Source: Candidatus Poribacteria bacterium
Lineage (GTDB): Bacteria; Poribacteria; WGA-4E; WGA-3G
Length of the DNA: 64,000 nt
Assembly: GCA_965214095.1 (NCBI GenBank)
Contig: OZ243938.1
Location: 1,888,001 to 1,952,000, forward strand
Reading direction: 5' to 3'
Position 1 is the first letter of the stretch, and every line of letters begins with the position of its first letter. The position numbers and the translations under genes were made by a program. Below are positions 1 through 64,000 of the stretch, piece by piece. Under the pieces are notes generated by a model. The model saw only the letters and a list, made by a program, of their open reading frames with translations, did not search any database and had not been told where the DNA came from.

Positions 1-1849
1 CTTCCCATATACTTTCATGTTCTTCCAATAGCAGTGATAGACCGAGCGTATGCTTTAACGATGCATGCTGCCATTGCAATCCCATCACGCCACCTTTTCT
101 TGTATAATAGTCTTGAAAATCAGCATCAAAGAACGCTCTCAAAAACTGTTCGCTACCAGCCAACAAGAGATCTCTGTCTCTGGCAGATGTTAATCTATGA
201 ATTTGGAAACTATAAGTAAGACTTGACTCCTTACCGAATTTAATGCCACCACCAAGGCGGTAATTGGGGGTTTCTGTCCGAAGTGCATAACTCATTGTGC
301 CATATACGAAGGGTTGTGGTGATAATCCAGTGCCTATACCGATTGGTGTATTACTTGCTTCTATATTTCGGTGGATTGTTTCACCGGACCTATCAAAAAA
401 GTATGGATCAGAATTCCACCGTGTTCCGAGTTCAAATCCACCACCGAGCCTCAGACCATCAATAGGATTTAACCCACTGGAATTCGTAATACGAAAGAAA
501 TCCCTGTTTGTAGGAGAACCGTCTTTACCACGAGTGAAAACGCCTGATGCATTGTATTTACCTTTCTCAATTACCTCTAACATTCCCTGCAAGCGGGAAG
601 CCTTTTGAGGTGGTATAACCCGAATCCAATTACCATCGTTTTTGTATTGTTTTTCAACACCTATATTTGACCACCAAGAATTTTCACCTGTCCGCTGCTG
701 TCTCCTGTTGAAGTTAATCCCCATTTGAATCGGTTCGGAAGTAACTGGATAGTCTAACACCTTCCAAGGAATTTCCATCTCTACGACCCATCCATCATCA
801 ACGGTATTCGCAGCGACATTTAATTGGTCTGCCTTCATCTGGTTTACCACTAGAGATCTCTTTGGATCTGATGCAAATTGCACATATTTCTTCCCCAGCG
901 GATTTACCATAAACAGAGTCCTGTGTGTTGGTTTATGGGTTTGAAATGGGTCAATGCTGAAGCAGACCATGTCCTCGTTCACAAATTGTAAATGATCTTT
1001 AGTCCGGTGTCTTTTGATTCTTTCTGGATCAGAATCGAGCATTTTCCAAGCAACAAAGATCGATTTGTCTGTGTAGACAATTTTAACTGTCGTCTGGTCT
1101 TTGACCGGTTTCTCAGTGCCTTCGTGCGTGAACCTATCGGCTTGCGGTGCGGTTTTCCAGCATTCATCATCAAATTTGCCATCAATCTTTGGTGGTTTAC
1201 CGGTTTTGACAGCGAGAATCTCTTTTTGAACGGTATCTCTTTTTGCCTTTGGTTCAACACCTGACTTCAGAGTGTCTTCAAGATCAATGTCTGTCATACC
1301 GAACTTGCTTAAGTTGCCAAGCAATTCAGTAATCTTATCTGGAGCGATTTCACCGACAATGTTTATAAGGGTTACTTCATCAGGATCATGAGATGCGATA
1401 ATTACAAAGATCCCGTAAGCCACATCTTCATCAAACAACAATCTGATTTCAACCATACCATCTTTGTCTTTGGTTTTGTGCTCTTCCTTGACTCTTACGA
1501 GGACTTCCCACTTATCTTCCTTCAGTATATTCTGGTAATACTTAATCATTCCTAATTCGGATTCACCATATTCATTATAGGTGCGAAGATAGATGCCGTC
1601 AATCATCCCAATTAGTCCTGCTACCTCTGGCTTGGTACTGACGGATTTAGTCACCAAATTAATAAGTCTGTCCGTTAGATTAACTTCAACATGTGCTTCC
1701 ATTTCATCCAGATAGTCAAACGGGATGAGTCCTTTTTTCGTCTGTTGTTTTGGCTGTTTTTCTTGTGCTAATACTTGATGGATTGGCACAATCCATAATG
1801 CTAAACAGAATACCGCAAACAACAGTGTTAGGGTTCTTTTGAGTTCCAT
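1..1849 (-). CDS. Secreted fusion protein: N-terminal DUF4252-like domain + CBM9/DOMON-like sugar-binding domain + probable outer-membrane beta-barrel region (partial, runs off left edge)
   Basis: Missing from the ORF track, presumably because it is open at the window edge. Hand translation from ATG 1849 (AGGAG RBS upstream) gives signal peptide MELKRTLTLLFAVFCLALWIVPIHQVLA and then VEVNLTDRLINL...MIDGIYLRTY, paralogous to 1916..2458. The same frame later reads EDMVCFSIDPF...VNPLG...GWVVEMEIPW...MGINFNR (CBM9-like), followed by aromatic/Gly-rich beta strands. Confidence 0.75.
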   Translation of the reverse strand, partial: MELKRTLTLLFAVFCLALWIVPIHQVLAQEKQPKQQTKKGLIPFDYLDEMEAHVEVNLTDRLINLVTKSVSTKPEVAGLIGMIDGIYLRTYNEYGESELGMIKYYQNILKEDKWEVLVRVKEEHKTKDKDGMVEIRLLFDEDVAYGIFVIIASHDPDEVTLINIVGEIAPDKITELLGNLSKFGMTDIDLEDTLKSGVEPKAKRDTVQKEILAVKTGKPPKIDGKFDDECWKTAPQADRFTHEGTEKPVKDQTTVKIVYTDKSIFVAWKMLDSDPERIKRHRTKDHLQFVNEDMVCFSIDPFQTHKPTHRTLFMVNPLGKKYVQFASDPKRSLVVNQMKADQLNVAANTVDDGWVVEMEIPWKVLDYPVTSEPIQMGINFNRRQQRTGENSWWSNIGVEKQYKNDGNWIRVIPPQKASRLQGMLEVIEKGKYNASGVFTRGKDGSPTNRDFFRITNSSGLNPIDGLRLGGGFELGTRWNSDPYFFDRSGETIHRNIEASNTPIGIGTGLSPQPFVYGTMSYALRTETPNYRLGGGIKFGKESSLTYSFQIHRLTSARDRDLLLAGSEQFLRAFFDADFQDYYTRKGGVMGLQWQHASLKHTLGLSLLLEEHESIWE

Positions 1850-1915
1850 GGTGTAATTCTCCTTTTATAATACCTCATTGGACAAGAGTATTTATGTGTG
1901 TGGAATGCCTCTTGT

Positions 1916-2458
1916 TCACTTTTTAATTCCAAACTTTCCATCAATCTTGATGTCCTTTAAGAACTCAGGATTGGATTCCAAAATTTTTCCAAACAGTATG
2001 CCAAGTTTTTGAAAATCAATCTCACCCCATACGTTCACAAAAGTAGTATTCTGTTTATCCGTAAAGGATACGAAAATGCCGTTGACAACACCTGGTGTCT
2101 CAGCGTAAAGTAGGCAGACGCGGAGTTCGTCCTTGACCTTAACAATGTGCTCCCAGTCCTCTGTTTTGAGAATTTCTTGGTAACGACTTTTCATTTTAGT
2201 TAAGTCACTGGACTCATTATCATAACTGCGAATGAAAACACCTTCTATCATCTCCGCATACTCTGACAAAACTGGTTCGTTTACTGTGAATTTGATAAAG
2301 AGATTGAAAAAGGATTGGTCTAAGTTAACTTCAATCGTTGGGGTTGCGTCATCAGGCATGTACATATCTATTTTGCCACGAATTGCCTCGGTTTCTGCTA
2401 TACCGTTGCCAAGAAAGCATAAAGCGACTAATAGGACAGCAAGGGTAAATCGTTTCAT
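1916..2458 (-). CDS. DUF4252-family secreted protein
   Basis: Signal peptide; IEVNL, W..IVKVK and FVNVWGEID motifs typical of DUF4252; lies downstream of an ECF sigma/anti-sigma pair. Confidence 0.75.
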   Translation of the reverse strand: MKRFTLAVLLVALCFLGNGIAETEAIRGKIDMYMPDDATPTIEVNLDQSFFNLFIKFTVNEPVLSEYAEMIEGVFIRSYDNESSDLTKMKSRYQEILKTEDWEHIVKVKDELRVCLLYAETPGVVNGIFVSFTDKQNTTFVNVWGEIDFQKLGILFGKILESNPEFLKDIKIDGKFGIKK

Positions 2459-3126
2459 TGTGTATTTCCTCCTAGAATTTGATTGTTCTGTTGTATAGGA
2501 TTATTTGACTTAATTGTATCTGACTCTTGGTAATTTTCTGAACCAGTTAAGATGTTGAGAACACCCAGACTCTGTTGAATTGCAGGTGAGATATCCTTTG
2601 TCGGTTTTAGTGCGCGACGTGGTGCATCGTCAACGTTGAGTGATGTAAAACTATCGTTTACTGCCAGACTTGTTTTACGAACAGCAGATTGCATCTTACT
2701 CATTGCATATTGAAAGTCACTTTTTGCTTGTTCTACTTCGACATACCTTTGATATTGGTGAACACCGAATAACATAAGGCAGATAAGAGCAACCATTGCA
2801 CTTACACGCAGCAATGGTGAACGTAAGTATTCCAAAACGGTAGAAAATTGAAAGAATCGATGTAACCAACCTTCGCTTTTAGGATTTGCGCGAACATAAG
2901 TTGTAACCTCTCTTAGAATTTCAGGAGGTGATGTAGGCTTTGGCAAGTCATCTAAAACCGTATCAATCGTTTGTGCTAAATGCAGTTCGTGTTGACATTT
3001 GTTACATGTGGTGAGATGCGATGTAATAGCAGATTCGGTTTGGTCATCCAATTCACCCATGATATATTCTTCCAATAGTGTTTGGAAGTCTTTACATGTT
3101 CTGCCGTGTGATGCTTTTTGTGTCAT
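2455..3126 (-). CDS. Zinc-binding (zf-HC2/ZAS) transmembrane anti-sigma factor
   Basis: C...EEYIMGEL...HLTTCNKC (HxxxCxxC) motif, one TM helix, adjacent to the ECF sigma gene. Confidence 0.85.
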   Translation of the reverse strand: MTQKASHGRTCKDFQTLLEEYIMGELDDQTESAITSHLTTCNKCQHELHLAQTIDTVLDDLPKPTSPPEILREVTTYVRANPKSEGWLHRFFQFSTVLEYLRSPLLRVSAMVALICLMLFGVHQYQRYVEVEQAKSDFQYAMSKMQSAVRKTSLAVNDSFTSLNVDDAPRRALKPTKDISPAIQQSLGVLNILTGSENYQESDTIKSNNPIQQNNQILGGNTQ

Positions 3127-3129
3127 CGG

Positions 3130-3663
3130 TTATGTCTCCATGAGGCCGCTCAATATCTCGCGTAATTTTTTACGAGCACGAAATACGGTTGATTTCACAC
3201 TATTTTCAGGTTGTTTTACTATCACTGCGATCTCCTTGTAACTCATCTCCTCTAATTCACGCATTATAACTATAGATCTCATAGAAGCCGGCAATTCTCC
3301 AATTGCGCGATGTACCAACTGCTTGGTTTCATGCATAATCGTAATCTCCTCCGGGGATGGACTTGACTTGTTTTCTTGTGTCTTTAGTAGCATGCCAAAC
3401 GTATCACCTTCATCATCTTCTTCTGATAAATGGACCTGAAACTTTCTGCGTTTTATTAGGTTAAAACAGAGATTTCGTGTGCATTTCAGCAACCATGCGT
3501 GAACAGTTTTTTGTCTTAATTTTTTCCGATGTTGCCATGCTTTGATAAAGGTCTCTTGTGTCATATCTTTTGCGTCTTCAGTGTTTTTGAGTAGATAGAG
3601 TGCATGCCGATAGATTCCATCTTGATGTTTGCGAACTAGTTCAAGGAATTCGTCTTCAGTCAT
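3130..3663 (-). CDS. ECF (sigma-24 family) RNA polymerase sigma factor
   Basis: Region 2 (DAKDMTQETFIKAW, AWL) and region 4 (MSYKEIA...VKSTVFRARKKL). Start set at ATG 3663, which has GGAGGT upstream. Confidence 0.92.
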   Translation of the reverse strand: MTEDEFLELVRKHQDGIYRHALYLLKNTEDAKDMTQETFIKAWQHRKKLRQKTVHAWLLKCTRNLCFNLIKRRKFQVHLSEEDDEGDTFGMLLKTQENKSSPSPEEITIMHETKQLVHRAIGELPASMRSIVIMRELEEMSYKEIAVIVKQPENSVKSTVFRARKKLREILSGLMET

Positions 3664-3832
3664 GTCATCACCTCCGCACTTGAGGTTAATGGTACTACAA
3701 TCAAGATGCAAATCGGTTGCACCTTTCTTGTCTTTTTTGGTAATAACCCAAAAAAGAAATACCTCAATACCGATTAATGGGATTATATCACATTAATCTG
3801 ATACTGAGGTCATTGCATAATATTACTACGAT

Positions 3833-5278
3833 TTACACGAGAGTGGGTAGAAGTGACGGCAGGATACCGATGAGGATAATCCCAACTGCAGCGAGTGTCA
3901 GTCCGATAACTAAGGTTGATGGGTATGGGTTGAATTCCAATTCTTCTTCCGGTTCACGCATATACATGGTTACGACAACTCGGAGATAATAGAACGCTGA
4001 AATCGCAGTGTTGAGAGCACCGACAATGACGAGTAAGTAGAGTTCTGCACTGATAGCAGATTTGAAGAGATACAATTTCCCGATAAATCCAGCAGTTGGT
4101 GGGAAACCAGCAAGTGATAAAAGCATAGTCGTCATGAATATAGCAAGTAGCGGTTTACGGAATCCGAGTCCTGCGTAATCAGAAATCATGAGGTTCTCAC
4201 CATCAGCAGTTCTTGCCAAGATAACAGCACCAAATGCACCGATATTCATTACACAGTAGACGAGGAGATAAAACATCGCGCCTGATTTACCATCAGCGTT
4301 TGCTGCTGCTAAACCTACCATCACATAACCTGCGTGTGCAATACTTGAATATGCAAGCATGCGTTTGATGTTCGTTTGTGCAATAGCAATTATGTTTCCA
4401 ACTGACATTGTTAGCATTGCTAAAAGCACGATAACACCCGTTGCTTGATCGGGTAGCTTTGGCAGTGCGTCAATGAAAATCGTGAGAAATGCAGCGAAGC
4501 CAGCTGCTTTTGGACCTGCAGAAATGAAGGCAGCAATTGTAGTGGGTGCTCCTTCATATACATCGGGTGCCCATTGATGGAAAGGAACAATCGCAACCTT
4601 AAATCCAAACCCAACGATAAGCAAGAACATTCCTGCTAATAACAGTGGTGAAGATGAAAGCGGAGTTGATTGATTGTCAGTGGAGAGTTTTGAAATGATT
4701 TCTGGTATATTCGTTGTCCCTGCAGCACCATATATCAAGGCAATTCCATATAGGAAGAATGCACTTGCGAACGCACCGAGTAGTAGATATTTCATGCCTG
4801 CTTCGCTTGATGCTGGACTGTCTCGGAAATATCCCGCTAACACATACAATGATAACGACATCAGTTCCAAACCGAGGAAAACAATAATCAGTTCATTCCC
4901 TGCAGCCATTAACATCATACCGAGTGTTGAAAGTAGAATTAGAAGGTAGTATGGTCCCTGTTTTTTGTCATCTTTTCCTAAATAACTAATTGAGATTAGA
5001 GCAACTAATATCGTTGAAACGAGGAATATGATATTAAAAAAGAGAGAATAACCATTTATCCTAAACATTTCGTTGAACTGGGTTTGCTCTGTTCCTGCTT
5101 GTAGCAAATTAATGGATGACCACAAGGCGATCCCCGACCCGACGATTGTCATCCATCCCAATGTCTTTTTTGAAATTGAATCAATCATGTCAAAGACAAG
5201 GACGATTAACAACGTTGCAACGATGATAAGTTGTGGCATTAAAAGAGACCAATTAATATCAGGTATCTCTACTGGCAT
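3833..5278 (-). CDS. nuoN: NADH-quinone oxidoreductase subunit N
   Basis: LELMSLSLYVL, EAGMKYLLLG, GFKVAIVPFHQWAPDVYEGAPT, KRMLAYSSIAHAGY. Confidence 0.97.
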   Translation of the reverse strand: MPVEIPDINWSLLMPQLIIVATLLIVLVFDMIDSISKKTLGWMTIVGSGIALWSSINLLQAGTEQTQFNEMFRINGYSLFFNIIFLVSTILVALISISYLGKDDKKQGPYYLLILLSTLGMMLMAAGNELIIVFLGLELMSLSLYVLAGYFRDSPASSEAGMKYLLLGAFASAFFLYGIALIYGAAGTTNIPEIISKLSTDNQSTPLSSSPLLLAGMFLLIVGFGFKVAIVPFHQWAPDVYEGAPTTIAAFISAGPKAAGFAAFLTIFIDALPKLPDQATGVIVLLAMLTMSVGNIIAIAQTNIKRMLAYSSIAHAGYVMVGLAAANADGKSGAMFYLLVYCVMNIGAFGAVILARTADGENLMISDYAGLGFRKPLLAIFMTTMLLSLAGFPPTAGFIGKLYLFKSAISAELYLLVIVGALNTAISAFYYLRVVVTMYMREPEEELEFNPYPSTLVIGLTLAAVGIILIGILPSLLPTLV

Positions 5279-5350
5279 TCAAAACCTCCGTTATAAAACT
5301 CCGAAATCTCAATAAATTTAGTGTAATTCATTAGACGTAGTTTATGTTTT

Positions 5351-6844
5351 CTATCGTAAGAACACAAATGTAACGACTACAAAAAGAGGGAACAAAATTG
5401 CGACAGACCAGATCATATATCCAAAGAAACTTGGCATGCGTATTCCGCTCTGTTCAGCGATTGATTTTACCATAAAATTCGGTGCGTTACCGATGTAGGT
5501 ATTCGCTCCCATGAACACCGCTCCAACAGAGATACCGGTTAGCAATCGGACGAACTCCAAGTGTTGCGGATCAGTCAATTGTCCTGAAAGGATTTGTGGT
5601 ACAACTGCTTCGGTAAGGTGTAATTTACCGAGTGCAGTATTGAAGAATGTCAAATAAGTTGGTGCGTTGTCTAAGAAACTGGACAAGATACCGGTAATCC
5701 AGAAATAGTGCGATGGTTCTTGTATTGCAGCGATCAATCCGCTGAGTGCTCCATTTTCTCCTGCCTTTAGTATAGCAAGCGCGGGAATAATTGTTATAAA
5801 TATCCCAGCGAAGACTTTTGCAACTTCTTCAATGGGTTCCCATGAAAACTCATTAGTTTGTCGTAATTCCCCTTTGAAGGGTGTAAATACGAGAGATAAC
5901 ACCCCCATTAAAACAATCAATAGTTCACGCGTGATATTTTGCCATTCCACATGCACACCGAGGATATTGACTTCACCCCATTTGACAGAGCCACTCATTA
6001 GGACAGCACCGACGATTCCAAGTAGGAAAACGAGGTTGAAAAGTCCATCTATACGAATCGGTTCATTTGTACCATCATCTGGAACAACGCCACCTTCCCG
6101 TTTAAACATAAACGTGTCAAATATAAAGAACAAAACGATCAATATCGCGCTAATAAATAGCATATGCGGCAACAGTGCTGTGGTAGTCCAGAAGAATGGC
6201 ACGCCGCGTAAAAATCCGAGGAATAACGGTGGGTCTCCCAATGGTGTTAACGAACCGCCAATGTTGCTGACAAGAAATATGAAAAAGACAATGAGATGTA
6301 CCTTATTCTTTCTATACGCATTTGCTTTGATTAATGGCCGGATAAGGAGCATTGACGCACCAGTTGTTCCGACCCACGATGCGATGACAGTACCGATGAG
6401 CAATAGAACAGTATTGACTAGCGGTGTGCCGCGTAACGTCCCGCGCACAAGGATTCCACCTGCGACTGTGAATAATCCCCATAACAGTATGATGAACGGG
6501 ATATAGTCTAACAAGTAAATGTGAAGAATATCATAGAAAGCCTGCCCTTTGAAAGCAATGAGATATGGAACTGAAAAGATTAATGCCCATGCTAACGACA
6601 TCTTCCCACCGTGATGCACGAGAAAATGGGAATCGAAAACAAGTGGTAAAATTGCGATTGATAGAAGGATGCCGACAAAAGGAATAATGCTCCAGAGAGG
6701 TAAATCTTTTCCATCCACGCCATGACCATGGTGTGCTGCTTCACCGTTATTTGTCTCATCAGCAGCGAAGATATCCATTGAAACGGATAATGTCAGTGCT
6801 AAAATTAAGCATAGAATTATCGTAAACGCGATTTTTGATTTCAC
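5351..6844 (-). CDS. Ion-transporter (IT) superfamily membrane protein, putative Na+/H+ antiporter
   Basis: GTTGASMLLIRP, SNIGGSLTPLGDPPLFLGFL, SSFLDNAPTY, GANTYIGNAPNFMVK motifs; many TM helices. GTG start overlaps the nuoM stop (TAGTG). Confidence 0.85.
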   Translation of the reverse strand: MKSKIAFTIILCLILALTLSVSMDIFAADETNNGEAAHHGHGVDGKDLPLWSIIPFVGILLSIAILPLVFDSHFLVHHGGKMSLAWALIFSVPYLIAFKGQAFYDILHIYLLDYIPFIILLWGLFTVAGGILVRGTLRGTPLVNTVLLLIGTVIASWVGTTGASMLLIRPLIKANAYRKNKVHLIVFFIFLVSNIGGSLTPLGDPPLFLGFLRGVPFFWTTTALLPHMLFISAILIVLFFIFDTFMFKREGGVVPDDGTNEPIRIDGLFNLVFLLGIVGAVLMSGSVKWGEVNILGVHVEWQNITRELLIVLMGVLSLVFTPFKGELRQTNEFSWEPIEEVAKVFAGIFITIIPALAILKAGENGALSGLIAAIQEPSHYFWITGILSSFLDNAPTYLTFFNTALGKLHLTEAVVPQILSGQLTDPQHLEFVRLLTGISVGAVFMGANTYIGNAPNFMVKSIAEQSGIRMPSFFGYMIWSVAILFPLFVVVTFVFLR

Positions 6845-8430
6845 TACTTTGTCAGTGCCTCCTCATCAATTTTCTCCAACTTTGCCGTTTCTATTTCCAA
6901 AACAACATTGTCTTGTGTTTCTTCGTGGTATTTGAGTTGTCCAACTTCAGGTGTATCATCCTTCACCTTGACTTTTGCGGTGACCGCGTCTACAGAAGGT
7001 TTCATCGGATCTAAGAACGTATTCGGATACACACCAATCCATACAATGAACAGCAGTATCGGTAGGAGTACAGCGAGTTCACGCGGATTTAGGTCAGACA
7101 AAGCGTCATTGGTACTATCCGGTGTGCCAAACATGACGCGTTGGTACATCCAAAGCATATAAACTGCTGCCAAAATCACACCCGATGTTGCGAAGACTAC
7201 ATACCATCTTGAAAAAGCATTTTCAACAAAACTACCGAGTAGAATCTTGAATTCTCCGACAAATCCATTAAGTCCGGGTAATCCGATGGATGAGAGTGTA
7301 ACAATCAGGAAGATGGTCGCAAAGATAGGCATTCTCTTTGCCAATCCTCCGAAATCAACAATCATACGGCTATGTCTGCGTTCATATATCATACCTACTA
7401 ATAGGAACAACGCTCCTGTACTTAACCCGTGATTTATCATTTGCAGAACACTTCCCTGGATGCCAGTACCACTCTGTGAAAAAAGACCTAATACAACAAA
7501 ACCGAGGTGACTCACACTTGAGTATGCGACAAGCTTTTTCAAGTCCGGTTGCACCATTGCGACTAATGCTCCATAGATTATACCAATAACGGCAAGCGGG
7601 ACTACCCACGATGTTGCATCTGCTGCTGCTTGTGGGAAAAGTGGAAGACAGAATCGTACTATTCCATACGTTCCCATTTTGAGCAAGACACCTGCCAGGA
7701 TGACACTTCCTACTGTGGGTGCTTCAACGTGTGCATCCGGTAGCCATGTATGGAATGGGAAGATAGGCACTTTAATTGCGAATGCGATGAAAAATGCAAG
7801 GAATAATAAATTTGCATGATCAAATGGTCCTTCCGCTGCTAAGAGTTGGACAAGATCAAAACTATTACCGTTTTGGAAGTAGAGTGCTAAAATGCCAACT
7901 AACATCAATGCACTGCCAGCCATAGTATACAGCACAAATTTTATCGTAGCATAAATCCGGCGTTCTCCACCCCATATACCGATGAGGAAATACATCGGGA
8001 TCAACATTGCCTCCCAGAACACGAAAAACAGGAGTAGGTCTAATGCACAAAAGACACCCAACATGCCTGTTTCCAGTGCAAGGAGCGACATCATGAATCC
8101 GCTCAAACCCTTTTCAACCGAATTCCATGCGGCGAGGATACATATTGGTGTGAGGAAAGTGGTAAGTATAACTAACCACAGGGAAATACCGTCAATGCCG
8201 ATGTGATAACTTGCCCCTATACCGGGTATCCAATCATAATTTTCATCTAGTTGGAATAGACCTTCCGTTGCTGTTGCATCATATCCAGTATAGAGTCCTA
8301 TTGAGATACCGAATGTTAGCAGACTTATGAGAAGTGCGATCCATTTAATAGTAGATGCACCTAATCCTCTTAGCAATGCTATCGCTATTACACCGAGCAG
8401 TGGTAAGAAAATAACTATTGAAAGTAGCAA
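6844..8430 (-). CDS. nuoM: NADH-quinone oxidoreductase subunit M
   Basis: FFVFWEAMLIPMYFLIG, PFHTWLPDAHVEAPT, LKKLVAYSSVSH. Confidence 0.97.
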   Translation of the reverse strand: MLLSIVIFLPLLGVIAIALLRGLGASTIKWIALLISLLTFGISIGLYTGYDATATEGLFQLDENYDWIPGIGASYHIGIDGISLWLVILTTFLTPICILAAWNSVEKGLSGFMMSLLALETGMLGVFCALDLLLFFVFWEAMLIPMYFLIGIWGGERRIYATIKFVLYTMAGSALMLVGILALYFQNGNSFDLVQLLAAEGPFDHANLLFLAFFIAFAIKVPIFPFHTWLPDAHVEAPTVGSVILAGVLLKMGTYGIVRFCLPLFPQAAADATSWVVPLAVIGIIYGALVAMVQPDLKKLVAYSSVSHLGFVVLGLFSQSGTGIQGSVLQMINHGLSTGALFLLVGMIYERRHSRMIVDFGGLAKRMPIFATIFLIVTLSSIGLPGLNGFVGEFKILLGSFVENAFSRWYVVFATSGVILAAVYMLWMYQRVMFGTPDSTNDALSDLNPRELAVLLPILLFIVWIGVYPNTFLDPMKPSVDAVTAKVKVKDDTPEVGQLKYHEETQDNVVLEIETAKLEKIDEEALTK

Positions 8431-8570
8431 AAATATCTCCTTTAAAAGAGTAACTATAAAATAATGAAATTTTGTCCTATTGTCTGCGCGAGATAAAAAC
8501 CCACCTATTTGTTAATTACCAAAATTGAATTATTGCCATTCATTTGTAAGTATCGCATACAAACCACATA

Positions 8571-8993
8571 TTATCTTCTTCTAAAGACTTTTGATGTGAA
8601 ACACCCTGAAAGCAATCCAAAATGGAAAAAATAGTTCTTTAATTCGCAGCGGCGTTTTGAAAACCCATTTTGAGGCATTTTGTGTTGCCACGAATATTTC
8701 AACTTACGATTGAACTTTGAGATTTCCTCAGATGATTTTTCATAGTTGTCTAAAATCCATGTCCCCAGTTTGACATCGTTGGTGAGTCTGACTGCTGCAT
8801 CTTGGAATACCTCTTCTGAGGTTCCGAGGAATGCTAAGATTTCTCTATCTTGTTCAGAATTTGCACCATATTTATAACTTCCGATTTCTCCAGAATGAGC
8901 AGCCCGGGCTTTATCCGTCAATCTTGCAACTCCACAGATACCTGCAACTTCTTTATTGATCATATCTCGCGGTTTAAAATGATTCTTCTTCAT
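8571..8993 (-). CDS. DUF5069-like hypothetical protein
   Basis: PR...G+..+AR+.DKARA...G.IG.Y.Y...D..+L.FLG pattern recalled from DUF5069; C-terminus looks divergent. Confidence 0.65.
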   Translation of the reverse strand: MKKNHFKPRDMINKEVAGICGVARLTDKARAAHSGEIGSYKYGANSEQDREILAFLGTSEEVFQDAAVRLTNDVKLGTWILDNYEKSSEEISKFNRKLKYSWQHKMPQNGFSKRRCELKNYFFHFGLLSGCFTSKVFRRR

Positions 8994-9035
8994 TTTTCTC
9001 CCGTTAGCAACTCTCTAAAAAAGAAGGATTTCGTA

Positions 9036-10187
9036 TCATTGGAATACTCTATTATATGTATGATGTTTTCCTAACAATAGTCTGAAATATGTGTCAAGTT
9101 CAGTATCTGTCTGTTCCTTCTCTATCGGTTCAATCTGAAAGTATTTTTCCAAATATGGATGATGTCTAATGGTATCACTGATGAAACACTGTTTATGCTG
9201 CTTAAAAAGTTCGTCATCAATTGGAACATCACAGTTCCCAAAATAAAATGGAAGTCTGTGAATGTTTCTTTTGAACACATCTACATAGGCGTAATAATCC
9301 AGTTTTGTTTTATCTATTACAATTGTGTTGCTGCTATGGTTTTGAATAAAAGTGCGATTCCTTTTTAATGCATTAATATCCCGCATCGTCCAGAAAAACA
9401 ACGACTCATCAGATATCGGTTTATGTTGCTTACTCGGATATTTTCTGATATAACTTGTAATATAATCAAAATCGTTCAGACAGAAACGCTTCTTTTCAAC
9501 TGTTCTAAATTGGAATGAACGGATATAATCGTAATCCATTCCTTCTGTATCCCGCTGATAAAAGGCAATGATAATCGGAAAAGGCGTGTGTTTAGCTGAT
9601 TCGGGGAATTCTCCGCTGCTAATCAGAATGCCATCTATCAGTTTATAATTTGTAGTAAACTCCTTTAAATGTCTGAAATTGGTCTGCTTAATCAAGTACG
9701 ACAGTGGATGCAACACATATATAAGTTCTGCTTCAAGTTTATTATAGGAACGGAGAAATGAAATTCCTAAGTCCCGACTTGCTATATCTTCATCTACTTC
9801 AAATTCAACCTGCTTTATCTTATGACGTATCAGTGATGTTCTATCGTTATAGGGTGGATTTCCTACGACAATCAATTTTGTGGACTGATGTGGAATCCCG
9901 AATTTCTCCCTTGAAACGTTGTGTAAGGCGTTTGTCCAAAAGAATTGGACTTTTTCTGTGTTCTTTTTTGCTACATCTATTGCGTCTTCGTCTATATCAC
10001 ATCCGATTGTCTTTAACTGTCCTCTATTTTTTAAAAAATCTCCGTACCCGCAAGCACTGTCAATTATGGTAGTCTGTGAATCTATGTGTGGTTCAATTAA
10101 CTCCCATGCCAGTTCCACAAATTTAGGAGGCGTGTAGTAACTTCCCAAGTTGACTCTATCTTCATACGCTAAATGTTCCTGACTCAT
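9036..10187 (-). CDS. N6-adenine DNA methyltransferase (gamma-class motif order), orphan
   Basis: GSYYTP (motif X), DSACGYGDF (motif I), GNPPY (motif IV). No endonuclease gene adjacent. Confidence 0.85.
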   Translation of the reverse strand: MSQEHLAYEDRVNLGSYYTPPKFVELAWELIEPHIDSQTTIIDSACGYGDFLKNRGQLKTIGCDIDEDAIDVAKKNTEKVQFFWTNALHNVSREKFGIPHQSTKLIVVGNPPYNDRTSLIRHKIKQVEFEVDEDIASRDLGISFLRSYNKLEAELIYVLHPLSYLIKQTNFRHLKEFTTNYKLIDGILISSGEFPESAKHTPFPIIIAFYQRDTEGMDYDYIRSFQFRTVEKKRFCLNDFDYITSYIRKYPSKQHKPISDESLFFWTMRDINALKRNRTFIQNHSSNTIVIDKTKLDYYAYVDVFKRNIHRLPFYFGNCDVPIDDELFKQHKQCFISDTIRHHPYLEKYFQIEPIEKEQTDTELDTYFRLLLGKHHTYNRVFQ

Positions 10188-10229
10188 TTTTTGCCAATTG
10201 AATCCTTTTGAATTACTCCTAAGATTACA

Positions 10230-12122
10230 CTAAGTAAAGAACAGATAGTATGCAAGAAAGACTACGATACCAATAACCATTGATACAATATAGACTTGAA
10301 CGTGTCCGGTTTGTAGTCTGCGTAACAATCCACCTATTGCTCTGATGAGTGCGGCGACACCGTTGACAATTCCGTCAATAATACCACTATCAAACAGTTT
10401 CCATAACAAGAAATGAGAAACGTTTTTGATTGGCTGAACGATGAATGTATTGTATATCTCATCAACATAGAACTTGTTAGCAACAAGCCTTTGTAATGCG
10501 TTTGTAGGTTCTGCTGAAGGCACACGATTTTTATAACGTGTCCATGCATAAGCGATTCCGAGTATACCAACAATCGACGAAATAATCATAAACGGAATGG
10601 CACTACCTAATGCTTCACCGTGTTCAACTTTAAAACCTGATACTTTCTCCGTAAAGTGATGGAACCAACTATCATGTCCACCTACGCCTAATAGTAAACC
10701 GATAATTGCTGATGGAATTGCGAGAATAGCAAGCGGAACCCACATTACTGCGGGTGATTCATGGAGATGTGATTCTACTTCAGGATCTACACGAGATTCT
10801 CCGTAAAATGTCACAAAGATTAAACGGAACATGTAAAATGCTGTCAGGAATGCCGTTGCCAATCCGATGATATATATTATTTTTGAACTTCCCCACGCGC
10901 TGTGTAAGATCTCGTCTTTACTCCAAAATCCACTTAGGAATGGCGCGCCTGCAATTGCCAAAGCACCAACCAAAAATGTGATATGTGTAATCGGCAGTTT
11001 TTTTCGTAAACCACCCATTTTCCGTATGTCTAATTCATTTGCCATCGCGTGCATCACACTGCCAGCAGTTAGGAACATGAGTCCTTTGAAGAATGCGTGT
11101 GTCACTAAGTGGAAAATGCCAGATGCATACGCACCAACACCAACACCGACAAACATATATCCGAGTTGACTTACAGTAGAATAGGCAAGAATCCGTTTTA
11201 TATCGTTTTGTTTGAGTGCTATAATTGCAGCAAACAGAGCGGTTAACACACCAATCCAGGCGACAACGACTCCTGTTCCTGCGATGTTGTAAAGCACAGC
11301 GGAACGCGCTATCATATAGACACCTGCAGTAACCATAGTCGCGGCGTGTATTAATGCGCTAACGGGAGTTGGACCTTCCATTGCGTCTGGTAGCCATACA
11401 TAAAGAGGGATCTGTGCAGATTTGCCGATTGCACCAACGAAGAGAAGCATAGTAGCAACAGCGAGCGTGCTTACACCAAAAATCTTATCAAAATTATCAG
11501 CTTGAGCATTTTCAAAAATGGGTATGAAGTCCAGTGTACTGAATGCTGCAAACAAGGTGAACATTCCCAATAGGAAACCGAAATCGCCTATCCTATTGAC
11601 AATAAATGCCTTTTTTCCTGCATCCGTAGCAGATTGTTTCTCATACCAGAATCCGATTAATAAGTAAGAACACAATCCAACACCTTCCCATCCGACAAAC
11701 ATCATCAGGTAGTTGTTGCCAAGAACGAGAATTAGCATTGCGAATACAAACAGATTGAGGTAGGCAAAATAACGGGTATATCCTTCGTCTCCGTGCATAT
11801 AACCAATGGAGTATACGTGGATGAGAAACCCGACACCTGTAATAACCAGAAGCATTACGGTTGTCAAGGCATCAACGTGGAATCCGATACTAACATAATC
11901 TGAGATCCATGAATATAAGATCCCCGCTTCTCCCTCAAGCGTATTCCCAGCATCTACTGAGACGAATGCTATAATGGAACAAATTAAGGAAACAAGCACA
12001 GCAAGTGCACCAATTCCACCGCTTAACTTCTCTTTTCCTTTTAACCATTTGCCAAACAATCCGTTAATCAGAAACCCGACAAGTGGCGAAATTAATAGGA
12101 CAATTATTAAATCTCTTGGCAT
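10230..12122 (-). CDS. nuoL: NADH-quinone oxidoreductase subunit L
   Basis: GWEGVGLCSYLLIGFW, NRIGDFG, GKSAQIPLYVWLPDAMEGPTPVSALIHAATMVTAG. Confidence 0.97.
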   Translation of the reverse strand: MPRDLIIVLLISPLVGFLINGLFGKWLKGKEKLSGGIGALAVLVSLICSIIAFVSVDAGNTLEGEAGILYSWISDYVSIGFHVDALTTVMLLVITGVGFLIHVYSIGYMHGDEGYTRYFAYLNLFVFAMLILVLGNNYLMMFVGWEGVGLCSYLLIGFWYEKQSATDAGKKAFIVNRIGDFGFLLGMFTLFAAFSTLDFIPIFENAQADNFDKIFGVSTLAVATMLLFVGAIGKSAQIPLYVWLPDAMEGPTPVSALIHAATMVTAGVYMIARSAVLYNIAGTGVVVAWIGVLTALFAAIIALKQNDIKRILAYSTVSQLGYMFVGVGVGAYASGIFHLVTHAFFKGLMFLTAGSVMHAMANELDIRKMGGLRKKLPITHITFLVGALAIAGAPFLSGFWSKDEILHSAWGSSKIIYIIGLATAFLTAFYMFRLIFVTFYGESRVDPEVESHLHESPAVMWVPLAILAIPSAIIGLLLGVGGHDSWFHHFTEKVSGFKVEHGEALGSAIPFMIISSIVGILGIAYAWTRYKNRVPSAEPTNALQRLVANKFYVDEIYNTFIVQPIKNVSHFLLWKLFDSGIIDGIVNGVAALIRAIGGLLRRLQTGHVQVYIVSMVIGIVVFLAYYLFFT

Positions 12123-12125
12123 ACT

Positions 12126-12425
12126 TTATCCTTTTAGCGAATTTACTTCATCCACATTAATTGTTTCACGATGTTTGAAAACACTCACAATAATTGCTAA
12201 TCCGATGGCGACTTCTGCAGCAGCAACAGCCATCACGAAAAAGACGAACAACTGTCCATCTGGATCACCAAGACTACGACTGATTGCCACAAAGGCAAGG
12301 TTCGCTGCGTTTAACATTAGTTCAATACACATAAAGATGATAATTGCGTTTCTACGGATGAGAACGCCAATAACACCTATTGTGAACAGAAGTGCACTTA
12401 AGACAAGATAATATTCTAATGACAT
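12126..12425 (-). CDS. nuoK: NADH-quinone oxidoreductase subunit K
   Basis: [30 protein letters not shown]. Confidence 0.97.
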
Positions 12426-12432
12426 AAAATAG

Positions 12433-12512
12433 TTTTCAGTTGTCAGTTATCAGTTGTCAAAGAAGGGTCGTCAGAAAAGCGATTGATAGCCGATAACTGC
12501 TGACTAATGACT
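12433..12512. repeat. Degenerate heptamer tandem repeats in inverted arrangement (TT[G/A]TCAG ... [C/T]GA[T/C]A-like)
   Basis: ttttcagttgtcagttatcagttgtcaa at 12433-12460, then tgatagccgataactgctgactaatgact at 12484-12512, in the nuoJ-nuoK spacer. Confidence 0.55.
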
Positions 12513-12547
12513 CCTTAGTAGTTGTGGCACTATACCCAAAACCATAG

Positions 12548-13096
12548 TTAACTTTCTGTTTGATTATCACGTTTTACCAAGACAATAACACCTATCAACG
12601 CTGCCAACAAAATAAGCGAGGTAACTTCAAAAGGCAAGAGGTATTCAGTAAACAGAAGTTCACCAATATCATAAGTTTCAATTGGATTATTTGCGAGGGC
12701 AGTTGCTTTCTCCATTGCATCCGCAGATCCGACCTCAGTATCAGTGAATGCATTGACAGCAATGAAGATGCCTTGTGCTGCCAACAGTATCCCTAAGACG
12801 ACAGCAACGCCTTTCAGTTTGCCTGTGAGTGCTCCCTGTGCAGAGAGTGTGCCAAGGTTCAGCAGCATAATCACAAAGAGGAACAGCACCATAATTGCGC
12901 CAGCGTAAACTATCACTTGAACAGCAGCTACGAAGTGCGCGCCTAAAAGCACAAACAGTCCTGCTTGTGCGAAAAAAGTTACGATAAGTGAAAGTGCACT
13001 GTAAATCGGGTGTCGAAAGGAGATGACAGAAATCGCACCGATTAACGATACTGCACCAAATATGAAAAATAGAATCATTTCTGCGGTCATTGGCAT
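12548..13096 (-). CDS. nuoJ: NADH-quinone oxidoreductase subunit J
   Basis: QVIVYAGAIMVLFLFVIMLL, YLLPFEVTSLILL. Confidence 0.96.
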   Translation of the reverse strand: MPMTAEMILFFIFGAVSLIGAISVISFRHPIYSALSLIVTFFAQAGLFVLLGAHFVAAVQVIVYAGAIMVLFLFVIMLLNLGTLSAQGALTGKLKGVAVVLGILLAAQGIFIAVNAFTDTEVGSADAMEKATALANNPIETYDIGELLFTEYLLPFEVTSLILLAALIGVIVLVKRDNQTES

Positions 13097-13101
13097 TTCT
13101 C

Positions 13102-14304
13102 CTATTCTACTGCGTCTAACCCGCGAAGCGGTGCTGCATCAGGTATTGCCTGTGTTGAAGATTTGCTGTTATTGTCCAAGGCAAGAATGCCTGCAACGAT
13201 AGCAACGACGATGAACGCTGCCACTACGTTCCCGATTCCTATCCAAAGACGATTCCCGTTAGTCATAACCCACAAAGTTCCGGTTACTACGATTGATGTC
13301 AACGCAACAGGTAATAGGAATTTCCAACCGAAGTTCATCAGTTGGTCATAACGGAAACGTGGAAGTGTCCAACGGACCCAAATAAATATAAACAGGAAAA
13401 TCCCTGTCTTGATAAAGAAGATAGCAAACGAGATAAGTCCAGCAAGTATGGACCCTTCTCCACCTATGTTTTCCAATCCGAAGAAGTGCCATCCACCTAA
13501 GAATAGCGTTACAACCACTGCAGACCCGACAATCATATTCATATATTCTGCCATAAAGAAGATGGCAAATTTCATACTGCTATATTCGGTATGATAACCC
13601 GCGACAAGTTCTTGTTCCGCTTCAGCGAGGTCAAACGGTAGTCGGTTTGTTTCGGCAAACATTGCTGTTGTAAATGCGAGGAAAGCAGGGAAGTGTATCA
13701 GGAAGTTCCATTCCCACATGTTTGATCCCTGTTCTTTAGCAATTGTGCGTAGACTGAGAGACTCGGAAAGCATCAGCACACCGATAATTGCCAAACCGAG
13801 TGTCAATTCGTAGCTTATCATTTGTGCAGATGAACGTAAACCACCTAAAAGCGAGTATTTGTTATTTGAAGCCCACGCACCGATAACCACACCGTAAACA
13901 CCGAGAGAGGCTATCGCTAAGATATACAGAATGCCGACGTTAATGTCTGCAATCTGTAGAGATATAGGATCATCAAGTCCGGCTATCAAGATATCGCCTC
14001 CGAAAGGCACTACAGCAATGGTGATCATCGCTGGAATTAAGAGCATAGCGGGGGCAAGTACGTAGAGTGGCTTATCAACGTGATTTGGGATAAGGTCTTC
14101 TTTAAATAGGAACTTAATACCATCTGCGATAGGTTGGAGGAGTCCTTGCGGTCCGACTCGATTCGGTCCGAGGCGATCCTGCATCCACCCACTAACTCTG
14201 CGTTCTGACCAAATCATCGCCATGACACCGATAACCAACAGATGTGCAATGAAGAGTACTTTTATGATTGGAATAATAATCTGTTCTAATATGTTTATTT
14301 CCAT
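13102..14304 (-). CDS. nuoH: NADH-quinone oxidoreductase subunit H
   Basis: ERRVSGWMQDRLGPNRVGP, ETNRLPFDLAEAEQELVAGYHTEYS, PRFRYDQL. Confidence 0.97.
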   Translation of the reverse strand: MEINILEQIIIPIIKVLFIAHLLVIGVMAMIWSERRVSGWMQDRLGPNRVGPQGLLQPIADGIKFLFKEDLIPNHVDKPLYVLAPAMLLIPAMITIAVVPFGGDILIAGLDDPISLQIADINVGILYILAIASLGVYGVVIGAWASNNKYSLLGGLRSSAQMISYELTLGLAIIGVLMLSESLSLRTIAKEQGSNMWEWNFLIHFPAFLAFTTAMFAETNRLPFDLAEAEQELVAGYHTEYSSMKFAIFFMAEYMNMIVGSAVVVTLFLGGWHFFGLENIGGEGSILAGLISFAIFFIKTGIFLFIFIWVRWTLPRFRYDQLMNFGWKFLLPVALTSIVVTGTLWVMTNGNRLWIGIGNVVAAFIVVAIVAGILALDNNSKSSTQAIPDAAPLRGLDAVE

Positions 14305-14338
14305 GAATTCTCCTTCTTGATGACGCGCATTATTGAAG

Positions 14339-15997
14339 TTACGCTAACTTAATCCCCGCATCTCCAATATTCTGATGTGTTGCGTCACCGTAACCCTCTA
14401 CATTCTCTGAAATAGCTATGGCAACTTCACCCGCGAAGTGGTAGTCAATTTCTCCATCCAACTGTTTGGCAAGTTGCTGTATAATTTCCCAATCAACTTG
14501 TGCTTCGCCGGGTGGGTCAATTGCTTTGCGAATCCGTTGTACCCATCCGGTAGAATTCGTGAATGTGCCATCTTTTTCAGCGAAAGTTGTGCCTGGAAGT
14601 ACAACATCGGCTAATTCCGTAACCGCTGATGGTAGCACATCTTGCACAATGAGAAATTCAACCTTTTCTAACGCTTCTCTTTCAGCATCCTCAAGTGAAC
14701 GGTCAGGTGCGCCGTTAACGAGATAGACAACTTTTGCGTCTGCGACTTTTTCCCAGAGTACATCCCCTTCTAAAACGACGTTGCCGTTTGCAGAACCGAG
14801 TATTGTTCGCGCACCTGCTGTGTTTGGGTTCTTGTCCGCTTCAATGGTAAATTGCGGGAATTTGTGCTCTTCACCGGGTTGCTGACCAAAGAGTCCTAAT
14901 TGGGTGGTCTTCAGCACATCGTGTGCGAATTGTTGTAGGACATAATTATCTTCGTTTGTGCCTTGTGCTGAACCGATAACAACAATGTCGTCTGCTTCAG
15001 CTTCCGATAATTTTTCAGTAATCAGCGTAAGTGCATCTGACCACTGTGTTGTCGTATGTTCACCATCAACCTTTTTTAGCGGCAGTTGGAGTCTGTCATC
15101 ACTATTGACATAATGATATCCAAGTCGACCATCATCACACATCCAATGTTGGTTTATGTCTCCATGAAAACGGGGTTTAATACGATAGAGTCCATCTGTT
15201 TTATACTCAACCGTGACATTACATCCGACACTACATCCTGAACAGATGCTATTTGCCTTTTCCATAAACCACGGACGAGATTTGAACAAGAAATCTTTGC
15301 TAATCAAAGCACCGACTGGACAGATATCAACAACATTTCCTGCGAGTTTGTTGTCTAGTAACTGAATGGGAGTTCCCTCATGGCTTCGTGGAATATCAAT
15401 CTCATCGTGTGAACCGCGATTGATTAGACCGAGTTCTCCGCTCCCCGAAACTTCATCACAGAATCGGATACACCGTGTGCAGACAATACAACGTGTTGAA
15501 TAGAGCAGAATATCTGGACCTAAGTCTTTCTTTGGTGGAACGTTTTTGACTTCTATGTAACGGCTTTTATCATGTCCATGCCGATAACTAAAGTCTTGCA
15601 AATCGCATTCACCTGCTTGATCACAGACGGGACAGTCAAGTGGATGATGTACGAGTAGAAATTCAAGGATATCCTCTCGCGCCTTAATGACACGAGGACT
15701 ATCAGTTTGTACAATTGCGTCATACTTTTCGTCCAGTTTTCTTTCCGGTGGAGCAGATCGGACAGACGTTGTGCATCCTGTTGCTAATTGTCGTATGGGA
15801 ACAGCGGGTGTGCCTGGTGGTGCCCCTGGCGGTGGCGCGTAGGTCTCAATGAGACACATGCGGCAGTTTGCAGGACGACTCAAGCCAGGATGATAGCAAT
15901 AGTGCGGCACCTCAATGCCGTGTTGCTTTGCTGCTTCAACTATATTCGTTCCATCTTCAACCTCTATTTCAAGGTCGTTCAGTTTAATAAATGCCAT
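14339..15997 (-). CDS. nuoG: NADH-quinone oxidoreductase subunit G (compact, 552 aa)
   Basis: CYHPGL..ANCRMC (N1b), HPLDCPVCDQAGEC (N5), CIVCTRC..C (N4), CSGCSVGC...C (N7-type). Confidence 0.93.
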   Translation of the reverse strand: MAFIKLNDLEIEVEDGTNIVEAAKQHGIEVPHYCYHPGLSRPANCRMCLIETYAPPPGAPPGTPAVPIRQLATGCTTSVRSAPPERKLDEKYDAIVQTDSPRVIKAREDILEFLLVHHPLDCPVCDQAGECDLQDFSYRHGHDKSRYIEVKNVPPKKDLGPDILLYSTRCIVCTRCIRFCDEVSGSGELGLINRGSHDEIDIPRSHEGTPIQLLDNKLAGNVVDICPVGALISKDFLFKSRPWFMEKANSICSGCSVGCNVTVEYKTDGLYRIKPRFHGDINQHWMCDDGRLGYHYVNSDDRLQLPLKKVDGEHTTTQWSDALTLITEKLSEAEADDIVVIGSAQGTNEDNYVLQQFAHDVLKTTQLGLFGQQPGEEHKFPQFTIEADKNPNTAGARTILGSANGNVVLEGDVLWEKVADAKVVYLVNGAPDRSLEDAEREALEKVEFLIVQDVLPSAVTELADVVLPGTTFAEKDGTFTNSTGWVQRIRKAIDPPGEAQVDWEIIQQLAKQLDGEIDYHFAGEVAIAISENVEGYGDATHQNIGDAGIKLA

Positions 15998-16023
15998 AAA
16001 TATTACTCCAATGGCTTTCGGTT

Positions 16024-17517
16024 TCAGTCTTCAGTCGTTTCTTGTAATTCAGAGAACTCTTTCGGTATAAACCGTTGCTGGTAAGCGTAATTTTCCTCTG
16101 GTGGTACTGTCGCTTCAGCAACAGGTAGTGTAACGAGTTTGTTTTCTCGGATAGCTGCTTCAAATTCAGGTCTGAACTTACGCATATAACTCACTGCGGG
16201 CCACGATACAGCGATACCAAAGACGCAGATAGTGTTCCATGTCATCGTATCTACATTCGCAATGTTGTTCGCGACGTTTTCGAGTAGGTCAAGGTCTTCG
16301 TAGATTTCCTCTGTTTCCCCAGTATCTCCCCACCTACCGCTTTCGGTGACACCAAATTTTGGTCGTGTGATAGTTGTTTGCCTACCCTCTCCATCAGCGA
16401 TGCGTTGGACAATATCACGTACCCACGGTGTACCCCATCGGCACGGTGTGCATTGTCCACACGATTCATGTGCGTAGAATTTCATGATATTAAGCAGACA
16501 ATCAACGATATTTCGCGTTTCATTCATCACAATGATGCCACCCGAACCGAGCATCGATTTCGCAAGTGTGAGGGATGTAAAATCAAGACGTGTATCTAAT
16601 TCGTAATGTGTCAAGATTGGTGCGGAACTTCCGCCAGGAATTACTGCTTTTACTTCTTCACCCCGTAAACCGCCTGCTACTTCAATGAGTTCAGTGCATG
16701 TCAAGCCGAGTTCCAATTCATAAACACCCGGTTCGTTGACATCACCACTGATACAGTAAAGTTTTGTGCCTGTATTCGGATCGGGTTTTGGTGGGTCAAA
16801 TCGACCGTCACCATACGTCGGTCCCATCTGTGTGTACCATTCCACACCGTTGCCAACGATGAAGGGTAGGTTACACAAAGTTTCTACATTCTGCACGACG
16901 GTAGGTTTCATAAACACACCTTCAACAGCAGGGAAAGGTGGTTTATTGCGGGGTTGTCCACGTTTGCCTTCCAACGATTCAATCAATCCTGTCTCTTCAC
17001 CACAGATGTACGCACCTGCTCCCGGATGTGTGTAGATGTTAATATTTAATCCTGTGCCGCGGACATTCTCCCCAAGGTAACCTTGTTCGTAAGCTTCTTT
17101 GAGTGCGGCATCCAACATCTTTTTACCAAGTGTGAACTCACCACGAATGTAGACATAAGTGGTCTCAATACCCATCGCATAACAGCAAATCAGGATGCCT
17201 TCAATGAGCAAATGTGGATTCTTTTCCAAGACATAACGATTACTGAATGTTCCAGGTTCACTCTCGTCGGCATTGCAACAGAGGTAACGCGGTTCAATAT
17301 CTTTGGGGACAAAACTCCATTTTAACCCCGTAGAAAAACCGGCACCACCTCTACCCTTCAATCCAGAATCCATCACCATTTTAGCGATGTCGTCTGGTTG
17401 ATATTCGGCAATTGCCTTTTCAAAACGGGTGTAACCTTCATGTTGTCTATAGACATCAAAGGTATTTATATTCGGTACATCCAGATGCTCGTAGAGAATC
17501 CGTTTTTCTTGAACCAT
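16024..17517 (-). CDS. nuoF: NADH-quinone oxidoreductase subunit F
   Basis: GLKGRGGAGF, NADESEPG, GAYICGEET, ESCGQCTPCR...TIC. Confidence 0.97.
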   Translation of the reverse strand: MVQEKRILYEHLDVPNINTFDVYRQHEGYTRFEKAIAEYQPDDIAKMVMDSGLKGRGGAGFSTGLKWSFVPKDIEPRYLCCNADESEPGTFSNRYVLEKNPHLLIEGILICCYAMGIETTYVYIRGEFTLGKKMLDAALKEAYEQGYLGENVRGTGLNINIYTHPGAGAYICGEETGLIESLEGKRGQPRNKPPFPAVEGVFMKPTVVQNVETLCNLPFIVGNGVEWYTQMGPTYGDGRFDPPKPDPNTGTKLYCISGDVNEPGVYELELGLTCTELIEVAGGLRGEEVKAVIPGGSSAPILTHYELDTRLDFTSLTLAKSMLGSGGIIVMNETRNIVDCLLNIMKFYAHESCGQCTPCRWGTPWVRDIVQRIADGEGRQTTITRPKFGVTESGRWGDTGETEEIYEDLDLLENVANNIANVDTMTWNTICVFGIAVSWPAVSYMRKFRPEFEAAIRENKLVTLPVAEATVPPEENYAYQQRFIPKEFSELQETTED

Positions 17518-17557
17518 AATTTTCCTCTACATATTGTCTACTTTAGTATAGAAAGTT

Positions 17558-18082
17558 TTAGTTTGCAAGTTCTGCTAAAATTTCATCAACTTTTTCGGGT
17601 GTCAAATTCTTATATAAATCGTCATTTACCATGATAACGGGAGCGACATCACATGAAGCAAGACATTCTACCTTCATTAAAGTGAACTTACCATCATCAG
17701 TTGTTCCTTTTGCCAGATTTGTTTCCGATGCCACGTCTGTCCCGAGTTTTGTTTTGAGATGATCCAAAACTACCTTACAGTCGCGGAGGGCACAAGGTAA
17801 CGTATGACAGATACGTATTACATATTCACCCACCGGTTCCTCAAAGAACATCGGATAGAAGGTCACCACATCCTTTACCTTCATGACAGTGACCTCCAAC
17901 AGTTCTGCCACATACCGCATCACAGCAGGGGTGATATAACCCTCTTGCTGTTGTGCAAGGTGGAGTGTTGGTAGCATTGCTGCTTCTTTTACAGGGTATC
18001 GACCAATCAGTTCGTCAAATACTTGTTTGTTTTCTTCGTTAAACTGAAATGGTGTTTCAATTTGTATTATTTCATCTGACAT
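17558..18082 (-). CDS. nuoE: NADH-quinone oxidoreductase subunit E
   Basis: VVTFYPMF, ICHTLPCAL, ECLASCDVAP (2Fe-2S N1a). Confidence 0.96.
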   Translation of the reverse strand: MSDEIIQIETPFQFNEENKQVFDELIGRYPVKEAAMLPTLHLAQQQEGYITPAVMRYVAELLEVTVMKVKDVVTFYPMFFEEPVGEYVIRICHTLPCALRDCKVVLDHLKTKLGTDVASETNLAKGTTDDGKFTLMKVECLASCDVAPVIMVNDDLYKNLTPEKVDEILAELAN

Positions 18083-18197
18083 CTATGTTTTCCTTTTCTT
18101 GACTATCAGCGGTTCCACAACATTTAACTTGCTGCTACGAATGCTTCTTGTCCATTTTATGTCTCTAATCTCCCAAATAACGGAGTTCTACTACTTT

Positions 18198-18416
18198 TCA
18201 TAATAACCATTTAAGTATCTTGCGAAATACTTTACTAAAAGGATTATCCCATATCATATCCAATCCCCACTGGATGAAGAGGACAAGTAATAGGATCACA
18301 CAAAGTCCAGAAGCACGAATCAAACTTTCTTGCCATGTAAGCTTAGATTTTAGAATTAACCTTGGAAACCAATGAAAGTAACCCCATATTACTAAAAATA
18401 TGAGAATTTTATCCAT
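18198..18416 (-). CDS. Small hypothetical membrane protein
   Basis: 72 aa, two hydrophobic segments, GAGG RBS upstream, co-oriented with the operon. Confidence 0.5.
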   Translation of the reverse strand: MDKILIFLVIWGYFHWFPRLILKSKLTWQESLIRASGLCVILLLVLFIQWGLDMIWDNPFSKVFRKILKWLL

Positions 18417-18610
18417 CTGTCGCCTCGTTAAGGTACATTCTAATCCTTTTTAAGGAAAATCATTTGATTCTAATAGTCCTTGAGCAGGTGTATAGGTAAA
18501 TACTGTTGAAATCGGAAAAATCACTATTACCATCAATATTCTAAACCAAACATTTTTAATCATGAGCATCATCCTTATTCTATCCGAACTCATCATTTTA
18601 TTCAAAACTG

Positions 18611-18817
18611 CTACAATTCGTTTTCTTCAATGCCACTGAATTTCATCAGATTTCTCTGTAACCCACGTTTAAGTGCCTTATTCCCGTGCACAGGCACGGA
18701 AATCCGGACCGGAACTCCATCTTTACCATAAATGTGGTGGCTGCCTTTAATTCGCTTTAACTCCCAATTGTGCTTTTCTAATAAACGGCAAAACGCTTTA
18801 CCGGTTAACACTTTCAA
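18611..18817 (-). CDS. hicA: HicA-family mRNA interferase toxin
   Basis: 68 aa; [23 protein letters not shown]. Confidence 0.9.
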
Positions 18818-19017
18818 ACAGCTATCTCCATCACTCTATCATTTTCTGTTATTTTTATAGTGTTAACATCTACAGATAAACATCCCTCAATTGCTTCATA
18901 AATGTTTTCAAGCAATTCTTCAAAGGTGTCACCTTGTGTGGCACAACCGGCGATTGATGGCACTTCTGCCCAATATCCGCCTTCTTCAGCTTCGTGAATA
19001 ACAACCTTTAGTTTCAT
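18814..19017 (-). CDS. hicB: HicB-family antitoxin (short, no DNA-binding domain)
   Basis: [33 protein letters not shown]; overlaps the hicA start. Confidence 0.9.
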
Positions 19018-19068
19018 ACTATTTAACTCCACTCATTCAAAGTTATTTTATCTGTAGTTGACAGCAGA

Positions 19069-19458
19069 TTAACTGCTTGCTGTCAAACGAGTAATTTCTT
19101 CTAAGTCTTTTTCATAAGTACTATCACTGGAGAACTCCATCACGAAATCAGGTGCTTTCCCTTCCTCCCATGTTTTATACGTTTTACGTAGTTTTGGGTT
19201 TATACCAAAACAGACGAGCACATCTGGAGATATACATATACGTGGATCTCCCTCTCTGTAATACATCATTATATCGCCTGAGATATAGACTTCTGGGTTC
19301 TGTTCAAAATGTGCCTCAAGTGCCTGCAGCGTCCACATTAGTAATCGTCTATGGTAATCGCTTGCAGCCATGGGTTTTCCATCTTCTTCGGGATAATGGA
19401 TCGCATCGTGTGTAGGAACAAAAGGGATAGAGGAGTCTTCTGTATAAGTGCGTGCCAT
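19069..19458 (-). pseudogene. Uma2-family (PD-(D/E)XK) endonuclease-like gene, C-terminally truncated
   Basis: YPEEDGKPMA, ISPDVLV, WEEGKAPDFVMEFSS.ST...D, then stops at 129 aa before the usual K..LY..LG+.EYF segment. The break coincides with an inverted repeat (19058-19086). Confidence 0.65.
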
Positions 19459-19521
19459 TCTGTTTCTCCTTCAACAAAGGTTTTAATACTTTCGTTCCTA
19501 TTTCCCATCTTCATTCATGAG

Positions 19522-19887
19522 TTAGTATTTTCCCCAAAACTGAATTCGGTTTTTCTCTGGATCTCTAATGTCAAAACACGCAAGACCGTCCTCATTTTCC
19601 AAAGGTCTCAATCGCAACCCTTTTGATTTCAATTCTTGATGAACACCCCTCACACTTTCAACGTGAAGAACGACCTTCTGTCTACCTTCGTTCGGTTTGC
19701 TTGCACTGTGAAGACATAGTTTACATTCACCAGTGTTAAACCGAAAAAACCGATGTTCAGGAAAAGGCTGGTCTTCGTCTGGTGTTAATCCAACAACATC
19801 TCTATAAAATGCGATAACAGACTTCATGTCTTTCACAAAAAGGATGATGCCGCCAAGATACATGGTTATCTGTTCCCTTATTTTCAT
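19522..19887 (-). CDS. VOC/glyoxalase family protein
   Basis: LFVKDM..VIAFYRDVVGL and IRDPEKNRIQF motifs. Confidence 0.85.
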   Translation of the reverse strand: MKIREQITMYLGGIILFVKDMKSVIAFYRDVVGLTPDEDQPFPEHRFFRFNTGECKLCLHSASKPNEGRQKVVLHVESVRGVHQELKSKGLRLRPLENEDGLACFDIRDPEKNRIQFWGKY

Positions 19888-19910
19888 AGAAGGATGTTGT
19901 GCTAAAGAGG

Positions 19911-21107
19911 TTACCTATCCAACTCCCCGGCAATAACATTCAAACTACCTAAAACAGCAACAGTATCCGATACCATACCACCCTCCAACATGTGTGGGAG
20001 TGCTTGAAAATGAAAGAAACTCGGTGGACGAATCCGAATCCGATATCCTGTGCCGCTACCATCGCTTACAATATAGAACCCTAATTCTCCATTAGGCGAT
20101 TCTGTCGCACAATAATGATCTCCCTGAGGCGGCTGCACACCGTGTCCATCCATCACAATTTTAAAATGATGGATCAATCCTTCTATATGTCCATACGCAT
20201 CCGATTTGTCTGGCATCATGACTTTGTTGTCTTCAAGACTGAATGGACCTTCAGGTAGGTTATCAAGTGCTTGTCCAACAATACCGCAGCTTTGAATCAT
20301 CTCTTCCATACGAACCAGATACCGATCATATACATCACCGTTTGTCCCGACTGGCACATCAAATTTGAATTTTTCATAAGAAGAATACGGTTCAGCTTTG
20401 CGTAGGTCGTGGGAAACACCTGTTGCACGCAGATTGGGACCGGTCAAGCCATAATTGATCGCATCTTCTGGAGATATGGCTCCGACTCCCTTTGTTCTAT
20501 CCATCCATATCCGGTTGCGTGTTAACAGTGTATGAGTTTCTTTCAACGCTTTTGGAAAATTCGTGATGAAATCTCGTGCGTCATTTTCAAAACCATCATA
20601 AAGGTCGCGAAACACTCCACCCACACGTGTATAACTCGTTGTCAACCGCGCGCCAGTAGTTTTTTCAAAGATGCTGTAAAGTTTTTCGCGTTCTCTGAAA
20701 CTATAGAGGAAGACTGAAAATGCACCTAAATCAAGCGCAGCAGTTCCAAGCCAAAGCAGATGGTCAGCCAGTCGAGAAAGTTCAGCCATCAAAATACGAA
20801 TATATTGACACCGTTCCGGCACTTCAATTCCCAGCAACTGTTCCACAGCAAGCACATAACCAAAATTATTAGATAATGGCGATAGATAATTCATCCGGTC
20901 AGTTACAACGATAAACTGGTTATAATCCAAGTGTTCACCAAGTTTTTCAAAACCGGTATGTAAGTAGCCTGCATGAGGTGTCGCCTTCAAGATGGTTTCA
21001 CCATCAAGTTCTAATACAATCCGTAGGGTGCCGTGCGTTGCAGGATGTTGCGGTCCGAAACTGAGAACCATCTTCTCACCTGTTGTGCGTTCCATCCCAC
21101 CTTGCAT
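19911..21107 (-). CDS. nuoD: NADH-quinone oxidoreductase subunit D
   Basis: FGPQHPATHGTLR, GYLHTGFEK, C-terminal GELDR. Start moved to ATG 21107 (AAGGAG RBS); the ORF-track extension crosses a tandem repeat. Confidence 0.96.
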   Translation of the reverse strand: MQGGMERTTGEKMVLSFGPQHPATHGTLRIVLELDGETILKATPHAGYLHTGFEKLGEHLDYNQFIVVTDRMNYLSPLSNNFGYVLAVEQLLGIEVPERCQYIRILMAELSRLADHLLWLGTAALDLGAFSVFLYSFREREKLYSIFEKTTGARLTTSYTRVGGVFRDLYDGFENDARDFITNFPKALKETHTLLTRNRIWMDRTKGVGAISPEDAINYGLTGPNLRATGVSHDLRKAEPYSSYEKFKFDVPVGTNGDVYDRYLVRMEEMIQSCGIVGQALDNLPEGPFSLEDNKVMMPDKSDAYGHIEGLIHHFKIVMDGHGVQPPQGDHYCATESPNGELGFYIVSDGSGTGYRIRIRPPSFFHFQALPHMLEGGMVSDTVAVLGSLNVIAGELDR

Positions 21108-21132
21108 AGATAACTCCTTCTTTAAAATTGAC

Positions 21133-21297
21133 TTACGGTTTTCTGTTGTTGCGTTGTTGATATTCATTGTTGCGTTGTTGATATTCATTGTTGCGTTGTT
21201 GATATTTTTTCTGAATAAAACCTAAAACCCAACATACGCCACCTATCCAAACACAAGCGAAAAAAGCCAAAATAATTGCTCCACCAAAAATATCCAT
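21133..21297 (-). CDS. Putative 54-aa single-pass membrane peptide with YQQRNNE repeats
   Basis: Hand translation MDIFGGAIILAFFACVWIGGVCWVLGFIQKKYQQRNNEYQQRNNEYQQRNNRKP*; below the ORF-track length cutoff. Confidence 0.45.
   Translation of the reverse strand: MDIFGGAIILAFFACVWIGGVCWVLGFIQKKYQQRNNEYQQRNNEYQQRNNRKP
21147..21206. repeat. 21-bp tandem repeat, about 2.9 copies
   Basis: Unit TGTTGCGTTGTTGATATTCAT at 21147 and 21168, partial copy at 21189. Confidence 0.9.
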
Positions 21298-21470
21298 AAT
21301 CTTCACTCAATGCTTTCAACACCATTCGCCGCATATCACACTATTCACAAGTAAACGAGCCACCAAAATACATAGACTGCCCGATAACCAAGCACGACAT
21401 TTTGCAGGTTCTCAAGGTTCTGTTTTTCATTTATCTGATAACACTTAGTAGTTCGCACTTTCCAGTTGTG

Positions 21471-22019
21471 TTAGGCATTCTGCTTATCGAAATTGAAACT
21501 TTCGCGTTCACCACGTCCACGTAGCGGATAATCCTTTCGGAGTGGATGTCCTTCAAAATCATCTGGCATTAAAATACGACGTAGATCAGGATGTCCTTCA
21601 AAGTCTATTCCGAACATATCATAAGTTTCGCGTTCTAACCAGTTGGCAGCTTTCCATAACTCCGTCACCGATTGGATTTTTAAATCTTTTTCAGACACAG
21701 GCACTTTGACACGTATACGTGAAGTTTCCCCTTCAAAAGTATATAACTGATAAACGACCATGAATCTGGCATAGTCATACTGCATCAATTCTGATTCTAA
21801 TTGGGAATTGTCAACAGCAGTGACATCAACAAGGAATGAATATGCAAGGTCTGTTTTTAAATATTCTAACAGTGTATAACTATTTTCTTTGTTGACAACA
21901 ACGAACACATCGTCGCTTGTATCAGAATCTGCCAAAAGTGCGTCTGAAAACTTTTCGCGAAGTTTTTCAAGAACAAGCGGCTGCGATTCTTCGGTAATTT
22001 CTTCTTTTTCTTCATTCAT
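21471..22019 (-). CDS. nuoC: NADH-quinone oxidoreductase subunit C
   Basis: [28 protein letters not shown]...GHPLRKDYP. Confidence 0.96.
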
Positions 22020-22539
22020 TATAAGCGACCTCAGAACCTTTAGGCAATTCGCCTTTATGGATTTGCCGTTGCACTTGCATCACTGCATCAATCAAGTCTT
22101 CAGGTCTTGGTGGACATCCAGGAATATAGACATCAACTGGCAGAAATTGGTCAACACCTTGAATTAAGGTATAGGTGTCAAAAACGCCTCCGCAGGAAGC
22201 ACATGCCCCCATTGAGATAACCCATTTAGGTTCTGGCATTTGATCATATATCCTTTTCAGCACAGGCATCATTTTGATAGAAATCCGTCCTGATACAATG
22301 AGCAGGTCTGATTGACGCGGAGAGAATCGGATTGCCTCGGACCCGAATCGCGACAGGTCATATTTGGAAGCCAAGGTTGCCATCATTTCTATAGCACAGC
22401 ATGCGGTACCAAACGGCATTGGCCACAATGAATTTTTACGTCCCCAGTTGACAACTTTGTCAATAGTCGTTGTGATGATATTACCATCAGTTCGCTCGGT
22501 GCTTGAACCGCTTTGTATATTGGTATTGGCTAATCCCAT
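22012..22539 (-). CDS. nuoB: NADH-quinone oxidoreductase subunit B
   Basis: [31 protein letters not shown]. Start at ATG 22539 with GGAGG. Confidence 0.97.
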
Positions 22540-22898
22540 GTTAAGCCTCCTTTTTTCCAAGCGTAAACGTAACCCAGTAAGAGAATACCGATAAATACCA
22601 GCATCTCAACTAAAATAAATGTTCCATTTGTTTCAGACATCTTCTTAAAGACCACTGCCCATGGATAGAGAAAGACGACTTCAATATCAAAAATAATAAA
22701 GAGCATCGCGATAAGGTCAAACCGGATGGAGAATCTTTGTCTTGCATCACCGACCGGTTGCACACCAGATTCGTAGACAGAAAGTTTGACACGGTTGGGT
22801 TTTTTGGGACCAAGAAGGTGGGTAAGCGAAAGATTCACAGCTGCAAACAAGACTGCAAATATCACTAAAAACACTATCGGAAGATAATCTATTAACAT
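22530..22898 (-). CDS. nuoA: NADH-quinone oxidoreductase subunit A
   Basis: [20 protein letters not shown]-terminal KGGLTWD. Confidence 0.97.
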
Positions 22899-23033
22899 TG
22901 ATTAAATCTATTAAGCCTCCAGCAACAGAAGAATTATACCCCTTAATTTACATTGGTAGCGGTTGTAATTCTGGTGTTGCCAATTCTATGATTTTCGTAC
23001 AAATTACAAGTAAATTTGTAAAACGTGCTTATA

Positions 23034-23061
23034 ATTTTACATATTCAGATAAAAGTGTCAA
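23034..23061 (-). promoter_or_regulatory. Putative sigma70 promoter of the nuo operon
   Basis: TTGACA (23061-23056), 16-nt spacer, TAAAAT (23039-23034). Confidence 0.55.
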
Positions 23062-23127
23062 GTATTTTTCAAGAAATAATACGATTTTTTTGAAATATAG
23101 TTGAAAAAATGTGAAACAATTCACACA

Positions 23128-23769
23128 TCAAGGTGATAATCTTTCAATTTCCCAGTTGCCGTTGTCATTTAATGTATAACGAATCCTATCATGTAGACGA
23201 CTTGGACATCCTTGCCAGAATTCAAACATACTTGGTATAAGTCTATATCCACCCCAATGCGGCGGACGTGGAATATCTTTATCAGCATAAACTAATTTCG
23301 CATGTTCAAAGTTATCCTCTAGATGTTCGCGTCTGGGAATAACGATGCTTTGACGTTCAGACCACACAGCAAGTTTACTATCAATTGGTCGACTAGCAAA
23401 ATATGCGTCTGATTCAGCGGATGTCATCTTCTCAACTGTGCCGTTGCATCTCACCTGCCGATCCAGTTCCCGCCAATAGAAAACAAGCGCGGCATGCGGA
23501 TTCTTCGCCAATTCTAAACCTTTTTGGCTATCATAGTCTGTATAGAAACAGAAACCGTTTGCATCAGACCCTCTGAGAACAACCATCCGTGCAGAAGGGA
23601 TACCATCTGTCGTGGCAGTAGCAAGCGTCATTGCATCTGGCAGGTCAATCTTTGCATCGATTGCCTCACTAAACCACTTATCAAATTGCTCAAATGGATT
23701 TTTGGCAACACTACTTTCAGTCAATTCAGCATGTGAATGATATTCTCTACGGAGTTCGTCAGTTTTCAT
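23128..23769 (-). CDS. pdxH: Pyridoxamine 5'-phosphate oxidase
   Basis: AMTLAT, PSARMV, YFASRP, RPPHWGGY, EFWQG..RLHDR. Confidence 0.95.
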   Translation of the reverse strand: MKTDELRREYHSHAELTESSVAKNPFEQFDKWFSEAIDAKIDLPDAMTLATATTDGIPSARMVVLRGSDANGFCFYTDYDSQKGLELAKNPHAALVFYWRELDRQVRCNGTVEKMTSAESDAYFASRPIDSKLAVWSERQSIVIPRREHLEDNFEHAKLVYADKDIPRPPHWGGYRLIPSMFEFWQGCPSRLHDRIRYTLNDNGNWEIERLSP

Positions 23770-23770
23770 G

Positions 23771-25279
23771 TTATTTTTTCCAGTAATTCGGTGAAAAGAG
23801 GATAAGCACGGTATAGATTTCCAATCGTCCCAGCAACATGCAGAAAGTTAGAATAAATTTTCCCAGAGTTGGAATATGAGCATAGTTATCAATCGGACCG
23901 ACATCTCCGAGACCAGGACCGATGTTTCCCATCGTAGCAATTGTACATCCTGCAGCAGTAATCAAATCTAATCCCAAAGTCGCCATAATACATGTTACAA
24001 TAGCAAAAATGCCGATGAAGAAAAAGAAGAATCCGAGTACATGTGTAAGTACTTCAGGAGGAACAACTCTCTCATTGACACGAACAGGCAGCACTGCATG
24101 TGGAAATATCAACCGTTTTATTTCTGCGCCACTTTGACGGATCAGGAGTAAGAACCGCATCTGCTTCATTCCACCACCTGTTGACCCTGCACACCCTCCA
24201 TAAAACATGAGTGTAATAAGGATAAACTGTGATAATGCAGGCCACATCTCAAAATCTGATGTGCCGTAACCTGTAGTTGAAGTAATGGACATAACTTGGA
24301 ATGCAGCGTGTCGGATTGCATCTCCAACAGAATTGAAGGGGACTTCACCATCAACGTTTGCAAATGTGACAATGTTCCAAGATACAAGCGTAATGGTGAC
24401 AAGGATCACGACACAATAGAATCGGAATTCAGTATCTTTGAAGTAACTTTTGACATTACCGCGTAGGGCTCGATAGTGTAAAGCAAAATTAGTCCCCGCA
24501 AGGAACATAAATACTATGATGACGATTTCAATATAGACGCTATCGTAATGTGCAATACTGCCATTTTTCGTTGAGAACCCGCCAGTAGCCATTGTGCCAA
24601 ATGTATGGCAGAGCGCATCAAAGAGAGTCATGTCCCCAAGCCAGAGCAGTAACGTTTCAAGGACTGATAACAGGATATACACTCCCCACAGCAATTTTGC
24701 TGTTTGTGCGATACGCGGTGTGAGTCTGTCTGTTTGTGGACCCGGTGCTTCTGCACGAAATAGCTGCATCCCACCAACACCAAGCATTGGAAGTATTGCC
24801 ACTGCTAATACAACAATACCCATACCACCGAGCCAATGGCTGAAGCTGCGCCAAAAAAGCATTGCCTTGGAAAGATGTTCGATCTCTGTCAATACTGTTG
24901 CACCAGTCGTTGAAAAACCGGACATGGATTCAAAATAACAGTAGGCGAATTCATCCAAAGTGGAACGACCGTCTGCAGCAAAGACATCAGCGAAAAGATA
25001 GGGAAATGAACCGAAAAGCGCGACAACCACCCACCCTAACGTGACAATGGCAAACCCTTCCCGTATAGCGAGTTCTGGTTCTATCGGTTTTATCGTGAAA
25101 CGGAGAATCAAACCGACAGTGAATGTTATTACGGTAGCGTAAACGAAGGCAAATAAATTAGAGTCACCAGCGTCTGGATTGAAATAATAGTATGCCGCAA
25201 TGCATAATGGCAACAGCATTGTGCCTGAAAGACAGATTAACAGATTGCCAAGTGTGTGAAAAATGAGTTTCCGACTCAT
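23771..25279 (-). CDS. trkH: Trk system K+ uptake membrane subunit
   Basis: FESMSGFSTTGAT, WLGGMG, ATGGFS, TTGY, GGCAGSTGGG, NIGPGLG, LGRLE. Confidence 0.95.
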   Translation of the reverse strand: MSRKLIFHTLGNLLICLSGTMLLPLCIAAYYYFNPDAGDSNLFAFVYATVITFTVGLILRFTIKPIEPELAIREGFAIVTLGWVVVALFGSFPYLFADVFAADGRSTLDEFAYCYFESMSGFSTTGATVLTEIEHLSKAMLFWRSFSHWLGGMGIVVLAVAILPMLGVGGMQLFRAEAPGPQTDRLTPRIAQTAKLLWGVYILLSVLETLLLWLGDMTLFDALCHTFGTMATGGFSTKNGSIAHYDSVYIEIVIIVFMFLAGTNFALHYRALRGNVKSYFKDTEFRFYCVVILVTITLVSWNIVTFANVDGEVPFNSVGDAIRHAAFQVMSITSTTGYGTSDFEMWPALSQFILITLMFYGGCAGSTGGGMKQMRFLLLIRQSGAEIKRLIFPHAVLPVRVNERVVPPEVLTHVLGFFFFFIGIFAIVTCIMATLGLDLITAAGCTIATMGNIGPGLGDVGPIDNYAHIPTLGKFILTFCMLLGRLEIYTVLILFSPNYWKK

Positions 25280-25329
25280 AATAGGTGGTACACGCTAACT
25301 GTTGTAGGATTTGAGTGATGTAAAAGACA

Positions 25330-26703
25330 TTACGCTCTTCGTGCTGCAAACATATCTTCAACAACCGGTATTGCTTCGGGCATGCTGAAAACAATGACGC
25401 GGTCCGCAGGTTGAATGACGGTTTCACCATGTGGAATGATAAGGTTTTCGCGACGGAGTATTGCTCCAATAAACGCGTTTTCAGGAAATTTAATTTTCAT
25501 TGATCCAATTTCCTTATGTGCAATTTTCGCGTTTACTCCTGTGATGATTTCAATGACTTCTGCATCAATTTCGTGTAGTACTGCAACTGATACAATATTG
25601 CCACGTCGAATAAGCTTCAGAAGGTTGCTAACTACCGATAAGTGTCGGCTGACTGCACCATCCAAACGGGGAATTCTCGCAAGCAATGGAAGATAGCGCG
25701 GTTGTTGAATTAAGGCAAGTGCACGTTGTGCCCCGTGTTCCTTAGCTGTCATGCATGCCATAATATCGTTTTCATCATCACCGGTCACCGAAACAAATCC
25801 ATTTACATTTTCAACACCGGCTTCCTCCAACAATTTCAATTGCAGAAAATCGCCACCAAGAACAGTTGTACGTTTCAAGGACTGGGATGCCAGTTCAGCA
25901 AGGTTTTCGTCAGATTCAATAAGTTTCACATCAGTGCCATTTCCTTCAAGCACACGCGCCAGTTCAATACCGATAGCACTGGCACCAACTATGATGACCC
26001 GGTCAAGATGTGCGTTTATTATAATGCCGAACAACCGAAATAACTGCTCCATAGCGAATCCACTTCCAATAACAAAAACATCATCACCCTGCATGAGAAC
26101 ATCGTTGCCTTTAGGAATTATTATGTTGGGTGCAGTACGTCTCTTGATTGCTGCAAATCGAATATCAGAGAGAACACCCTTCTTATCCAATTCTGCAAGA
26201 GATTTTCCGATAAATGGATTCCGTTGTTTAATGCGGAAAGCAGCGAGTTGTATTCTGCCATCTTCAAATTCAACGATTTCTCGTGCTTCGGGTGTTTTTA
26301 AAAGACGTATAAATTCCTCAACACACAAGTGTTCGGGGTTTACGAGGAGATTTATGCCGAAATCTTGTGGGGTGAGACCACTTTCTTCAGAAAAGTAGTG
26401 TGGATTTGAAACGCGTGCGATTTTGGTTTCTACACCATACCGGTCAGCAATTTGACAGGCAAGCATATTAATCTCATCGCTGTTGGTCACGGCGATGATA
26501 AGTTCTGCCTCATTGATTCCTGCATCTTTGAGCAGAACGGGTGATGCTCCTGGACCGCAAAGCGTTTGTAAATCTAACTGTTCATTGACGCGTTGACAAG
26601 CATCTTCGGATTCGTCAATTAACACGACATCGTTGTCATCTACAGTAAGTAATTTGGCAGTATGAAATCCGACTTCTCCTGCCCCTATGATAATTGCTTT
26701 CAT
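25330..26703 (-). CDS. trkA: Trk system K+ uptake NAD-binding subunit
   Basis: IIIGAGEVG, AVTNSDEINM; two RCK N/C repeats; 457 aa. Confidence 0.95.
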   Translation of the reverse strand: MKAIIIGAGEVGFHTAKLLTVDDNDVVLIDESEDACQRVNEQLDLQTLCGPGASPVLLKDAGINEAELIIAVTNSDEINMLACQIADRYGVETKIARVSNPHYFSEESGLTPQDFGINLLVNPEHLCVEEFIRLLKTPEAREIVEFEDGRIQLAAFRIKQRNPFIGKSLAELDKKGVLSDIRFAAIKRRTAPNIIIPKGNDVLMQGDDVFVIGSGFAMEQLFRLFGIIINAHLDRVIIVGASAIGIELARVLEGNGTDVKLIESDENLAELASQSLKRTTVLGGDFLQLKLLEEAGVENVNGFVSVTGDDENDIMACMTAKEHGAQRALALIQQPRYLPLLARIPRLDGAVSRHLSVVSNLLKLIRRGNIVSVAVLHEIDAEVIEIITGVNAKIAHKEIGSMKIKFPENAFIGAILRRENLIIPHGETVIQPADRVIVFSMPEAIPVVEDMFAARRA

Positions 26704-26751
26704 TTGTTTATGGTATATGTTATGTCTATTTTGAAAGAATTATGATAATTC

Positions 26752-29628
26752 TTATTGGTATTGTGTTAATGGAGGACAACTACACATAAGGTTTCTGTCA
26801 CCGTGAACTTCGTTTATTCGTGCGACTGCAGGCCAAAATTTAGTTTGGCGGACCCAAGGTTGTGGAAATGCGGCTTTTTCTCGCGTATATGGATGGTCCC
26901 AGTCAGTTTGTGTAACGGATTGAACAGTATGTGGTGCGTTTTTTAGGACATTGTCTTCTTTATCTGCAGTGCCATTTTCTAATTCCGCTATCTCCTCGCG
27001 AATAGATATGAGGGCAGAACAGAAACGATCCAATTCTGCTTTTGATTCGCTTTCGGTCGGTTCAATCATCATCGTTCCCAGAACCGGCCAAGACACTGTA
27101 GGAGCGTGAAAACCGTAGTCCATAAGTCGTTTAGCGATATCTGTCACTTCTATTCCTGCGGTTTTCTTAAAGTCACGTAAATCAATGATACATTCATGCG
27201 CGACCAATCCGTTCTTACCCGTATATAGGACAGGATAGTGAGATTCCAGTTGTTTGGCAATATAATTCGCATTAAGGATTGCAGCTTCTGTAGCAGATTT
27301 TAATCCAGATGAATCCATCATAGCGACATAAGCCCAAGAAATAGGCAGGATGCCTGGACTTCCCCACGGTGCAGCGGATACAGGACCGATACCGTTATCA
27401 CCGCCAACTGAGACAATTGGGTGATTCGGTAAGAAATCGGTAAGATGTGCTGATACGCCTATTGGACCCATTCCAGGTCCACCACCACCGTGTGGTATAC
27501 AGAAGGTCTTATGTAAATTAAGATGACACACATCCGCGCCAAGATCGGCAGGACGACTTAATCCAACAAGGGCGTTGAGATTCGCGCCATCCATATAAAC
27601 CTGTCCTCCGTGTTCATGAACTATATTGCATATCTCACGAATTTGTTCCTCAAATACACCGTGTGTTGATGGGTATGTCACCATAGCCGCTGCAAGTGTT
27701 TCACGATTTTCCTGTGCTTTCTCTTTTAAATCATCAAGGTCAATGTTGCCTTCAGTATCACAAGCAACGACAACGACTTGCATACCTGCCATCACAGCAC
27801 TTGCAGGATTAGTACCGTGTGCAGATGTTGGGATTAAGCAGACATCCCGATGTGAATCGTTTCGACTTTGGTGGTATTTCCGTATAACCAAGAGTCCTGC
27901 ATATTCCCCTTGTGACCCCGCATTCGGTTGCAATGAGATAGCACTATATCCCGTTATCTCTGCCAACCACGTCTCCAACTGTTCAAATAAAAGGTGGTAA
28001 CCTTGTGCTTGATCAATCGGAGCAAAGGGATGCAACCCGCCAAATTCTTGCCATGTGACAGGCACCATCTCTGTTGTCGCATTGAGTTTCATTGTGCAGG
28101 AACCAAGAGGTATCATTGCATTAACAAGGGAGAGGTCTTTGCTTTGAAGTCTGTGGATATATCTGAGCATCTCCGTTTCAGAATGATAACTATTAAAGAC
28201 TGGATGGGTGAGACATACGGATGTTCGGCACAGTTCAGAGGGTATTTCATAAGATTTAGTTGCTCCATTGCCAGTTGCATGTTCATTGAAAACTTGTATC
28301 AAGTCTTCAATATCAGTCTGTGTAGTCGTTTCGTCTAATGATATACCCACGTGCGTAGAGTCAATTTTACGGAGATTTATCTGTCTTTTATAGGCTGAAT
28401 TTAGTAATTGTTCAGAACCTATTGTGCCAACATCAACACAAAGTGTATCAAAACAGGGATCATCACCTGTTTTATAACCGATATGTTCAAGTTCAGACCG
28501 TAATGTGCATGTTTGCGTATGGACATTTTCAGCGATTTCTCTTAATCCTTGGGGACCGTGATAAACAGCATACATCCCAGCCATAACAGCCAGTAGAACT
28601 TGTGCGGTACATATATTACTTGTGGCTTTTTCACGACGGATGTGCTGTTCACGCGTTTGGAGTGCTAATCGTATTGCAGGTTCACCGTTGGCATCATGAG
28701 ACACACCTGCAATACGTCCGGGAATGCTCCGTTTGAGTTCATCATGTGTGGAGAGAAATGCAGCATGGGGACCGCCATATCCGAGTGGAACGCCAAACCT
28801 TTGCGAGTTTCCGATGACGATATCTGCACCGAATTCACCGGGAGGCTTGAAAAGCATAAGTGCTAATAAGTCAGTTGCGACAACAAATAATCCACCAGCG
28901 GCATGCACCTGTTCAGCAAATTGATGATAGTCATAAATCGCACCGTCTGTGGCAGGATATTGCACGATTGCACCTAAAATAGGTGTATCAAAATCTACAG
29001 TCCTATGGTCTCCGATAAGCAGTTCAATACCGAGGGGTTCAGCACGGGTTTGTAAAACAGCAATGGTTTGTGGATGGCAGGTTTCTGAAACAAAAAACTT
29101 GCGACTGATTTCTTGCGGAACATTTGCATAACACATTGTCATTGCTTCAGCAGCTGCAGTCGCCTCATCAAGCAAGGATGCATTTGCAATGGGAAGTCCG
29201 GTTAAATCAATAACCATTGTTTGGAAGTTAAGTAACGCTTCCAATCGTCCTTGTGAAATTTCGGCTTGATATGGGGTGTATTGTGTATACCAACCAGGAT
29301 TTTCAAGGATGTTCCTTTGTATAACCGGTGGAACGTGGCAGTTATAATACCCCATGCCGATATAGGAACGGAAGACCTTATTTTGAGAAGCAAGATGTTT
29401 AAGGACATCAAGTGCTTCGTATTCTGAAAGACCTTGCGAATTTGTGTTCTTACCACAAATATCTAAACGCAACGGTGATGCCATACGAATGTCTGCTGGC
29501 ACAACGTCTTCAATGAAATCGTCCATTGAATTATATCCGAGTGTTTCCAGCATCTGATCTATATCTTCAGAACGAGGACCGATGTGCCGATTTGAAAAGG
29601 TAGAGGAAAGATTTTCTTTATCAAGCAT
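26752..29628 (-). CDS. gcvP: Glycine dehydrogenase (decarboxylating), single-chain P protein
   Basis: [44 protein letters not shown]. Start at 29628 overlaps the gcvH stop. Confidence 0.97.
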
Positions 29629-30007
29629 GCTCCGCCTCAACATAAGCATTATACTGATCGGCATCAAAGAGTGCATCAAGCTCGCTGGGATCAGTCATCT
29701 TGATTTTGAGAAACCATCCATCATCATAAGGCGAATCATTCACTTGTTCGGGAGCATCAAGGAGGGATTCGTTTACCTCAATCACTTCGCCACTCACAGG
29801 AGAATAGAGGTCAAATGCTGCTTTGACAGATTCTATCACCCCCAGTTCTGTTTTATGTGTTAGTTCAGTGCCAACATCTGGCAATTCGACGAAGACAATA
29901 TCTTGTATTTCGGATTGGGCATAGTCTGTGATGCCGATAGTGGCGATATCGTCTTCTTGCCTAACCCACTCATGGCTTTCCATGTATCTTAAATTTTCTG
30001 GAATCAT
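29621..30007 (-). CDS. gcvH: Glycine cleavage system H protein
   Basis: SHEW, GITDYAQ, IESVKAA (lipoyl Lys), SPVSGEV, NDSPY..GW. Confidence 0.96.
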
Positions 30008-30119
30008 CAAATTTTCCTTCACGTTTTTCTAATAATTAATGAAAATATTACCTTCAAATTGCTCAAAAGGCTACGGTTTATATTAGACATTATTCTGATT
30101 CTCACCTATTACGATAATA

Positions 30120-31799
30120 TCATTCTCCAATCTGCATAGCACGTTTGATTTCCAAATCATCAAAAGCTTGTCCATTTTTGTCTGTAATCCGCAGATAAAA
30201 TCCCCAACCTTCTTTCTCCTCACACACCTTAACGAGGATACTGTTCGGACCTTTCTTAAGAGTTACGGGAAAAATATATCTGTCTATTATAGCTTTATGC
30301 GTTTCTGTATGTGCATATACTTCTACCCCGTTTAGCCAGACTTTTCCCTGATCGTCGCTATCAAAACGGAATTGTACTTCCCTTTCATCAGGTGAAGTAA
30401 CGGTTGTCCATGCATAGGCAACACGCCAATCAACATCTTTCCCAAACCTGATATTGCCATCCAATTTATCGTCTGAACATTTCTGCCAACCCACCTTACC
30501 ATCTATGGTGTCATATTTTACAGTTGTGTCAATGTGTGTTGCATCTTCAGGAATATATGCAGTATCAAAACCGATTTTATCTATATTATCAAATGGACCT
30601 AGGACTACCCATGAGTCTTCCGTAATTAAACCCGTTTTTTGAATATGTTCACCTGCTTTGTCAAGCATACCTTTATCACGGTAATACTCGGCGATGCTAA
30701 GGTTAGCATCTAAATTATGTGGGTCAAGTCTAATTGCTTCAGTGAAATCTTCAAACGCTGCTTTATATTTTTTTAGTTTAAGATTTATCTTACCGCGTGC
30801 TTTGTATGTTTCACCGTTGTTGCGGTCAAGTTTTATGCTTTTAGAATAATCGTCTTTTGCACCTTTATAGTCTCCAATGTGGTTCTTTGTGCTGCCACGA
30901 GCATTGTATGCAAGAAAATTCTCTGGATCAAGTTTTATTGCTTGATTATAGTCTTCAATTGCGTCTTTATGGTTACCGACCACATCCTTGGCAACGCCAC
31001 GATTCAAGAAAAAGAGGTCGGCTCTTGGATTTAACTGAATTGCCTTATCTAAATGTAATATTGCTTCGTTATATTCCTTGGAATTGAATTTAAGTCCTGC
31101 CAGACTATAGTAATGATCAGCACGAATTACTTCTCGCTGGTGCCACTGTTGCAAGGCTTCCGCTTTAGTATCTGTAAGTAGAGCCTTAAGCGTGTTAGAA
31201 GAAATTGCATAACTGTAAGACATATAATTCGCGGTTGCCACGCCAACGACATTACCTATGCTGTTTAGAATAGGACCGCCACTATTTCCATAAGAAACAT
31301 CAACTGTCATCCGTAACCATTTATTGTTCTTCTGAATGCTATGTATAGTCCCCTTGGTTACTTTGTAATTAGTAGCTGGAAATCCTACTGCATAAATAGG
31401 CTCACCGCTTTGGACTCTATCACTATTCCCAAGAGGAAGTGGTGTGCCTTCACCTGAAATTCTTAGGATAACAAGGTCATTCTTGATATCAAACGCGGTT
31501 ACACCTACAATTTTCCAAACTTCTTCATTGTCATTTAGTTTTGCGAAATAGAGACCTGGTTGTGATACAACGTGAATGTTGGTAACGATCCTATCTTTGC
31601 CAACAAAAAAACCTGTCCCAACTCCAAGACCCGAAAAGTTCCCGCCAACTATACGCACTGTAGATGCTTTTGCCTTTTCGGATATTGAGTCAGTTTCCGT
31701 TAACTCCTCCGATTTTTCAAAAGTTTCCTGTGCATATGAGAATGAGAGAAATACCGCCAGAACCAACAAGCAGAATAAAATTTTTGTGTAATGTCTCAT
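30120..31799 (-). CDS. Secreted trypsin-like serine protease + TPR repeats + C-terminal PA14/jelly-roll-like domain
   Basis: Signal peptide; TNIHV, NDL, GNSGGP triad; TPRs; W.VLGPF...AYAWT...SDDQGKVWLNG...LKKGPNSILVK. Confidence 0.85.
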   Translation of the reverse strand: MRHYTKILFCLLVLAVFLSFSYAQETFEKSEELTETDSISEKAKASTVRIVGGNFSGLGVGTGFFVGKDRIVTNIHVVSQPGLYFAKLNDNEEVWKIVGVTAFDIKNDLVILRISGEGTPLPLGNSDRVQSGEPIYAVGFPATNYKVTKGTIHSIQKNNKWLRMTVDVSYGNSGGPILNSIGNVVGVATANYMSYSYAISSNTLKALLTDTKAEALQQWHQREVIRADHYYSLAGLKFNSKEYNEAILHLDKAIQLNPRADLFFLNRGVAKDVVGNHKDAIEDYNQAIKLDPENFLAYNARGSTKNHIGDYKGAKDDYSKSIKLDRNNGETYKARGKINLKLKKYKAAFEDFTEAIRLDPHNLDANLSIAEYYRDKGMLDKAGEHIQKTGLITEDSWVVLGPFDNIDKIGFDTAYIPEDATHIDTTVKYDTIDGKVGWQKCSDDKLDGNIRFGKDVDWRVAYAWTTVTSPDEREVQFRFDSDDQGKVWLNGVEVYAHTETHKAIIDRYIFPVTLKKGPNSILVKVCEEKEGWGFYLRITDKNGQAFDDLEIKRAMQIGE

Positions 31800-33748
31800 T
31801 TTCCCACCTCCGGGTCTATCTCTTTTGCCTTCTCAAAGTCAACTTTCGCTGCTGCATGTTGACCAAGTGCTTCCTTTGCTTTCCCACGATTGTGGTATGC
31901 TATAGCATAATTGGGGTTAAGTTCAATCGCCTTATCGTAGTCAGCGATTGCACCGACATAGTCCTTTTGATCAGTCTTTGCATGTCCGCGGCCATTGTAA
32001 GCTTTAGCATGTTCAGGTTTTAGTTTAATTGCATGATTGTAATCTGCAATTGCACCATCAAAATCTTTGGACTTGCGTTTCGCATTACCACGATCTATAT
32101 AAGCAAAGTAAGTGTAAAACCTGTCTTCAAGATTCAGTTCGATTGCATGCGTATAATCCTCTATGGCACCAGTATAGTCCTCAAGTTCTACTTTTACATG
32201 CCCGCGAAGCCTGTAGGAATAAGGTTCTTTGGGTTTTAGTTTTATTGCTTGAGTATAGTCTTCGATTGCGGCAGCATACTCTCTAAGTTTACGTTTTGCT
32301 GAACCGCGATTGTTGTATCCGTAAGTATCATTCGGTTGAAGCTTAATTGCTTCGGTAAAATCTTCAATCGCTCCAGTGCTATTACCACTTTCCAACTCTG
32401 CACGTCCACGACTATTTATAATGAAGTAAGAGTCATCAGGCTTCAGTATTAGTGCCTGATTATAGTCTTCAATTGCCCCGATGAAATCTTTGAGTTTAAG
32501 TCTTACCTGCGCGCGTTGAATATAGATGTTTCCATCTTGAGGATTATGCTTAATGGCTTGTGTATAGTCTTCAATTGCGCCAGTATCGTCTCCGCTCTGA
32601 GTCTTCGCCCAAGCGCGTGCAGTATAGGCATTAACATCATCAGGTTTTAGTTTGAGGACTTGTGTAAAATCTTCTATTGCTCCCGCATAATCCCGTTTCG
32701 CTGACTTTTCATGACCGCGTTCTTTGTAATTACTAACATCTTCAGAAGATCGTTCTGATTCAATAAATGTTCGTGTTATCGTTGTAACGACTGTACCATC
32801 CTTACGTGACTGCACCTCAAGTGTCTTTCCCTCAAGTATCTTTTTTATCTCATCAAGTTTTTTTTGAATTTCAAGATCGGTCGGGATTAGTTTCAATACA
32901 TGATTATAGTCATCTATTGCCCCTTTATAATCTCCAAGTGTACTTTTTGCGTCTCCACGTATCTTATAGATTTTCAGATCATCAGGATTCAGTTCAATTG
33001 CTTGATTGAAATCTTTTATTGCTTTTTCAACGTTCCCATCATAATATTTCTGCCATCCTCGCATGTGATAGAAATAAGCACGGACATTTTTTCGCTTCCG
33101 CCACTTTCCCAGAGGCTCCGTAGAAATAGAATCCTCTATCAATGCCTTGATTGCACTGGAAGGTCTCGCGTCGTAACCGTGTCCAACATGAATACCAATG
33201 ATTTCACCTTTGCTGTTTAACATTGGACTACCACTGTTTCCCGGATACGCATCAACGGTCGTCTTCAACCATTTATCGCTCTTGCGTATATCTTTGACAA
33301 CACCGTCTACAACCTTGAATTCTCCTAATTTAGGGTAGCCTGCAAGGAAGACGGTCTCTCCGATCTGAAGTGTATCAATGTCAGCCAATGGTAGTGGGAC
33401 ACCTTCACCTTTTATCTTCAGGATAGCAATGTCACTCTTGATATCAAATGCCATAACACCTTCTACTAACCAGATTGTTTCTTTGTGATTTAATTTAGCA
33501 GTAATAGGTCCGATTGTACATCCTGCTGCAACGTGAAAATTTGTTGCTATCATATCTGGTGTCACAAAGAATCCCGAACCACCACCAGGTAACCCGACTA
33601 TGCGTACAGTAGATTCCATTGCCATTTCCGATATTTTGTCAGTTTCTGTTGACTTTTCGGTATTTTCGGCAGTTTCCTGTGCATAAGAAAGTGAAAGAAA
33701 TAACCCAAGAACCAAGAACCACAATAAAAGATTTATGTAGCGTCTCAT
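31796..33748 (-). CDS. Secreted trypsin-like serine protease with long TPR array
   Basis: Signal peptide; TNFHV, SDI, GNSGSP triad; about 10 GAIEDY..AI.L.P TPR repeats. Confidence 0.88.
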   Translation of the reverse strand: MRRYINLLLWFLVLGLFLSLSYAQETAENTEKSTETDKISEMAMESTVRIVGLPGGGSGFFVTPDMIATNFHVAAGCTIGPITAKLNHKETIWLVEGVMAFDIKSDIAILKIKGEGVPLPLADIDTLQIGETVFLAGYPKLGEFKVVDGVVKDIRKSDKWLKTTVDAYPGNSGSPMLNSKGEIIGIHVGHGYDARPSSAIKALIEDSISTEPLGKWRKRKNVRAYFYHMRGWQKYYDGNVEKAIKDFNQAIELNPDDLKIYKIRGDAKSTLGDYKGAIDDYNHVLKLIPTDLEIQKKLDEIKKILEGKTLEVQSRKDGTVVTTITRTFIESERSSEDVSNYKERGHEKSAKRDYAGAIEDFTQVLKLKPDDVNAYTARAWAKTQSGDDTGAIEDYTQAIKHNPQDGNIYIQRAQVRLKLKDFIGAIEDYNQALILKPDDSYFIINSRGRAELESGNSTGAIEDFTEAIKLQPNDTYGYNNRGSAKRKLREYAAAIEDYTQAIKLKPKEPYSYRLRGHVKVELEDYTGAIEDYTHAIELNLEDRFYTYFAYIDRGNAKRKSKDFDGAIADYNHAIKLKPEHAKAYNGRGHAKTDQKDYVGAIADYDKAIELNPNYAIAYHNRGKAKEALGQHAAAKVDFEKAKEIDPEVGK

Positions 33749-33777
33749 TTTATTCTCTCCAAGCAGGTGTGCTAATT

Positions 33778-34848
33778 TTAAATAAAAGGCACCTTCACGA
33801 TTTTCGCAGGGTGCAATTTACCCCGGATGTCGATTTCAACCGTTTTCTTTGTTTTTACAGATATAGACGCAAAACCGATATTACATTTCAAACTTGGCGA
33901 CGGTGCTCCACTCGTCACCTTACCGATAGAACGACCATTCTTATAGACTTCATACCCACAGCGTGCAACAGCGCGGTCCAGCATTTGAAATCCTACTAAT
34001 TTCTTACGCAAATCACCATTCTCTTTTTGTGTAAGAAGAACGTCCTTACCAATAAAATCACCTTTGTCTAACTTAACAAAACGTCCAAGTCCTGCCTCAT
34101 AAGGTGTTGTGTCGTCATCCATATCCATGCCATAGAGACGGAGTCCAGCTTCAAGTCTTAAGGTGTCGCGCGCGCCAAGTCCAACTGGCAATCCTCCCGC
34201 TTCTATCACAGCAGGATAAAGAGCATTCCATAAACCTTCTGCACTGTTGGCATTAACATATAACTCAAACCCTATCTCCCCTGTATATCCAGTACGTGAA
34301 ATCGCAGTGCGAATTCCTGCAACCTCACCAATGACAAACCGAAAAAATGATATTTCAGAAACATCATGATCAGGAACAAAAGGATTTAGTATTTCAATTG
34401 ACTTTGGACCTTGAAGTGCGATAAGCGTAGTGTTTTCACTGTCGTCAGTAATTTCTGCTCCTGCGTCGTTTTGTGCTTTAACCCATGCGAGATCTTTTTC
34501 AATATTAGCAGCGTTAACAACAAGAGTGTAATCATTTTCAGCATGTCGGTAGACAAGGATGTCATCTACTATACCCCCGCTGTCATTACACAGCAGTGTA
34601 TATTGCACCTGACCATCAACTAACCGACTGACATCGTTTGTGCAAAGTTTTTGAACTAAATCGTCTGCTCCTCTACCTTTAACATCCAATTCTCCCATGT
34701 GTGACAGATCAAACAGACCAGCAGTAGAACGAACAGCGAGATGTTCCTTGACAATACTGCTATATTGTAGCGGCATTTCCCACCCACCGAATTCTGTGAA
34801 TTTCGCATTTAGGGATTTATGAATTTCGTAAAGCGTTGTTCTTTTCAT
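33778..34848 (-). CDS. gcvT: Glycine cleavage system T protein (aminomethyltransferase)
   Basis: FGGWEMP, FDLSHMG, SRTGYTGE.GFE, GLGARDTLRLEAG. Confidence 0.97.
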   Translation of the reverse strand: MKRTTLYEIHKSLNAKFTEFGGWEMPLQYSSIVKEHLAVRSTAGLFDLSHMGELDVKGRGADDLVQKLCTNDVSRLVDGQVQYTLLCNDSGGIVDDILVYRHAENDYTLVVNAANIEKDLAWVKAQNDAGAEITDDSENTTLIALQGPKSIEILNPFVPDHDVSEISFFRFVIGEVAGIRTAISRTGYTGEIGFELYVNANSAEGLWNALYPAVIEAGGLPVGLGARDTLRLEAGLRLYGMDMDDDTTPYEAGLGRFVKLDKGDFIGKDVLLTQKENGDLRKKLVGFQMLDRAVARCGYEVYKNGRSIGKVTSGAPSPSLKCNIGFASISVKTKKTVEIDIRGKLHPAKIVKVPFI

Positions 34849-35603
34849 CTCTCCAATCCATAGATACGCGCAAGATTATCACCAAAAATCAACGTTTCAG
34901 CATCATCACCGAGTTCCAAACGTTTTAGAGCATTGATAACTTGAATCGGTCTATATTCAGGTAAATTAGAACCAAACACTATCTGTTCCGGTCCGAGTGC
35001 ATCAACTGCAGACTTTACCTCTGTCGGAACAACTGTATCTGGGTCATTTCCCCACCGACGATGGAAACGTAAAATAGTTGTGCCGAGATAGATGTTTTTA
35101 TTTGTTTTTGCGACAGAGATCGCATCCTCTAAATCATCTGGAAATCCCATGTGATCCATAATCACTGGTGTCTCAGGTACCCAACTTGCAACGTTGCCAA
35201 TCCGATTTGGATGACAATTATTCGGTCCAGAGTGAATTGAAACGATCAATCCAAAGTCACGCGCAGCTTCTACAACAGGTCGCACGATTGGGTCATCCAC
35301 ATTATAATTGTGTATAGCTGGCATCAACTTAATACCCGGCATTTCCCATTCCTCAGCCGCATATTTGACCTGTAAAATTGGGTCAGGTTCTGTCGGATGC
35401 ACAAGAGCACATCCAAGTGTACGTTGGTTACCGCGTATCACATCGGCAAGCTCAGCGTTTTGAGGCGTCGGTTGCGGAGTTGGCATGACGACTGCTACAT
35501 CCATAGATGCTTCGTCTTCTAATTCAAGCAAGGCATTCAGATCTAAATTCCCAGATTCATCACGAAATTCATCATTGAGATATGCTTCAAAATCACCACG
35601 CAT
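34845..35603 (-). CDS. Amidohydrolase_2-family metal-dependent hydrolase
   Basis: GIKLMP, SIHSG, VIMDHMG, IVFGSNLP, GDNLAR; the N-terminal HxH appears as FEAY (atypical). Confidence 0.75.
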   Translation of the reverse strand: MRGDFEAYLNDEFRDESGNLDLNALLELEDEASMDVAVVMPTPQPTPQNAELADVIRGNQRTLGCALVHPTEPDPILQVKYAAEEWEMPGIKLMPAIHNYNVDDPIVRPVVEAARDFGLIVSIHSGPNNCHPNRIGNVASWVPETPVIMDHMGFPDDLEDAISVAKTNKNIYLGTTILRFHRRWGNDPDTVVPTEVKSAVDALGPEQIVFGSNLPEYRPIQVINALKRLELGDDAETLIFGDNLARIYGLER

Positions 35604-35634
35604 AAGAACCTTCCTTAATCTATTGTTGTAGGTA

Positions 35635-36696
35635 TCATTCTTTGATAAGAATTGCACCATTTTCTATGTCAGTTTCAAAAAGCACATTTTCTGAGATCAG
35701 ATCATTGCGATACTGTGTATAAACCGATTCTGCTGAATCAATATTGGGAAAACGGATGACGAAGACATGATATGGTGTTGCGGTATTCTTAGAATCTTTG
35801 GTGTTGTATTGTGCCATAACCCCAATCGCGTTTTCAACCAATTGCGGAAACGTTTCAGGTAAAGTTTTATTGATTTGATGCAATGTCCAATCTGTCGTAA
35901 ATAACTTTTCGCTACCACGGATATATTGAGTAGGTAATAGTTCCAATAGCTGAATTTTTTGTTGAGGGTCTTTTATACGTTTTGCAGTAACTTGGGCGAG
36001 TTCTATCATTGCCTTCCGAATACCGGTTGCTATGGCATATCCTTCTATTTGTATGAAGTACTTTCCTTTCCAAAACCAGAGATTTCTCCCAGAAATAATC
36101 GCTTTGCAACCGACCCATTCATATTTTGGGTGTGGATAACTACTAACACTGAATATTCCGAAAGCATTTTCAGGGGTACCCATATCAAAAATCTCTAGCA
36201 GGATATATGGTTCTGAACCAAATTTGGGACTTTGGTATTCTACCTCTGCTTGTGCTTGAAATCCGTAATGGTGGTATATTTCAGGATATATTTCAGAGGG
36301 AACATATCTGTCTATATACAGTGTTTCAGTGTTATATGTTGTTGGTTTGTTAGCACGTACCCAATCATTGATTTCACCATCTTTAGGTAAGAGCGTTTCG
36401 GGTTTTGCCGTTGTCAGGTAAGGAAGTGTAGAATTAGTTGCAGCATCAGCATTATTGGGTAACGTGCTGTCCTGTTGTAGTGGTTTCTGCTTTTGAGAGT
36501 ACGACTGAATATTTTCTGAAATATCAGCTATGATTCCTTGAGCATTTTTGGCTGTGGGTGCTTTCCATACCCCATAAACATACCTATTCTCCTGATTAAT
36601 AGATGTCAAATTACCTTGTTCCGATCCACATGAAATGAAGATCGAAATACTGAGAAAGTATATACAGAATACATTGCGGAATTTCATCTTTACCAC
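35635..36696 (-). CDS. Lipoprotein, DUF6599-like
   Basis: Lipobox FISC; LEIFDMGTPENAFGIFS and FWKGKYFIQI motifs. Confidence 0.65.
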   Translation of the reverse strand: MVKMKFRNVFCIYFLSISIFISCGSEQGNLTSINQENRYVYGVWKAPTAKNAQGIIADISENIQSYSQKQKPLQQDSTLPNNADAATNSTLPYLTTAKPETLLPKDGEINDWVRANKPTTYNTETLYIDRYVPSEIYPEIYHHYGFQAQAEVEYQSPKFGSEPYILLEIFDMGTPENAFGIFSVSSYPHPKYEWVGCKAIISGRNLWFWKGKYFIQIEGYAIATGIRKAMIELAQVTAKRIKDPQQKIQLLELLPTQYIRGSEKLFTTDWTLHQINKTLPETFPQLVENAIGVMAQYNTKDSKNTATPYHVFVIRFPNIDSAESVYTQYRNDLISENVLFETDIENGAILIKE

Positions 36697-37313
36697 TGTT
36701 CTGCAAGTTGATTGTAAAGGTCCTCAATGAGTTCCTCAATTATCAAATTTTTTGCCTGATCCACTGTTTCTGGCGGTTCCCCACGATTCTCCACTACATA
36801 AAAGTCGTGTATCTGCAGATGGTTATCTCTTTTTTCTATTATATTGTTTCTAATTCTATCAACAAATTGGTATTCCACTTGTAGACTCATCCGGACTAAT
36901 TCTACATTACCACTCGGTCCAAACCCGTGTTCCTTTATATCATAATGTTGTATCTTTATAGTGAGTTCTGAATCGTTTCCATCATTCCATTTCCTATTAA
37001 AACGTTCAGTTAGTTTTTCATGAATGACTTCATCAAAAGGTCGTTGTGAAACGTCATCGTAAGCGATATCGGCATCATTAACTTCAACAGGTGGTATGTT
37101 GATTGACTTAATATGCTCCAGATAGGAGGAGGTAGAGACATAACCACATCCGATCACTGCACTAAAGAGTGCAGATAAACATAAGTACAACACAACTGAA
37201 AGTACAATGTTACTATTATGAAGATGTCCTTTTCGTTGCTGCAATGTTTTCACAGATAATAAAGAGATTAATTGGAATAATCGTTTGTTATAAAGTGTCC
37301 ATTTGATACCCAT
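36690..37313 (-). CDS. LptE-like LPS-assembly lipoprotein
   Basis: Lipobox VIGC followed by GY, IKSINIP, and C-terminal ..IEDLYNQLAEQW; size and pattern match LptE-like proteins. Confidence 0.6.
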   Translation of the reverse strand: MGIKWTLYNKRLFQLISLLSVKTLQQRKGHLHNSNIVLSVVLYLCLSALFSAVIGCGYVSTSSYLEHIKSINIPPVEVNDADIAYDDVSQRPFDEVIHEKLTERFNRKWNDGNDSELTIKIQHYDIKEHGFGPSGNVELVRMSLQVEYQFVDRIRNNIIEKRDNHLQIHDFYVVENRGEPPETVDQAKNLIIEELIEDLYNQLAEQW

Positions 37314-37587
37314 ATATATTCCCTTTAAATTTGAAGAAAAACTGGAGTGGATTGATAGGCTTAACCTGCGGACGTTCAGGCTGCTTTTCTCTCCCAAAAC
37401 GCAACACTCGGAAAAAGTCAATGATATATTTCTTTACAGGTGGAATAGATAAAACTACAAACAGGATGATAAGTATGATTAGGATGAATGCCAAAAGGTT
37501 TGTCATCCATTTCTGTGCAAGTAAATCACCTTTTTCTTTTTGAATTTGTCGCCTAACACGAGGGTTACGAGTTCTCATTAGACACAC
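37288..37587 (-). CDS. Small hypothetical single-TM protein
   Basis: Hydrophobic segment LLAFILIILIILFVVLSI; start uncertain. Confidence 0.4.
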   Translation of the reverse strand: MCLMRTRNPRVRRQIQKEKGDLLAQKWMTNLLAFILIILIILFVVLSIPPVKKYIIDFFRVLRFGREKQPERPQVKPINPLQFFFKFKGNIYGYQMDTL

Positions 37588-37652
37588 CTATCGGTAATAT
37601 GGAAAATATAAGATTTAAATTCTGCTGAGAGGAACGAGATATAACTATTCAG

Positions 37653-37681
37653 ACGGCGAACGCAATTGATACATTCGCCGT
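37653..37681 (-). terminator. Stem-loop downstream of pnp (terminator or 3' stabiliser)
   Basis: ACGGCGAA / TTCGCCGT inverted repeat; no strong U tail on the minus strand. Confidence 0.4.
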
Positions 37682-37742
37682 TGATTTAGTTGATCTGAAA
37701 TCAGATTTCTTCAGTTAATTTTGCAGATTGTGGATCGTCTGA

Positions 37743-40094
37743 TTAGAATCTGCCTTTCGGTATACGAGGTGACCTACGATTTCTGTTATCACGCGAGTTA
37801 TCTCTTTGGTCATATCGGTTGTTACGCCTATCCCGATTATCCCGTGAATCCCGTGAATCCCGATTGTCACGATTATCTCGTGAATCCCGATTGTCACGGT
37901 TATCCCGATTGTCACGGTAAGGACGATTCTCACGGTAATTTGACCTACCTTGTTCGCGTGGTTCTGGTTCCACATCTGAATCAGATGATGAGGTATCAAG
38001 CTCTTCTATTGGAACACCTTTGGCTGCAATAAGAGACAAGTCAACCCTTCCCTGTTCATCAATCGTCAAGATTCGCACAGTTACCTCGTCTCCAACCTGC
38101 ATAACATCTTCTGCTCTACGAACATAGCCATCACCCATCTGTGAGATGTGAACAAGTCCATCTTTCCCAGGCAGAATCTCAACAAATGCTCCGAAGGATG
38201 CTGTCCGAACAACCTTGCCTGTGTATTCTTTTCCGATTTCAGGCATCGCCGTAACTGCACGGACTTTTTCCTCAGCATTTTTGACACCCTCTGCACTTGT
38301 TGAAGCGATTTCAACTGTTCCGTCATCATCAATATTGATCGTCGTACCCGTTTCTTCCTGAATACCTTGGACGGTTTTACCACGAGGTCCGATGAGGTCT
38401 TTAATCTTCTCTGTAGCAATCTGGAGTGTGTAGATACGTGGTGCATAAGGTGACAATTCGGCACGAGGTGTACTAATGAGAGCGTTCATCTGCTCAATGA
38501 CAGCAATGCGTGCCTCACGTGCTTGGTGGATGGCTTTCCGCATCAGCTCAGGGGTAACACCGTCGATTTTAATATCCATCTGAACAGCAGTTACACCTTC
38601 TGTTGTTCCTGCTACCTTGAAGTCCATATCACCAAGGAAATCTTCAGTGCCAAGCATATCTGTCAGAATAACTTCGTGTTCACCTTCTTTGACAAGTCCA
38701 ACACCAATACCCGCAACCGGTCTTTTTAATGGAACTCCAGCATCAAGTAGTGCTAATGTTGCTCCGCACACAGTCGCCATTGATGAAGATGCATTGGATT
38801 CCAATATTTCAGATACTACACGGATGGTATAGTTAAAGTCCTCTTTGCTCGGAACAACAGGTTCAAGTGCTTTTTCAGCAAGTGCACCGTGTCCAATTTC
38901 TCTACGTCCTGGTCCCATCATGCGTTTGACTTCACCAGTGCTAAAGGGTGGGAAGTTATAATGTAAGAAGAAACCGCGACGGATTTCTCCATCCAATCCA
39001 CGCTGTACATCTTCATCACCAGAGGTGCCAAGAGTCGTGACACAAAGTGCCTGCGTCTGTCCTCGGGTAAAGAGTGCTGAACCGTGGGTGCGTGGGAGTA
39101 GGGCGACTTCACCCGAAATGGATCGTATATCTGTAACACCACGTCCATCAACCCGTTTGCCTTCATCAAGTATGGCTTGACGCATCTGCTCTTTTTCTAT
39201 ATCACTCAAGATAGAACGTGCATCTTTTTCTGCACTTGGGTCAATTTCTTCTGAGGCATCCTCTTGAATTTCGGCGAGGATATCCGCTTGAATCTGTTCA
39301 AGGTAATCTTCACGAAGTTGCTTGTCTGCCATTCCAATTGATTCGCGGATCCGAGCCGTTGCGAGGTCCCTGATCCTTGTATTTAATGTATCCTCTACTC
39401 CTTCTGATTGATATTCACGTTTCTCCTGACTACAGACAGCAACGATACCTTCTTGGAGTTTGATAATTTCTTTTATCTGTTCGTGTGCCGCGATGATTGT
39501 GTCTATTACTTCGTCTTCTGGAGTTTCGTGTCCTCCCCCTTCAACAGACATCACAGCATTTGATGTGCCGCTTACAAATAGTTCCATCTCTGAGGAATGC
39601 AATTCCTCGTAGGTAGGATTAATTATTAATTTACCATCTTTTTTCCCAACGGTCACGGCGGCTACCGGACCACTAAACGGAATATTGGACACAGAAAGCG
39701 CAGCAGAGGTTCCTATGAGTGCAGGCACATCTGCAGGATGCACACCATCTGATGAATATACAGTACATAATACTTGTACTTCTGCCTTAAATTCCTTTGG
39801 AAAAAGTGGACGTATACAGTGGTCAATCAAACGGGCGACCAACTGTTCTGAGGATCCGGGTCTCGGTTCACGTCTACCATACACCGTTGGAATACGTCCG
39901 TTAGCGTAGGACCTCTCTCTATAATCTACTGTCAATGGAAAAAAATCTAAATCGTTCTCCCTATCATCTGCTACTACAGTCACTAAGACAACTGTTCCAC
40001 CGTATTGTACCCACACGGCACCATCTGCCTGTTTAGCAACTTTCCCCATTTCAATCGATAAGTTTTCACTTCCGAGTTGCATTTCAACTTTCAC
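37743..40094 (-). CDS. pnp: Polyribonucleotide nucleotidyltransferase with Arg-Asp-rich C-terminal tail
   Basis: FFPLTVDY, RTHGSALFTRGQTQ, RREIGHG, GDMDFKVAGT; KH and S1 domains; follows rpsO. Confidence 0.98.
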   Translation of the reverse strand: MKVEMQLGSENLSIEMGKVAKQADGAVWVQYGGTVVLVTVVADDRENDLDFFPLTVDYRERSYANGRIPTVYGRREPRPGSSEQLVARLIDHCIRPLFPKEFKAEVQVLCTVYSSDGVHPADVPALIGTSAALSVSNIPFSGPVAAVTVGKKDGKLIINPTYEELHSSEMELFVSGTSNAVMSVEGGGHETPEDEVIDTIIAAHEQIKEIIKLQEGIVAVCSQEKREYQSEGVEDTLNTRIRDLATARIRESIGMADKQLREDYLEQIQADILAEIQEDASEEIDPSAEKDARSILSDIEKEQMRQAILDEGKRVDGRGVTDIRSISGEVALLPRTHGSALFTRGQTQALCVTTLGTSGDEDVQRGLDGEIRRGFFLHYNFPPFSTGEVKRMMGPGRREIGHGALAEKALEPVVPSKEDFNYTIRVVSEILESNASSSMATVCGATLALLDAGVPLKRPVAGIGVGLVKEGEHEVILTDMLGTEDFLGDMDFKVAGTTEGVTAVQMDIKIDGVTPELMRKAIHQAREARIAVIEQMNALISTPRAELSPYAPRIYTLQIATEKIKDLIGPRGKTVQGIQEETGTTINIDDDGTVEIASTSAEGVKNAEEKVRAVTAMPEIGKEYTGKVVRTASFGAFVEILPGKDGLVHISQMGDGYVRRAEDVMQVGDEVTVRILTIDEQGRVDLSLIAAKGVPIEELDTSSSDSDVEPEPREQGRSNYRENRPYRDNRDNRDNRDSRDNRDNRDSRDSRDNRDRRNNRYDQRDNSRDNRNRRSPRIPKGRF
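37830..37917 (-). repeat. 9-bp tandem repeats encoding (RDN/RDS)n
   Basis: Units CG(T/G/A)GA(C/T)(AAT/AAC/TCA) repeated about 10 times in the pnp 3' end. Confidence 0.85.
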
Positions 40095-40145
40095 TCAATT
40101 TCCTCCTAACTAATACTCTTACACAAAATGCCTACGGTGGAATAT

Positions 40146-40436
40146 TTAACTTCTTTGAGACCCAATTGTGTCGCGAATTCCAAGTTCATTTATTAAACGA
40201 TAATATCGTGGGACATCCTTCTTATATAGATACCTTAACAAACGACGTTGTTTTCCTACCAAACGAAATAGTCCGTATCTTGAATGGTGATCTTTTTTAT
40301 GTGTCTGAAAATGCTCTGTTAATTCCTGAATACGAGCATTTAATACCGCGACTTGCGCTTCAGGCGAACCGGTGTCTCGATCATGTATTTGGTGCTGTTG
40401 GATCAATTCCTGCTTCTTTGCTGCATCAATTGCCAA
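40146..40436 (-). CDS. rpsO: 30S ribosomal protein S15
   Basis: [23 protein letters not shown]. Likely TTG start at 40436 after AGGAGGTG (ORF track uses GTG 40445). Confidence 0.97.
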
Positions 40437-40573
40437 ACTTTTCACCTCCTGCTTCTTTAGAATTTACATAGAAATTATCAAATAATCTCTATGATATAAT
40501 AAAGCACGACGGATATAGTTTTGCCGTGCCTAATTTTTCTCATCTAACATAATATCATTCATATTGATGCTTA

Positions 40574-40602
40574 ATTATATCATAGAATAGTATGGATTTC
40601 AA
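40574..40602 (-). promoter_or_regulatory. Putative sigma70 promoter of rpsO-pnp
   Basis: TTGAAA, 17-nt spacer, extended TGnTATAAT. Confidence 0.65.
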
Positions 40603-40664
40603 GTATATTTCAGTTTTAGGGTATGTGCAGTTTTTGGCATGCGTTTTTCTGTCTAAATAACAGG

Positions 40665-40791
40665 TTATAGTGGATTTCACCAAATCAAGAGTATTATAGT
40701 AGGTTTTGAAATTACTTGAACACTCAGCATCGGCGAGGTTAGGAAACCTCGCCTACCGTGGGTGTCAACTTATATTTATAATTCACTATAA
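40665..40791. mobile_element. MITE-like element with TATAGTG terminal inverted repeats and one internal GTAG-type REP
   Basis: TTATAGTGGAT ... ATTCACTATAA ends; internal GGCGAGGTT-AGGA-AACCTCGCC-TAC at 40732-40756. Confidence 0.7.
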
Positions 40792-40823
40792 TAGATGTAG
40801 CATTCAACGGATTTTGCAGATTA

Positions 40824-41843
40824 TCAATCCCAATCCAACACAACCCCCGTCCAAACATCAGGTTCATCAAGCAATCCATCGTAAGCTTGCTTAATCTGTT
40901 CAGGCTTGAGACGATGAGAGATCAACGATTCAACATCCAACTCCGTGCGGGCAATCCAATCAAAAATAGTCTGCTGCTTACTCAATTGTGATACGCGATT
41001 GCCAGTATCAGGATACATCGGAACGCACCATTCCAACGCACCGCGGATCGTTATCCAACGTAGATGTGTATCAGAAAGAAGTTCTGTCAAATCTCCAGTA
41101 ACAGAAACACGTGGTGAACCGAGTATCACAAGTTGACCATAACTCGCAGTCGCGCGGAGTGCTTGCATAACAACACTGCTATGACCAACCGCATCAACAG
41201 TGATGTTCCCCAGTTCTCCATTGGTTAATTCTTGTATCTGTGCTTGCACTTCCTCCGCATCTCCTCCGACAGTATGTTCAATACCACACCGTTCCGCTAA
41301 TTTTCGCCGCTCCGCTACAGGATCCACACCGATAACACGACAACCGTGAAGTTGAAATATCTGCGATGCGAGGTTGCCAACCAACCCTAATCCGAATACA
41401 ATAACACGTGCATTAGTGCCAATCTCTGAGACAATAATAGAAGTCATCGCTACACCTGCCATCCGAGATGCTGCGACAACTCCTGGATCAATAGAATCAC
41501 TTACAGGAGCTATCAATCTATCTTGTGTATACCGAATAATTGAGGCGTGTCTTCCATAAGTAAAGACTCTATCACCAGGTGCAGCACGAGTAACATTTGC
41601 CCCGACATCACGCACAACCCCAACATTCGCATAACCGGACCGCCACGGATATGCACACCACGAACCTCTTTGAAATACTTTCGGTTCTCTACCTGTATAA
41701 TTTGCCAATTCAGTACCGCTACTGATGAATGTGTATTCTGTGTCTATCAATAATTCGTTAGGTGATTGTATAGATGCATCAAATTCATTGGTCTGAAGTT
41801 CTACTTTGTTCTGTCCAGTTACAACCACCTCTCTAATTTTCAT
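40824..41843 (-). CDS. Zinc-binding alcohol dehydrogenase family (MDR) protein
   Basis: ISSGTEL, GYANVGVV, VFGLGLVG Rossmann motif. Confidence 0.88.
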   Translation of the reverse strand: MKIREVVVTGQNKVELQTNEFDASIQSPNELLIDTEYTFISSGTELANYTGREPKVFQRGSWCAYPWRSGYANVGVVRDVGANVTRAAPGDRVFTYGRHASIIRYTQDRLIAPVSDSIDPGVVAASRMAGVAMTSIIVSEIGTNARVIVFGLGLVGNLASQIFQLHGCRVIGVDPVAERRKLAERCGIEHTVGGDAEEVQAQIQELTNGELGNITVDAVGHSSVVMQALRATASYGQLVILGSPRVSVTGDLTELLSDTHLRWITIRGALEWCVPMYPDTGNRVSQLSKQQTIFDWIARTELDVESLISHRLKPEQIKQAYDGLLDEPDVWTGVVLDWD

Positions 41844-42159
41844 ATTCGTTTCCCTCTGCTAATTCTTTGAGCTTAATCTCACGAATGAGTGATTTCGTCT
41901 TATGATATCTATAAAGTCCAAGAAAAAAAGTCACAGCACCAATGAACATAAATAACCCACCTATTGCACCGTCAGCAATCGGTGAATTCATAATATGGAA
42001 ATGTACAAAGGATAATCCTGCAACAAATAGCGTCAAAGCCGTGCGGATGTAGGCGAGGAAGGTTCGCTCATTGGCAAGTATAGTTCTGTCCGCAGCCAGA
42101 TGATCCCGAAGTATCAACTGGCCCTTGATACTTTCATAAGGTTTCTCATGTTCTACCAT
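41833..42159 (-). CDS. DUF202/YidH-family membrane protein
   Basis: RDHLAADRTILANERTFLAYIRT. Confidence 0.88.
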   Translation of the reverse strand: MVEHEKPYESIKGQLILRDHLAADRTILANERTFLAYIRTALTLFVAGLSFVHFHIMNSPIADGAIGGLFMFIGAVTFFLGLYRYHKTKSLIREIKLKELAEGNEYEN

Positions 42160-42184
42160 TTAGTACAATATGTTCCTTTTTAAT

Positions 42185-42517
42185 TCAGATAAAAGAGACT
42201 ATACAGATTACACCGATGATCCAACCATAAAAGATACTCATTAATCGAACTATTTTCGCAGTTTTACGATAGTGCATCGTATACAGGGCAGGATGCTGCG
42301 AGTAAATCTCAACACGTTTTGAAATGGACAAATCAATTCGTGGTATTAGAATATACACGACAAGGACGACTATCGCAAGCGCAAGAATATTAATCTTAGG
42401 AAGAATACTCAGACATAAACCGAAAATTCCCCAACGCCATTTTGAAACACTTCTTCGCGCATCCGACTTTGCAGTGTTAATCAGCAGTGCTGAAGATGTC
42501 ATGCTTGAGTGTTTCAT
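42185..42517 (-). CDS. Hypothetical membrane protein
   Basis: 110 aa, hydrophobic segments, fills the gap within a co-oriented operon. Confidence 0.55.
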   Translation of the reverse strand: MKHSSMTSSALLINTAKSDARRSVSKWRWGIFGLCLSILPKINILALAIVVLVVYILIPRIDLSISKRVEIYSQHPALYTMHYRKTAKIVRLMSIFYGWIIGVICIVSFI

Positions 42518-42536
42518 TTGTCTTTTCTGCTACCTA

Positions 42537-43289
42537 TCAACCATCATAACGGAGATTTTTGCCGTTGTCAGGTCCTCCCTGACCCCAAACCCAAACATTG
42601 CGGAAAAATGCCTGTTTTTCAGATGGTAACCCATCAATGATATGTTTTGGCACCGTCGGTTTGTGGAATTGACACCCAACAAAATTATAGCAATTAAACA
42701 CTGCAATTCGTGGACGATCCGGATTCTTCCAAGTGTCACCAGAATGACATAGGTTCTCAGTGAAGATAATCGCAGAACCAGGTGGACAACTATATGTCTC
42801 AAGGAGTGGTGAATCAACCTTACGATGTGTCTCTGGGATTTGGAAGTTCGATTTATGACTTCCGGGTAGAAACAGTGTGCCACCTTCACCTGCTTTCACT
42901 TCGTTCAATTCAAACACAACCCGTGTCAATGCTGAGTAAATTCTTCCATCATGGCATTGATAACTAAAGTTAGGGTTCACATTTCGCACACCACCGTGTG
43001 GTGGCGGTCCCCCATTTCCCTCAGACCTATAGGTGAACCAACTTGATTCCATACGAATTTCACCCAAAGTTTCTTTGAGAATATCAATTATAGTTGGATG
43101 GTCAATCAAGATTGAAGATGCACCGCCGGGAAATTGTCGCTCATGCGGAGGTAATGCCTCGGGATTTGTGCGAATTGTGTCAACTTGGGTTTTAATTTCA
43201 TTTATCTCTGAGGGTGTCAACACTTCTGGAATTAACAAATACCCTTTCAGATCAAAGATAAATTTCTGTTCTTCAGTCATAAGATTCAT
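42537..43289 (-). CDS. Phytanoyl-CoA dioxygenase (PhyH)-family protein
   Basis: FDLKGYL, PHGG, GGTLFLPGSHKSNF, FTENLCHSG..W....R. Confidence 0.85.
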   Translation of the reverse strand: MNLMTEEQKFIFDLKGYLLIPEVLTPSEINEIKTQVDTIRTNPEALPPHERQFPGGASSILIDHPTIIDILKETLGEIRMESSWFTYRSEGNGGPPPHGGVRNVNPNFSYQCHDGRIYSALTRVVFELNEVKAGEGGTLFLPGSHKSNFQIPETHRKVDSPLLETYSCPPGSAIIFTENLCHSGDTWKNPDRPRIAVFNCYNFVGCQFHKPTVPKHIIDGLPSEKQAFFRNVWVWGQGGPDNGKNLRYDG

Positions 43290-43302
43290 CTCCTCTAATC
43301 AT

Positions 43303-44560
43303 CGGGCAGGAGACCCCGCTGCTTTAGCACGGGGAGGAATGCCCGTTCCTATCTATATTGAAAGTTTAGTTTAGTTAACACCTTGAAATCTCTTTGTTTT
43401 GCACCCGTTGTCAATCGTTTCCCATCAATGCTATAGATTGAAAACAATCCTTTTGCGTTGACACCTGCTAATCTTGTCAATCCATATTTGATATGCTTGA
43501 CAAGTGTGTTCTTGACCAATCCTTCTTTTAGCAAAGTGCCACCATATCGTGAACGGATACCCCCTTTTTTCGGTTGTTCTCTGTGTAGATTGCGTCTGGC
43601 TATTGGTATAGGTGATATACAGAATATATCTGTCGTATCTGGTATGCTATCACCGCCGACAGTATGATAAGCAAGACACCAACTATCCACACAATGTGTG
43701 TCAAAGGTTTCTGCTAACTTCTGTTTAGACTTTTTCAACCCAAGCCTATCACGGATTTCCTTTGTTTCGTATCCTTGGAGTGTTAGCAGGTGCCATCGCT
43801 TCTTGATTTCAGTATAGAACCACTGCTTACCAACTTCCAATGGACTAAAAGATTGATTCCACTTTTTAGCGCGTTTGATAGTCCGTGCTTTGATGTCTTC
43901 TACACATACATGACTAATAGGATAGAGTTTAGATAACCAATTAAGTATCCTTAACTTCCAATCCCATCTCGCACGCGTGCCAGCAGGTAGACGTTCTCTG
44001 TTAGCAAGTTTGTTTGTCCTATTTTTCCGATTAGGACACTTCCGTGAACGCCTACATCTACGAAGTTCACGTCTTTTTTCAACCTTTTTACCAACCTTGT
44101 TATGTGCGTCTGCTTGCACATTCAGATAAGTATGTTTCTCTGATTTCACACTAAAGCCTTCTTTCTTACTACCAGGATCCACACCAACCACTATGTCTTG
44201 GAGTTCAGTGTCTGATGGATCAACATTTAGTCGGACGCAAAATATACCATTATTCCAAAAGGGGGTCGCTTTCCCTGTTTGTATCCAACGCCTCGCCCGT
44301 GAAGGTTTTGTAGGCATGAGAGGGTGTTGATTTTTGTCTATTACTGGAACTAAGATGTGTAAACCTCCGAAGAGTATATATTGCCCCATCCAGATCGGGT
44401 ATTCGTAGAGGAATCGGACTTGGGGAGCATCCGAAACATACATTGGACTGCCACGTTCAGAACACCCGATATATGACTGTAGAAAATAGTTTAACTTGTG
44501 GAGTGAACGCTTGGCATGCGCTTCGCACAAGCCCCGATGCTTTAGCACGGGGTTATTGAC
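43303..44560 (-). mobile_element. Non-autonomous IS200/IS605-family OMEGA element (omegaRNA + isrB), no tnpA
   Basis: Near-identical subterminal hairpins CCCCGTGCTAAAGCA(T/G)CGGGG at both ends (about 44532-44552 and 43314-43335). 5' end is GTCAATAACCCC; ATGA follows the 3' end. Confidence 0.85.
43349..44356 (-). CDS. isrB: IsrB-type RNA-guided nickase (PLMP/RRXRR + split RuvC, no HNH)
   Basis: PLMP, RARR, RuvC-I GVDPG, Arg-rich bridge helix RRELRRCRRSRK, RuvC-II VEDI, RuvC-III HCVD; no CxxC/HNH insert. About 335 aa from the ATC 7 nt after GGAGG (ORF-track start 44548 lies within the RNA scaffold). Confidence 0.85.
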   Translation of the reverse strand: MLVPVIDKNQHPLMPTKPSRARRWIQTGKATPFWNNGIFCVRLNVDPSDTELQDIVVGVDPGSKKEGFSVKSEKHTYLNVQADAHNKVGKKVEKRRELRRCRRSRKCPNRKNRTNKLANRERLPAGTRARWDWKLRILNWLSKLYPISHVCVEDIKARTIKRAKKWNQSFSPLEVGKQWFYTEIKKRWHLLTLQGYETKEIRDRLGLKKSKQKLAETFDTHCVDSWCLAYHTVGGDSIPDTTDIFCISPIPIARRNLHREQPKKGGIRSRYGGTLLKEGLVKNTLVKHIKYGLTRLAGVNAKGLFSIYSIDGKRLTTGAKQRDFKVLTKLNFQYR

Positions 44561-44582
44561 CTCCTAAACACTGTTTTGGATT
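44357..44582 (-). ncRNA. omegaRNA (about 22-nt 5' guide + about 200-nt scaffold)
   Basis: Scaffold begins GTCAATAACCCC...GGGGCTTG, the 5' hairpin typical of IscB/IsrB omegaRNAs, and lies directly upstream of isrB. The flank-derived guide is 44582-44561. Boundaries inferred. Confidence 0.72.
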
Positions 44583-44588
44583 TTGAAG

Positions 44589-44618
44589 ATTGTAGCAGGA
44601 TTCTACTTTAATTGGAAA
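44589..44618 (-). promoter_or_regulatory. Promoter driving omegaRNA/isrB/phyH operon
   Basis: Extended -10 TGcTACAAT (44597-44589) with weak -35 (TTCCAA/TTTCCA); predicted TSS near 44582. Confidence 0.5.
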
Positions 44619-44645
44619 TGTAAAATGTTTAGGAGAAAAAAAGAC

Positions 44646-44674
44646 TTGACATCGGCGACTAACTCGGTTATAAT
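44646..44674 (+). promoter_or_regulatory. Consensus sigma70 promoter of argF
   Basis: Perfect TTGACA-N17-TATAAT. Confidence 0.8.
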
Positions 44675-44737
44675 TATGACTTCTTTTCACAACTCCTCAC
44701 AACAAAACATACGAATATGACCATTGCGGAGGTTAGT

Positions 44738-45688
44738 ATGCACCTAATTACTTTAAAAGACTGGTCAGAAACAGAAATCCGAGAAACCGTAGAAAACTGT
44801 ATCAAAATCAAGAATCACCCTGAGAAATATAGGCATGCCGCGTCTGCATTGAGTCTTGCATTGCTATTTCAAAAGACATCCACTCGGACACGGTGTGCTG
44901 GAGAGATTGGAATCTTACAGTTAGGCGGACATGCACTTTATTTAGACTGGCGAACAACGAACTTCGGATTGGCAGATCTCGGAGACGAAATGCATGTCCT
45001 GTCCGATTACGTTGATATTATATTAGCACGTTTCTTGAAACATAGTGATGTCCGAAAGGCTGCGGATGCCGCATCTGTCCCAATCATCAACGGTTGTTGC
45101 GACAGATACCACCCAACACAAGCCATTGGTGATCTTATGACGATACAAGAACATCTCGGGAAGTTAGAAGGTGTTAAGGTCTGCTTCATAGGTATTCATA
45201 ACAATGTGTGTAATTCGTTGATATCCGCAGGGATGAATGTCGGACTTGAAGTAACCGTTATTGCTCCTGAAGTTAACCCTGCTGCCGTTGATGAAGAACT
45301 ATGGAGACAGGCGGAACAAAAAGGGTGCTATAAATCCATACCTACAGATCCACTTGACACAAATGCAGCACTAAAGGAAATTATTGCTGAAAACGATGTT
45401 GTCTACACAGATACTTGGTTAGATATGGAATTCTTTGCAGATCCTGACTTTGCGGAGGAACGGGAACGTCGTATGAAACTGATGATGCCCTATCAGTTGA
45501 ATCCTTCGCTTCTTAAAGGAGTTGACTGTAAGATAATGCATTGTCTACCTGCACATCGCGGTTATGAAATCGCTGGTGAACTCCTTGATGACCCACGTGC
45601 TATCATCTTTGAACAATCAGAAAACCGTCTGCACAGCATGAAAGCAATCATACTCAAATTGCTTGGACGTTCTTATAGTGAAATGTAA
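44738..45688 (+). CDS. argF: Ornithine carbamoyltransferase
   Basis: FQKTSTRT, HPTQ, VYTDTW, MHCLPAHRG, QSENRLH. Start at ATG 44738 after GGAGG. Exact substrate not verifiable. Confidence 0.85.
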   Translation: MHLITLKDWSETEIRETVENCIKIKNHPEKYRHAASALSLALLFQKTSTRTRCAGEIGILQLGGHALYLDWRTTNFGLADLGDEMHVLSDYVDIILARFLKHSDVRKAADAASVPIINGCCDRYHPTQAIGDLMTIQEHLGKLEGVKVCFIGIHNNVCNSLISAGMNVGLEVTVIAPEVNPAAVDEELWRQAEQKGCYKSIPTDPLDTNAALKEIIAENDVVYTDTWLDMEFFADPDFAEERERRMKLMMPYQLNPSLLKGVDCKIMHCLPAHRGYEIAGELLDDPRAIIFEQSENRLHSMKAIILKLLGRSYSEM

Positions 45689-45811
45689 AAATATGTGCAC
45701 ACTCCCCGGTAGATGCGGTTTCCTAACCGCATCTATGAGATTGAACAAACACCAGTTCGGTTAGGAAACCGAACCTACCATAGTATGTAAATAATTATGG
45801 TTTTTACTATA
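45674..45811. mobile_element. MITE/REPIN-like element with two inverted GTAG-type REPs, overlapping the argF 3' end
   Basis: TATAGTGAAA ... TTTTACTATA ends; GTAGATGCGGTT-TCCT-AACCGCATCTA (45709-45735) and GTTCGGTT-AGGA-AACCGAAC-CTAC (45755-45778). Confidence 0.72.
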
Positions 45812-45894
45812 TCTTATATCAGGAGTTAGAAAGACGCGTTGAAGAAAGCAATAGAGAGTGAACGTGAATTGAGTTCACACAACGAAGGTGACAA

Positions 45895-46179
45895 ATGGAC
45901 TACAGAAAGTTTTTCATAAGCCTTGCTTTACTCACACTTATCACCATCGGACTTATCGTTTTCGTCACGTATACTTATACCGGTTATACGCCAGAAGGAA
46001 TGATCGTTTCTCTGTTTATTACAATATTGAAACTGGTGTTCTTTGGGTTAGTCGTTATTGCACACTTATATCTTACCTATCTTGTATTTCTATTTTTGTT
46101 CCGGTTGCTGCGAAAGTTACTCTATTTTATTTCCGCCACATTGCGGAGAATGTATCAGATAATTTGCGCCAGACGGTAG
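45895..46179 (+). CDS. Hypothetical membrane protein
   Basis: 94 aa, strongly hydrophobic, GAAGG RBS. Confidence 0.5.
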   Translation: MDYRKFFISLALLTLITIGLIVFVTYTYTGYTPEGMIVSLFITILKLVFFGLVVIAHLYLTYLVFLFLFRLLRKLLYFISATLRRMYQIICARR

Positions 46180-46267
46180 CATCTATGAAAGCGTATACCA
46201 GTAAAGTGTTTCTGAGCTTACTCTCAATCCTGATATTGATTTATTTTTTAAATTTTCTGTATAAAGC

Positions 46268-47419
46268 ATGAATAACTTTCTACAACACCTTGAATGCAGC
46301 AGTTGTCGTGAAACGTACACATATTCAGAACCGCAGAACCTCTGCCATTCTTGTGGGAAACCTCTCTTTGCCCGATATGCACTTGACCAGTTGATTGATA
46401 CTTGGAAACCAAAACAGTTACAGTCAAGACCCAATACTTTGTGGAGATATAGGGAACTGCTCCCTATCATCAATGATAAACATATCGTGTCACTCGGTGA
46501 GACGATGACACCGCTCATCCACGCAAAGAGACTTGGGACACAATTCGGTCTGCAACAACTCTGGATTAAGGACGAATCCCGTTTGCCGACAGGTAGTTTC
46601 AAGGCACGCGGATTAGCAATGGCTGTTTCCAAAGCGAAAGAACTCGGTATTAAAAAACTGGCAATCCCATCTGCAGGAAATGCAGCAACTGCATTATCAG
46701 TTTATGCTGCATCTGCGGGGATACCGGCATATATTTTTATGCCGAAAGACACACCCACATATAATATTGAAACCTGTCAACTTGCTGGGGCAAACGTTGC
46801 ACTTATTGATGGTTTGATTAGCGATGCTGGTAAGTTAGTTGCAGAACGGAAAACGGATGAAAACTGGTTTGATGTGTCTACACTTAAAGAACCATACCGT
46901 GTGGAAGGGAAGAAAACGATGGGATTTGAGTTAGCAGAACAATTTGGATGGAAGCTGCCAGATGTGATTATCTATCCTACGGGTGGTGGAACAGGTATTG
47001 TTGGCATGTGGAAAGCTTTCACAGAATTAGAGGCAATCGGATGGATAGGTAAGAAACGTCCGCGTTTTATATCGGTTCAAGCAGAGGGTTGTGCGCCAAT
47101 TGTAAAAGCATGGAATGAAGGGAAAACGCATGCTGCACCTTGGCAAAATGCTCAGACCATCGCAAGCGGATTAAGAGTGCCGCAAGCAATCGGTGACTTT
47201 CTGATTTTAGATGCTATACGGGAAAGTGGAGGAACAGCAGTTGCGGTTTCGGATAATGAAATCAATGATGCTATGCAGATGCTACCATCAACTGAAGGGG
47301 TATTGACATGTCCTGAAGGTGCTGCGACTGTCGCAGCATTAAAAGAACTTGTTGCGAACGAAACAATCAAGTCATCTGATCAGGTAGTGTTGTTTAATAC
47401 GGGTGGGTATCAATCGTAA
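46268..47419 (+). CDS. thrC: Threonine synthase (PLP-dependent)
   Basis: N-terminal CxxC..CxxC, PTGSFKARG, SAGNA, EGKKTMG, PTGGGTG, FNTG. Confidence 0.88.
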   Translation: MNNFLQHLECSSCRETYTYSEPQNLCHSCGKPLFARYALDQLIDTWKPKQLQSRPNTLWRYRELLPIINDKHIVSLGETMTPLIHAKRLGTQFGLQQLWIKDESRLPTGSFKARGLAMAVSKAKELGIKKLAIPSAGNAATALSVYAASAGIPAYIFMPKDTPTYNIETCQLAGANVALIDGLISDAGKLVAERKTDENWFDVSTLKEPYRVEGKKTMGFELAEQFGWKLPDVIIYPTGGGTGIVGMWKAFTELEAIGWIGKKRPRFISVQAEGCAPIVKAWNEGKTHAAPWQNAQTIASGLRVPQAIGDFLILDAIRESGGTAVAVSDNEINDAMQMLPSTEGVLTCPEGAATVAALKELVANETIKSSDQVVLFNTGGYQS

Positions 47420-47429
47420 GAAAAGAAAT

Positions 47430-47463
47430 ATCCGTGAGCACGAATACAATCACACCCACGGAT
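47430..47463. terminator. Hairpin between convergent thrC and the downstream gene
   Basis: ATCCGTG ... CACGGAT inverted repeat in the convergent gap. Confidence 0.45.
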
Positions 47464-47470
47464 AACAACC

Positions 47471-48238
47471 TTATCTATCTTCTTCAATATAATCGTATTT
47501 CGGTTTCTTTTCCTTCGTTGGCTCTTCTTTTTTCGTAGTCTCTGCTTTTGGGTTATTTGAACTGCTGAATGTTCGGTTGCCAATTTTATAGTCGGTAACT
47601 TTCAATATTGGATAGGGACCATCAAAACCAACGATTCTACCTTGTACTTCTACCACTTCATTCTTCTGCGCAGCATCAATCCGCAGTTGATCATATTCTG
47701 GCGAGGCAGTGAATACAAATTTCTGATCATCTTTACCGGTTGTGAGCGCATGTAACTGTTCAGAAGTATGCGGTCTATGTCGTGCCCATCCCGGTATATC
47801 CCGTATGCTACTACGTGAGAAACCTGGATATGCAAACAAACGTCCCTTCACTGTGGCTTCAGTTTTTAGCAGATGGACCTGACCTAATCCGTGTCGTCCA
47901 CGATAGCGGGAGTCTTTCAACTGTCGCATTATGTCATAGACATCAAAATGATGTGTTTCGCTATACTTTGAAACGCCTCGTCTCGGTTTCACTTCTACAA
48001 CTGTAGAAAAAAGTCTTTTCTTACCGTTTTTATCTATTGGTGCATGAAAGGTAACATCTTTTGGATCTGCCCACGGTGTCAACAGATGACGAATTTTGAT
48101 CGCATCCGCGACAGATATTACATCTGTAATCTCTATTTTCAAGGATTTTAGTTCGGCTACACTGAGTGTACTAATACCACAGATTAGAAACATCAATAGT
48201 GCAACACGAAAGATACTGCTGAAATTTGTGCGTTTCAT
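47471..48238 (-). CDS. Hypothetical secreted protein
   Basis: Signal peptide from ATG 48238 (AAGGAG RBS); 255 aa; no family recognised. Confidence 0.7.
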   Translation of the reverse strand: MKRTNFSSIFRVALLMFLICGISTLSVAELKSLKIEITDVISVADAIKIRHLLTPWADPKDVTFHAPIDKNGKKRLFSTVVEVKPRRGVSKYSETHHFDVYDIMRQLKDSRYRGRHGLGQVHLLKTEATVKGRLFAYPGFSRSSIRDIPGWARHRPHTSEQLHALTTGKDDQKFVFTASPEYDQLRIDAAQKNEVVEVQGRIVGFDGPYPILKVTDYKIGNRTFSSSNNPKAETTKKEEPTKEKKPKYDYIEEDR

Positions 48239-48367
48239 AATGTGCTCCTTGCTTATATTATCTATCTTATATCCATTAAGTCTATTATACATTGATTAAC
48301 TAAATTGTGCAAATGATATTTGTGTTTGTATTACTATTTCTCGTGAGACCTAAAATAATACACCTGT

Positions 48368-48429
48368 CGCCCCGCTGGGGTTTGCATTGGTCGTGGCACA
48401 TTTTCTATACACATTCCGCCCCGCTGGGG
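48368..48429. repeat. Two direct copies of the palindromic motif CGCCCCGCTGGGG (REP-like)
   Basis: Copies at 48368-48380 and 48417-48429 in intergenic DNA. Confidence 0.6.
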
Positions 48430-48606
48430 CTGCTCATTTTGATGTTTTCACACTTTTTCATCAAAGTATTATCCTATCCAAAACTCACAATATATTGCAA
48501 ATGCCAGCAATATCAGTATGTAACCAAGAGAAATTGTCCAAACTATAGTATGAATTAGTCTGATATATGTACTAACGTCCATACCACCCAATAGTTGACA
48601 GGATAC

Positions 48607-51600
48607 TTATTCTTCAGCACTACGTTTTTCCACAAGGTAATACAATGCAGGCAAAACAAGCAGTGTCAAAAAGGTGGCAGTAATCATACCACCGCTGATA
48701 ACAATTGCGAGCGGCTTCTGTAGTTCCGCACCTGAACCGTGTGCTAACGCAAGGGGGAGCATACCGAGTCCTGTGGTCATAGCGGTCATTAAAACAGGAC
48801 TAATCCGCTCTGATGCGCCTTTCATCACAGCATCATATAATGACATACCTTCGGAACGTAGTGCATTGATATGTGAAACCAAGATGATACCATTTCTCAC
48901 AGCAATTCCGAACAATAGAATGAAACCGACCATTGATGGAATACTCAATACGCCACCTGTTAAGAATACGCTGACTACCCCACCAATTAACGCTAACGGC
49001 AGGTTCAGTATTACCAGTAGTGTCAGTTTCATGGATCCCAATGCCAGAAACAATAGAATAACTATCCCGATTAAGACAAATCCTGTTTGTATGATAATCC
49101 GTCTCTGTGCTCGCTGTTGACTTTCAAACTGTCCACCATACGTGAGGAAATACTCTTCTGGTATATCAATCTGTGATTCAATTTTATCCTGAACTTCTGT
49201 AATAAAGTTCCCTAAGTCTCTATTTTGAACATTACATTGAATTACGATGCGCCGGGATACATTTTCACGGTTGATAGTATTCGGTCCCTTTCCAAAATTG
49301 ATGTCAGCAACCTGTCTTAATGGTATGAATGCACCTGAAGGTGTTTTGAGTTTTAGGCTGCCGAAGGATTCAACAGTTTTGACAAGTGTCGGGTCAATCC
49401 GAACAACGAGGTCGTATTGACGTTGTCCTTGAATTATCTGACTGACTGTTTCACCTTTGAATGCAGCCTCAGCGAAATGTGTGATGTCTTGAACACTTAG
49501 ACCGTATCTCGCCGCTTCAAACCGTTTTACCTTGATCTGAAGTTGATCGACCATCACCTGTTGTTCAACATGCAGATCAGCAACCCCGTCAATGTTTGAC
49601 AATACACCTTCAATTTCCTGTGCTTTCTGTCTTAACATATCAAGGTCAGGACCGAACAATTTCAATGCCACTTGTGCACTTACACCAGATAGGAGATGAT
49701 CCAGACGGTGCTGAATTGGTTGACCAACGGAGACCAAGACACCGGGGAAATTCTCTGTGGAAAGCAGTTCACGCACTTCTTCAAGTAAATCTTCACGAGT
49801 TTTCTCACGATCATCTGGCGGTTTGAAATTTACAACAATCTCATGTGTATTCACATCGTGTGCATGTTCATCCGCTTCTGCACGACCTGTCCGACTACTA
49901 ACACTTATGACATCTGATATCTCGTTTTTCAGTTTTATTTCCATTTCACGACCAATGCGTGTGGATTCTCCTAGCGATGTTCCTGGGGGTGAAAGTACAC
50001 TGATTGTAAATGTTGCTTCATCCATTACGGGTAAGAATTCCCTTCCTAATCTCGGTATTGATACAACTGTCAGAATTACCAATATCAATGCCACAGTCAC
50101 CACAAGCCAACGTAAACGTATGACGAGTGCAAGAATAGGACGGTATACATGTTTTATCCACATCACAACAGGCTGCAGCGTCAATGCCGTCTCAACATCT
50201 GAATCTGGTGCTAATGCAACAACGAATAGTCTCCATTGCACCACAAGATTACGGAAAAAATTGGATATGCTCCTAATCCAACCAAACATACCGCGTTTCT
50301 GCGTCCGGTCAACACCAGGGATGGTATCTTGCAACGGTATGTCTCTAACACGTCCTAACAGTAAATCACTAAGCACAGGAACGACAGTCAGAGCTACGAA
50401 CAATGATGCCGCCATTGAAATCACAACTGCCCATCCGAGTGGTCGGAACATTCTACCCTCAATTCCGCTCAGGCTAAACAGTGGTAAAAATACAAGGATA
50501 ATTATCAAGGTAGCAAATACGATAGACACGCGCATTTCATCACTCGCACGGGTCACAACCTGTGTCGGTGTTTCCGTTGATTCATTCCCTAACTCGCGGA
50601 GATGGAAATACTCTTGTAATCGCCGAAATATGTTTTCTACATAAACGATTGCATCGTCAACCACCATACCCACAGCAATTGCCAAACCAGCAAGCGTCAT
50701 AATGTTTAGGGTGCCACCTTGTAAAAGCAGAACAATAATTGCGATGATCAGAGATAAAGGAATTGCTGTCAGTGTAATCAGTGCTGTGCGGATGTTAAAG
50801 AGGAAGATAATCAGAACAATAACAACAAGGATTGCTCCATCACGCAATGCTTCTTTGACAGTATCTACTGCGCGACGAATCAAATCCGCTTGGGCATATT
50901 CGACTTCAACCTTAACACCATCGGGTAATGTTTCTTCAAGCGATGCCAATTCGGCTTCAACGCTATCGCTGAGTGTAAGCGTATTGATACCGGGTTGTTT
51001 CACGACTTTACCTAATACTGTTTCCTCACCATTCCGACTTCCTGCACCACGACGGATTTCAGGAAGCGTTCCAATCTTCACTGTTGCAATGTCCTTGACC
51101 AGAACGGGGGTGTTATGTTCGCGGACATCAATTACGACATTCTCAATATCTTCTACCGATTCAATTCTTCCTAAACCACGAATCATTAGTTCTTTGGCAC
51201 CCTTAATTAAGAATCCACCTGCAGCGTTGTCATTGCTCTTTTCAAGGGCATGGGCAACATCTTCAAGTGAAATACCGTAACTCACCAAACGTTCAGGATT
51301 GACAAAGACTTGAAACTGTTTAACATATCCACCAAGGTTAATTACATTGGCAATCCCACCTTGCGATTGGAGTCGATAACGGATGATCCAATCAGCAATA
51401 TCCCGCATCTCCATGGGATCAAGTTTATTATCCTCACTTGATTCATCTACGAGTGCATATTCCATTATCTCACCCAAGAGTGAAGATGTTGGTAAAATAA
51501 TCGGTGTATCAACTCCTTCTGGCAAATTGGGACCAACAAGTTGAAGCCGTTCATTTACCATCTGACGGGCAAGAAAGATATCCATTCCCCACTCAAATTC

Positions 51601-51885
51601 AACAAAAACGAGCGATAATCCAATTGCAGACGATGAACGAACACGAGATACATCAGGAGCACCGTTCATTGAACTTTCAATCGGTAATGTTACCAGTGTT
51701 TCCATCTCCTCTGGCGACCATCCATGTGCTTCGGTTAGGACAGTAATACGTGGTGGATTAATATCAGGGTACACATCAATCGGGGCAGTTTGGAACATCC
51801 TGAAACCAATAATGCCCGCAGCGATAAGTCCACAAACAACAAGGAGTCTATTCCTAAGTGAAACTTCAGTGATTTTTGACCACAT
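48607..51885 (-). CDS. Heavy-metal efflux RND permease (CusA/CzcA family)
   Basis: IDVYPDI, LNIMTLAGLAIAVGMVVDDAIV, GIEGRMFRP, GIAVRNGI, PVLMTA. Confidence 0.95.
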   Translation of the reverse strand: MWSKITEVSLRNRLLVVCGLIAAGIIGFRMFQTAPIDVYPDINPPRITVLTEAHGWSPEEMETLVTLPIESSMNGAPDVSRVRSSSAIGLSLVFVEFEWGMDIFLARQMVNERLQLVGPNLPEGVDTPIILPTSSLLGEIMEYALVDESSEDNKLDPMEMRDIADWIIRYRLQSQGGIANVINLGGYVKQFQVFVNPERLVSYGISLEDVAHALEKSNDNAAGGFLIKGAKELMIRGLGRIESVEDIENVVIDVREHNTPVLVKDIATVKIGTLPEIRRGAGSRNGEETVLGKVVKQPGINTLTLSDSVEAELASLEETLPDGVKVEVEYAQADLIRRAVDTVKEALRDGAILVVIVLIIFLFNIRTALITLTAIPLSLIIAIIVLLLQGGTLNIMTLAGLAIAVGMVVDDAIVYVENIFRRLQEYFHLRELGNESTETPTQVVTRASDEMRVSIVFATLIIILVFLPLFSLSGIEGRMFRPLGWAVVISMAASLFVALTVVPVLSDLLLGRVRDIPLQDTIPGVDRTQKRGMFGWIRSISNFFRNLVVQWRLFVVALAPDSDVETALTLQPVVMWIKHVYRPILALVIRLRWLVVTVALILVILTVVSIPRLGREFLPVMDEATFTISVLSPPGTSLGESTRIGREMEIKLKNEISDVISVSSRTGRAEADEHAHDVNTHEIVVNFKPPDDREKTREDLLEEVRELLSTENFPGVLVSVGQPIQHRLDHLLSGVSAQVALKLFGPDLDMLRQKAQEIEGVLSNIDGVADLHVEQQVMVDQLQIKVKRFEAARYGLSVQDITHFAEAAFKGETVSQIIQGQRQYDLVVRIDPTLVKTVESFGSLKLKTPSGAFIPLRQVADINFGKGPNTINRENVSRRIVIQCNVQNRDLGNFITEVQDKIESQIDIPEEYFLTYGGQFESQQRAQRRIIIQTGFVLIGIVILLFLALGSMKLTLLVILNLPLALIGGVVSVFLTGGVLSIPSMVGFILLFGIAVRNGIILVSHINALRSEGMSLYDAVMKGASERISPVLMTAMTTGLGMLPLALAHGSGAELQKPLAIVISGGMITATFLTLLVLPALYYLVEKRSAEE

Positions 51886-51910
51886 AGATTTACCTCATTT
51901 CCTTTGAAAA

Positions 51911-53806
51911 CTAATGTGCATGTCCAGCATGTGGATCATCTACAATAGCTGTGCCTGCTGATGCTCTCATGAGTTGATGTGTTCCTTGGATGACTACCAT
52001 CTCACCTGCATGCACACCGTCTTTGATTTCAATATACTGGTCATCTTTTACTCCAACTTTTACTTCATGCTTGAGATATGCGTTATTAGATTCAACAAAC
52101 ACTATCTGTGTAGCACCATCTTCTATGACTGCACTTAACGGTACTGACAGGACATCATCTATCTTGTCTATAATAAGGGTCTGTTCGGCAAACATTCCCG
52201 GTTTCAGTTGACGATTGGAATTATCTACCTCTGTCCAAAAATGTACTGTGCGTTTTTCTGGGTCTACCTCCGCAGAAATTTGGGATATCTTACCCGTGAA
52301 TACTATTCCTGAATAGGCGGGTACACGAATTCGCACTTCACTACCTACATCCCACTTGTTGTGCAAAAGTGCAAGTGAGTCTTCATAGGCTTCACCTTCA
52401 ACCCAAACAACATCGGTATCAAGTATTGAAAATAAAGTGCTGTTTCTGTCAACGGTTTCGCCGAGTGATACATCTTGCTTGGTGATTTTTCCGGTGGCTG
52501 GAGTTGTTACATATAATCGGGAATAGGGTTTTCCTGTTTGGATTATCTTATCAATTTCCTCTGATGTCATACCATACACTTCAAGTTTCTGTTTCACCTT
52601 TTGCAATACAATGGCAGCGTTACGCTGTGCCTCTTCCGTTTGTAGCAACGCTTCTAAAGTCTCAGAATTCGTCATGAAGGGCGCGTAGTTTTCAATTAAT
52701 GCATCTATTGTGATGTCACTAAATGAAGCGATCTTGCCGGTATCCATCAGTGTCTTCAGTTGCATTTCTGACAATCCTGCAGCTAATGCGCGTTGTTTGT
52801 GTGCATTAACTTTGATTTCAGCCAAATTGAATGCTGTTTCTGCATCTACAAGTCCAGTTGCCTCTTCTATGAGTGAAATATATTTTAATGCTGGATGACC
52901 ATCTTCTTTATTTGAAACAGAATTAACTTGTCCAGTATCTTTCCTATCCTGATGAAGCAGTTTAAGGATAGGTGTTTTTCCATCATCGTCAAGTATCTTC
53001 TGAAGCAGCTGATCATTGACACCAAGCAATCGGAATTGCCGTTTTCCACCAGCAAATGCATTTATCGCTTTCGTGTATTCTGCTTTACGTGCCACAAGTT
53101 CCTTCTGTGCAGAGATTCGCATCTCGGTGAGGGATTCAATACGTTCCAGCGTGTTCTTAAGCAATTTCCGTTCAACATCGGCTATGATCAGGTCAACACG
53201 CATCTGTTCCAATGCGGAAACAGTCTTGGCAATAGCAAGTGATCTGTGCTTAAGATATGCTGTTTTCTGCTGTTGCATTTCCGCAATTGATTCCAGATAG
53301 TCAATCTGTCGGGTTTGTAGTTCCAGACGAATCTGTTTGGCAAATACAGATCTCTGTTTTGCTGATTTGGATTCTAATGATTTCTGTTGCCGCACTGCTT
53401 CTATGAGATCAATCTCTGCCAATTGCAGGTCAAGACTCTCTAATTCAAGTAAGACATCTCCTTCCTTAACCGCATCACCGAGGTTGAAATGGATTCGTTT
53501 TACGATTCCACCAATCCGAGGTGTGACAATTGCTTGTCTTCCAGGATGTGCAATTATATTACCAGTAACTTGTACTACCTTTTCAATTGTATGTAGGTCT
53601 GCTTCAACAGTTTTCAAACCGATATTTGCTTTTGCCTTATCGGAGAGAATCACTTCGTTATCTTCAGTATGTGCTCCAGTTTCGTTGTTAACCTGTTCAT
53701 CTTCAGCAAAGATTTCTGTTATACTATAATCGGAAACATACAGGCTGCTTACTGCAAATACAAAAATGACGAACAATAGCCATGAATAACAAAATGGGCG
53801 TAGCAT
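51911..53806 (-). CDS. RND periplasmic adaptor (CzcB/CusB family), unusually long
   Basis: Lipoyl halves (GDAVKEGDVL ... TPATGKI...GETV), LKPGMF, C-terminal DPHAGHAH; about 330-aa helical insert. Confidence 0.88.
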   Translation of the reverse strand: MLRPFCYSWLLFVIFVFAVSSLYVSDYSITEIFAEDEQVNNETGAHTEDNEVILSDKAKANIGLKTVEADLHTIEKVVQVTGNIIAHPGRQAIVTPRIGGIVKRIHFNLGDAVKEGDVLLELESLDLQLAEIDLIEAVRQQKSLESKSAKQRSVFAKQIRLELQTRQIDYLESIAEMQQQKTAYLKHRSLAIAKTVSALEQMRVDLIIADVERKLLKNTLERIESLTEMRISAQKELVARKAEYTKAINAFAGGKRQFRLLGVNDQLLQKILDDDGKTPILKLLHQDRKDTGQVNSVSNKEDGHPALKYISLIEEATGLVDAETAFNLAEIKVNAHKQRALAAGLSEMQLKTLMDTGKIASFSDITIDALIENYAPFMTNSETLEALLQTEEAQRNAAIVLQKVKQKLEVYGMTSEEIDKIIQTGKPYSRLYVTTPATGKITKQDVSLGETVDRNSTLFSILDTDVVWVEGEAYEDSLALLHNKWDVGSEVRIRVPAYSGIVFTGKISQISAEVDPEKRTVHFWTEVDNSNRQLKPGMFAEQTLIIDKIDDVLSVPLSAVIEDGATQIVFVESNNAYLKHEVKVGVKDDQYIEIKDGVHAGEMVVIQGTHQLMRASAGTAIVDDPHAGHAH

Positions 53807-53856
53807 ACTATTTCTCCTTATGTGTTCTATGGATTTTTCTCATGCTGTTAAAACCA

Positions 53857-55101
53857 TTATTCAACCGAACTAATGGATGTTCCGATAGCAGTCTCAAGTG
53901 CAGCAAATGCTTTAATATAGGATGCAATCGCATCAAGATATGCAAATCGTGTTTTGACAAATTCGTTCTGTATCAATATAAGTTCAAAGAGTTGTGCTTC
54001 TCCCAATTCGTAAGCACTACGGGTACGTGTTAGATTTTCATTGAGTAACTTCATTAAATTGTCATCATAAAATTTCAGATTTTGTTGTGCAGCATTCAGA
54101 GAAAGATACGCTGCCATCACTTCACGAACAATCTGTCTTTCAATATTGCTAATTTGGGCATTATCCACATGCTTCTGTGCCTTTGCTGTATCAATCTTAG
54201 CACGATTCCAATCAAACAACGGCAACGGTATTGAAAACTTCACACCAAATCCCATCTGACTGGAACTACGTTCTGCAATACCGCCAATATTCAGATTTGG
54301 TATGTTTGCAGCTTTTGCAAGACGATATGTACTCTCTGTCAATTGTAAATCTAATTTCTGTGATTTCAGATCTGGACGGTGGGTGAGTGCGCGGGATTTC
54401 AAATCTTCAAGTTTCAAACTTCTTGACTTTATTTCATCATATTTTCCAGTGGCAGTAGGGGTCGCATCAAGAGGTGTTCCCATCAATCCATTTAGGTTAA
54501 GTTGTGCTAACTGCAAATCATTTTCTAATGTAGCATGTTCTCTTCGTGCAGATTGTAATTGAATGTTTGCCAGTCCTACTTGTGCCACAGGTATATCACC
54601 CGCAGCGAATTGAAACTGTACCATCTCAAACATCTGTTGATTGTGACCGATAATTTCTTTTGCTAATTTTAATTTCTCTTGGTTAAGAACAACTTGATAG
54701 AAAGCAAGTGTAATGGATTTTCTAAGCTTCCGCACTTCATCAGTAAGTTCAAGATTGACTTTTTCAAGGTTTATCTTTGCTATCTGTTTACGGTGTCTAC
54801 GTTGTCCACCGAGTTCAAAGGATTTTGTTAATTCAAGGATTTGTTCTGCATCTTCGCCTCCGATAAATTCGCTTTCTAATTCAGGATTGCTTAGCAGTGC
54901 GATACCGTCAAGTTGTGCTTGTGCAACCTTAACTTTTTCACGGAGTGCCTTGAGTGCGGGGTTTTCCTGCACCGCAGTATTTATTGCTGATTCAAGTGTT
55001 ATTTTTTCATGTGAATCTGCCAATGTGTTCTCAAAGAATCCACATAAGACAAATATGCACATCACAATGAATGTGATAATTAAATGTAATCTGTTTTTCA
55101 T
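53857..55101 (-). CDS. TolC-family outer-membrane efflux protein (CzcC-like)
   Basis: AVQENP, NPEL, FELGGQR, SIPLPLFDWN, AYELGE. Start at ATG 55101 after GAGGAG. Confidence 0.92.
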   Translation of the reverse strand: MKNRLHLIITFIVMCIFVLCGFFENTLADSHEKITLESAINTAVQENPALKALREKVKVAQAQLDGIALLSNPELESEFIGGEDAEQILELTKSFELGGQRRHRKQIAKINLEKVNLELTDEVRKLRKSITLAFYQVVLNQEKLKLAKEIIGHNQQMFEMVQFQFAAGDIPVAQVGLANIQLQSARREHATLENDLQLAQLNLNGLMGTPLDATPTATGKYDEIKSRSLKLEDLKSRALTHRPDLKSQKLDLQLTESTYRLAKAANIPNLNIGGIAERSSSQMGFGVKFSIPLPLFDWNRAKIDTAKAQKHVDNAQISNIERQIVREVMAAYLSLNAAQQNLKFYDDNLMKLLNENLTRTRSAYELGEAQLFELILIQNEFVKTRFAYLDAIASYIKAFAALETAIGTSISSVE

Positions 55102-55307
55102 CTGTATTGTGCTCCTCACAAGATTGATGATATAAATACACACGGGTAATCGAATAAAACAGTGATGTAGATTACATCCCGATAACCACGTAATTTTATA
55201 TATTAGTTTTCAGCGAGGCATTAACGTTAATGCAATACCTATCTGAATACAATAATAGTTCTTGTAGAATTTCTCTTTATATAATGCATGAATTGCACAT
55301 GGAAAGA

Positions 55308-55751
55308 TCAAATGAGCAGCAATACAGTACGGAGAGTAATTAGAGTGGGGTTTATAAATGGTGGAATATCAGAAGCGTGGTTGTTAGAAAGATTGAGAGT
55401 ATTACTTGAATGATATGCAGGCAGTGTATATGAGGATGGGGCGGCGTGAAGCTGCGGCACTTCATTGTTTGAGATAATGTATAATTCACTGTTCAGAGAT
55501 GCAAAGATAGGTAAGTCAACACAATCGCCACAGTGGTCATCATCAGATTCAGAATGCACTCCATCGTGATCTTCATTATGGGATGGAATGTCAGTACAAC
55601 TCCCGTTGATAGCGAATTCTAATTCAACATGTCCATCCTCACCAATGCATAAGACATAGTTTGACAACTGCATCGGTATCACAGCAGAATAGACGAATAG
55701 ACAGAATAGGGTGATAATGAATGTGTTTTTTCGTATCTTTAGAAATGTCAT
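55308..55751 (-). CDS. Small secreted His/Cys-rich protein heading the metal-efflux operon
   Basis: VLCIGEDGHVELE, HNEDHDGVH..DDDHCGDCVD, C-terminal LRTVLLLI. Confidence 0.7.
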   Translation of the reverse strand: MTFLKIRKNTFIITLFCLFVYSAVIPMQLSNYVLCIGEDGHVELEFAINGSCTDIPSHNEDHDGVHSESDDDHCGDCVDLPIFASLNSELYIISNNEVPQLHAAPSSYTLPAYHSSNTLNLSNNHASDIPPFINPTLITLRTVLLLI

Positions 55752-55809
55752 CAGCTAATTTCTCTGATATATTACAAAGTTGGATTTAGATCTGTTGTTT
55801 ATTGTTTCA

Positions 55810-55838
55810 AGTATATACTATATTTTATTTGTTGTCAA
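55810..55838 (-). promoter_or_regulatory. Putative sigma70 promoter of the metal-efflux operon
   Basis: TTGACA-N17-TATACT. Confidence 0.65.
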
Positions 55839-55868
55839 GCAGAATGTTGGAATCGGACTGATAGATAA

Positions 55869-56195
55869 TCATAGTGCAACATCTAACGTCTTTAGGCGAT
55901 CTTGCCGTTTCTTCCAATCTGGTAGATATGTAGACATATACCCCTTAAACAACTGACCGTGATTCGGTACGAGCAGATGTACCAATTCATGCACAATCAC
56001 AAATTCTGTCAACGTTTCTGGCAGATTTAACAGTTCCGTGTTGAGCGTCAATCTGCCGTTGGTTGAAATAGATGCCCATTTTTTTCGCATTGAACGCAGA
56101 TGTACCTCCCGCACTGTGACACCGATACGTTCTGCCCACTGCTCTACTGCACCTTTCAAATCTGTTGGGTTATCCAATACCTTTTCGGTTTTCAT
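55869..56195 (-). CDS. YgjP/DUF45-like zinc metalloprotease (short form)
   Basis: MRKKWAS, VIVHELVHL..PNH...F (HExxH); ATGA-coupled to hsdR. Confidence 0.85.
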   Translation of the reverse strand: MKTEKVLDNPTDLKGAVEQWAERIGVTVREVHLRSMRKKWASISTNGRLTLNTELLNLPETLTEFVIVHELVHLLVPNHGQLFKGYMSTYLPDWKKRQDRLKTLDVAL

Positions 56196-59047
56196 ACCCG
56201 TTTCAACTTCAGTAACTTGTTTGTTGTTTCAATGAGATTATTTGTTCCAATTGTTGGGCTCAATGTCTTATACAACATACTACGTAACGCTTTCGCTTGG
56301 TGTTCGTCCCACTGATGGTCTGGATATTTTTCAAAGATTTGATTGACAGACTGTGCTTGTTCAGGCGTAATATTGTCTTTAACATTTCTTAGTACAGTAA
56401 AAATAGCATAGGCGTTATCGCCTAATTCAGTATCGTTTTGTTCTCTTTCTGCGCGTGAGATTTCTATAGCATACTTCATGAACTCAGTTAATGCATCTTT
56501 TGTACCTAACTGACGATTGTCCAAATTTTCTATAACTGCTTCTGTGCGTTCGCCAATTGGGATCAGGAAAGGTTTTGCTTCACTTTCATTTGCAACTGTT
56601 CTCCGTAATACTTTCCGCAAATTCAACACTTTAACGGTATCAGATACATCACTCTGACTTAATTCCATCAAGCTTGTTTCGTTCAATTCATAAACATCAT
56701 CGGTGACATCTAACAAATTGCCTTCCGTTTCTGTCTGTAAAAGTTCCTGCGTTTTAGCTACCAACTCTTTATCAACAGGAATATTATCTGAATATTTATT
56801 GCGAATCAATCTATATAGGGATGCTAAGGCTTTGTAGTCCTCTAAAAATGGGTGTAAGAAGGGGTCAGGGGATATGATGTTGTAGAGATTCTGTAACTGT
56901 TTGAAGAACGTGAAAAATGTCTCTCGGTCATCCTTATCTGCAAAATATTCAATAGCACGTTTTATTGCTTTATCGTCGGTTCCTTCGGTTCCTTCGGTAA
57001 GGGGTAGATACTTCTGCGCGTCTCCTTGCATCATTTCCTTAAATCTGTCTTTGATTTCATCAATGTTTTGAAGGACGCTTTCCACTTCGTCCGAATCAAA
57101 AGCGAGTGCCTTTTCTAATTTCTCAAAAATACCAACAAAATCTAATACAAACCCCGCAGGTTTTACTAATCCATCATCATCTTCATAAGGTCTGTTAACA
57201 CGTGCAATTGCCTGTAATAACACATGGTCACGCATCGGTTTGTCAAGATACATGCAGTAAAGGATAGGAGCATCGTACCCCGTCAACAATTTTTGGGTTA
57301 CAATCAAGATTTTAGGTTGTGAATTTTTGTCAATGAAATTTTTACGTATCTCCTTTTCCTGCTCATCCGACAGGTGATAGTTTTTCATCAACTCGTTATC
57401 GCTATTGTTTTTAGAATACACAACCGTCGAATATTCGGTGGGTAGGTATTTATCTAATTCCTGTTTGTATAGTGCACACGCCTCGCGGTCAACACCGACT
57501 AGAAATGCCTTGAAGTCTTCTGCGACAAATTTAGCAATTGCCTCAACTCTGTTAGGTGCTTTCATTATCACTTTTAGACTTACTGCGTCGTCAAGGATTG
57601 CATTGAGTTCATCTGGATCACTTATCCCTTCCGCTGCTGCAAGGCTTAGAAATTCACTGTCCAATGTCTCTGGATCAATTCGTAAATTTGATGGAGCAAG
57701 AGCATAATTCAAACTTAGTGTTGTGCCGTCTTCAATAGATTCAGCAATTCCATATTTATCAAGGTATCCCTTCTCGTCGTCCTTACCGAATACCTTAAAA
57801 GTTCCTTCGCCTTTTGATAGAGTATCAATCGGTGTTCCTGTAAATCCGATGTAGGTTGCATTTGGTATAGCGGCCATCAGGTAATTCCCAAAGTCCCCAC
57901 CTGTGGTTCTATGTGCCTCGTCTATTAACACAACTGTATTCTCGTGAGTGTTAAGATTGGCAGGTCTCTTATCAAACTTGTGAATCGTGGATACAATCAA
58001 ACCACGATAACCTGATGATAAGATACTTTCAAGGTTATTTCTGCTCTGGGCAACTTCAAGTGTAGTTATTCCGTAAGCGTTTATGTTTTTAAAGAGTTGA
58101 CTTTCTAATTCATTGCGGTCAACCACCATCAACACAGTAGGTTTTTCAGTTTGCTCTCCACCTCGTAAGAGTCTTGATGCAATTGAAATCATGGTGAGGG
58201 TTTTACCACTGCCCTGTGTATGCCAGATAAGTCCGTGCTGTTTAGCAGTATCATTAACTCGATCAATCACTTTTTCTACTGCCCGTGTCTGATGTTGACG
58301 TAAGACAACTTTAGAAAGTTTCTCGTCTCTGCTCTGAAAAATTACAAATCGATGCAATACTTGAAGTATACGTTCACGGTCAAAAAAAGTTTTCACCTTC
58401 TGCTCATAGTTTGCAGATTCGTCCGATTTCCAATTGAAGATATTTTTTCGGTTGGTGTTCCATGTCACACTATAGAGAAGATTCAGCATGTCGGTGACAG
58501 CGAAGAGTTGTGCAGTGGTAAACATTTCAGGCGTTTCGTTGTGGTATCGGAAAATTTGATCTACTCCATCTTCTAACCCGTCCCGTTTGTCAGCAGGTTT
58601 CGTCTCAACAACTGTAACAGGAATCCCATTAATGAGGAGGACAACATCCGCACGGTTGGTGTAGACAACTCCTTTCTGTTCCCATTCATCGGTAACATGA
58701 AATAGGTTATTGTCAGGATGCTCAAAATCAATGAGGGTAATGTTACGTTGGCGGTTTTCACTGTGAACGAAAGTTGATTCCTTACCGTGCATCCATGAGA
58801 TTGCGTCCTGATTTCCCTCAAGTGTTGCTTTAAGTGAATCAAGGCGGCGTATAACGTCATCACAGTTAGAATCGTCTATAATTCCCTTGTTAAGTTTTTT
58901 GAGTTGGGCATTCAGTACATCTGTAAAATAAAGCCCGAAGATATTACCACCACGTAGTTGCATGGCTTCTGCTCTGGACACGCGCGTCCATCCGATTTCA
59001 TTAGCATATTTGAGTAGTGGTTCTTGGACTGCAGATCGTTCAGGCAT
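56192..59047 (-). CDS. hsdR: Type I restriction enzyme R subunit
   Basis: RADVVLLINGIP..VETK nuclease motif, WHTQGSGKT, DEAHR, GFTGTP, LLTGYDAP, QAIARVNR. Alternative TTG start at 59059. Confidence 0.95.
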   Translation of the reverse strand: MPERSAVQEPLLKYANEIGWTRVSRAEAMQLRGGNIFGLYFTDVLNAQLKKLNKGIIDDSNCDDVIRRLDSLKATLEGNQDAISWMHGKESTFVHSENRQRNITLIDFEHPDNNLFHVTDEWEQKGVVYTNRADVVLLINGIPVTVVETKPADKRDGLEDGVDQIFRYHNETPEMFTTAQLFAVTDMLNLLYSVTWNTNRKNIFNWKSDESANYEQKVKTFFDRERILQVLHRFVIFQSRDEKLSKVVLRQHQTRAVEKVIDRVNDTAKQHGLIWHTQGSGKTLTMISIASRLLRGGEQTEKPTVLMVVDRNELESQLFKNINAYGITTLEVAQSRNNLESILSSGYRGLIVSTIHKFDKRPANLNTHENTVVLIDEAHRTTGGDFGNYLMAAIPNATYIGFTGTPIDTLSKGEGTFKVFGKDDEKGYLDKYGIAESIEDGTTLSLNYALAPSNLRIDPETLDSEFLSLAAAEGISDPDELNAILDDAVSLKVIMKAPNRVEAIAKFVAEDFKAFLVGVDREACALYKQELDKYLPTEYSTVVYSKNNSDNELMKNYHLSDEQEKEIRKNFIDKNSQPKILIVTQKLLTGYDAPILYCMYLDKPMRDHVLLQAIARVNRPYEDDDGLVKPAGFVLDFVGIFEKLEKALAFDSDEVESVLQNIDEIKDRFKEMMQGDAQKYLPLTEGTEGTDDKAIKRAIEYFADKDDRETFFTFFKQLQNLYNIISPDPFLHPFLEDYKALASLYRLIRNKYSDNIPVDKELVAKTQELLQTETEGNLLDVTDDVYELNETSLMELSQSDVSDTVKVLNLRKVLRRTVANESEAKPFLIPIGERTEAVIENLDNRQLGTKDALTEFMKYAIEISRAEREQNDTELGDNAYAIFTVLRNVKDNITPEQAQSVNQIFEKYPDHQWDEHQAKALRSMLYKTLSPTIGTNNLIETTNKLLKLKRV

Positions 59048-59097
59048 AATCGTTTCCAAATGTCAATTAGAGTGATATAGTGTTGATACTTTTAGGT

Positions 59098-59166
59098 AAT
59101 TGGTAATTTTTTCTGTACACGGATCCTGTCTATGACTGGGTTTTTCCGATCAAAAAATTACCAATT
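59098..59166. repeat. 15-bp perfect inverted repeat upstream of hsdR
   Basis: AATTGGTAATTTTTT (59098-59112) / AAAAAATTACCAATT (59152-59166). Confidence 0.75.
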
Positions 59167-59210
59167 TTACCAATTAGTAATTTAACGTAAATTGAGTAAA
59201 TATCGGATAT

Positions 59211-59820
59211 TTATAGTGAACATTGAAATACTACTACTTCTAATAGATAAGGTGTCATTGTGCATTTGTAGGTTTATCTTCAGTTGTTGAATGTCCGAGG
59301 CGCAATGAATTGCGCGACTACGAACAACTATTTCTTTATTGGTATATTCTTTATTAGAAATGGTATTACAACTATTCTTAGAAAAACAAGGACATTCTTA
59401 CTGAGATCACGGTAACTCATTCCTGTTTCCATTTCTCTGTTTCTTAATATAAGGGGTACTAAAATTTTGAAAAACCCAAACATGCCGTAAAGCTGATGCC
59501 TACGCAATTCAGTCAAAATTACAGATGTTCATTTTTTTAGTACCCTCCCCTAATTTGCGAACTACAATTTATTGTCAGATTATACCATTTCTAAAAAATG
59601 ATTTTCTCTTTTCATTTAAATGTCCGAGGCGCAATGAATTGCGCGACTACGAACAGCTATTTCTTTACTGGTATATTCTTTATTAGAAATGGTATAAGGT
59701 ATCATTGTGCATTTGTAGGTTTATCTTCAGTTGCTGAATGTCCGAGGCGCAACGAATTGCGCGACTACGAACGCCGCAATTCTTAAGATAATTTTCACTT
59801 CATTTAATAATTCGCTATAA
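59211..59820. mobile_element. Composite/nested MITE cluster with three copies of a second GTAG-type REP
   Basis: Outer TTATAGTGAA / TTCGCTATAA; inner GGGTACTAAAA TIRs (59454-59545) and TATACCATTTCTAA TIRs (59581-59696); REP GTCCGAGGCGCAA(T/C)GAATTGCGCGACTACGAAC at 59293, 59622 and 59740. Confidence 0.7.
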
Positions 59821-59885
59821 ACACAAAGACCGGACACATCCTGCTCATTCGGTGGCATTCGCCGGAATACAATTGTCCTATCATT

Positions 59886-60527
59886 TTAATCTGTGTTGTT
59901 GCTTTTGGAAGTATCGGGTAATGCTTTTGGTGCCTCCGATGTATTGGGTAATGCTCCTTGTGCTTGGATATCTGCAGCTTCTATTTCTGCAACGATTAAC
60001 TGGCTATCAAGTGCGGGTAGGATATCAAACGTAGTTTCAGTTTCGGGTTGATGTGCCTCAGCTATGGATTGATACAACGAAACCGCAGTTGCAATATCTT
60101 TTGTGATAGATGCGTATTCTTTGATCGTTAGTCCTTCGTGGAAATTGAAACCTGTTTTTTCAAGAGCGAAGTTCAAATTATCTATATGCCTATCAAATGC
60201 ATTGAGTAAATTACTCCCCATAGAACGTACATAAGATAGACGTCCCTCACGATACACAGCACCGTACTTTTTGGTGCAAAACTTTTTATCATTTGGATTG
60301 CACGTGCGTATGGTTTCACGTAGAATAGATTTGGCATTCTCATCGTTCAAGTCTTCAGAAAACTCATATATCTCTTTATAATATTCAATTATACTGTCAA
60401 GTACATCGCCTATTTTAATTCCATTGCCGATAGCATACGCCACATATTCTCTCATACGCGTGGGTATTTTCTTTAGTTGTTCGGCGGTGAGTTCCTCTTT
60501 GTTTGTCTCCGTTGTCTTCTCTGACAT
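59886..60527 (-). CDS. Hypothetical helical protein (213 aa), cargo of the RM locus
   Basis: Start MSEKTT at 60527 with AAGGAG RBS; the ORF-track N-terminal extension is MITE sequence. Confidence 0.7.
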   Translation of the reverse strand: MSEKTTETNKEELTAEQLKKIPTRMREYVAYAIGNGIKIGDVLDSIIEYYKEIYEFSEDLNDENAKSILRETIRTCNPNDKKFCTKKYGAVYREGRLSYVRSMGSNLLNAFDRHIDNLNFALEKTGFNFHEGLTIKEYASITKDIATAVSLYQSIAEAHQPETETTFDILPALDSQLIVAEIEAADIQAQGALPNTSEAPKALPDTSKSNNTD

Positions 60528-60545
60528 TTTTGTTCTCCTTAATAA

Positions 60546-60636
60546 TATAGTGAAATGTAAAAACACGGGCACACTACTCGGTAGATTTGATTTCCTAACC
60601 GCGTCTTTGAAACTGAACAAACATCGGTTCGGTTAG
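60546..60636. mobile_element. Truncated, degenerate copy of the 45674-45811 MITE
   Basis: TATAGTGAAATGTAAAAA...GCACACT...CGGTAGAT...TTTCCTAACCGC...TGAACAAACA...GTTCGGTTAG aligns colinearly with 45674-45764. Confidence 0.75.
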
Positions 60637-60793
60637 ATAAAGATTAAGAATTAATATCGGCAATATGAGATCAAAGTCCAGCGCGCTTAGAAAGTGCCTA
60701 CGGGTTTTGAGTGAAAATTAGAATTACCGATTCACATTCCGCTCATACGATTAATAAATTTATAACATATCATCTATTTGATATGTTATATTT

Positions 60794-60822
60794 ATTTTAA
60801 CACATATATTTTAGGTTGTCAA
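60794..60822 (-). promoter_or_regulatory. Putative sigma70 promoter about 260 nt upstream of the 213-aa gene
   Basis: TTGACA, 17-nt spacer, extended TGnTAAAAT. Confidence 0.65.
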
Positions 60823-61113
60823 GGGAAAATTGAGGATTTCTCACTTTGGTTACCTGAATCACTGATTAGTCGGATTTCATGGATGCTGCGGATTTTAGTT
60901 TTGCGTTTGTTCAAATCAACCTAAGCTTTCCAAAAGCTACCATGCGGTAACTTTTTTGCCTTTAGGTGCGAATTCGGTTTATCCAACCTCAAAGACATTA
61001 TTCGGTATCGTGTTTATTAGGACGTTTTGCACGTCACAGTGATGTGCAGATGTCAAGTGGTACAAGGAATGTGATGTGTTTTCGCGTCTTTATTTTGCAA
61101 CATCGGGTAATGA

Positions 61114-62505
61114 TTACTGACTAAGACTGAGTAGTCGGAACTTAATATTGGTTTCATCTTTGGTCTCACCAATTTCAGCGAATCCTTGTATCTCAGCAAT
61201 ATATGACTTACTTACTGTAGCGTTCTTTACGATTTCAGTCTCATAAGCTTCCTCTACGATTTTTCCTTTAAAAAAGTCTTTTTCATACAAATTATCATCA
61301 GACGTTTCTATCTCAAATGATTTGGATCTGAGAGATATACCAACTAATGTGCCCTGGATTTTGATTGTTTCTAATGTTTCTTCTTGAATTTTCTCAAGAA
61401 TATCAATAGCCTTTATCATTTGCGATTGTGAAAGTTGGGCTGTTCCACCACGGTCTGGATGTGGCGATGTCCACGTGAAGCTGGTATCTTCTACAGATTC
61501 GCTAAGTGGTTTGAGAAACTCAGTGTAATCCTTTGCTACCCTTGGTCCAAATTGCTCCATGAGTGGTTTCAGTTGGTCTTGGTTACATCCAGAATTAAGG
61601 ATTTTCAGAAATTCATTTATTGCATTTCCAAGATCAGATTCCAATAAACCGCCATATTCTGTTGATGCAAGTTGAATTTCAAATGAACCTGCACCAACTT
61701 CCAACATTGAGATACCAAAGGGATTCCGGATGTCTTCAAGTATTTTCTTATATGTTGAATTAACACATTTCGCACCGACTCTGTTAATTACTTTTTGTAA
61801 ACTAGTAAGTATATTGCCTAAAGAGTCTATCGGTGCTTCTGTTCTAAAAACTCCAAGATATTTGAAAGTAATCTTAAAAAGATCACGAGCAATAGACGAT
61901 GCTATTTCTTGTGGACTTCGGAGTGGTGGAAGTGTATCGGTTTTTAGTGCGAGGCGTTCACCTGGCAGCGGTAATATATCATCGACGATCTGATTTGGCT
62001 GGATGACTTCCGGGTATGGGTCTGTTGAATCATCGTGTGGAATTCTCATCTGGAACAGGATACCATTTTCAGTTTCGGTGAACGCATTACGCAGATCTAT
62101 TCCACCAGATCGGATGTGATTTAAACGATCTTTAGAGATTCCAACGCGAAGCCATATTTTTTCTTGATCGTTTTCGCCAACGGTAACAAGGTAAAGATGA
62201 CCTGCAGAGTCTTTACATGAAAAGAGAACTGGATCGTCGTTCTGGACATAGTTTTCGATGACTTTGTGTACACCAAGGTATGGAATATCATACTGAATAG
62301 GGATGTTTAAAGACGGTTGCGGAACATTGTCACCGTCTTCTTGTAATCCTTCAATATGAAATTCGATAGCTTCTTGGATTAATGTTTGGACTTCTTCCAG
62401 TGTCTCACCTACGGTGATGCAACCGGGAAGGTCTGGCACATAAGCACCATAACTGCTATCACCCTTTTCATAAATTACAACATAATCCATTCGTTTATCC
62501 CTCAT
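61114..62505 (-). CDS. HicB-like antitoxin domain fused to a DUF6575-like domain and an uncharacterised C-terminal domain
   Basis: Residues about 6-65 are YGAYVPDLPGCITVGETLEEV..LIQEAIEFHIEGL...G..VP.P (HicB). Then D.PVLFSCKD..G.LYL...WL.V.IS..RL..IRSGGIDLR.AF...LP.PG..L (DUF6575-like), then GSFEIQL...W.SP...GTLVG. Confidence 0.75.
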   Translation of the reverse strand: MRDKRMDYVVIYEKGDSSYGAYVPDLPGCITVGETLEEVQTLIQEAIEFHIEGLQEDGDNVPQPSLNIPIQYDIPYLGVHKVIENYVQNDDPVLFSCKDSAGHLYLVTVGENDQEKIWLRVGISKDRLNHIRSGGIDLRNAFTETENGILFQMRIPHDDSTDPYPEVIQPNQIVDDILPLPGERLALKTDTLPPLRSPQEIASSIARDLFKITFKYLGVFRTEAPIDSLGNILTSLQKVINRVGAKCVNSTYKKILEDIRNPFGISMLEVGAGSFEIQLASTEYGGLLESDLGNAINEFLKILNSGCNQDQLKPLMEQFGPRVAKDYTEFLKPLSESVEDTSFTWTSPHPDRGGTAQLSQSQMIKAIDILEKIQEETLETIKIQGTLVGISLRSKSFEIETSDDNLYEKDFFKGKIVEEAYETEIVKNATVSKSYIAEIQGFAEIGETKDETNIKFRLLSLSQ

Positions 62506-62690
62506 TGCTCAATATCTGCTTGTTTCAGAACGCTTTTGCGTGTGCCTATCGGGACATCTTTGCCCATTTTACCGGGAATTGTCACTTTGCCTTTTTTTGT
62601 TGGATGTTTAAATTGCTGATGACTGCCTTTCGTCTTTATATAATACCACCCATCATCTTCAATCAGTTTTATGAGTTCTCTTACCTTCAT
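62502..62690 (-). CDS. hicA: HicA-family toxin
   Basis: IEDDGW...TKGSHQQFKHPTKKGKVTIPG...DVPIGT..SVLKQA. Confidence 0.92.
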   Translation of the reverse strand: MKVRELIKLIEDDGWYYIKTKGSHQQFKHPTKKGKVTIPGKMGKDVPIGTRKSVLKQADIEQ

Positions 62691-62785
62691 AAACGCAGCC
62701 TTCCGGCATTCCTACACCTGCACGTTAAACAGATACAATAGCACGTAACGCTTGCAAATCTCAATCATTTTGCTGTGTGATAATA

Positions 62786-62814
62786 ATCTTAACATATACA
62801 ATTTCGTTTGTCAA
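62786..62814 (-). promoter_or_regulatory. Putative promoter of the hicA/hicB-fusion module
   Basis: TTGACA, 17-nt spacer, extended TGnTAAGAT. Confidence 0.65.
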
Positions 62815-62830
62815 GAAAAATTGAAAATCC

Positions 62831-64000
62831 TCATACGTCCATCTCCTCAATTAGTGGCACAGCAGACCGTTGTCCTGTCATCAGTTCATCCAGCATGGCG
62901 TGGAATAGCTCGTCTATAAGCTCAATTTCTCGTTCAAGGGCTGCTGTTTTATCATCTATTGCTCGGAAAATGTTGGCGATGGTGTGTTGTTCGGTAAGTG
63001 GGGGTAGTGGAATTTCTAAGTTTACAAGTGCTTCTTTGTTTAACCGCTGGCGACCAGTCGTGCCCTGCATTTTCCCCGCCAGCGATGTGCGTACGGTTGG
63101 AAGCAATAAGTAATAGAAAAGGAATGATATATCGCTAACACCTTCAACTTCCCGAATTGGAATTACTTCGGTTGTAGCAATACCAAATGGTGTTGGCAAA
63201 TTCTTAAAAATACACTGTTTCCCGTTTTCAAAAGATGGTGTAATTTTGGCAAGAAGAATGTCTCCAAGTTCAAAGTAAGTTCCACTCTTTAGTTCATCAT
63301 TCGTTTTTAGAATGAAATCTTCAGAATAATGTTTGGCAATTGGAATCAACTCCATTGGGACAAATGGTATTTCTTTATATTCTGAATATCGTAGGTCCTT
63401 TGGTTTCTTTGTAAATATAACCGTATCCAACAATCTCATAACTTCCCAACTCTCAGGTATCTCACCAATTTCTGTCTGTTTGCGGGGTTCGTCCTTCGTG
63501 CCGTGAGAAAAGAGAAAATCCATCAATGCTGCTTTGCGTTCGCGTTCTAATTCAATTTCGCGTTGTCGGGTGAACTTTGCTTCTTGGATTGTGTGTAGGA
63601 TGTGGGCAATGGCGCGTTGTTCGGGGAATGGGGGCAGGGGAATTGTCGTGTCTTTGTAATCTTGAAACATCAAGTTTCTAATTCCAGTTGTCCTTTGTTG
63701 TAGTTGCCGAGTTTTTCCAGAGTCATGAAAATATAAGAGATACAAAAAGAGATAAAATGGGTGGACTTTCTTCTTATCAATAATCCTTAAGCGACTTGTG
63801 AAATTACTAAAACAGTATTGTCCATCATTAATGTTAAAAAACACGACCCTACCAACAGGTTGTTTTGGACCTCCACCAGACCGCTCAATAACAATATCAC
63901 CCCATTTCAGTTTTTTCTTGGCTAAATACCTCTGTTCTATAGGTAAGACTGCTACATCTGTTAAGTCAAGGTATCCATCGCTGGTGAAATTAGTGTTTCT
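62831..64000 (-). CDS. hsdS: Type I restriction-modification specificity subunit (5' partial)
   Basis: Two TRD/conserved repeats (IPLPPFPEQRAIA; EIGEIPESWEV; IPLPPLTEQHTIA...LMTG). Frame stays open to the right edge (GDIVIERSGGGPKQPVGR). Confidence 0.93.
   Translation of the reverse strand, partial: RNTNFTSDGYLDLTDVAVLPIEQRYLAKKKLKWGDIVIERSGGGPKQPVGRVVFFNINDGQYCFSNFTSRLRIIDKKKVHPFYLFLYLLYFHDSGKTRQLQQRTTGIRNLMFQDYKDTTIPLPPFPEQRAIAHILHTIQEAKFTRQREIELERERKAALMDFLFSHGTKDEPRKQTEIGEIPESWEVMRLLDTVIFTKKPKDLRYSEYKEIPFVPMELIPIAKHYSEDFILKTNDELKSGTYFELGDILLAKITPSFENGKQCIFKNLPTPFGIATTEVIPIREVEGVSDISFLFYYLLLPTVRTSLAGKMQGTTGRQRLNKEALVNLEIPLPPLTEQHTIANIFRAIDDKTAALEREIELIDELFHAMLDELMTGQRSAVPLIEEMDV

Follow-up and report, generated by a model that had tools for sequence, protein, structure and literature searches.

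A probable non-autonomous IS200/IS605-family transposon with an IsrB-omegaRNA module in the leader of a Poribacteria PhyH gene

Introduction

Does a 64,000-nucleotide stretch of a Candidatus Poribacteria genome (hereafter the window) carry a complete RNA-guided transposon, and where do its guide, its promoter and its target motif come from? No relatives of Cas9 are known that are smaller than the IsrB nickases, which attract practical interest for their compactness. A preliminary description of this DNA had read the locus as a complete IsrB OMEGA element of a probably uncultured lineage, with guide, scaffold, promoter, and target/transposon-adjacent motif (TAM) all legible. All sequence features named there were found at the positions given. 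In the library searched, papers joining "Poribacteria" with "IscB", or "Poribacteria" with "IsrB", were absent.

We consider it highly likely that the locus is a non-autonomous IS200/IS605-family transposon with an IsrB-omegaRNA (OMEGA) module. The IsrB protein, the flank-derived 5' guide, the omegaRNA scaffold, the NTGA-type TAM, and the uncultured lineage all stand as first described, while "complete" applies to the nuclease-RNA module but not to the transposon, which has no tnpA and is non-autonomous. The copy is authentic, was mobile recently, and belongs to an already known kind of transposon; it is well preserved, represents no new type of system, and leaves the known picture of OMEGA systems unchanged. 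It lends itself directly to testing: the enzyme has 335 aa, the scaffold ~204 nt, the TAM is defined, and nature offers many pairs of guide and target.

Extent and genomic copies of the element

The genome holds five intact copies of the element, four of them 99-100% identical and the fifth 93% identical. Their ends are sharp: the alikeness of the five begins exactly at 44560, and the boundary falls on the first base of the scaffold in 5/5 of these copies and in the relatives shown. In public genomes, 310 relatives were found. Five copies, sharp boundaries, 310 relatives, and the covariation set out below together argue against coincidence, and the four 99-100% identical copies at different sites imply recent transposition of this subfamily. 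Copy number among close relatives runs from 0 to 28, with 28 matches to RRXRR (the Pfam domain of the protein) in G003 and none in G021 and G051, the two closest relatives searched. Together with empty and filled sites, these 0-28 copies form a natural data set on IS200/IS605-OMEGA dynamics in uncultured sponge symbionts.

Contigs from four sequencing runs confirm both junctions of the window copy, with X1 free of differences over 43000-43323 and 44532-44900. A search of sequencing runs returned no RNA run. Among the contigs of the four runs, none joined across the element as an empty allele would, an absence that weighs little; three contig joints, from less similar contigs, skip 82-195 nt inside the element.

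Each end carries a subterminal hairpin, CCCCGTG-CTAAAG-CA(T/G)CGGGG, read at 44552-44532 and again, past the stop codon, at 43334-43314, where the preliminary description had noted its repetition. The right-end hairpin lies 8 nt from the element end and its left-end counterpart 19 nt, and the stems covary between subfamilies. The hairpins are imperfect, the ends asymmetric, and terminal inverted repeats absent, as in IS200/IS605 transposons. The element itself contains no tnpA. Elsewhere in the genome there are four full Y1 transposase genes and one partial gene, each full one beside TnpB, and the ends of these tnpA elements also carry a hairpin with a CTAAAG loop. The tnpA-tnpB elements (L049-L052) resemble the window element in the spacing between this loop and the element end and in their related target motif (GTGA versus ATGA); they differ in carrying TnpA and TnpB, not IsrB, and in their hairpin stems. 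Because the stems differ, mobilization of the IsrB ends by the TnpA of this genome is only putative.

Table 1. Features of the IsrB element and its host locus (positions within the window)
Feature	Position	Strand	Basis or remark
IsrB element, non-autonomous, IS200/IS605 family	43295..44560	(-)	1266 bp, GTCAAT to GATTAG; extent common to 4 other genomic copies
Promoter-like site of the host (TTTCCA, 18-nt spacer, TG-n-TACAAT)	44589..44618	(-)	outside the element; scan and conservation
Putative guide region, host 5' leader DNA abutting the scaffold	44561..44582	(-)	flank differs in every copy up to 44561
AGGAG, upstream repeat copy (host Shine-Dalgarno)	44561..44565	(-)	sequence and empty-site relatives
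omegaRNA scaffold	44357..44560	(-)	~204 nt; HEARO match 44327-44560 and covariation
First omegaRNA stem-loop (transposon right-end hairpin), loop CTAAAG	44532..44552	(-)	compensatory stem changes across subfamilies
GGAGG Shine-Dalgarno	44364..44368	(-)	in the last hairpin of the omegaRNA, on its 3' strand
isrB coding sequence	43349..44356	(-)	335 codons from the canonical start of the family, then TAG (43351-43349)
RuvC-I aspartate D60 (VGVDPG)	44177..44179	(-)	invariant 33/33; aligned to LAVDPG of 8dmb
RuvC-II glutamate E153 (CVEDIK)	43898..43900	(-)	>=90% conserved (33 sequences); aligned to TEDV of 8dmb
RuvC-III H221...D224 (HCVD)	43685..43696	(-)	invariant 33/33; aligned to HAND of 8dmb
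Subterminal hairpin of the left end, with stem and CTAAAG loop as at the right end	43314..43334	(-)	19 nt from element end
AGGAG, downstream repeat copy	43290..43294	(-)	between conserved element end and TAM; public contig confirms, 0 differences
ATGA, TAM in flanking DNA	43286..43289	(-)	family motif; also in empty sites
PhyH-family dioxygenase, host gene downstream	42537..43280	(-)	Pfam PF05721, E 4.4e-8

The IsrB protein

The claim of a ~335-aa PLMP-RuvC protein with intact catalytic motifs and no HNH is borne out. In Pfam, only RRXRR (PF14239) is matched, at E 9.6e-35; no HNH family appears at E<=0.1, and the TnpB domain is likewise absent. The protein matches the structure of DtIsrB (PDB 8dmb) at E 3.3e-37, and a profile of 33 sequences does so at E 5.2e-42 over positions 3-317 of 335, where the alignment of the C-terminal region ends, while IscB structures match positions 1-124 only. 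The two proteins are thus colinear nearly end to end, with a split RuvC and an Arg-rich bridge helix. The PLMP motif reads HPLMPT at residues 11-16, with L13, M14, and P15 invariant among the 33 sequences, and this region aligns with the PLMP regions of 8dmb and of the IscB structures. The catalytic residues of the three RuvC motifs align with those of 8dmb (Table 1); at the position of E153, L047 has D in a 10-sequence alignment. An AlphaFold2 model built from the 33-sequence alignment (mean pLDDT 57.7, pTM 0.36) is too poor for a comparison of folds.

We regard it as extremely improbable that the protein is instead a TnpB-type nuclease or an IscB whose HNH has been partly lost, with an upstream region that is a mere transposon end or 5' UTR and has no role as guide RNA. 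Such a reading could point to the best NCBIfam match, the IscB model NF040563 (guided_IscB) at 94.1 bits, and to a HEARO score under threshold (see below). The NF040563 match, however, covers only the first half of the model (positions 3-157 of 314) and lies below the cut-off of 175, as expected of a protein that lacks the HNH half. Only ~70 residues separate RuvC-II from RuvC-III (E153 to D224), and the near end-to-end colinearity with DtIsrB and the absence of HNH and TnpB domains in Pfam speak for IsrB; across the Pfam, NCBIfam, and 8dmb profile comparisons, the protein neither groups with TnpB nor contains an HNH.

As an IsrB, the protein is under purifying selection, judging from codon-level divergence: set against the 93% copy, the window copy gives a dN/dS of 0.14 (42 synonymous and 24 non-synonymous differences), and open frames are kept in 5/5 genomic copies. 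[quoted passage not shown]

The omegaRNA scaffold

The region of ~200 nt upstream of the frame, proposed earlier as omegaRNA, opens with GTCAATAACC at 44560, which is the exact element boundary, and covariation supports its predicted structure. The proposed fold of 63 pairs has 87.6% of cells paired across 34 sequences, compared with 31.7-45.7% for slid partners, a contrast biased in favour of the fold, which was derived from these same sequences. At 33 of the 63 pairs both sides have changed, and the helices concerned include some far from the transposon-end hairpin, which argues against the upstream region being only a transposon end or 5' UTR. None of 500 shuffles reached any of the structure measures. 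RNAalifold on a MAFFT alignment returned a partial structure (31 pairs, 18 with compensatory changes), and an all-against-all column scan was crude and noisy, which is why the structure was put together by eye before its pairs were counted.

A check against the HEARO covariance model (Rfam RF02033) agreed in extent but not in score. The match in the window is full-length and starts at the boundary, yet it reaches only 29.5 bits (E 0.0012) against a gathering score of 83. Among eight further loci, only two gave a match at E<=0.01; full-length matches in two relatives, L020 (40.8 bits) and L043 (31.2 bits), also begin exactly at the boundary, and no Rfam family reached its gathering score. The scaffold shares with HEARO the opening GUCA..CCCC..CUAAAG..GGGGCUUG and the central hairpin, and it departs from the model in score (29.5-40.8 bits versus 83) and in the outer stem, which HEARO places otherwise than the covariation here supports.

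Guide, host promoter, and host gene

The 5' boundary of the element lies exactly at GTCAAT (44560), so the guide is flanking host DNA, as the preliminary description had proposed; the flank differs between copies right up to 44561. The 18-mer adjoining the scaffold is unique in the genome. A guide of 22 nt, the length first given, would hold only if transcription starts near 44582, a position we infer from the promoter-like site.

That site consists of an extended -10 (TG-n-TACAAT) at 44597-44589 with TTTCCA 18 nt upstream. The region holds four promoter-like sites against 3.7 in shuffles, so the promoter call rests on conservation and not on the match to consensus. In 8/8 relatives with an empty site, TGNTACAAT is kept at the corresponding position, and in PhyH orthologues of relatives the promoter lies directly upstream of the gene. 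The extended -10 is thus present where it had been described, but because the element-free relatives keep it, it belongs to the host PhyH gene and not to the element. From this comparison, the element landed in the PhyH 5' leader, between promoter and gene start, ~35 nt downstream of the conserved host -10 box. One host promoter probably drives guide, omegaRNA, isrB, and PhyH. The locus cleanly illustrates how an element comes to depend on transcription by the host when its guide is beyond its own border.

Target motif and empty sites

The family appears to use an NTGA-type TAM 3' of its target, as first described: among 75 unique insertions, the motif is ATGA in 65, GTGA in 7, and ATGG in 3. 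Sister copies are inserted directly 5' to ATGA. Related genomes contain scarless empty sites, free of target duplication, for the sister copies L002, L003, and L005, and the window locus, too, is empty in relatives. For the window copy, ATGA does lie past the 3' end, at 43289-43286, but it does not adjoin the conserved end (43295), from which it is 5 nt removed.

The AGGAG repeat and the start codon of isrB

The 5 nt in question read AGGAG, which is also the host Shine-Dalgarno on the other side of the element. Insertion without target-site duplication holds for L002, L003, and L005 and fails for the window copy, which has AGGAG on both sides; no other copy examined has an extra AGGAG at this position. 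A flanking 5-nt repeat is not expected from IS200/IS605 transposition, and this direct repeat sets the window copy apart from the rest of its family. In G021 and G051, GGAG occurs once at the empty site. The downstream AGGAG gives PhyH a Shine-Dalgarno once more, 9 nt ahead of its ATG. Four origins come into question: the element may have entered at a site that is not canonical; TnpA may have cut aberrantly, 5 nt beyond one end, with the element then returning to its old site; template switching may have occurred; or selection may have kept a 5-nt insertion that restored the ribosome-binding site of PhyH. A tandem AGGAGAGGAG in the ancestor is improbable, as both closest relatives carry a single copy.

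The repeat bears on what the guide can find. With the extra AGGAG before the TAM, canonical excision would leave AGGA, not ATGA, beside the guide-matching sequence. The earlier statement that the guide is aimed at the empty donor joint therefore fits the family, whose TAM is ATGA, but not the canonical joint of the window copy, which would read AGGA. With its TAM displaced by 5 nt, the window copy may be unable to protect itself.

A second peculiarity concerns translation. The codon at the start position of the 335-aa frame (44356), canonically ATG, is ATC in this subfamily, and not ATG, GTG, or TTG; it is ATC in all five copies, and relatives carry ATG at this codon. In a second lineage, L119, a frame of 335 codons also runs intact from ATC, and ATG, GTG, and TTG are absent from the open stretch ahead of it. 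In the window copy this ATC, 7 nt past GGAGG, is probably where IsrB translation begins. An in-frame ATG at 44389, inside conserved omegaRNA sequence and without a Shine-Dalgarno, may be an alternative start. Since model bacteria initiate poorly at ATC, levels of IsrB protein may be very low.

Taken together, the ATC that all five copies have as canonical start codon, the TAM offset by an AGGAG that the window copy alone has among the copies examined, and a guide that after excision would no longer match a joint beside a TAM could describe an immobilized or compromised relic, a passenger in the PhyH leader; the lack of a contig spanning an empty allele in four runs (see above) would fit as well, for the little it weighs. 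We nevertheless judge a relic unlikely. Four 99-100% identical copies at different sites imply that the subfamily has transposed recently, dN/dS is low and the catalytic residues are intact, and L119 has retained an open frame from the same ATC. Moreover, TnpA might cut 5 nt beyond the end, behind TCAT of the opposite strand, and a perfect target would then be restored.

Proposed mechanism

For a recently mobile IsrB element, we propose the following steps, modelled on what is described for the family (Hirano 2022; Meers 2023 preprint; Altae-Tran 2021):

(i) A Y1 TnpA from one of the four IS605 tnpA-tnpB copies would act in trans and excise the element as single-stranded DNA, with flank|ATGA as the normal excision product.

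(ii) The guide of the IsrB-omegaRNA complex would then pair with the empty joint beside the TAM, and the non-target strand would be nicked.

(iii) Recombination with the sister copy would restore the element.

(iv) At the window copy, one RNA from the host promoter would comprise guide, scaffold, isrB, and PhyH, starting ~22 nt before the scaffold, and the AGGAG repeat would restore the ribosome-binding site for PhyH.

Comparison with known systems

DtIsrB of Desulfovirgula thermocuniculi is described in PMC9581776 as having PLMP, a RuvC split by the bridge helix, no HNH, and a C-terminal part that interacts with the TAM; its first stem-loop is dispensable for nicking, and a role in mobility has been suggested for it. 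The two systems share the order of PLMP and split RuvC, a length of about 335-350 aa, an upstream omegaRNA with a 5' guide, an NTGA TAM, a Shine-Dalgarno in the last hairpin (SL7 in DtIsrB), and a first stem-loop beside the guide (PMC9581776). They differ in that similarity is moderate (E 3.3e-37), the scaffold measures ~204 nt compared with 262 nt in Dt, and the start codon here is ATC. The host of the Poribacteria element is of a mesophilic sponge-symbiont lineage.

A comparison element carrying IscB is likewise non-autonomous, with tnpA elsewhere and an orientation shared with upstream host transcription. Its TAM abuts the left end and, written TTCAT, reads ATGAA in the sense of the nuclease, which is the same motif, and its natural target is also the empty donor joint. 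In contrast, IscB with its HNH cuts both strands, whereas IsrB has RuvC only and is presumed to be a nickase; the 5-nt flanking repeat of the window copy is a further difference from that element.

Insertion at host start codons

About a third of the family's unique insertions (26/75, counting host ORFs >=100 aa) lie exactly at host first start codons, compared with 38/1309 control ATGA sites, the control being ATGA sites in general and not only non-coding ones. This enrichment is partly expected, since selection removes insertions inside genes.

Nuclease-dead TnpB-like repressors offer an analogy for a domesticated, RNA-guided regulator that, once established in leaders close to promoters, would bind DNA to tune host expression, for the host or for itself, instead of homing. 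The insertions at start codons and a guide that is here the host gene's own leader could be read in this way, but we find it very improbable for the IsrB element: its catalytic residues are conserved, its copy number varies from 0 to 28 between close relatives and its copies are near-identical, as for a selfish mobile element, and its guide matches only its own flank, where no TAM follows it while the site is occupied.

Within the reading as a mobile IsrB element, we tentatively entertain a link between TAM and start codon. The TAM would double as a start codon (ATG-A, GTG-A, ATG-G), and elements might accumulate between Shine-Dalgarno and start codon, co-oriented with the gene, so that the host promoter and leader supply transcription and guide and a short 5' end comes naturally; AGGAG would then be a compensatory repair, supplying the displaced host gene with a fresh ribosome-binding site, or the scar of a non-canonical insertion. 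Since the host would supply both transcription and guide, the retention machinery would work only where the host transcribes. If this is true, homing to leaders and start codons would be a built-in strategy of IsrB and not a by-product of selection against gene disruption.

Identity and copies of the element

The element was correctly called an IsrB OMEGA element in the preliminary description, and it is an intact, recently active new member of this known IsrB/omegaRNA family of IS200/IS605 elements. Within the isrB frame, which spans 399 aa at its maximal extent, Pfam recognizes a single family, RRXRR (PF14239; residues 67-221, E 9.6e-35); neither HNH nor TnpB domains are matched at E<=0.1, and the NCBIfam IscB model covers the first half only (positions 3-157 of 314; 94.1 bits, under the cut-off of 175). 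The top solved-structure match is IsrB of Desulfovirgula thermocuniculi (DtIsrB, 8dmb; E 3.3e-37). When compared as a 33-member family profile, the protein aligns almost end to end with 8dmb (positions 3-317 of 335, E 5.2e-42) and matches IscB structures over positions 1-124 only. RuvC residues D60, H221 and D224 are invariant in the 33 sequences, E153 is nearly so (at least 90%), and the PLMP motif is found. Together, these matches and conserved motifs identify the protein as an IsrB with PLMP, a split RuvC and a bridge helix and without HNH, just as first proposed.

Five full copies occur in the 5.25-Mb, 4-contig assembly (100, 99, 99, 99 and 93% identity), all 5/5 with open frames, alongside 11 further short matches that cover only the last 50-60 nt of the element. 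In the isrB orientation, similarity begins exactly at GTCAAT, preceded by unlike DNA in every copy, and stops at ...GATTAG. Of the coding differences between the window copy and the 93% copy, 42 are synonymous and 24 non-synonymous, and the resulting dN/dS of 0.14 indicates purifying selection on the IsrB protein. By analogy with the family, we infer nicking, TAM reading, mobilisation by TnpA and the transcription start site of the window copy.

Public genomes hold 310 relatives; among the best 80, 79 record titles read Candidatus or uncultured Poribacteria and one reads uncultured bacterium, which bears out the uncultured lineage suspected earlier. Copy number varies widely within one genus: the two closest relatives searched, G021 and G051 (flanks 94-95% identical; 95% and 93% complete), have no RRXRR match, and another species of the genus, G003, has 28, a few of them interrupted by stop codons.

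Features of the element and its surroundings (window coordinates)
Feature	Position	Strand	Remark
IsrB element	44560-43295	minus	GTCAAT to GATTAG
omegaRNA scaffold	44560-44357	minus	
Hairpin CCCCGTG-CTAAAG-CA(T/G)CGGGG, first copy	44552-44532	minus	8 nt inside 5' boundary
Same hairpin, second copy	43334-43314	minus	19 nt inside 3' boundary
isrB open frame	within 43286-44618	minus	stop TAG 43351-43349
ATC at canonical start codon	44356-44354	minus	7 nt past GGAGG
AGGAG closing 5' flank	44565-44561		
AGGAG after conserved 3' end	43294-43290		9 nt before PhyH ATG
Host promoter	44618-44589		
Sigma-70 consensus	44646-44674	plus	TTGACA, 17 nt, TATAAT (12/12)
Carbamoyltransferase-family gene	44717-45688		divergent
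10-nt inverted repeat, arms	44626-44635 and 44561-44570		

omegaRNA scaffold

The Rfam family HEARO is the RNA now called IscB omegaRNA. Its covariance model matches the scaffold in full length from the first base of the element (44560-44327, E 0.0012), although the score of 29.5 bits lies under the gathering threshold of 83; two of eight further loci match at E<=0.01 (40.8 and 31.2 bits), also starting at the element's first base. From an alignment of 34 diverse scaffolds, we propose a structure with an outer stem, the end hairpin and an arm of two helices; its long central helix bears three inner hairpins, the Shine-Dalgarno sequence sits in the last hairpin, and two loop-loop or loop-strand pairings complete it. 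Paired cells amount to 87.6%, versus 31.7-45.7% with partners slid, a count flattered by having been made on the same sequences from which the structure was drawn; both sides change at 33 of 63 pairs, and none of 500 shuffles matched any measure. Even so, helices such as the 11-bp central stem, with compensatory changes in 6 pairs, and the 3-bp CAG/CUG extension, 100% paired and compensated at 3/3 pairs, make a convincing case. The layout agrees with that described for the DtIsrB omegaRNA (PMC9581776), in which the guide is followed by a first stem-loop that nicking does not require, then by pseudoknots and, at the end, by a hairpin with the Shine-Dalgarno sequence; the scaffold measures ~204 nt here and 262 nt in DtIsrB.

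End hairpins and target sites

The hairpin does recur after the stop codon, as had been noticed, and between subfamilies its loop is constant and its stem covaries. The same genome carries, at L049-L053, four full IS605-type elements (138-aa Y1 TnpA and 420-aa TnpB) and one partial tnpA; the four have a near-end hairpin with the same CTAAAG loop on a CCCAAGT/ACTTGGG stem, which is also the first omegaRNA stem-loop in some IsrB subfamilies of other Poribacteria. The hairpin arrangement of the IsrB element fits the standard IS200/IS605 design. According to the Meers et al. preprint, the right end forms the boundary of the IscB omegaRNA, which makes isrB antisense to the transposon's active strand.

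We examined 82 copies, dropping six whose 3' end was missed by the end pattern and one with duplicate flanks, to obtain 75 unique insertions (loci L002-L005, L020, L023 and L054-L133). The four bases after the element end are ATGA in 65, GTGA in 7 and ATGG in 3, so that genomic sites uphold the NTGA-type TAM at family level. Because relatives hold scarless empty sites (flank|ATGA) for three sister copies, ATGA is target DNA present before insertion, and the family produces no target duplication. ATGA fits the NTGA TAM of DtIsrB (PMC9581776), and TTCAT, the TAM of the Geobacillus IscB element (Meers et al. preprint), has ATGA(A) as its reverse complement. In subfamilies, the first TAM base seems to track the bases that directly follow the foot of the left-end hairpin on its 3' side (TCTCC/ATGA, CTTCC/GTGA), if not uniformly; such a correspondence would be expected if TnpA reads its target through DNA-DNA pairing.

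Host site, promoter and guide

A search of related genomes found the insertion site empty in eight. In the two closest, the -10 box TGCTACAAT is followed by ...GTGTTTATGGAG and directly by ATGA(A/T)TCTTATGACT, with which a PhyH-family gene (a host dioxygenase) begins. The element lies ~35 nt downstream of the -10 box, between the PhyH Shine-Dalgarno sequence and ATG. An extended -10 promoter had been assigned to the element; a promoter-like site is present, but because 8/8 empty-site relatives keep both the -10 box and its TG extension, it belongs to the host gene. Plausibly, the host promoter would yield one RNA that starts with ~22 nt of guide and continues through scaffold, isrB and PhyH, a predicted read-through that agrees with the Meers et al. 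preprint, in which IscB elements share the orientation of the genes upstream of them. The 18 bases adjoining the scaffold occur nowhere else in the genome, with eight 3-mismatch matches, the same count as for the reversed control.

Among all copies examined, the window copy alone has AGGAG between its conserved end and ATGA; AGGAG also closes its 5' flank, and the empty sites of G021 and G051 have one GGAG only. Because a public contig spans 43000-43323 with 0 differences, AGGAG is not an error confined to the assembly of this one record, though the contig's run may be the source sample. A 5-nt direct repeat is unexpected for IS200/IS605. The downstream AGGAG gives PhyH back a ribosome-binding site, which the insertion had displaced. 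The repeat may be a selected compensatory insertion or the product of a non-canonical transposition event, and we favour neither. ATGA is present as described, with AGGAG intervening, and canonical excision would leave AGGA, not ATGA, after the guide-matching sequence: the guide matches the ancestral empty site, and perhaps not the donor joint that the window copy would now leave.

Two further features adjoin this site. The divergent carbamoyltransferase-family gene is preceded by a perfect sigma-70 consensus, and a 10-nt inverted repeat pairs CTCCTAAACA, upstream of the host -35, with TGTTTAGGAG, the 10 nt that close the guide; its arms are less well matched in G051, and it is possibly due to chance.

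Start codons of isrB and of invaded genes

Relatives' proteins open M-F/Y-V-P-V, with ATG about 7-12 nt past the GGAG of the last hairpin. All five copies have ATC at this position. An alternative in-frame ATG at 44389 lies inside RNA-conserved sequence and has no Shine-Dalgarno sequence, and a relative, L031, has a stop after the equivalent position (frame read by eye). Given the dN/dS of 0.14, initiation at ATC seems likeliest. In another Poribacteria genome, ATC (L119:1501-1503) opens an intact 335-codon frame, and no canonical start codon was found in the open stretch upstream of it; an ATC shared by L119 and the five copies suggests near-cognate initiation.

In 26/75 unique insertions, a host ORF of at least 100 aa has its first in-frame start at the ATG or GTG of the TAM, against 38/1309 control ATGA sites in flanking DNA, coding and non-coding alike. 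In 18 of the 75, the final 16 nt of the 5' flank carry a Shine-Dalgarno-like motif as well (controls 27/1309). The insertions are phylogenetically non-independent. Selection against insertions within genes must explain part of this bias. Elements often sit exactly between host ribosome-binding site and start codon, and no paper in the library searched combines IscB, IS605, start codon and Shine-Dalgarno. The 93% copy (L005) is followed directly by a host ATG opening a 434-codon frame, and upstream of the copy lies a PyrR-binding-site-like RNA (L005:3480-3600, minus), whose 41.7 bits fall short of the gathering threshold of 54.

Elsewhere in the genome, eleven solitary left-end-like modules (L006-L016) consist of an outer stem and a CTAAAG-loop hairpin, then ATGA or GTGA. 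They form at least three sequence families, some with a TTGACA...TGTCAA palindrome in front, and could be either the ends of further IS200/IS605 elements or PATE-like elements that encode no protein.
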